Assembly: GCA_036478295.1 (NCBI GenBank)
Contig: JAZGDW010000009.1
Coordinates: 1 to 32,961, forward strand
Length of the DNA stretch: 32,961 bases
Direction of reading: 5' to 3'
DNA from: Candidatus Krumholzibacteriia bacterium
GTDB lineage: Bacteria; Krumholzibacteriota; Krumholzibacteriia; WVZY01
Shown: positions 1 to 32,961 of the stretch, piece after piece
How the letters are laid out: each line of letters starts with the position of its first letter
Position numbering within the stretch: position 1 is the stretch's first letter
Program-made: the position numbers and the translations under genes
Notes under the pieces: model-generated
Told to the model about the DNA's origin: nothing
Database searches by the model: none
Seen by the model: only the letters and a program-made list of their open reading frames with translations

Positions 1-135
1 AACAGCGCCGACAGCCGCGTGTGGGGGCCCCTGGACAAGAACCTCATTTTGGGCAAGGCGATGTTCATTTATTTTTCGTGGGATAATGGAGCGAGGACCG
101 TTCGGTTCTCGAGGATCGGCGACGTGATCCGGTAG
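1..135 (+). CDS. lepB: Signal peptidase I, C-terminal fragment (truncated by window start)
   Basis: Frame 1 reads NSADSRVWGPLDKNLILGKAMFIYFSWD...IR*, the box E (NSxDSRxWG...GKA) of S26 signal peptidases. Not in the ORF track. Confidence 0.9.
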   Translation, partial: NSADSRVWGPLDKNLILGKAMFIYFSWDNGARTVRFSRIGDVIR

Positions 136-138
136 CTG

Positions 139-1236
139 ATGCGGGCTGTATCCTTATACATCCACATTCCATTTTGCAAACGACGTTGCCCGTACTGTAC
201 CTTCTACCACGTTCCCCATACTAACGAGTACGAGGATGCGTTCATCGACGCGCTGGTCGCCGAGCTCGAACGCGCGGCGCGCGAAATCGACGAACCGTTC
301 TACGCACCGACGGTTTTCTTGGGGGGAGGGACGCCGTCGACCCTCGGGCCGCAATCGCTCGCCCGAATCTTTGACGCGATCGCACCGTACCTGCAAGGAG
401 ACCGCGAAGCGGAAATCACCCTGGAAATGAATCCGGAAGACGTCACGGCCGGCCTGGTGAGTGATCTCGAGCACCTGGGAGTCAACCGTGTGAGTCTCGG
501 GATCCAGTCCATGAGCGATCGCGCGCTGCGCGTGCTCAGGCGCTGCACGGCAGATGCGAACCGGTACGCGATCGAGCGGGTAAGTCGCCGGTTCGACAAT
601 TTCAGTGTCGACCTGCTGCTCGGTGTGCCCGGTGGCTCGTCGCGTGAACTCGACGACACGCTCTCCGCGGTGCTCGCCCATCGCCCACCGCACGTTTCCC
701 TTTACTGCCTCGAACCGGACGAGAACATGGAGCGGGCGGTTCGGGATTTTCTCGACACGGTCGACGCGGAAAGTGCCGCCGATGAATACCTCCTTGCCTG
801 CGACAGGCTGCGGAGGCAGGGTCACCGGCATTACGAGGTGTCCAACTTTGCCCGGCCCGGCTACGAAAGCCGGCACAACCACACGTATTGGGACGGCAGC
901 GAGTACCTGGGGATCGGTCCGGGAGCCCATTCCTTCATAGCCGGACAGCGTTTCCACAACGAACCCTCCATCGAGTTGTACCTTCGCACCGCGGCGACGA
1001 TCCGCTTGAGACGCCGCGACCTGCGCGATGAGGCACAGCGCGAGCTCGAGACTCTCATGCTGGCACTGCGAACGTCGCGGGGCCTGACTCTCGAGCGTCT
1101 CTCGTGCCCGCCACACGTCCCGCGCGAGCTCGTGAAGCAGGGACTGGCCGGCTGTCACGGTGACCGACTCGTTCTCACCGACCGTGGATACCTGCTGCTG
1201 AACGACATCCTCTTCCGGCTGACCCAGGCGGCATGA
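139..1236 (+). CDS. hemW: Radical SAM family heme chaperone HemW
   Basis: LYIHIPFCKRRCPYC (CxxxCxxC), GGGTPS, YEVSNFA and HNHTYW (HNxxYW); sits upstream of hrcA as is common. Confidence 0.92.
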   Translation: MRAVSLYIHIPFCKRRCPYCTFYHVPHTNEYEDAFIDALVAELERAAREIDEPFYAPTVFLGGGTPSTLGPQSLARIFDAIAPYLQGDREAEITLEMNPEDVTAGLVSDLEHLGVNRVSLGIQSMSDRALRVLRRCTADANRYAIERVSRRFDNFSVDLLLGVPGGSSRELDDTLSAVLAHRPPHVSLYCLEPDENMERAVRDFLDTVDAESAADEYLLACDRLRRQGHRHYEVSNFARPGYESRHNHTYWDGSEYLGIGPGAHSFIAGQRFHNEPSIELYLRTAATIRLRRRDLRDEAQRELETLMLALRTSRGLTLERLSCPPHVPRELVKQGLAGCHGDRLVLTDRGYLLLNDILFRLTQAA

Positions 1237-1266
1237 CGCCCGGGGCGCCGGCCCCGGGGGCGTCTT
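1235..1266 (+). terminator. GC-rich hairpin after hemW (possible terminator or stabiliser)
   Basis: GACGCCCGGGGC-gccg-GCCCCG(GG)GGCGTC, but followed by only TT. Confidence 0.35.
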
Positions 1267-1293
1267 GACAGTGGCAGTGGGGAACGGTAACTT
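1265..1293 (+). promoter_or_regulatory. Sigma-70-type promoter of hrcA
   Basis: TTGACA (1265-1270), 17 bp, TAACTT (1288-1293). Confidence 0.7.
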
Positions 1294-1326
1294 AAACAGT
1301 AGATCCGCATGCGCGGGGGACAATCC

Positions 1327-2349
1327 ATGTTGAACGACCGAGATATGACGATACTACGAGTGGTGGTGGACACCCACGTGCGCGAGGGGATCCCTGTCAG
1401 TTCACAGAAGGTGCGGGAAACCGGCGACATGCTGGTCAGCACAGCGACGATCCGCAGCAGCATGGCGAGGCTCGAGTGCGAGGGCTTGCTGACCAAGCCG
1501 CATACTTCCGCCGGGCGCATTCCCACAGATGAGGGATACCGCCGGTATGTGGATCACCTGGATGCCGACGTGCCTGTCGGGGACGCGTTTTCCAGCCGGT
1601 TCCGTAGCGCGCTGCGGGATCACGAGGCCGACGTGAGCACCATCATGGCCTGTGCGTCCCGCGTCCTGGGTGGGTTGTCGAGAAGCCTTGCCGTTGTCTA
1701 TGGCGTGGTGACGCAAGAGAGTCGAGTGACGCGCATCCGGCTCGTCGACCTCGAGGGAACACGTCTCCTGGTGGTAGTAAACCTGCAAACTGAGTACGAA
1801 CGCACAATCGTACTCCGCATGGAAAAACGGTTCACCCCGGATGTCCTGGCGCGCGCCGAAGTGTGGATCAACCGACTGGTAACGGACAAGACCCCGCCCG
1901 AGGCCAAGGAAGCGCTCGATTCCGCGGTGCGTGACAACATGACCGACGAGGGAATTATCGCCCGGGAAGTGGCGGTCCATCGCGAGGACATCTTCTCAGA
2001 ACCGCCTGCCGTGGAACTCTACTTCGAGGAGCGTAGCCATCTGGTGGAGCACCCGGAGTTCGCGGACCCGGATTTGCTGCGGGTGCTCTTGCGGCTCCTG
2101 CAAAACCAGGACTATGTCACGCAAATTCTTTCCAATCGCCTGAGCGAACATACCCAGATCACGATCGGGCACGAACACGGCGACCCGGCGTTACGTCCCT
2201 TCAGTCTGGTGACCGCCGGCTACCGCATGGGGGGAGCCCGCGGCGTTCTCGGCATAATCGGCCTGACCCGGATGCGGTACGACCTCAATCGGGCTCTGGT
2301 CGGTTCGGCGGCCCGGGAGCTTCAGGCGTTTGGTGAGGAGTACTTCTAG
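1327..2349 (+). CDS. hrcA: Heat-inducible transcription repressor HrcA
   Basis: STATIRSSM, KPHTSAGRIPTDEGYRRYVD and C-terminal GIIGLTRMRY; precedes grpE-dnaK. ATG 1327 preferred (GGGGGA upstream); 1309 is the alternative. Confidence 0.93.
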   Translation: MLNDRDMTILRVVVDTHVREGIPVSSQKVRETGDMLVSTATIRSSMARLECEGLLTKPHTSAGRIPTDEGYRRYVDHLDADVPVGDAFSSRFRSALRDHEADVSTIMACASRVLGGLSRSLAVVYGVVTQESRVTRIRLVDLEGTRLLVVVNLQTEYERTIVLRMEKRFTPDVLARAEVWINRLVTDKTPPEAKEALDSAVRDNMTDEGIIAREVAVHREDIFSEPPAVELYFEERSHLVEHPEFADPDLLRVLLRLLQNQDYVTQILSNRLSEHTQITIGHEHGDPALRPFSLVTAGYRMGGARGVLGIIGLTRMRYDLNRALVGSAARELQAFGEEYF

Positions 2350-2384
2350 TTTTTCCGTACGAACAGCGCCCACGAGAAGGGGAG

Positions 2385-2431
2385 TGGCACTTTTGCCGCG
2401 GTGTCGCTGCATAATCGGCACGGCTTGTGCT
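2385..2431 (+). promoter_or_regulatory. Candidate sigma-54 (-24/-12) promoter motifs upstream of grpE
   Basis: CGGCACGGCTTGTGCT (2416-2431) and TGGCACTTTTGCCGC (2385-2399); both fit GG-N10-GC with a GGCAC core. Confidence 0.5.
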
Positions 2432-2490
2432 TGGACAATTAGCGAATGACCCCATCGGACCGTGATGTGCGTTAACTGAAGGAGTAACAA

Positions 2491-3498
2491 GTGGTTGACG
2501 AAAAAGACCCATTCGGATCTCATTCGGTGATCGATTTGCAGGCTGCCCGAAGGAAGTCCCACGGCCGTAAAAGCAAACGCAGTGACAAAAATGAAGCCAA
2601 GCCGCCGGACGAGGGATTGGACTCCGGCCAGCGTAAGACCCGGCGGGGGACACCGGAGACAGACGCTAGCAGGAGTCAGCGTCGCGCGGAGGGCTCGCTC
2701 CCAGTCGACGCCCTCGAAGACCCCGCGGGGGATGCCGGGGCTGAATCGCAGCGTGACGCCAGTTCGGTCGAGGAGGCCGCCCGTGAAGGACGGTCTGCCG
2801 GCGCGCTGGACGAGCTCGAACAGCAGGATGCGCCCGACGGGTTCGATAGCCCTGGAGCGCTCGATGAGCTCGAGCATGCCGAAGCGGAAGAGCCCGAAGT
2901 CGTTGTGGAGTTCGAGGAACCCTCAGCCAGGCCGAAGAAAAAATCTAAGAGGAAGAAAAATGACGACGGTTACACGGGTTCCGAGCGACGCAAGCCGTCC
3001 GACCAGGAAGTTCTTGCCCGGCTACTCGAGAAGAACGAGGTGATCCTGCAGCTCAGCAAGAAGAACGTGCAGCTGGGAGCCGCGGCGAAAGGCGCGGAGG
3101 ACAGGCATATACGGGTCACCGCCGAATTCGAAAATTATCGAAAACGAACACGGAAGGAATGGGAATTGCTTAAGCAGCAGACGAGAGCAGAGGTAATTCT
3201 CGATATGTTGGAAATCGTAGATGATTTCGAAAGGGCCTTCGCGGTCCTCGGGAACCGGAATGACGACTTCGTGCAGGGTATTCGATTGATTTATAATAAC
3301 ATGATGGCAATTCTGGTGAAATTCGGAGTGGCGAAAATGGAAGCGCTCCGCGCGCGTTTCGATCCGATTTATCATATGGCGGTGGCGAATATCGACAGCA
3401 AAGACGTGGTGTCGAACCACGTCGTGGAGATCATCCAGGAAGGATATTTGCTAGGCGACACCGTGATTCGACCCGCGAAAGTGGTAATTGCAAAATAA
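2491..3498 (+). CDS. grpE: Nucleotide exchange factor GrpE with long N-terminal extension
   Basis: AEFENYRKR, DDFERA, FDPIYHMAV, QEGYLLGDTVIRPAKVVIAK; GTG start with AAGGAG RBS 6 nt upstream. Confidence 0.93.
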   Translation: MVDEKDPFGSHSVIDLQAARRKSHGRKSKRSDKNEAKPPDEGLDSGQRKTRRGTPETDASRSQRRAEGSLPVDALEDPAGDAGAESQRDASSVEEAAREGRSAGALDELEQQDAPDGFDSPGALDELEHAEAEEPEVVVEFEEPSARPKKKSKRKKNDDGYTGSERRKPSDQEVLARLLEKNEVILQLSKKNVQLGAAAKGAEDRHIRVTAEFENYRKRTRKEWELLKQQTRAEVILDMLEIVDDFERAFAVLGNRNDDFVQGIRLIYNNMMAILVKFGVAKMEALRARFDPIYHMAVANIDSKDVVSNHVVEIIQEGYLLGDTVIRPAKVVIAK

Positions 3499-3568
3499 CC
3501 TATGACCAATTGGATTTTGCATCTGGTGAGCAGCGTTCGTCTAGAGAGTGTTTGGTAAGGAGAACCGC

Positions 3569-5392
3569 ATGTCCAAAGTCATCGGAATCGATCTGGGAAC
3601 CACCTACTCCTGTGTGAGCATCATCGAGGGTGGGGATCCGATTGTCATTCCCAACGCTGAAGGCAATCGCACGACGCCCTCGGTCGTGGCGTTCTCGAAG
3701 AACGGGGAACGTCTCGTGGGGCACATCGCGAAGCGCCAGGCGATTACGAATCCGGAGCAGACAATTTATTCGGTCAAGCGATTCATGGGTTCCAAGTTCA
3801 GCGAGTGTGACAGTGACCGGGGGCACGTTCCTTACGAGGTCGTGGCGGGCAAGAATGATGAAACGCTGCTGAAGATCAAAGAGCAGCAATACCGGCCGGA
3901 AGAAATCGCGGCGATGATCCTGCAGAGCCTCAAGCAGGTTGCCGAGGACTACACCGGTGAGGAGATTACCAAGGCCGTGATCACCGTACCGGCGTATTTC
4001 AACGACTCGCAACGGCAAGCCACCAAAGACGCAGGCAAGATCGCCGGGCTGGAAGTATTGCGGATCCTGAACGAGCCGACGGCCGCGTCATTGGCCTACG
4101 GGATGGACAAGAACGGCAAGGGCGTACTCGCTATCTACGACCTCGGTGGCGGCACATTCGATATTTCGATACTGGAACTCAGCGACGGTGTTTTTCAAGT
4201 CAAGTCGACGAACGGCGACACGCATCTCGGCGGCGACGATTTCGACCGCAAGATCATGGAATGGATCATCGAGGAGTTCAAGAAGGAGGGCGGTCCCGAC
4301 ATCTCCGGAGAGAAGATGGCGTTGCAGCGCGTGAAGGATGCCGCCGAAAAGGCCAAGTGCGAGCTCTCCAGCGCTCTCGAGACGACCATCAACCTGCCGT
4401 TCCTGGCGGCGGACGAATCGGGACCGAAGCACCTCGAAACGGTGCTCACCCGCGCCACCATGGAGAAACTCGTCGAGGACCTGATCAAGAGAGCCATCGA
4501 ACCGTGCAAGAAGGCACTGCAGGACTCGAAGCTTACCACAAAGGACATCGAAGAAGTCATCCTGGTCGGCGGATCCACCCGTATGCCGGCCGTACGTGAA
4601 GCGGTCAAGAGCTTCTTCAAGAAAGAGCCGCATAAGGGCGTCAATCCGGACGAAGTGGTCGCGCGCGGTGCCGCCATTCAGGGAGGCGTTCTCTCCGGTG
4701 AAGTGGAAGAAGTATTGCTCCTCGACGTCACTCCGCTATCCCTCGGTATCGAAACCCTGGGCGGTGTAATGACCACGCTGATCGAGCGCAACACGACGAT
4801 TCCAACGATCAAGAGCCAGATCTTCTCGACCGCCACCGATAACCAGCCCGCGGTGAGTGTGCACGTGCTGCAGGGCGAGCGAGAAATGGCGAAGGACAAC
4901 CGGACACTGGGCCGGTTCGACCTGGTAGGCATGCCGCCCGCGCCGAGGGGAGTGCCGCAGATCGAGGTCAGTTTCGACATCGACGCAAACGGCATCGTCC
5001 ACGTATCGGCCAGGGACCTCGGAACCGGCAAACGGCAGCAGATCGAGATCAAGCAGGCGAGCGGCCTGTCCGGCGCAGAGATCGAGCGCATGGTTGCGGA
5101 GGCCGAAAAGTACGGGGTCGAGGACGCTGCCAAGCGGGCGTTTTCCACCACGCTCAATGAGGCCGAGATCCTGCTCTACTCGACCGAGCAGACCATCAAG
5201 GATTTCAAAGACAAGTTCACCTCCGACGACCTCAAGGAAATCGACGCCGCGATGAAGGAGCTCAGCGAGGTCATAAAGAGCAGCGACCGCGAGGTGGACC
5301 CCTTGAAGGTCGCCACCGAAAAACTCCAGGCGATCATGCACAAGTTCGCCGAGCTGATGTACAGCGCTCCGAACGCGACCGATATCCCCTAG
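3569..5392 (+). CDS. dnaK: Chaperone DnaK (Hsp70)
   Basis: [57 protein letters not shown] before ATG 3569. Confidence 0.98.
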
Positions 5393-5417
5393 GCCCAGCG
5401 TCGTCCGGCGAAACGCT

Positions 5418-5445
5418 TTGCATCAGACCCCCGTCGTGTTATATT
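5418..5445 (+). promoter_or_regulatory. Internal sigma-70-type promoter for dnaJ
   Basis: TTGCAT (5418-5423), 16 bp, extended -10 TGn-TATATT (5437-5445). Confidence 0.55.
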
Positions 5446-5488
5446 CCCTCCGAATTTGAAGCCGAACTGCATGCAAGGGTCCGAACAG

Positions 5489-6613
5489 ATGTCAAAACGT
5501 GATTACTATGACGTCCTCGGCATCGATCGCAACACATCCCTTGATCAAATCAAGAAAGCCTATCGCCAGCAGGCGCTGAAGTACCATCCGGACCGCAACC
5601 CGGGTGACAAGGACGCCGAGGACAAATTCAAAGAAGCCACCGAAGCGTACGAGGTTCTGCGTGACGCCGAGAAGCGGGGGTTGTACGACCAGTACGGCCA
5701 CGCCGGCGTATCGGGCCGCGCGGGAGCCAGCGGTTTCGGCCAGGGGGCTGAGTTCGATCTCTCCGATGCGCTGCGCGCGTTCATGCGTGACTTCGGGGGG
5801 TTCGGATTCGGCGATCTCTTCGGCGGTGCGGCGCGGGGCGAGGACCGCCGCCGGCAGCACCGGGGCAATGACCTGCAGCTCAAAGTCAAGCTCACGCTGG
5901 AGGAAGTGGCCGGCGGCGTCGAGAAGCAGATCCGCGTCAGCAAGCAGGTGGCGTGTGACACCTGTGGCGGGAGTGGAGCGGCGCCGGGTTCGGGCTCGGT
6001 AGCGTGCGATGTCTGTGGCGGCGCGGGTCAGATCAAGCAGGTACAGCGCTCGCTGTTCGGCCAGTTCGTGAATGTTTCGGAGTGTTATCGCTGCAACGGC
6101 GAGGGACAGGTCGTGAAGGATCCGTGCCGGGAGTGCAATGGCACGGGTACCATCCGAGGCAGCGAAACGGTGGCCGTGAGGATTCCCGCCGGCGTGGCCA
6201 CAGGCAACTATATTACGATCAACGGTGGGGGAGACGCGGGCGAGCGCGGCGGCCCGAAGGGTAATCTCTACGTGATTATCGAAGAGGAAGCGCACGACCT
6301 GTTCGAGCGCCACGGCAACGACATCCTGATGGATCTGCCGCTGACGATTACACAGCTAGCGCTTGGCACCAAGACTGAAGTGCCGACACTCGACGGCGAT
6401 ATCCTGCTCAAGATTCCTCGTGGAACACCGTCACACAAGATCTTTCGTCTCAAGGGCAAGGGGATTCCCCGGTTGAATAGCTACGGTAAGGGAGACCATC
6501 TGGTCCGCGTCGTCGCCTGGATTCCCGACAAACTCGCCAAGACCGAGATCGAGTTGCTCAAAGAGCTCGACAAGACGCTGGGCAAGAGGGTACCCGGACC
6601 CGGCGAGTCCTGA
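5489..6613 (+). CDS. dnaJ: Chaperone DnaJ
   Basis: J domain with HPD, G/F-rich linker and four CxxCxGxG repeats. Confidence 0.97.
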
Positions 6614-6622
6614 GCGCCAGCC

Positions 6623-7369
6623 ATGCGCGGAGATCACGCCCACCATTTCCTCTATTACTCGCAAGAGCTGGAGAAGGATAGCGCGCGTATAGATATCACC
6701 GGCGACGAGCACCACCACCTGCATCGTGTCCTCCGCAAGCGCTGCGGAGACACGGTTTATATCACCAACGGACGCGGCATTATAGTATGCGGCACCGTCG
6801 AGACTGTGGGCGACACGACGACCGAGGTAAGGGTGATCGGGACGGTCGAGGAACGGACACCGGAGCAAGCGGTGACGCTCGCGCTCGCCTGTCTCAAGAA
6901 GGACGCCTTCGACCAGGCGGTGAGGCAGTGCACCGAGCTTGGTATTACACGCTGCCTGCCCTTCGCGGCGGACCTCTCGCATCTGACCGACTACTCGGAC
7001 GCCTACCTCGAACGGCTGAGACGGGTCGTGTTGTCCGCGATGAAACAATCCTTTCGCTCCATCCTTCCATCCATAGAACGAGTTGCGCCTTTCGAGAGAC
7101 TCCTGCGCGAGGCACGTGAGCACGCGGTCATAGTGGCCGGCGACGCGGACGGGCAGCCGCTCAAGCCCCTCCACGAAAGACCGGGCCGCCTGCTAATTGT
7201 AGTCGGCCCGGAAGCGGGGCTCAGCGGCGACGAAAAGCGCCAGCTCGAGAAGTGCGGGTGCGAGTTTGTTTCCGTCTCCGCCTACCGGCTGCGCTCGGAA
7301 ACCTCCGCCGCGGCACTGACTGCGGCCCTCCTCGCGCCGTCCTGCGACGGTGGTGGGGACCCGGTTTGA
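6623..7369 (+). CDS. rsmE: 16S rRNA m3U1498 methyltransferase RsmE
   Basis: HHLHRVLR, QCTELG, VGPEAGLS, LRSETSA; located after dnaJ. Confidence 0.92.
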   Translation: MRGDHAHHFLYYSQELEKDSARIDITGDEHHHLHRVLRKRCGDTVYITNGRGIIVCGTVETVGDTTTEVRVIGTVEERTPEQAVTLALACLKKDAFDQAVRQCTELGITRCLPFAADLSHLTDYSDAYLERLRRVVLSAMKQSFRSILPSIERVAPFERLLREAREHAVIVAGDADGQPLKPLHERPGRLLIVVGPEAGLSGDEKRQLEKCGCEFVSVSAYRLRSETSAAALTAALLAPSCDGGGDPV

Positions 7370-7394
7370 CAGCGCCGGAGTTTTGCCATACGAT
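7366..7394 (+). promoter_or_regulatory. Sigma-70-type promoter upstream of yqeY
   Basis: TTGACA (7366-7371), 17 bp, TACGAT (7389-7394). Confidence 0.75.
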
Positions 7395-7486
7395 ACTGGC
7401 GGCGTAACGATCCGGGCTTTCCGGACGCTGGTCGGCCGAAATCTCCGCATTCGCCGTATCTACAATCGCTTCGAAGGGATGCAGTA

Positions 7487-7933
7487 GTGATATCCGAAAA
7501 ATTGATCGAGGATATGAAACTCGCGATGAAATCGGGTGACAAGACCAGGCTGAGTGTCATCCGTATGCTGCGGGCCGAGCTCAAGAACGCCCAGATCGCC
7601 GCGGGGGAAACGTTGTCGGATGAGCTGGAGGAGAAGGTTGTCGCTGCGTACGCGAAGAAGCGCAAGGAATCCATGGCCCAGTATCTGGAGGGTGGGCGAA
7701 AGGACCTTGCCGACAAAGAAAAAGCCGAATACGGAATTACCCTGTCCTACCTGCCGCCGAGGATGGAAGAAGAAGAACTAACCGTGCTGATCAAAGCCCA
7801 GATAGACGAGACCGGAGCGTCGGGGACGCGCGATTTTGGAACGGTCATGAAGGCGGTCATGCAGGCAGGGGGAAGCCGCGTGGACGGGTCGGTGGTCTCG
7901 GGTTTGGTGAAGAAGTTGCTTGTCGGCGATTGA
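7487..7933 (+). CDS. yqeY: GatB/YqeY domain protein
   Basis: DMKLAMKSGDK..RLSVIRML, KKRKESM..Y..GGR.DLA, YLP, DFGTVMK. Confidence 0.92.
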   Translation: MISEKLIEDMKLAMKSGDKTRLSVIRMLRAELKNAQIAAGETLSDELEEKVVAAYAKKRKESMAQYLEGGRKDLADKEKAEYGITLSYLPPRMEEEELTVLIKAQIDETGASGTRDFGTVMKAVMQAGGSRVDGSVVSGLVKKLLVGD

Positions 7934-8015
7934 ACCGCGAACGGCAAGAGGGTGGCCGAACCGGTCGCCCGCGCCGTGCGGTGAGCCGGCGGAGGGTTTG
8001 ACCAGGCGGGTGCAG

Positions 8016-8552
8016 ATGGATGCGGTAGGTATCGTCAATCTTGCTCTTTTCGGCGTACTTTTTCTCGGTACGTTCGTGGGTTTCGCCAAGGGCTTTCTCG
8101 AACAAGCGGTCGAGCTGGCCGGTGCGGTGGGGGCCTTTGTTCTCGCCATTTTCATGGCGGGCGGTGTCGCCCGCTTTGCGGAGCGGCACTTTGACATTGC
8201 CTATTCGGTGGCACTGGTGATTTCGTTCATCCTGCTGGTGATTGCGGGTCTGGTGGCCACCCACTTTGCCGCCCTGGCGGTAGCGCGAGTGGTGAAGATG
8301 ACCATCCTCAGGATGGTGGACCGCTTTACCGGGGCCGTGCTGGGGCTCATTATGGCGATGCTCGTCGCCAGTCTCATGATAACGGTGACGCTGGAGCTTC
8401 CCCTGTCGAGGGCGCTGCGAAACGATGTCGCCCGGGCTTCGATGAGCCTGTTTCTGAGGCCGATGGCGGGGCAGATGTTCGACTGGGTTATCGACCGGAC
8501 ATCCAGTTCCGTGCATTTCAAAGATATCTTCAAGCGAAGCAACACGGTCTAG
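8016..8552 (+). CDS. cvpA: CvpA family (colicin V production) membrane protein
   Basis: Four hydrophobic segments, GFAKGFLEQ and DRFTGAVLG; adjacent to mutS2. Start taken at ATG 8016. Confidence 0.85.
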   Translation: MDAVGIVNLALFGVLFLGTFVGFAKGFLEQAVELAGAVGAFVLAIFMAGGVARFAERHFDIAYSVALVISFILLVIAGLVATHFAALAVARVVKMTILRMVDRFTGAVLGLIMAMLVASLMITVTLELPLSRALRNDVARASMSLFLRPMAGQMFDWVIDRTSSSVHFKDIFKRSNTV

Positions 8553-8610
8553 GGCCGACCCCTCCGTTTTATTCGAACTCTTGCCTCTCGTTGCACGAAG
8601 GATGCCGTCT

Positions 8611-10977
8611 ATGAGCGCTGAACATTTCAATCGTGGGGCGGGCCGCGACATTTTCGAGCACGCGGTGACCACGCTTGAGCTCGTGTCCGTTGCGGAGAAC
8701 ATCTGCCGGCGGTGCCGTAATGAGGGCGCAAGGGAGCTCGTGCGGGCGCTGAGGCCGCAAACCGACCGCGGATGGATAGAAGAGAGTCTCGCTGAGATCG
8801 CCGAGGCCCGAGAATTTCAGGAGCGCCACGGCCGGCTCCCCATGCCCGATACCTCGGCGCGGCGCTGGTTCGACCGCGAAGCGCGAGACGCGATCCCGGC
8901 GGAAGGCCTGCTCGAGATTGCCGCCCTCGAGCGGTCGGTCGCCGAGCTGCGACGGAATGTGGAGAGGGAAGAACCTGCGTATGCACGGTTACGGCAGGGG
9001 GTCTCGGGGCTGCGGCCGCAGGAAGAGCTGGTGAAGGCTATCGACGGCGCCCTCGAGCGAGACGGCGAGATCAAGGACAAGGCCAGCCCGGAGCTCAAGC
9101 GGCTGCGCTCACGCCTGCGGCGGACCCGCGAGGATATCCGTGCCTTCGCCGCCAACCTGGCCAGGTCTCTGGGGACTCCGGACGACGCCACCTTCGACGG
9201 GAGCCGCTACATGCTCGTCGTGCCGCGCGAGAAGTGCCAGCGCAGGGAAGGCATCGTGCATTCCACATCGCACTCTGGTGGATCGCTCTACTTCGAGCCG
9301 TTTTCCCTCGTTGAGAAGAACAATGCGCTCGGGACCCTGCAGAGCGATGCGGGGGCGGAAGAGGCACGGATCCTGGCGGGGCTGATAGACCGGGTGGAGG
9401 CCGCGCGGGAAGAGCTCTTGTCGAACGTCACCATCGTCGAGCGGTTGGACGCCCTCAGCGCGAAGGCGGCCTTCGCCGCCGAGTTCCGCTGCGTGAACCC
9501 CGTGATGCCCGCGGACGGGCCACTGAGGCTGATGGCCGCCAGGCACCCGCTGCTAGAGCTGTCGGTCGGCGCCGAAAGCCCGCCGCGCGAGGTCGTTCCG
9601 CTGGACCTGCGACTTGACCGGGCAGAGCGAGTGCTGGTGATTACCGGTCCCAACGCCGGTGGCAAGACCGTGGCGCTGAAGACCGTGGGGCTGCTGGTTC
9701 TCATGCATCAAAGCGGACTGCCGGTACCGTGCGCCGAGGGCACCGAGTTGGCGCTCTTCGACAAAATCTATGCGGACATCGGTGACGAGCAGTCAATCTC
9801 CTCGTCGCTCAGTACCTTTACATCGCACCTGCGACATCTCGATGTGATGTGCAGGACCGCGGACGAGAATACACTTTGTCTTATCGACGAGATAGGCGAC
9901 GGCACAGACCCGGACGAGGGGGCGGCGCTGGCGATCGCGTCGCTGGAGAGGTTGCAGTCGACGCGGGCGGTGGTGATTGCCAGCACGCATTATGGAAAGG
10001 TGAAATCATTTGCGCTTCGCAGCGATGGGGTCGGTAACGCATCGATGGTGTTCGATGACGAGAACGACCGGCCGCTGTACCGTTTGCTGCAGGGGACCGC
10101 GGGTCGCAGCCGGGGGATCGAAACCGCCCGGCGGCTCGATTTTTTCGGGCCGGTGGTAGAGCGCGCGCAGGCGATGGTGGGAAGGGAAGCGTTCCGGCTG
10201 GAGCAGCTGCTCAGCGAGCTCGAGTCCACCCGGATCGCGGTGGATCGTGAACGTGACGCCTTGAGGAACCAGTCGCAACGACTGAACACGCTGATCGAAT
10301 CGTACGACGAAAAAGTCCATAAAATGGAGGAATACGAGGGCGAGCAACGTAAAAAAATACGGAAAGAAGCCGAGGAGGTTCTCCTGGTTGCGCGCAAGGA
10401 AGTGGAGGCCATCGTAAAACAGATCAGGGAAACCGATGCCGCACGGCACGCGGTACGGGCCGGGCACGAGCGCATCGGCCGCATGGCCGAAGAACTGACG
10501 TCCGTCCCACAGCCCGCCCGCCATGCCCAACGCCTGGCTGTCGGGGACATCGTCTCCCTGAGTCCATCCGGGAGACCGTGTGGACCCGTGTTGTCGATTC
10601 AGGGAGACAGGGCGAAAGTCGAGATAAACGGCAAGATCATCAGCGCGGATTCTGGAAACCTGTACCAGGTAGAGCCGGAGCCCGCCGCCAAGCCCGCGTG
10701 GCCGGTTGACATCGAGGTGAGCGTCGAACCGCTTGCCACCACGCAGGTGGACGTGCGCGGCAGGGACCGCGAAGAGGCCCTGGCGGCCGTGGATCGATTC
10801 ATCGACAGCGCCGTCATGAACGCGATTCGGGAAATCACCATCATTCACGGTGTCGGCGAGCGCGTCCTGCAAAAGGCGATCCGGTCCCAGTTGGGGAACG
10901 ACTCCCGCATCGGGTCCGTCCGCTCGGGCGAGGCGTCCGAGGGCGGCCCGGGCGTCACCATCGCAAGACTGAACTAG
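8611..10977 (+). CDS. mutS2: MutS2 family protein (MutS ATPase plus Smr domain)
   Basis: ARHPLL, ITGPNAGGKT, DIGDEQSI, LSTFTSH, DEIGDGTDPDEGAALA, and C-terminal Smr (DVRG, IIHGVG, EGGPGVT). Confidence 0.95.
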   Translation: MSAEHFNRGAGRDIFEHAVTTLELVSVAENICRRCRNEGARELVRALRPQTDRGWIEESLAEIAEAREFQERHGRLPMPDTSARRWFDREARDAIPAEGLLEIAALERSVAELRRNVEREEPAYARLRQGVSGLRPQEELVKAIDGALERDGEIKDKASPELKRLRSRLRRTREDIRAFAANLARSLGTPDDATFDGSRYMLVVPREKCQRREGIVHSTSHSGGSLYFEPFSLVEKNNALGTLQSDAGAEEARILAGLIDRVEAAREELLSNVTIVERLDALSAKAAFAAEFRCVNPVMPADGPLRLMAARHPLLELSVGAESPPREVVPLDLRLDRAERVLVITGPNAGGKTVALKTVGLLVLMHQSGLPVPCAEGTELALFDKIYADIGDEQSISSSLSTFTSHLRHLDVMCRTADENTLCLIDEIGDGTDPDEGAALAIASLERLQSTRAVVIASTHYGKVKSFALRSDGVGNASMVFDDENDRPLYRLLQGTAGRSRGIETARRLDFFGPVVERAQAMVGREAFRLEQLLSELESTRIAVDRERDALRNQSQRLNTLIESYDEKVHKMEEYEGEQRKKIRKEAEEVLLVARKEVEAIVKQIRETDAARHAVRAGHERIGRMAEELTSVPQPARHAQRLAVGDIVSLSPSGRPCGPVLSIQGDRAKVEINGKIISADSGNLYQVEPEPAAKPAWPVDIEVSVEPLATTQVDVRGRDREEALAAVDRFIDSAVMNAIREITIIHGVGERVLQKAIRSQLGNDSRIGSVRSGEASEGGPGVTIARLN

Positions 10978-10988
10978 GGAGGGGATCG

Positions 10989-12743
10989 TTGCAAATTCCC
11001 GAACAGACCATTAACGAGATCCGCGACCGTGCCGATATCGCGGAGGTGGTCTCGCGCTTTGTCGATCTGCGCCGGAGCGGTTCGAACTACAAGGGCCTGT
11101 GCCCGTTTCACGAGGAGAAAACGCCGAGCTTCAACGTCAACCCTGACCGGCAGATCTTCCACTGTTTCGGCTGTGGGCAGGGTGGGAACGTCTTCACGTT
11201 TCTCATGGAAATGGAGGGGATCTCGTTCCCCGACGCGGTCCGCCGGTTGGGCAGCGAGTACGGTGTCGAGGTCGCGACCGATGACCGGCCGGATCCCGAC
11301 CGCTCGCGTAACGAAATGCTCTACCGCGTCAACGATTTCGCCGCCCGCTGGTACCACCGCAACCTAACCGACAAGCGGACCGGCGCCCCGGCCCGGGACT
11401 ACCTGAAATCGAGGGGGGTTCCGGAGGAGGCGTGGAAGACATTCCAGCTCGGGTACGCCGGCGAAGGGTGGGACGCTTTTGTGGCAACGGCCAGGCGCAA
11501 GGAGATTCCCCTCGATGTCTCTCAGAAACTCAAACTTATTGTAGCTCGTGATAAATCATCGGGTTACTACGACTACTTCAGGAAGCGCCTCATGTTTCCC
11601 ATCCTGTCGCATGCCGGGCGGGTGGTGGGTTTCGGCGGGCGCACGCTGGACCCGGATGGGGAGCCGAAATACCTCAATTCGGTGGAGAGCCCGATTTATG
11701 CCAAGCGACAGATTCTCTACGGCGTACCCCAGGCCCGGGAGGCCATCCGCTCGGAGCGGTGCGTGCTCCTGGTGGAAGGATACCTGGATTGTATCTCCCT
11801 GCACGCTCACGGTATCCGGCACGTCGTCGCCAGCTGCGGGACGGCGATCAGCCACGACCACGCGGTTCTCCTCCGGCGCTTGACACGTCGCGTCGTGCTC
11901 GTACCCGACGCCGACACGGCCGGTACGGACTCGGCCCTGGTGGCGGGCTCGGTATTCGTGGCTTCGGGGTTGGATGTCGAGGTGGTGGCCCTCGGTGAAG
12001 GGACCGATCCGGACACGGCGATTCGGGCCGTTGGGGGGGAGGAATTTCAAAAAAAAATGTCCGGCGGAATGGAATATTTGCAATACCTGGACTATATTAT
12101 GGGGGATAAGGATATGACGCCTCGCAAGAAGGAGGCGATCGTGCAACGCGTGACCGCCGGGCTCGGGGATGAGCGGGACCGGTTGCGTTACGAGATGATA
12201 ACCCGGGACTTCGCTCGAGTCCTGGGGGTGGATCCGGAGAGCCTGCGCCGCAGACCGGCCTCCACCAGGGCCGGCCGGTCGGCTGAGCAAGCACGGGGAG
12301 AAGAAATCGGCGCCGACCGGGGCCAACGCCCGCGGTGGGAGAAAATGCTGCTTCGGCTTCTACTGGAGACGACGCCGGAGACAGCCGCGGCACGGGACCG
12401 AATCGATGCCGATGATTTTTCGAACGAAAGCTGTCGTGAATTCTACAAACTGCTTGACTCGGCTTGGGAAAACCACATTGATGTAGGCAGCCGTAAATTT
12501 CAGCAAGATGCAGAAAAGGCGGGATTAGAAGCGTTTGCCGCAGAAATCTCCCTCATCCCGCCACCTCCAGGAACTCCAGGGATACTTCTCAAAGATACTG
12601 TGCGGAGGGTGAAAGAACTCCAAATCCGCGACGAGCTAAATGCGCTCCGAGAGAAGCTGCAGGAATTGCCGGAGGAAAGCGAAGATGCGGTGGCTGTGGC
12701 GGAACACTACGCCCGTTTGAAGCGGGCCTTGTCAGAACTCTGA
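10989..12743 (+). CDS. dnaG: DNA primase
   Basis: CPFHEEKTPSF..FHCFGC zinc finger, PKYLNS, TOPRIM VEGYLD; TTG start with GGAGG RBS. Confidence 0.97.
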   Translation: MQIPEQTINEIRDRADIAEVVSRFVDLRRSGSNYKGLCPFHEEKTPSFNVNPDRQIFHCFGCGQGGNVFTFLMEMEGISFPDAVRRLGSEYGVEVATDDRPDPDRSRNEMLYRVNDFAARWYHRNLTDKRTGAPARDYLKSRGVPEEAWKTFQLGYAGEGWDAFVATARRKEIPLDVSQKLKLIVARDKSSGYYDYFRKRLMFPILSHAGRVVGFGGRTLDPDGEPKYLNSVESPIYAKRQILYGVPQAREAIRSERCVLLVEGYLDCISLHAHGIRHVVASCGTAISHDHAVLLRRLTRRVVLVPDADTAGTDSALVAGSVFVASGLDVEVVALGEGTDPDTAIRAVGGEEFQKKMSGGMEYLQYLDYIMGDKDMTPRKKEAIVQRVTAGLGDERDRLRYEMITRDFARVLGVDPESLRRRPASTRAGRSAEQARGEEIGADRGQRPRWEKMLLRLLLETTPETAAARDRIDADDFSNESCREFYKLLDSAWENHIDVGSRKFQQDAEKAGLEAFAAEISLIPPPPGTPGILLKDTVRRVKELQIRDELNALREKLQELPEESEDAVAVAEHYARLKRALSEL

Positions 12744-12757
12744 TACTGAGGTGTTGA

Positions 12758-14506
12758 ATGGACAAATTTGAAGACGTGTTGGAAGATATTCGCCGGGTGG
12801 CGGAAGACAAGGGCTATATCCTGACCCACGAGATCGACGCGCTCGTAGGGAATGAGTTTTCTCCCGAAGACATTGTGGTTCTTTACGACCGTCTCAGTGA
12901 AGACAAAATTGACTACTTCGACTCGCCCGAAAAGGCCCGGCTCAAGATGGAGGCCAAGAAGCGCCGCGAGGAGAAGGAAGAAACCAAGCCCGATGATGGC
13001 CTCAAGGCGACCATCCGGTACGATGACCCGGTGCGCATGTACCTGCGCGAGATGGGGAAAGTACCCCTGCTCGACCGTCAGGGTGAGGTCACGCTGGCCA
13101 AGCGCATCGAAGAGGGTGGGCTGATGATTGCGCGGGCGGTCCTGTCGCTGGACAGCCCGATCCGCGAACTTCAGTCGCTGGCGAGCCAGGTCGAAAGGGA
13201 GGAGATGCGTCTCGACGAGGTGATCCAGGTCGAGACGGGTGGACTTCATCCACACTACACGGGTAAGAAGGAGCGGCAAGCCCGCTTTCGTCCGGTAAAG
13301 CGCATCGCACAACTTCGCAAGGAGATCGTCGAATTCCAGAGAAAGGCGAAGCTCAAGAAAAACGCTGCCAAGCGTCCCAGCCTCGAGCGGTCGATGGAAC
13401 TGCGTCAGGGCAGACTGTTCGAAGAGTACATCAAACTCCACCTCAACCCGAAACAACTCGCGAGAATTGTGGATTGCATCCACGGGACCGTCGAGAACAT
13501 CGGCGAGTTCGAGGCCAAGTTCAAGGAGTACGAGGGTTTCATCGGGCTGACGTTCGTGGAGCTGAGGGAAGCCATCGACAAGCTCAAGAGCTACAAGCGC
13601 CGCCGCAGCATCCGCATCAACGGTAAGGGGCCCTGGTCGCAGGACGTTCTCGAGGATTTCCAAAAGAAGATGAAACTGCTCAGGACGGAAATCCAGAAGA
13701 TCGAGAAATCGGAGAATGTGAGTAGCGCGGAACTCAACAAACTGGTTGCCGACATCCGACGCGGCGAATACCAGCGTGAAAAAGCCAAGCGGGAAATGAT
13801 CGAGGCCAACGTCCGTCTCGTGATTGCCATCGCGAAACGTTACACCAACCGGGGGCTCGAGTTCCTCGACCTCATCCAGGAGGGAAACAGCGGGCTGATG
13901 CGCGCGGTGGACAAGTTCGACTATCGCAAGGGGTACAAGTTCAGCACCTATGCGACCTGGTGGATCCGCCAGGCGATCACCCGTGCGATCGCCGATCAGG
14001 CGCGCACCATCCGCGTGCCGGTTCACATGATCGAGGCGATCAATAAGGTGTCGCGGACAGCGAGGAAGCTTGTCCAGGAGAACGGCCGCGATCCGACCCC
14101 CGAAGAGGTGGCGAAAAAGCTGCAGTATCCGGTTGATAAGGTCAAGAGCGTTATGAAGGCCAGCATGGAGCCAATTTCGCTCGACCGGCCGATTGGAGAA
14201 GACGAGGACAGCAACCTTTCCGATTTTATCGAAGACACCGGCGCCGCGTCACCGGCGCAGACCGCGGCGCACGCGATGCTCCGCGAACAACTGACCAAGG
14301 TGCTCAGCACGCTGACCCGGCGCGAGGAAAAGGTCATCAGACTCCGCTTCGGTCTGGGAGACGGCACGCCGCGAACGCTCGAGGAAGTAGGGACTATCTT
14401 CAACGTGACCCGCGAGCGCGTTCGCCAGATCGAGGCCAAAGCTCTCAAGAAGCTGCAGCACCCGAGCAGGGCGAGGAAGCTGAAAGGTTACACGGAAATA
14501 GTATGA
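12758..14506 (+). CDS. rpoD: Primary RNA polymerase sigma factor RpoD
   Basis: [60 protein letters not shown]. Confidence 0.98.
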
Positions 14507-14533
14507 GCCAGCCGCTGAACACGGGCGAAAGGG

Positions 14534-14609
14534 GGGCCCATAGCTCAGTGGTTAGAGCCGCCGGCTCATAACCGGCTGGTCCTAGGTTCGATCCCTAGTG
14601 GGCCCACCA
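14534..14609 (+). tRNA. tRNA with CAT anticodon, most likely tRNA-Ile2 (lysidine type)
   Basis: Cloverleaf with GGGCCCA/TGGGCCC acceptor stem, CCGG-CTCATAA-CCGG anticodon arm, GGTTCGATCC T arm and encoded CCA. It has a paired 1-72 and no initiator GGG/CCC anticodon stem; its position after rpoD matches E. coli ileX. Confidence 0.93.
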
Positions 14610-14617
14610 TTTTTGAG

Positions 14618-14649
14618 AGCCCCTCCATCACCGGAGGGGCTTTTCGTTT
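14618..14649 (+). terminator. Intrinsic terminator after the tRNA
   Basis: AGCCCCTCC-atcacc-GGAGGGGCT followed by TTTCGTTT. Confidence 0.8.
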
Positions 14650-14681
14650 GGCCCAGCCACCCCGCCCAGTAGCGGCCCGTT

Positions 14682-14875
14682 GGCGGTGCCGTTGAATGGT
14701 TGACGAGCCGTCCGCGGGAGCGAGCGAGGATCAGCCGCGGCCCGATTCGGGTCCTGTCAGCGAACAGCCCGTCCGTGCTCGCAGGCTGCGCGCGGCCGGG
14801 CACCCGTTCGCTACCACCCGCATCGGGCCGTGGGTAGCGGAGCGCGGCTCGGAGACCACTCAACACGGCACCGCC
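14682..14875. ncRNA. Candidate rod-shaped structured RNA or long imperfect inverted repeat (6S-like size)
   Basis: Nine nested, collinear complementary segments with an asymmetric internal loop; see findings. Confidence 0.4.
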
Positions 14876-14909
14876 TGTCGCATCTATGGCGGTGTGGCCC
14901 GGTTAGCAC

Positions 14910-14939
14910 TTGACTTGGTGAGGTGCGGTGAATTAGAGT
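14910..14939 (+). promoter_or_regulatory. Candidate sigma-70 promoter
   Basis: TTGACT (14910-14915), 18 bp, TAGAGT (14934-14939). Confidence 0.55.
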
Positions 14940-15057
14940 CTCCATTTCCGGTGCCGTCGGGCATCGGCAGGGGGCTGAGATCATCAGGATGCGGTTTTTC
15001 ATTCGAAATAATCGAGACTGCGCGACGGACGCAAGTTCCGGCTGCGCGGGGAACCTT

Positions 15058-15093
15058 TGAGCTTCTCTTGACGAAGAGAAGCTCATTTTTTTT
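15058..15093 (+). terminator. Strong intrinsic terminator directly before the zinc-ribbon gene
   Basis: Perfect 12-bp stem TGAGCTTCTCTT-gacg-AAGAGAAGCTCA followed by T8. Confidence 0.85.
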
Positions 15094-15101
15094 GGGTGGC
15101 A

Positions 15102-15818
15102 ATGACCGAAACTCAACGTGACCTGGGCGTGCTGGTAGCGGTTGCGAAGTTGGACGTGCGGCTCAACGGCTGCCGGCTCGAACTCGGACTTCTGCCGGAC
15201 AAGATCGCACGCCTGCGCAGGACGCTGGAGGACATCGTCAGCGCGGAAGCATCCGCGGAGGAACGCTTGAAAAGCGGGGTCCACGAGCGCCGCTCGCTGG
15301 AGCAACAAGTGGAAGACAACGCCGAGCGGATCAAGAAATACAAGACCCAGCTGATGGAGGTAAAGACCAACAAAGAGTACACGGCGATGCTTCATGAAAT
15401 CAGCCACGTTGAGAGTGATACCGACGCCAAGGAGGAACGCCTCCTCATTTTGATGGATGAGCTGGATCAGCTGACCGAGTCCAACGAAAAGGACGGGCAG
15501 GAGACCTCCAGGCGGAAGAAGGAGCTATCGGCGGAAAGCGAGCAGCTCGAGGAAAGGGTGCGCGCGCTGAACGAGACCATCGAGAAGCTGGAGGCGGAGA
15601 AGCCGGGAGTGCTTTCGGGGCTCAACCCGAGGATCAAGAGACAATACGAACGGGTTCTCGCCAAGATGAACGATTTCGCCGTGGCGAACGTGGAGGACGA
15701 TGTCTGCCAGGGATGCTTTGCGCGCATCCCACCCCAGACGTCAGTGGAAGTAAGGCAGAACGCCCGTATCATAACCTGCGAGGCGTGCGGCAGAATCCTG
15801 GTGCACTACGATGCCTAG
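15102..15818 (+). CDS. Coiled-coil C4-type zinc ribbon protein (DUF164 / CT398-HP0958-like)
   Basis: Long coiled coil with KTNKEY, then C-terminal CQGC...CEACGRIL. Start is ATG 15102 or GTG 15096. Confidence 0.9.
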   Translation: MTETQRDLGVLVAVAKLDVRLNGCRLELGLLPDKIARLRRTLEDIVSAEASAEERLKSGVHERRSLEQQVEDNAERIKKYKTQLMEVKTNKEYTAMLHEISHVESDTDAKEERLLILMDELDQLTESNEKDGQETSRRKKELSAESEQLEERVRALNETIEKLEAEKPGVLSGLNPRIKRQYERVLAKMNDFAVANVEDDVCQGCFARIPPQTSVEVRQNARIITCEACGRILVHYDA

Positions 15819-16404
15819 GGGTGACGGTCCCGCCACCGATCCGCTTATCGGCCTGCTGCAGGCACTGCAGGATGGTGCGGGCATCGACGGTGCTCTCCAG
15901 CGGGCGGGACTCGATGCGGCGTCCGCGCTCGACCTCCTCGACAGCTTGAAAGAAAGAGTCGCCGCCTGCACCGTACGGTCCTCAGGTGCCGCGCCCCGAC
16001 CGGGCCGTCTGATCGCGTATTCCGATGGAGCCTCACGCGGCAATCCCGGGCCCGCCGCGTGCGCCGTCATTGTTACCGATGGGGCCGGTGAGGAGCTCCT
16101 TCGACGATCGAAACGCCTGGGAGTGGCGACCAATAACGTGGCGGAGTACCAGGGGGTGCGCCTGGCTCTTGAGCTGTTCAAAGAGTTGGGCGCCGACGAT
16201 GTGGTGGTGAAGCTGGATAGCGAGCTCGTCGTCAAGCAGTTGAATAACGAGTTCAAAGTAAAACACCCGTCTCTGAAGCCGCTTTTCGAACAGACCAGGG
16301 CACTCATGCGGGAGATCTCCGCCGTTAAGATCCAGTACATACCGCGAGCGGAGAACAAGGCGGCCGATCGTCTGGCCAACGACGCGCTGGACGGAAAAGC
16401 GTGA
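15811..16404 (+). CDS. Ribonuclease HI family protein with N-terminal extension
   Basis: YSDGASRGNPGPA, TNNVAEY, DSELVVKQ, PRAENKAADRLAN. Confidence 0.92.
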   Translation: MPRGDGPATDPLIGLLQALQDGAGIDGALQRAGLDAASALDLLDSLKERVAACTVRSSGAAPRPGRLIAYSDGASRGNPGPAACAVIVTDGAGEELLRRSKRLGVATNNVAEYQGVRLALELFKELGADDVVVKLDSELVVKQLNNEFKVKHPSLKPLFEQTRALMREISAVKIQYIPRAENKAADRLANDALDGKA

Positions 16405-16406
16405 GC

Positions 16407-16435
16407 TTGCGTGGCTCGCGGGTTGGGTGTATCTT
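16407..16435 (+). promoter_or_regulatory. Sigma-70-type promoter of rnpB
   Basis: TTGCGT (16407-16412), 17 bp, TATCTT (16430-16435), just upstream of the RNase P RNA. Confidence 0.6.
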
Positions 16436-16447
16436 TCCCTCTGGATC

Positions 16448-16824
16448 GGGTGCCGAGCAGGACAGACGGCCGCGGGCGCCTTTCAGGTGTCCGAGGAAAG
16501 TCCGAGCTCCTCGAGGCAGGGTGCTGGCTAACGGCCAGTGGAAGTGATTCCAAGGAAAGTGCCACAGAAAAAATACCGCCGACGCCGCGGGCGACCGCGG
16601 CAGGTAAGGGTGAAAAGGTGAGGTAAGAGCTCACCGGTACCGTTGGTGACAGCGGTACCCTGGTAAACCCCACCCGGTGCAAGACCAAATAGGAGGGGAG
16701 AAGCCGCCTCGCTTCGCTCGACCCTCGGGTTGGTCGCACGAGGTGTCTGGTAACAGGCATCCTAGATAAATGGCCGTCACCCCTTCGGGGGAACAAAACT
16801 CGGCTTACGGACTGCTCGGCACCC
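16448..16824 (+). ncRNA. rnpB: RNase P RNA, bacterial type A
   Basis: GAGGAAAGTCCGAGCT, AGTGCCACAGAAA, GGTAAACCCCACCCGGTGCAAG, ACAAAACTCGGCTTA; terminal helix GGGTGCCGAGCAG/CTGCTCGGCACCC. Confidence 0.97.
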
Positions 16825-16895
16825 ATGATCTCAACGTCCGGGATTGTGAACCATTTCATATTCCCGCCGCTTTCTGGAGTTAGCGGCCGGCATGG

Positions 16896-16920
16896 ACCCC
16901 GCTCGCCCGCGGGGTTTTTT
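16896..16920 (+). terminator. Intrinsic terminator after rnpB
   Basis: ACCCCGC-tcgccc-GCGGGGT followed by TTTTT. Confidence 0.75.
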
Positions 16921-16943
16921 GAAGACGAGCCCTATCGACGACC

Positions 16944-18674
16944 ATGACCGCGTTATCGAGCAAGTGTTATTGGGAGGAGAAGCCCGCACCTGGGGACGAG
17001 GCTGTCCAGCGTCTCGTGCGCACGCTGGAAATACCGCAGGCCGGGGCCCATTTCCTCGCTTCGCGGGGCATGGACACACCGGAGGCTGCCGCCCGTTACC
17101 TGTCCCTGGACGGCGTCGGGTTCCACGATCCGTTTCTGTTTGAGAACATGGACCGTGCGGTCGCGGTTGTCCGAAGCGCCATCGACGCCGGCAAACGGAT
17201 CCTGATCCACGGTGACTACGACGTGGATGGCATCTGCGGTACCGCACTGCTCTACAAGTTTTTCCACGGGATGGTGCCTCACGTTTTTCGTTTCGTGCCT
17301 GACAGGAGGGTAGATGGTTACGGTATCGCCACACGCGGCGTGGAATGGGCCATCGAACACGACATCGGCCTGCTCATCGCTGTAGACTGCGGCACCTCGG
17401 ACGGCGACAAGGTGAAGCGCCTCGAGGAAGCTGGCGTAGACGTGGTGATTTGCGACCACCACGAGTTTTCCCTGGACCACGTGGCGCGTGGCATCATGCT
17501 CAATCCGGTGCGGCAAGGTGAACCGTATCCCTTCAGGGGATTGTGCGGCGCCGGCGTGGCACTCAAGCTCGTGCAGGCGCTGGCCGCGCGGGGGATTGTG
17601 AGCAAGAAACCTGCTGACGACCTGCTCGATCTGGCCGCCCTGGCAACGGTCGGAGACGTCGCTCCCCTCGTTGACGAGAACCGGCTGCTCGTGCGCGAAG
17701 GGTTGGCGTTGATGAATCGCGGAGGGCGGGTCGGCATCGAGGCGTTGAAGCGGGTCGCCCGGCTGGAGGGGTTGGCGATCACCGCGTCCCACATCGGCTT
17801 TGTGCTTGCACCGCGTCTGAATGCCCCCGGTCGTATCTCGAACCCGAAACCCGCGCTCCAGCTCCTGTGCGCGAAGGACCGTGTGGAGTCTGAGAAGCTG
17901 GCCCGGGACCTCGAAGCCGACAACGAGCTCCGGCGAGAGCTGACGGAAGCGGTAAAAGTTGACGTGATGAAGGACATCCGGCACATGGAGGACCGGGAGG
18001 CTCGCGGGGCTTTTGTCCTTGTCGGCGAGAACTGGAACGAAGGTGTCCTGGGCATCGCCGCGGCGCGGGTCGCGGAGGACTTCGGCAAGCCGGCCCTGCT
18101 GATTACGACGTCCGGTGACGTCGCCAAGGGGTCGGGCCGCAGCGTGCCCGGCGTGCACTTGAAAGAACAGATGGACCGGTGCAAATCGTTTCTGACACGA
18201 TTCGGGGGACATGCCCAGGCGGTGGGCTTCAGTATCGAACCCGGCAAGATAGATGCGTTCCGCGAGGAGTTCTCGCGTAACCTGAGCGAGGCGACTGCCG
18301 GTAAGCCCAGGAAACCCACGCTCGAAATCGATGCCGCACTGAGTCTCGGAGACGCGTCGATGGAACTGGTCGAGTTTCTTGGCCGCTGCGAGCCGTTCGG
18401 CAATGGCAACCGGAATCCCGTCTGGAAAATATCCAACGTCACCGTGGATTCCGGAACGCGGCGGGTCGGTAACGGCCACCTGAAGATTCTTTTCCGCGGG
18501 GCAGACCGCAGCAAGGCCGAAGGCATTTATTTCAACTGGGAAAACCGCGCGCTTGCCCCGGAAGCTCTGCACAACCGCACCGTGGACCTGGCCGTGAAAC
18601 TCAAGAAGGGGTACTATAAAAATCGCCATCACGTGGAGATCCAGGTCGTAGACATCCGTGAGCGGGAGGCTTGA
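16944..18674 (+). CDS. recJ: Single-stranded DNA exonuclease RecJ
   Basis: HGDYDVDG, VDCG, CDHH, ATVGDV, APRLNAPGR, KGSGRS, FGGHAQAVG, EPFGNGN. Confidence 0.96.
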   Translation: MTALSSKCYWEEKPAPGDEAVQRLVRTLEIPQAGAHFLASRGMDTPEAAARYLSLDGVGFHDPFLFENMDRAVAVVRSAIDAGKRILIHGDYDVDGICGTALLYKFFHGMVPHVFRFVPDRRVDGYGIATRGVEWAIEHDIGLLIAVDCGTSDGDKVKRLEEAGVDVVICDHHEFSLDHVARGIMLNPVRQGEPYPFRGLCGAGVALKLVQALAARGIVSKKPADDLLDLAALATVGDVAPLVDENRLLVREGLALMNRGGRVGIEALKRVARLEGLAITASHIGFVLAPRLNAPGRISNPKPALQLLCAKDRVESEKLARDLEADNELRRELTEAVKVDVMKDIRHMEDREARGAFVLVGENWNEGVLGIAAARVAEDFGKPALLITTSGDVAKGSGRSVPGVHLKEQMDRCKSFLTRFGGHAQAVGFSIEPGKIDAFREEFSRNLSEATAGKPRKPTLEIDAALSLGDASMELVEFLGRCEPFGNGNRNPVWKISNVTVDSGTRRVGNGHLKILFRGADRSKAEGIYFNWENRALAPEALHNRTVDLAVKLKKGYYKNRHHVEIQVVDIREREA

Positions 18675-18676
18675 TC

Positions 18677-19126
18677 GTGCGCGCCGTCGTACAGAGGCTA
18701 TCGCGCGCCGCGGTAACGGTGGATGATCGGGAGGTCGCCCGCATCGGTCGCGGACTGGCCGTGCTGGTGGGGTTCATGAAAAGCGATGACGAGGACACGC
18801 TGCGATGGATGGCGCGGAAGATCCTGTCGCTGAGGCTGTTCGAGGACGACGCGGGCAAGATGAACCTGGACCTGGCGGCGATCGGAGGCGACGTTCTCGT
18901 GGTGTCGCAGTTCACGCTGTACGGCGATTGCAACAAAGGAAGACGTCCCAGTTTCGACAAGAGTGCGCCGACGGAACTCGCGGCGGATCTCTACGCCCGT
19001 TTTCAAGAGATTGTTCGACAGGAGGCGCCTGGCGAAGTGGGAAGCGGCGTGTTCCAGGCACGCATGCAGGTGAGCCTCGTCAACGACGGACCGGTGACCC
19101 TGATCGTCGACAAGGAGAGCAAGTGA
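18677..19126 (+). CDS. dtd: D-aminoacyl-tRNA deacylase
   Basis: MRAVVQR, VSQFTL, KGRRPSF, NDGPVT; GTG 18677 follows GGAGG. Confidence 0.96.
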   Translation: MRAVVQRLSRAAVTVDDREVARIGRGLAVLVGFMKSDDEDTLRWMARKILSLRLFEDDAGKMNLDLAAIGGDVLVVSQFTLYGDCNKGRRPSFDKSAPTELAADLYARFQEIVRQEAPGEVGSGVFQARMQVSLVNDGPVTLIVDKESK

Positions 19127-19725
19127 ACCCGCTCGTGTCCGAAGAGGCGCAGAGCCATCTGATCCTCGGTTCGCGCTCGCCGCGCCGGCGTGACATCATG
19201 CGTGGTCTCGACTTCGAATTCGAGGTGGTGCCCCCGGACGAAGCGGTGGAAGAGCGGGCTGCGGGTGTGGACGGAGAGGAGAGACCGCTCGTGTACGCGC
19301 GGTTGAAAGCAAGAGACGTAGGCAGCCGTTACCCGGGTGCCAGGGTGATCGGCGCCGACACCGTGGTTATCCTCGGAAACGAGCTGCTGGAAAAGCCGCG
19401 AGACGACGAGGAGGCATCGGCGTTCCTGGAGAAACTGAGTGGGCAGGTCCATACGGTCGTCACCGGGGTGGTGGTGCGCCGGCACGCTGCCGAGATCGAG
19501 GTCTCGGGAAAAGAAATCACACGGGTCCATTTTCGCGAACTTACACGCACCGAGATCGAGGGCTACGTCACATCGGGCGAGGGCAGGGACAAAGCGGGCG
19601 CCTACGCCGTCCAGGGCCTCGGGGCTGGCCTGGTTCGCTCCATCGAGGGCTGCTTCTATAACGTGGTGGGATTGCCCGTGTCGTTGTTGCTCGACCTGTT
19701 GAGAAAAAGCGTGGCGACTGGATGA
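19123..19725 (+). CDS. maf: Maf family nucleotide pyrophosphatase
   Basis: ILGSRSPRRR, GADTVV, LEKP, DKAGAYAVQG, NVVGLP. True start is GTG 19123, overlapping the dtd stop, not 18805. Confidence 0.94.
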   Translation: MNPLVSEEAQSHLILGSRSPRRRDIMRGLDFEFEVVPPDEAVEERAAGVDGEERPLVYARLKARDVGSRYPGARVIGADTVVILGNELLEKPRDDEEASAFLEKLSGQVHTVVTGVVVRRHAAEIEVSGKEITRVHFRELTRTEIEGYVTSGEGRDKAGAYAVQGLGAGLVRSIEGCFYNVVGLPVSLLLDLLRKSVATG

Positions 19726-20801
19726 CAATTACTCCGACCATACTTTTCAAGAAAGGGGCGATCGAACTGATCGACCAGACGCTCCTGCCGGCGGAGTACA
19801 AGATTCTGCGGATCGACAGCGTGGATGTTCTGTGTGAGGCCATAGCCTCTCTCCGCATCCGCGGAGCGCCGGCGCTGGGGGTTGCCGGTGCGTTCGGGCT
19901 GCTGCTGGCCGTCGAGGAGAAATGGCGGGGGGAGAGCTATTACTATGATCAGGAAAGGACAGATCTCGAGAAACTGCCCGAAAGCGCCACCGTCGACGCC
20001 GTGCGGGAGCACCTTGAAAATGTCTCCAGGACGATCGTGGCCACGCGACCCACCGCGGTAAACCTCGGGTGGGCCGTCGAACGGATGCAGGAGGTCTGTC
20101 GTGGTCCGTGGAACACTGTTCAGGGGTTGCTTGCTGCCCTCCACGCCGAGGCCCTGGCCATTTACAATGAGGATCTCGAAATGTGCAGGGCGATCGGGCG
20201 CCACGGCGCGGAGCTTCTGAAAGACGGTGACAACGTTCTGACGCACTGCAACACCGGGGGCCTGGCCACGAGCGGGTTCGGAACGGCGCTCGGCGTCGTG
20301 TTCGCCGCAGTGGAGGCCGGTAAGAAGATACACGTTTACGCGGACGAGACCCGCCCGCTTCTTCAGGGGGCACGGTTGAATGCGTGGGAGTGCCAGCAGC
20401 GGGGCATTCCGGTCAGTGTGTTGTGTGATAGCGCGGCGGCGTCACTGATGAGCCGCGGACTGGTCTCGCTGGTCGTCGTGGGAGCCGACCGCATCGCCGG
20501 CAACGGAGATACGGCCAACAAGATTGGCACACTGAACCTGGCCATCGTCTCGAAGCGCTACGAGGTCCCGTTTTATGTAGCAGCGCCGTCGAGCACGATC
20601 GACGCGGGAATTCCGGACGGTAAAGGGATCCCGATCGAGGAGCGCTCCGAGAACGAGGTAAAGGAATTCCGCGGTGTGGTAGTCGCTCCGGAAAACGCGC
20701 GGGCGGTGAATCCGGCTTTCGACGTGACGCCCCACGATCTCATCGCGGGGTTTATTACCGAGAAAGGCGTCGTGCAGCCGCCTTTCGGTGACGAAATTTA
20801 A
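19722..20801 (+). CDS. mtnA: S-methyl-5-thioribose-1-phosphate isomerase
   Basis: IDQTLLP, IRGAPA, TRPTAVNL, LTHCNTGGLAT, ETRPLLQGARL, GADRIA.NGDTANKIGT, NPAFDVTP. Confidence 0.96.
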   Translation: MTITPTILFKKGAIELIDQTLLPAEYKILRIDSVDVLCEAIASLRIRGAPALGVAGAFGLLLAVEEKWRGESYYYDQERTDLEKLPESATVDAVREHLENVSRTIVATRPTAVNLGWAVERMQEVCRGPWNTVQGLLAALHAEALAIYNEDLEMCRAIGRHGAELLKDGDNVLTHCNTGGLATSGFGTALGVVFAAVEAGKKIHVYADETRPLLQGARLNAWECQQRGIPVSVLCDSAAASLMSRGLVSLVVVGADRIAGNGDTANKIGTLNLAIVSKRYEVPFYVAAPSSTIDAGIPDGKGIPIEERSENEVKEFRGVVVAPENARAVNPAFDVTPHDLIAGFITEKGVVQPPFGDEI

Positions 20802-20843
20802 GACCGTGGGTGGCGTCAGGCGCCTGGTGCGTGCGAGGATGCT

Positions 20844-21017
20844 GTGGCTCTGGAAATGCGCGAACGCTGCGAGAAATGTGACCGGCATTTGCTGGCGGAT
20901 GACGCGTACATCTGCAGTTATGAGTGCGCTTTTTGTGAGGAGTGCGCCCGCGGTCAGGATTTCATTTGCCCGAACTGCGCAGGCGAGCTCGTTCGGAGAC
21001 CGAAGCGGAACATGTAA
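20844..21017 (+). CDS. DUF1272 family small Cys-rich protein (57 aa)
   Basis: Manual translation from GTG 20844 (GAGG RBS): MALEMRERCEKCDRHLLADDAYICSYECAFCEECARGQDFICPNCAGELVRRPKRNM. Matches the ICSxECTFC..C / CPNCxGELVRRP pattern; below the ORF-track cut-off. Confidence 0.88.
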   Translation: MALEMRERCEKCDRHLLADDAYICSYECAFCEECARGQDFICPNCAGELVRRPKRNM

Positions 21018-21048
21018 GTAAGGTACGATCGCGACATGGAGGTAACGA

Positions 21049-21585
21049 ATGCCTGGCCTGAATATAATGTTTGCAGCCGTCCTCGCGTTTACGCCGGGTG
21101 ATTACGCGCCGCCAGACAGCATCAAGCTGACGTGGGACGTGACGCTGGTGGCGGACGAGGAAAAGGGAGAGCCGATGGTGGTCTCCGGAACCGTCTACCG
21201 TGCCGATGGCAAGACCCCCGTCAAAGGCGCCGTCGTCTATGCTTACCACACCGACACCCGTGGCTACTATTCGAAGGACCAGCGAGGACCTTCCAACCCG
21301 CGACTCAAGGGCTGGATGAAAACCAACGCCGATGGCCGCTATCGGTTCCGTTCCATACGGCCCGGCGCGTATCCGGAGGGAACCCTGGCCGCGCATGTGC
21401 ATTTCTTCGTCACCCCCCCGGGTGGGAAGCAACAGTTGTTCGAGCTGCTCTTCGAGGGCGATCCGCTCTTGCCCGACGACATGGAGAAGAGGGCCAACCG
21501 TGGGGGCTATTACCTGCTGCAGCGTATCGAACGCGATAAGAAAGGCGTCTGGCGCTGTGTCGCGGACATCACCCTGCGACCGTAG
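21049..21585 (+). CDS. Intradiol ring-cleavage dioxygenase-like protein
   Basis: GEPMVVSGTVY, YHTDTRGYY, TNADGRYRFRSIRPGAYP, AHVHF; GGAGG RBS. Confidence 0.85.
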   Translation: MPGLNIMFAAVLAFTPGDYAPPDSIKLTWDVTLVADEEKGEPMVVSGTVYRADGKTPVKGAVVYAYHTDTRGYYSKDQRGPSNPRLKGWMKTNADGRYRFRSIRPGAYPEGTLAAHVHFFVTPPGGKQQLFELLFEGDPLLPDDMEKRANRGGYYLLQRIERDKKGVWRCVADITLRP

Positions 21586-21617
21586 TCGGCGCAACCGACG
21601 CGACAAGGAACCTGGCC

Positions 21618-22322
21618 ATGGACCTGCGGTCACGTCTGAGCGAGTTGATGCGCTACTACGACCGTCGCGCGCCCGAGTACGAGGAGCTTTACTACCGGAC
21701 CGACCCCTTACGACGGGGTGAACTCGAGCGCGCCGCGGCCACGATGAGGAATTGTCTCGAGGAGCGCCGTGTCCTCGAGCTCGCCTGCGGCACCGGCTAC
21801 TGGACCGAGAGACTGGTGGGCTGCGTCCGGTCCGTCCTCGCCGTGGACAGCTCGTCCGAGATGTTGTCGCTGGCCCGGCGCAAGAAACTGCCCCGTGACG
21901 TAGTGGACTATTCGCTTGCCGACGCCTACCATCTAGAATCGATAAATGGAGAATTCGACGGCGGCATGGCGAACTTCTGGTTGTCACATGTGCCCAAGAG
22001 CATTCTGGGCCGCTTCGTGGATGGTTTTCACAAGCGCCTGGGCCCGGGTGCTGTCGTATTCATGATGGATAACTTCCAGATCGCCGGTTACGGCGGGGAG
22101 TTCATCCGGGTGGCGGGCAGCGAGGATACGTTCAGGAGGCGTGAACTGCAGGACGGGTCCAGCCATGAGATCATCAAGAACTACTACGATGAAGCGGAGC
22201 TCCGACGGCTCCTGTCGCCGCATGCCGACGGCCTCGAGGTGCATGCGGGCGAGTACTACTGGTGGTTAAACTACCGCGTAGCAGAAAAGGATGTGGGGAG
22301 TGGGGTGGCTTCGGGGTTTTGA
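21618..22322 (+). CDS. Class I SAM-dependent methyltransferase
   Basis: YYDRRAPEY, VLELACGTGYWT, AVDSSSEML, FWLSHVP. Confidence 0.9.
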   Translation: MDLRSRLSELMRYYDRRAPEYEELYYRTDPLRRGELERAAATMRNCLEERRVLELACGTGYWTERLVGCVRSVLAVDSSSEMLSLARRKKLPRDVVDYSLADAYHLESINGEFDGGMANFWLSHVPKSILGRFVDGFHKRLGPGAVVFMMDNFQIAGYGGEFIRVAGSEDTFRRRELQDGSSHEIIKNYYDEAELRRLLSPHADGLEVHAGEYYWWLNYRVAEKDVGSGVASGF

Positions 22323-22324
22323 GA

Positions 22325-22354
22325 TTGACAGCCGCGAGAGACAGTGCCTACTAT
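22325..22354 (+). promoter_or_regulatory. Sigma-70-type promoter of the thiC leader
   Basis: TTGACA (22325-22330), 18 bp, TACTAT (22349-22354). Confidence 0.75.
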
Positions 22355-22363
22355 GAAATCGTT

Positions 22364-22447
22364 CCGCCAGGGGTATCCCGCGTGACGTCGGGATTGAGAC
22401 GATACCCTTGGAACCTGATCCGGTTGACACCGGCGTAGGGAAGGCGG
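22364..22447 (+). ncRNA. TPP riboswitch aptamer
   Basis: AGGGGT...TGAGA..ATACCCTTGGAACCTGATCCGGTTGACACCGGCGTAGGGAAG; P1 CCGCC/GGCGG; lies upstream of thiC. Confidence 0.96.
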
Positions 22448-22454
22448 CAAGTAA

Positions 22455-24326
<1,872 letters not shown>

Positions 24327-24356
24327 GTTTCCCTTACGAGGTGGAGTACGGCAACG

Positions 24357-24998
24357 ATGGACGCGTTGCAACGAACGCCGGCCGACGCCCGGTTTCTTTA
24401 CGTTCTGGCACACGGGGCCGGCGCGGGCATGCGGCATCCGTTCATGGAGACCATCGCTGAACTGCTCGCGGGGCAAGGGGTGGCCACCTACCGGTACGAA
24501 TTCCCCTACATGAGAGACGGCAGGCGCCGGCCCGACCCTCCTGGCGTGCTAAAGGAAACGGTATCACAAGCAGTGGAGCGGGCGCGGGCCTCTGCGGACG
24601 CGTGCGCCGTTCTCGCCGGTGGTAAGTCGCTGGGTGCACGCATGACGTCCCTGGCGGCGGCGGAGGGCACGCTGCCCGGCGTCAGTGGCCTGGTTTTTTT
24701 GGGTTTTCCGTTACACGCACCGGGCAAGCCGGGGATCGGGCGGGCGGAACACCTGGACGACATCGCGCTGCCGATGCTCTTCATTCAGGGTACCCGCGAC
24801 TCGCTTGCGGACGCGGGGCTCATGCAAGACGTTTGCGAACGGCTGGGCTCGAAGGCCACCCTGCACTTCGTGGAGGGGGGCGACCATTCGTTCAAGGTGT
24901 TGAAGCGCTCTGGGCGCCAGCGGGACGACGTCATGCTGGAAATCGCAGAGACGATATCGAACTGGTCGTGCCGGAACTTTTCAAGGGCTGAGTCATGA
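24357..24998 (+). CDS. Alpha/beta hydrolase family protein
   Basis: LAHGAGAGM, GGKSLGAR nucleophile elbow, GFPLH, QGTRD, GGDHSF. Confidence 0.88.
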   Translation: MDALQRTPADARFLYVLAHGAGAGMRHPFMETIAELLAGQGVATYRYEFPYMRDGRRRPDPPGVLKETVSQAVERARASADACAVLAGGKSLGARMTSLAAAEGTLPGVSGLVFLGFPLHAPGKPGIGRAEHLDDIALPMLFIQGTRDSLADAGLMQDVCERLGSKATLHFVEGGDHSFKVLKRSGRQRDDVMLEIAETISNWSCRNFSRAES

Positions 24999-26350
24999 AA
25001 CTGTGGAACGCGCCGGTAGAGACTTTTTTGGACGCGCTGCGCGCGGAGAAATTATGGCGTGCCTACATCATCACCGATCCGCAAACGGGAGCGGTCGAGG
25101 CGAGCCACCCGCTGCTTCATTCGATAGCGGAAACCGTTGCGGGGGACGATCGTGACTACCGCGGCCACGAAGGGTGTTTTTTTGAAATCGGCCGCGAGAG
25201 CGGTCACCTGCTGTCCGCCTGTGTGCACAAGACGGTACGGGGACAGGCCGCCGGGGGGGTACGCTTCTGGCGATACGATTCGGTCGAGGGTTTCGTTCGT
25301 GATGGCCTGCGCCTGAGTCTCGGCATGGGGCAAAAGAACGCGCTGGCCGGGTTGTGGTGGGGAGGAGGCAAGGGTGTCGTGGCCCGGCGCAAAGACGCCG
25401 ATCACCGCGACCCCGCGGTGCGCGGCGCCGTTTACGGCGACTACGGGCGTTTTCTCACCGGTTTGTGCGGCTGTTACATCACCGCGGAAGACGCCGGCAC
25501 CACACCCGAAGACATGGCGCGGGTGTTTCGCACGACGCGTTATACGACCTGTATACCCGAAACACTCGGTGGCAGCGGCAACCCCAGCCGGCTGACGGCA
25601 ACCGGTGTGGTAATGGCGATGGAGGCGGCACTGGAGTGGCTGGGTCGTGGCGACCTCGGGGGCAAGACCGTGGCGCTTCAAGGACTGGGAAACGTTTCCT
25701 CCTGGATGATTGGTGATCTCCTCGACCGGGGGGTCCGGCGTATCACGGGGGTGGATATCGAGGCGGCAGCCGTGACAGCGTGTCAAAAACGGTATGTGGG
25801 CGCGTCGGTGGCGCTGCGCGTGGTCGCCCCGGGCGACGTATCGATCCTGGCCGAGGAATGCGACGTGCTCGCGCCCAACGCGGTCGGCGCGTGTCTCACA
25901 GCGACGACGATTCCCTCGATCCGGGCGCCGGTGGTGTGTGGTGCCGCCAACAACCAGTTGGAGGACCCGCGGCGAGACGCTGACACGCTCAAAGAACACG
26001 GCGTACTCTACGTGCCGGACTTTCTGGCCAACCGTATGGGCATCGTAAACTGCGCCAACGAACAATACGGCGTTTTCCCGGGTGATCCCGGTATTGCAAG
26101 CCACCTCGACCGGGAAACCCAGACGGGCGTGTACCGGCGTTGTCTCGAAGTATTTCGCCGCTCCGAGTCGTCCGGGCGCACCGCCGCGGCCGAGGCGGAG
26201 GCGCTGGCGGACGAGCTCTCGAGCGAACCGCACCCCATCTGGGGCAATCGCGGGCAGGCGATCATCGACTATCTCGTAGAGAGTGGTTGGGCGGAGGGAG
26301 ATCCGATCTCCGAAAAGGGCGGATCTCCCGGGGGCGCCGGCCATGAGTAG
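24995..26350 (+). CDS. Glu/Leu/Phe/Val dehydrogenase family protein
   Basis: GGVR, GGGKGV, TAEDAGT, GNPSRLTATGV, QGLGNV, CGAANNQL, YVPDFLAN. Confidence 0.9.
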   Translation: MKLWNAPVETFLDALRAEKLWRAYIITDPQTGAVEASHPLLHSIAETVAGDDRDYRGHEGCFFEIGRESGHLLSACVHKTVRGQAAGGVRFWRYDSVEGFVRDGLRLSLGMGQKNALAGLWWGGGKGVVARRKDADHRDPAVRGAVYGDYGRFLTGLCGCYITAEDAGTTPEDMARVFRTTRYTTCIPETLGGSGNPSRLTATGVVMAMEAALEWLGRGDLGGKTVALQGLGNVSSWMIGDLLDRGVRRITGVDIEAAAVTACQKRYVGASVALRVVAPGDVSILAEECDVLAPNAVGACLTATTIPSIRAPVVCGAANNQLEDPRRDADTLKEHGVLYVPDFLANRMGIVNCANEQYGVFPGDPGIASHLDRETQTGVYRRCLEVFRRSESSGRTAAAEAEALADELSSEPHPIWGNRGQAIIDYLVESGWAEGDPISEKGGSPGGAGHE

Positions 26351-26371
26351 CACTGCGTGGAAAGGGGTCCT

Positions 26372-27034
26372 GTGAAGGAACGATCGGCGACGGTGCGCCG
26401 CACGGCGCGGTTTTTTACGCTGGGCGACGATGCGCGGCCGCGTGAAGTCTGGTTCGTGTGTCACGGCTATCGTCAGCTTGCCCGCACGTTCCTCGGCTAC
26501 TTCACCGCGATCGACGCCAGCCATCGGTTGATCGTCGCGCCGGAGGGCCTGTCGCGTTTTTATGTCCAGGGGGCGGACGACGGTGATGCGAAAGCGGTGG
26601 TCGGGGCTAGCTGGATGACGAGGGAAGACCGCGAGAACGAAATCGAGGATTACGTCGCGTACCTCGACACGGTGCATGACAAGGTATTCGAAGCGATCGA
26701 CCGCGCGGCCGTGCGAATCGTCGTGCTGGGTTTCTCGCAGGGCGCCGCGACCGTCAGCCGCTGGGTCGACCGCGGCAAGGTCCTGGCCGATAAACTCATT
26801 CTATGGGGCGGGGCGATGCCGTCCGACATCGACTGGTCCGCCGGGGCGCCGATCCGCGGGGTGGCCCTTTCCCTCGTGGCGGGATCGCGGGACGACTACG
26901 CAACACCCGCGGCGATTGCCGAGCTGGAAGGGCGCCTGCGGCAACACGGCCTGGTCTACGAGCTGGTACGGTTCGACGGCGGGCACCATTTGAACCAGCG
27001 CGTGTTGCAGAAGCTCGCGGGAGGGGGCGGGTGA
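26372..27034 (+). CDS. Phospholipase/carboxylesterase-type alpha/beta hydrolase
   Basis: VCHGY.QLA, APEGLSRFY, VGASWMTREDR, GFSQG, FDGGH. Start is GTG 26372 or 26357. Confidence 0.85.
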   Translation: MKERSATVRRTARFFTLGDDARPREVWFVCHGYRQLARTFLGYFTAIDASHRLIVAPEGLSRFYVQGADDGDAKAVVGASWMTREDRENEIEDYVAYLDTVHDKVFEAIDRAAVRIVVLGFSQGAATVSRWVDRGKVLADKLILWGGAMPSDIDWSAGAPIRGVALSLVAGSRDDYATPAAIAELEGRLRQHGLVYELVRFDGGHHLNQRVLQKLAGGGG

Positions 27035-27122
27035 GTCCGCGACAAGAAAATGCCGGACAGAACACCGGCGGGCATTTATACTGCTGCGTGAAAGAACCGA
27101 TCAAACAATACGGGATCCACAG

Positions 27123-27896
27123 ATGAGCCGTTTGAAGGGGAAAGTCGTTCTAATAACGGGTGCGAGTTCGGGAATCGGGGAGGCGTGCGCACGGCGGTTC
27201 GCGTCGCACGGATCCGACCTTGTCCTCGTGGCACGGCGCCGTGAGCGGCTCGAGTCATCGAAAACATCTCTCGAAAAAGAGTACGGCGTCCGTGTGCTGG
27301 TGGAGACGCTCGATGTCCGCGATCGCCAGGCAGTGAATGCATTCGGAGACCGGTTGCAGGTCGAGAACCGCGTGCCGGATGTCTTGGTCAACAACGCGGG
27401 ATTGGCGAGCGGCCTCAGCCCGATTTTCGAGGGCGATCCCGAGGACTGGGACCGGATGATCGACACCAACGTCAAGGGTCTCTTGAACGTGTCGCACCGC
27501 ATCATTCCCATGATGGTGGCCCGCGACAGCGGGCATATCATTAACATCGGCAGTATCGCCGGACATATCGTGTATCCGTTGGGAAATGTCTACAACGCCA
27601 CCAAGTTTGCCGTACGCGCCCTGAATGAGGCCATGAACATAGAGTTGGTGGGGACAAAGATTCGCGTGTCGTGCGTCGATCCCGGGGTTACGGCGACGGA
27701 GTTTTCGGCGGTGAGATTTCACGGCGACCGGGCTAAAGCAGAGGCGGTGTACAAGGGGTTCAAACCGCTGACCGGAGATGATATTGCCGACGCGATCTGC
27801 TACGTGGCCAGCGTGCCGGACCACGTGAACGTGCTGGACATGATCGTCATGCCGACCGCGCAGCGAAGCCCGTACGTCCTTCACCGCGACGAGTAG
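27123..27896 (+). CDS. Short-chain dehydrogenase/reductase (YdfG-like)
   Basis: TGASSGIG, NNAG, YNATK, TEFSAVRFHGD, MPTAQ. Confidence 0.92.
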   Translation: MSRLKGKVVLITGASSGIGEACARRFASHGSDLVLVARRRERLESSKTSLEKEYGVRVLVETLDVRDRQAVNAFGDRLQVENRVPDVLVNNAGLASGLSPIFEGDPEDWDRMIDTNVKGLLNVSHRIIPMMVARDSGHIINIGSIAGHIVYPLGNVYNATKFAVRALNEAMNIELVGTKIRVSCVDPGVTATEFSAVRFHGDRAKAEAVYKGFKPLTGDDIADAICYVASVPDHVNVLDMIVMPTAQRSPYVLHRDE

Positions 27897-27920
27897 TCAC
27901 GCAAGGGAGACAACGAGCAC

Positions 27921-28349
27921 ATGAAAATCGCAATCGGGTCGGACCACGCAGGCTACGATTACAAGGAAACGATCAAGAGGTACCTCGAAGAAGCCGGGCA
28001 CGAGGTAAGGGACTACGGAACCGATTCCCGTGAGCCCGTGGACTACGCGGCGTTCATCAGGCCGGTCGCCGAAGCGGTGGCCACCGGGGAATTCGAGCGG
28101 GGAATCGTCCTTGGGGGATCCGGGAACGGAGAGGCTATGGTGGCCAACCGCGTCCGCGGCGTGCGCTGCGCGCTGTGTTGGAACGTCGAGTCCGCGCGCC
28201 TCGCCCGCGGGCATAATGATGCCAACATGGTCTCGTTGGGTCAGCGCATGATGTCGGGCGAAACAGCGCTCGCTGTTGTCCGTGTCTGGCTGGAAACCGC
28301 CTTCGACGGTGGACGCCACGAGCGGCGCATCCGGCAAATCGACGATTGA
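27921..28349 (+). CDS. rpiB: Ribose-5-phosphate isomerase B
   Basis: IGSDHAG, GGSGNGE..VAN, ARGHNDAN, FDGGRHERRI. Confidence 0.94.
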   Translation: MKIAIGSDHAGYDYKETIKRYLEEAGHEVRDYGTDSREPVDYAAFIRPVAEAVATGEFERGIVLGGSGNGEAMVANRVRGVRCALCWNVESARLARGHNDANMVSLGQRMMSGETALAVVRVWLETAFDGGRHERRIRQIDD

Positions 28350-28366
28350 CGAAAGAACGGCGAGAC

Positions 28367-29197
28367 ATGCTGAGACACACGTTTTGCCACATTCCGGGAG
28401 TCGGGCGCACGACGGAGTCGCGTCTCTGGACGCACGGCTTTACAACGTGGGATTCCGTTGTCGCACACGCCCATCTGCCCCTCTCGCCCTCCGCCTCCCT
28501 CAGGGTACGCCGGCACGTGAAGCGGTCCCTCGCCGAGCTGGATGGTGGCAACTCCCGGTTTTTTTACGACAGCCTGCCCCCTGAAGAGCAGTGGCGTTTG
28601 TTTGCGGAGTTTCGCCACTCCGCCGCGTACCTAGATATCGAAACGACAGGCGTGTCGGGGATGGACCGGATTACGACCATCGCGCTGTACGACGGGCGGG
28701 ACATCCGATGCTACGTCCGCGGCCGGAACCTGGACGAGTTCAAGAGCGACATCCGGAGCTACGGTCTGCTGGTCACCTACAACGGCAAATGTTTTGACGT
28801 GCCGTTCATCCAGCGGGCGCTTGGCATTCGAATTGACGTGGCGCACATCGACCTGCGTTACGTCCTGCGCAGCCTGGGTTACAGTGGGGGGCTCAAAGGC
28901 TGTGAGAAACAGATCGGGATCGACCGGGGCGACCTCGAGGGGCTCGACGGATATTTCGCCGTCATACTGTGGAACGATTTTATCCGCAACCGCAACGAGC
29001 GGGCTCTTGAAACCCTGCTGGCCTACAACGTCGAAGATGTCGTCAACCTCGAGGCTCTGATGATCCACGCGTACAACCGCAAACTCGGTGCGACCCCGTT
29101 CGGGCTGAGTGGTCGGTATCCCCTCCCCACCTCGCCGCAGATTCCTTTCAAGCCGGACGCTGCAACCATCAACCGTCTCCGTCGAGCATTTTGGTGA
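28367..29197 (+). CDS. YprB-like RNase H-fold exonuclease domain protein
   Basis: TFCHIPGVG..TE..LW N-terminus, LDIETTG, TYNGKCFDVPF, HIDL, GGLKGCEK, YNVEDV. ATG 28367 preferred; TTG 28346 is the alternative. Confidence 0.88.
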   Translation: MLRHTFCHIPGVGRTTESRLWTHGFTTWDSVVAHAHLPLSPSASLRVRRHVKRSLAELDGGNSRFFYDSLPPEEQWRLFAEFRHSAAYLDIETTGVSGMDRITTIALYDGRDIRCYVRGRNLDEFKSDIRSYGLLVTYNGKCFDVPFIQRALGIRIDVAHIDLRYVLRSLGYSGGLKGCEKQIGIDRGDLEGLDGYFAVILWNDFIRNRNERALETLLAYNVEDVVNLEALMIHAYNRKLGATPFGLSGRYPLPTSPQIPFKPDAATINRLRRAFW

Positions 29198-29279
29198 GGC
29201 GACGGGTCCGGACTCCCCGGCGCCGGGCCAGTGAGACTCCAAGATTAGCCTTTCGGTACAACGTGAAGTAACACCCATA

Positions 29280-29295
29280 ATGTATTGTAATACAT
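29280..29295. promoter_or_regulatory. Palindromic operator or enhancer candidate
   Basis: ATGTATT-GT-AATACAT within an AT-rich intergenic stretch. Confidence 0.55.
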
Positions 29296-29371
29296 CCATA
29301 TAAAGACATGTTACCCAGGCCGTCCTGGTATCGTTTTTGATGCGCGCTTCGCGGCGAGATAATCAATCTCG

Positions 29372-29388
29372 CTGGCAGGGGACTTGCT
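29372..29388 (+). promoter_or_regulatory. Sigma-54 (-24/-12) promoter of the aminotransferase
   Basis: CTGGCAGGGGACTTGCT = TGGCA-N6-TTGCT with exact GG-N10-GC spacing, 72 bp before the ATG. Confidence 0.7.
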
Positions 29389-29460
29389 AGGCTTTCGAGA
29401 CACGAGAGCGACGCGGGTCGCACGGGTCGTGGACACGCGCGCCCTTGGCGAGAGAATGCG

Positions 29461-30777
29461 ATGACCCTGCTAGAAAAAGTCCGTTTGGACAAACACGTCA
29501 GCCTCAACCTCAATGTGCGGGGGCTGCGTCAATCTGCAACGCTCGCCATCAACGAATATTGCAAGGAGCTGCAACGGGAGGGCCGCAAGGTCTACAACCT
29601 CGGCCTGGGTCAATCTCCGTTTCCCGTGCCCCTGCCCGTGGTCAATGCGCTCAAACTCTACGCGCGCGAGAAAGACTATCTGCCCGTCAGGGGACTGCGT
29701 GAATTGCGAGGCGCCGTCGCCGAGTTCCACCGTGACCGAGACCATGTGGACGCCAAGCCCGAACACGTCCTCGTCGGGCCGGGCTCCAAGGAGCTGATGT
29801 TTCTCCTGCAGCTGGTCTTCTACGGCGATATCATGCTGCCCTCGCCGTGTTGGGTTTCCTACGTGCCGCAGGCCAGGATTCTGGGACGCAAGGTCCACAT
29901 TATCCACACGCAATTCGAGGAAAAATGGCGGATTACCCCCGCCTCTCTGGCCGAGCATTGCGAGCGGGAAAGAGATGACTACCGGCCGCGCATTCTACTG
30001 CTGAACTACCCCGGCAACCCCGAGGGCGGTAGCTACTCGTCCGATGAACTGAGAGACCTCGCCGACGTTGCGCGGCGCTTTGAGCTGATCGTGCTCTCTG
30101 ACGAAATTTACGGGCAGTTGAACTTCGACGGGACGCATGTGTCCATATCCCGCTATTACCCCGAGCGCACCATCATCAGCTCAGGCCTGTCAAAATGGTG
30201 TGGGGCGGGCGGCTGGCGGTTGGGCACGTTCACCTTTCCCCCCGAACTCGACTGGATCATGGACGCGATGGCCGCGGTGGCCAGCGAGACGTACACGTCG
30301 GTGAGCGCGCCCATCCAGTACGCGGCGGTGCGTGCGTTCCGCGGCGGACTGGCGATCGAGCGCTACCTGTGCCACGCGCGCCGCATTCTCGCGACCCTGG
30401 GACGATCGTGCTGCAATCGCCTCTTCGAAGCCGGTGTCAGGGTCCACCCACCGCAGGGGGCGTTCTACCTTTTCCTCGACTTCTCGCCGTTCGCCGACCG
30501 GCTGGCCGCGCGCGGCATCCACGACGGCGAAACGCTCACTTACCGCCTGCTGGAGGAGACCGGTGTGGCCATCCTGCCGGGAAGCGCGTTCGAACGACCG
30601 GCCGCCGAGCTCACCGCCCGCTTGGCCTATGTCGACTTCGACGGCGCCAAAGCCCTCACCGCCAGCGAGACCACGCCGCTGGATGAGCGGCTCCCCTCGG
30701 GCTTCATTGATGAGCACTGCCCGGAGGTCATCGCAGCCACACAGAAAATCGTGGATTGGCTTGGCGAGGACGCCTAG
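29461..30777 (+). CDS. PLP-dependent aminotransferase class I/II
   Basis: GQSPFP, GPGSKE, WVSY, NYPGNPEG, SDEIY, SGLSKW.GAGGWRLG, PQGAFY. Confidence 0.93.
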   Translation: MTLLEKVRLDKHVSLNLNVRGLRQSATLAINEYCKELQREGRKVYNLGLGQSPFPVPLPVVNALKLYAREKDYLPVRGLRELRGAVAEFHRDRDHVDAKPEHVLVGPGSKELMFLLQLVFYGDIMLPSPCWVSYVPQARILGRKVHIIHTQFEEKWRITPASLAEHCERERDDYRPRILLLNYPGNPEGGSYSSDELRDLADVARRFELIVLSDEIYGQLNFDGTHVSISRYYPERTIISSGLSKWCGAGGWRLGTFTFPPELDWIMDAMAAVASETYTSVSAPIQYAAVRAFRGGLAIERYLCHARRILATLGRSCCNRLFEAGVRVHPPQGAFYLFLDFSPFADRLAARGIHDGETLTYRLLEETGVAILPGSAFERPAAELTARLAYVDFDGAKALTASETTPLDERLPSGFIDEHCPEVIAATQKIVDWLGEDA

Positions 30778-30796
30778 AATCATCGTCGAGGCGGCG

Positions 30797-31213
30797 ATGA
30801 CCCCCAATGTGAATGGAATCCTGGAAAGCGCCCTGTACGTGGACGATCTGGACCGTGCGGTGGAATTCTACGAGACGGTATTCGGGTTCGAAATCCTGAC
30901 CCGGGGCAGGCGGATCTGTGCCATGGGTGTCGCCGGCCGCGACGTCTTGTTGCTCTTTCACAAGGGTGGCAGCGTTCGCCCGACACGGATACCCGGCGGC
31001 GTCATCCCACCGACGGACGCCGACGGAGAGATTCACCTGGCCTTTTCCGTGTCGGCGACCGAGCTGGATCGCTGGCAGGAGTGGTTGCGGCAAAAGAGCG
31101 TTCCGATCGAAAGCACGGTGAAATGGGGCCGCGGCGGGACGAGCATCTATTTCCGGGATCCCGACCGGCACCTCATCGAACTGGTAACCCCGGGAACCTG
31201 GTCGATCTACTAG
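30797..31213 (+). CDS. VOC / glyoxalase family protein
   Basis: ILESALYVDDLDRA..FY, HLAF, WGRGGTSIYFRDPDRHLIEL. True start is ATG 30797, not 30332. Confidence 0.9.
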   Translation: MTPNVNGILESALYVDDLDRAVEFYETVFGFEILTRGRRICAMGVAGRDVLLLFHKGGSVRPTRIPGGVIPPTDADGEIHLAFSVSATELDRWQEWLRQKSVPIESTVKWGRGGTSIYFRDPDRHLIELVTPGTWSIY

Positions 31214-31377
31214 AAGAGCGGCCCGCCCGTCGACGCGAGCAAGGATGTTGCATCTTGCGCGCGCGGGCGATTTGGGTTTAGAGTTCCATTGGTCTACCCG
31301 GTAGTCTGAACCGGGAGTTTTAGCGTCGTTCGATTGCGGAGTCTCCGAGCCGGACGGCTAGTTAATGGAGGTTCACG

Positions 31378-31986
31378 ATGAAAACTCTCAGGATCATCGC
31401 TTGTCTCATTCTTGTTCTGATGCTTGCGGCGTCCGCCGGTTGCTCGAAGAGGCAGGTGACTCGAATCGCGACCGATTCCACGACAGACCTCTCCGGCCGG
31501 TGGAACGACACCGATTCACGGCTGGTTTCCCAGGAAATGATAGCAACCTGCCTGAGCGCACCGTGGAAGGCACAACACCTCGAACGCTGGAACAAGAGAC
31601 CGACCCTGATAGTGGGTGTGCTGAGGAACAAGACATCCGAGCATATCGCGATGGAAACCTTTATCGGCGACATCGAGCGGTCGTTTATCAACTCGGCGGA
31701 AGTCACCGTTGTTGCCAGTGCTGAGGAGCGCGAACAAATTCGCGAAGAGCGCTCGGATCAGCAGACCTATTCGTCGGAGGAATCGGTGAAGCAATGGGGT
31801 CGTGAAAAAGGCGCGGATTACATGCTCGGCGGCACGATAAGCTCGATTACCGACCAGGAAGGCGGCAAGCGGGTGGTCTTCTACCAGGTGGACCTGACCC
31901 TGATCAATCTGGAGGACAACTCCAAGGTGTGGCTTGGTCAAAAAAAGATCAAGAAATACATCGGCAAGGGGAAGCTTTCCCTGTAG
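31378..31986 (+). CDS. LpoB-like lipoprotein (PBP activator family)
   Basis: Lipobox SAG-C, DLSGRWNDTD, NKTSEHI, GADYML.G.ISSI, W...KKIKK; GGAGG RBS. Confidence 0.82.
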   Translation: MKTLRIIACLILVLMLAASAGCSKRQVTRIATDSTTDLSGRWNDTDSRLVSQEMIATCLSAPWKAQHLERWNKRPTLIVGVLRNKTSEHIAMETFIGDIERSFINSAEVTVVASAEEREQIREERSDQQTYSSEESVKQWGREKGADYMLGGTISSITDQEGGKRVVFYQVDLTLINLEDNSKVWLGQKKIKKYIGKGKLSL

Positions 31987-32004
31987 CGGTCTCCAGGCCT
32001 CGTT

Positions 32005-32961
32005 ATGCCAAAAGGGAAGAACAAAAGGGGAGATTCCCTCACCGGCGGTCTCCTCGCCGTTGTTGCCCTTCTGCTGCTGTCGGGCTGCAGTTCACACATC
32101 GCCCACTCGCCTTTCATCAAGGCCGCGCTGGTCGAGCAGGATTATGACGCGGCGCTCGAGCGGGTGGAAAAAATCAGTAAGGGCTCGTCCCGGTTGCTCT
32201 ACTTGTATGAAAAGGGATTGATCCTGCACTATCAGGATCAAAACGAGGCGAGTAACGAGGCTTTCGAAGAGGCCGAGATCGTTTACGACGAGTTGTACAC
32301 CAAGAGCGTCTCGCGGGAGATCGGCGCGCTCATCACCAGCGACAACATTATTAAATACACCGGTGAGCACTACGAAATCGCCCTGACCCACTACTACAAG
32401 ATACTCAACTACCTGTACCTGCACGATCCACAAGGCGCACTGGTCGAGTGTCGCAAGCTGAACATACTCCTGCAAACATTCGCCGACAGCGAGGGCGCCA
32501 GTAACGCCAACGACCCGTTTCTCCAGTACCTGACCGGCCTGGTCTACCTGGCGTACGGCGAACCCACGGATGCCGACGTTTCCCTGAGGGTGGCACGCGA
32601 CACATACGCGACGCTCGGGACCCGGTTCGGCGTCGAGTTTCCGGAGCATCTCTACTGTGACCTCGCGCGGGGGTCGGCCGCCGTGCACGACTACGCGGCG
32701 GCAGCGAGCTACCGCGACTCGACGACGTGCAGTGAGGGCGATCGGAAATACGGGACGCTGAACCTGTTCCTCGAGTGCGGCTACATACCGTACAGGATCG
32801 AGGAAAATGTCGTCATCCCGCTCTACAAAGACGAGATGGACGATGACCTCAACCAGGGGAAGTACGCGAAGACGCTGTACAACAGATACGGCCAGCCGCG
32901 CCAGCATAAGCGCAAGCTCGAGTACCTGCTCCGGGTCGCCTTGCCCAACATGGTCGTCGAC
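32005..32961 (+). CDS. COG3014-like helical-repeat lipoprotein, truncated by window end
   Basis: Manual translation MPKGKNKRGDSLTGGLLAVVALLLLSG-CSS...LLYLYEKGLILHY...Y.GEHYE...LNYL...ALVECRK; lipobox LSGC. No stop was seen, and the ORF is absent from the track, as expected if it runs off the edge. Confidence 0.75.
   Translation, partial: MPKGKNKRGDSLTGGLLAVVALLLLSGCSSHIAHSPFIKAALVEQDYDAALERVEKISKGSSRLLYLYEKGLILHYQDQNEASNEAFEEAEIVYDELYTKSVSREIGALITSDNIIKYTGEHYEIALTHYYKILNYLYLHDPQGALVECRKLNILLQTFADSEGASNANDPFLQYLTGLVYLAYGEPTDADVSLRVARDTYATLGTRFGVEFPEHLYCDLARGSAAVHDYAAAASYRDSTTCSEGDRKYGTLNLFLECGYIPYRIEENVVIPLYKDEMDDDLNQGKYAKTLYNRYGQPRQHKRKLEYLLRVALPNMVVD

Follow-up and report, generated by a model that had tools for sequence, protein, structure and literature searches.

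The question raised by this locus is why a gene should begin immediately behind a strong transcription terminator. The window analyzed here is a stretch of 32,961 nucleotides from a Candidatus Krumholzibacteriia bacterium, whose closest named relatives are Krumholzibacteriia or Latescibacterota. Its gene order is dnaG, rpoD, tRNA(CAT), the leader of interest, a gene for a CT398-type zinc-ribbon protein, RNase HI, rnpB and recJ (Table 1). The original prediction, made from the letters alone, placed a promoter and a perfect 12-bp terminator with a T8 tract before the zinc-ribbon gene and proposed that the RNA between them is an orphan riboswitch, an attenuator or a small RNA. The promoter is borne out: one such site is present in the window's leader, compared with 0.2±0.4 in shuffled sequences, and the pattern is shared with the 86 leaders and the leaderless group described below. 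The terminator is likewise where it was said to be, just before the zinc-ribbon start, and is conserved among relatives. Both candidate start codons, GTG at 15096 and ATG at 15102, were confirmed, the aligned start being the ATG, which is preceded by GGGTGG at 15094-15099.

Table 1. Positions of the leader elements and of neighboring features in the window.
Feature	Position	Strand	Remarks
tRNA gene, anticodon CAT	14534..14609	+	ARAGORN assignment Met
Palindromic repeat, multicopy	14680..14865	.	Outside the attenuator
Sigma70-type promoter, TTGACT-18-TAGAGT	14910..14939	+	Predicted start ~14945-14947
Weak Shine-Dalgarno-like stretch for the uORF	14970..14979	+	Duplex -4.7 kcal/mol, with a generic anti-SD
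uORF, 23 codons, MRFFIRNNRDCATDASSGCAGNL	14989..15060	+	Overlooked in the original prediction
Hairpin within the uORF (putative site of polymerase pausing)	15020..15047	+	
Intrinsic terminator, 12-bp stem and T8	15058..15093	+	Stem 15058-15085, T8 15086-15093
CT398/HP0958/MSMEG_4306-family coiled-coil zinc-ribbon protein	15102..15818	+	PF24481 and PF02591 above cut-off
RNase HI-type gene	15811..16404	+	Overlaps the zinc-ribbon stop
RNase P RNA (rnpB)	16454..16822	+	

The leader stretch is single-copy in its own genome, as judged by a genome search. The tRNA(CAT), which we take to be tRNA-Ile2, has a terminator-like hairpin of its own at approximately 14617-14645. The repeat that follows is REP/MITE-like, with a fold z of -4.86 and 52 genome copies at E<=1e-5, 26 of them at E<=1e-20 and 10 at contig ends. 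It is missing at the corresponding place in the same-genus locus L002, and motifs similar to it were seen by eye upstream in L006, L011 and L012. Upstream of the zinc-ribbon gene in L023 and L111, a structured insert, also recognized by eye, apparently splits tRNA(CAT) before the anticodon; presumably it resembles a group I intron. Downstream, inspection by eye of TTGCGT-17-TATCTT at 16407-16435 suggests that rnpB has its own promoter, and an ordinary TPP riboswitch (22359-22459) lies 5' of thiC.

Orthologues of the zinc-ribbon gene were gathered from genomes and metagenomes, keeping loci that scored 160 bits or more and, in addition, the partial locus L250. An automatic promoter-plus-terminator filter passed 86 distinct leaders, which form 44 clusters at 64% identity and belong to five Krumholzibacteriia families (f1, f2 except for a leaderless group, f5, f8 and f9). 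Twenty-eight loci were set aside, 18 because they had no leader, eight because they were cut by a contig start and two because the finder had overlooked their terminators; 80 named loci, mostly Acidobacteriota, were excluded from the leader counts. The length of the leader to the end of the terminator is conserved (quartiles 131-146 nt), its sequence is diverged, and RNase H is the next gene in all 42 leaders with enough downstream sequence, the remaining 44 being too short. In the leaderless group a promoter of the same type lies 35-44 nt 5' of the zinc-ribbon start codon with no leader between them, and the promoter is therefore the zinc-ribbon gene's own. This supports that part of the original prediction which envisaged control of the zinc-ribbon and RNase HI genes in cis, by an attenuator preceding them. 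On a quick tree, the 13 leaderless rows group in a single clade (SH-aLRT 100) that lies within a set of 84 leader rows. It follows that the common ancestor of f1, f2, f5, f8 and f9 probably had the leader, which was then lost once.

Several observations were made on these loci in passing. The seventh to ninth bases after the -10 box (14946-14948 in the window) are pyrimidines in 97, 92 and 82% of the 86 leaders after cluster weighting, unlike 160 promoter-like matches in the window's genome, a set that includes chance matches; this bias may indicate that transcription starts at a pyrimidine or that the -10 box is displaced. There are also near-leaderless mRNAs, in which a start codon follows the -10 box by 9-16 nt, without a clear Shine-Dalgarno (SD) sequence: in one group it is that of the zinc-ribbon gene (L016-L019, L023-L026, L029, L030), and in the sister groups that of the upstream reading frame described below (L013-L015, L158, L159). 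Outside the five families, the 170 nt next to the gene contain no terminator in 97 of 141 loci; one is present in the other 44, mostly adjoining tRNA genes, and L209 among them was already in the leader set. In L118, L119, L124, L126 and the f3 loci L264-L291, terminator-like hairpins lie 40-130 nt before the gene and after tRNA-Val, some of them entered by CGA-bearing ORFs. They may be tRNA terminators or a related form of the leader. Finally, on the minus strand of contig C148 of the window's genome, near 481, there is a promoter-leader-terminator arrangement with a short ORF stopping 17 nt before the stem; we take the gene behind it to be infC.

The structural part of the original prediction fared less well. 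The helix proposed between 14945-60 and 15038-53, with 14 of 16 positions paired, does exist on paper (11 Watson-Crick and three G-U pairs), but its ensemble probability is at most 0.003. The alternatives described as mutually exclusive are present in the letters and unpopulated, the probability of CCGTCG/CGACGG rounding to 0, and in the full transcript no base of the terminator's 5' arm pairs upstream with P above 0.06. The statement that the leader matches no known riboswitch class was correct: at the gathering score Rfam returned nothing, and at E<=10 the best match had E 0.15, with all matches far below gathering. The proposed check of orthologous leaders for conserved structure revealed none upstream of the terminator (mean z -0.10±0.16, 44 clusters). 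As a whole the window's leader has a z of -3.09, a value that comes from the terminator, since, once the terminator is removed, folding is not better than that of shuffled sequences (z -0.94). In relatives, a modest hairpin signal was noted 10-50 nt upstream of the stem, with z -0.83 in each of the two lineage groups and 13 of 44 leaders scoring below -1.64 (six windows were tried). In the window this is the place of the hairpin within the uORF, a candidate for the kind of pause site that, in attenuators of the pyrBI type discussed below, lets the ribosome catch up with the polymerase.

What the leaders do have in common is an upstream open reading frame (uORF). In the window its stop codon, TGA, comprises the first three bases of the terminator stem, and it contains CGA codons at 15004-15006 and 15013-15015. 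Among the relatives, uORF starts were chosen by a fixed picking rule, 55-98 nt before the stem. A start codon was found in 83 of the 86 leaders, compared with 63±4 in shuffles, a count that includes close kin and is therefore not one of independent leaders. Of the frames read from these 83 starts, 74 contain no stop codon farther than 15 nt upstream of the stem (31±4 in shuffles, with a maximum of 44; 85 of 166 for the other frames), and the stop falls between -15 and +3 relative to the stem in 34 (6.5±2.4 in shuffles), kin again being included in both comparisons. In a later adjustment five starts were assigned manually and eight others were replaced by starts that gave an open frame, so that the statement that all 86 uORFs reach the terminator is true partly by construction. 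After this adjustment, the uORF stops 0-15 nt short of the stem in 25 of the 44 cluster representatives, and in the other 19 it enters or passes through the stem. One truncated metagenome locus, L149, has TAG at codon 8 where its near twin L014 has TTG, with the terminator intact; a second TAG further along its uORF was noticed by eye.

The peptide encoded by the uORF is barely constrained. Over 41 pairs pN/pS is 0.77, indicating weak purifying selection (p=0.024), substitutions are spread evenly over the codon positions (124/107/129), the position of the stop moves freely through the terminator among relatives, and the peptide has no match in NCBIfam. A loose N-R-x-C trend can be seen in the peptides, in which the AAT codon has a Bonferroni value of 0.07. 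Attenuators that depend on an arrest peptide are of the tnaC/ermCL type. For the present leaders that class was rejected, given the pN/pS and substitution values above and the lack of a conserved nascent-peptide motif.

A single codon, CGA, is conserved in place of the peptide. In the 44 representatives it occurs 62 times in the uORF frame and 16 and 18 times in the other two (p=4e-10, Bonferroni 2e-8). The corresponding counts are 56, 15 and 16 for the 38 representatives without a re-picked start and 57, 22 and 19 for alternative representatives, and the signal is present in both lineage groups (33/7/9 and 29/9/9). Stop-free dinucleotide shuffles contain 27±4.6 in-frame CGA codons compared with the 61 observed. 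CGA is located mostly in codons 2-13; 26 of the 44 representatives have exactly one, and it is lacking in frame in four of the 44 and in 13 of the 86 leaders. Across the same 44 representatives CGT, CGC, CGG, AGA and ATA show no enrichment, AGG reaches a nominal p of 0.044 only, and the second-ranked codon, AAT, fails correction. With CGA alone enriched after correction, general sensing of arginine or of ATA was rejected. A general bias toward rare codons at N-termini was likewise rejected, inasmuch as CGA is present in 39 of 44 leaders but only in 12.8% of the starts of ordinary genes and in 32% of intergenic ORFs arising by chance. CGA makes up 0.56% of the codons of the window's genome, in which seven promoter-terminator leaders were found; only that of the zinc-ribbon gene has an ORF ending at the stem together with two CGA codons.

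How CGA is decoded bears on its possible role. A tRNA-Arg(ACG) pattern was detected in 167 of 208 genomes of the phylum and a TadA-like gene in 201 (87 above cut-off). The tRNA-Arg(TCG) pattern was found in only six of the 208, four of which look tRNA-like by eye, the window's genome among the four. Where tRNA(UCG) is absent, CGA is presumed to be read by ICG (PMC8629427), and in Salmonella CGA is reported to be slower than CGU and CGC (PMC4046918). Because most of the phylum has no detectable tRNA-Arg(UCG), it is likely that CGA is read slowly there, by inosine wobble. In the window's genome CGA may escape this limit, because a tRNA-Arg(TCG) gene is present. That gene lies at C158:46-122, at the edge of a 2,063-bp contig, and may be native, acquired or a contaminant.

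A priori, a leader ORF and a terminator might be connected by a competing RNA structure, as in the classical amino-acid attenuators. In 41 of 44 naked leaders the terminator dominates, likewise in 41 of 44 under all the 5' truncations tried, and shuffled sequences are more complementary to the terminator arm than the leaders are (z +0.36±0.10, 44 representatives). Because equilibrium favors any terminator, the test was repeated on RNA without the 3' arm, attenuators from E. coli serving as controls (ivbL was unscored, its terminator not having been detected). In six E. coli amino-acid attenuators the antiterminator gain ranged from -8.1 to -15.3 kcal/mol, and their stop codons lie 24-64 nt upstream of the stem. 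The pyrBI leader ORF, pyrL, which runs through its stem, gave -5.2 kcal/mol (z -2.64). The Krumholzibacteriia leaders gave a mean of -4.3 kcal/mol, with one of 44 at or below -8 and z +0.51±0.11 relative to shuffles. Since pyrL itself scored z -2.64, z alone does not separate the attenuator classes. An attenuator of the trp/his type can be rejected, no 2:3 antiterminator and no codon run having been found in these leaders, with stops 0-15 nt before the stem or through it.

The pyrBI comparison is the closer one. Four pyrBI-type features were tested, and all four are seen here: an intrinsic terminator situated in the leader of the gene under control; a leader ORF that ends within about 15 nt of the stem or runs through it, which holds with the exception of L149; the lack of a competing RNA antiterminator (one of 44 leaders at or below -8 kcal/mol, compared with six of six classical attenuators); and a host in which transcription and translation are coupled, judged by proxy only. 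A short distance between stop codon and terminator is the published proxy for uncoupled transcription (PMC7858274). In the window's genome, 45 of the 47 gene-end terminators detectable among 2651 home-called genes lie at least 20 nt from the stop. The uORF stop, at distance 0, is thus unlike an ordinary gene end and like pyrL. In E. coli a terminator next to a stop codon is reportedly masked by ribosomes and almost fully repressed (PMC4824070), and at pyrL the coupled ribosome is described as preventing the terminator hairpin (PMC5021804). From all four features we infer that the leader works like that of pyrBI.

The explanation that we favor, and regard as probable on the sequence comparisons presented above, is that the leader is an attenuator of the pyrBI type: the terminator would be masked by a ribosome trailing the polymerase, that ribosome would be delayed by CGA, and read-through would report the race between ribosome and polymerase. 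A ribosome close behind RNA polymerase on the uORF would block the terminator hairpin, and transcription would then enter the zinc-ribbon and RNase HI genes; a delay at the CGA codon would allow the terminator to form. The uORF peptide itself would be irrelevant, the output being the relative speed of ribosome and polymerase. An engineered case is similar in that termination increases when a motif that slows translation is placed ahead of a terminator masked by ribosomes: with a stall motif before the pyrL terminator, reporter output is reported to fall 26-fold in an efp mutant (PMC5021804). That construct is a synthetic polyproline/EF-P reporter, whereas the Krumholzibacteriia leader would be a natural, lineage-wide version using CGA.

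Other readings of the same data must be weighed. One reverses the direction of control: read-through would occur when the ribosome is stalled or absent, by pairing of the SD region or the internal hairpin with the terminator's 5' arm, or through a protein, so that translation stress would induce the operon. The 5' arm is indeed anti-SD-like (GCTTCYC, ACCTCC), before the 3' arm exists it pairs with the uORF's SD region at P>0.5 in seven of 41 naked leaders, the window's included (P 0.94), and uORF attenuators induced by impaired translation have been described (PMC12218461). However, the gain in the window is only -2.2 kcal/mol, and the mean gains, -2.6 and -4.3 kcal/mol, are weaker than in shuffles (z +0.44 and +0.51) and compare with -8 to -15 in classical attenuators. 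Moreover, near-leaderless uORFs without an SD keep the same terminator, and stops 0-15 nt before the stem or through it place the finishing ribosome on the arm itself. We consider this reading unlikely. A reading that is quite unlikely is that the uORF and CGA merely set a constant fraction of read-through, scaling the operon down with no signal sensed. The prevalence of a single CGA rather than a run of sensing codons, the lack of a peptide motif and the loss of the leader on one occasion with the gene retained would all fit such an arrangement. A weaker promoter would presumably achieve the same more cheaply, though, and promoter, uORF, CGA and terminator have been kept together across five families despite divergence of the leader.

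The two remaining possibilities were contained in the original prediction. A stand-alone small gene, encoding a peptide or an approximately 150-nt sRNA and ending in an ordinary terminator, with the zinc-ribbon gene fed by leak-through, would account for the presence of a promoter and a strong terminator and for the weak purifying selection on the peptide; GraL, the terminated leader of greA, is reported to act in trans (PMC6829880). We judge it very unlikely, for neither sequence, fold nor peptide is conserved, 19 of 44 ORFs run into or through the terminator while ordinary genes in this genome keep theirs at a distance from the stop, and the leaderless group has the zinc-ribbon gene directly behind the promoter that drives it. 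A trans-acting role of the terminated RNA is conceivable but finds no support here. As for a ligand-binding orphan riboswitch, the layout of promoter, leader and terminator and the lack of an Rfam match are what suggested it, but no aptamer sequence or fold is conserved upstream in the 44 clusters, no antiterminator was found, and the proposed helices are essentially unpopulated and do not touch the terminator. The conserved features are a reading frame and a codon, and this proposal now seems extremely improbable.

If the leader is a pyrBI-type attenuator, the nature of the controlled protein may indicate what it is for. The protein has the coiled coil and C4 zinc ribbon that define its family, and profile searches matched it to CT398/CdsZ (E 4e-30), HP0958/FlgZ (4e-18) and MSMEG_4306 (1e-12); it misses the NCBIfam cut-off for CdsZ (83 compared with 275 bits). 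Synteny of the CT398 family with dnaG, rpoD, tRNA, rnhA and rnpB has been published (PMC3372290), and the M. tuberculosis homologue, Rv2229c, is reported to be essential (PMC5947703). Co-folding of the zinc-ribbon protein with the C-terminal 629 residues of its own RNA polymerase β′ subunit gave a score of 0.71, whereas the highest of three control scores was 0.00; 116 of 157 solved pairs and two of 215 mismatched ones reached the mark adopted. Agreement between runs is 98% of contacts or more, the partner has a pLDDT of 81 or higher and the contacts center on the zinc ribbon. The protein is thus predicted to bind its own β′, a result that speaks for binding and says nothing on function or pausing. 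According to a 2026 preprint, mycobacterial and chlamydial homologues are likewise predicted to bind β′, at its jaw and shelf, crossing the swivel module (10.64898/2026.07.15.738315).

Because the controlled protein is predicted to bind β′, feedback on the race between polymerase and ribosome is plausible. The most likely purpose, which we put forward tentatively on the basis of this model, would be negative feedback, the zinc-ribbon protein shifting the race that gates its own gene; there is a precedent for a polymerase mutation shifting an attenuator (PMC13236596). Alternative inputs would be arginyl-tRNA charging, inosine modification or growth rate. A more specific version, which we regard as speculative and rather doubtful, is a self-calibrating coupling gauge, in which the CT398-family protein would be a hitherto unrecognized elongation factor that lies across the swivel module, shortens pauses and gates its own gene. 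CGA, the one bacterial codon read by I:A wobble, would set a fixed ribosome delay. With more of the factor, polymerase would outrun the ribosome and terminate; with less, or with better inosine decoding, read-through would follow and RNase HI would be co-induced.

The leader can be compared with several known systems. It resembles pyrBI in a leader ORF that reaches or runs through the terminator and in its low antiterminator gain. In pyrBI the tuning acts on the polymerase, through pausing that responds to UTP, whereas here the conserved tuning element is a rare codon on the ribosome side and the target is not a nucleotide-synthesis operon. With thrL, trpL, hisL, leuL, pheL and ilvL it has in common a leader ORF before an intrinsic terminator and codon-specific sensing; it differs in the placement of its stops, in that no antiterminator was found and in the enrichment of CGA only. 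In those amino-acid attenuators stalling turns the operon on. A leader terminator before the gene for an RNA-polymerase-binding factor is also found at greA/GraL, where autoregulation was shown (PMC6829880), and at rimP-nusA, where it was proposed (PMC2965389). Unlike the present case, dependence on a uORF or a rare codon does not figure in the accessible parts of those descriptions, and polymerase binding is here only predicted. In a literature search that lay mostly outside subscription journals and excluded supplements, we found no account of this leader or of a masking attenuator tuned by CGA, and none of leader regulation in the CT398 family.

The CT398/HP0958/Rv2229c family is widespread and poorly understood. 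If the favored reading is correct, the leader would be a natural attenuator in which a single slow codon, and not a ligand pocket, a peptide motif or a run of amino acids, is the conserved sensing element. It would also provide an independent, regulatory clue that members of this family act on RNA polymerase during elongation as well as on sigma54.
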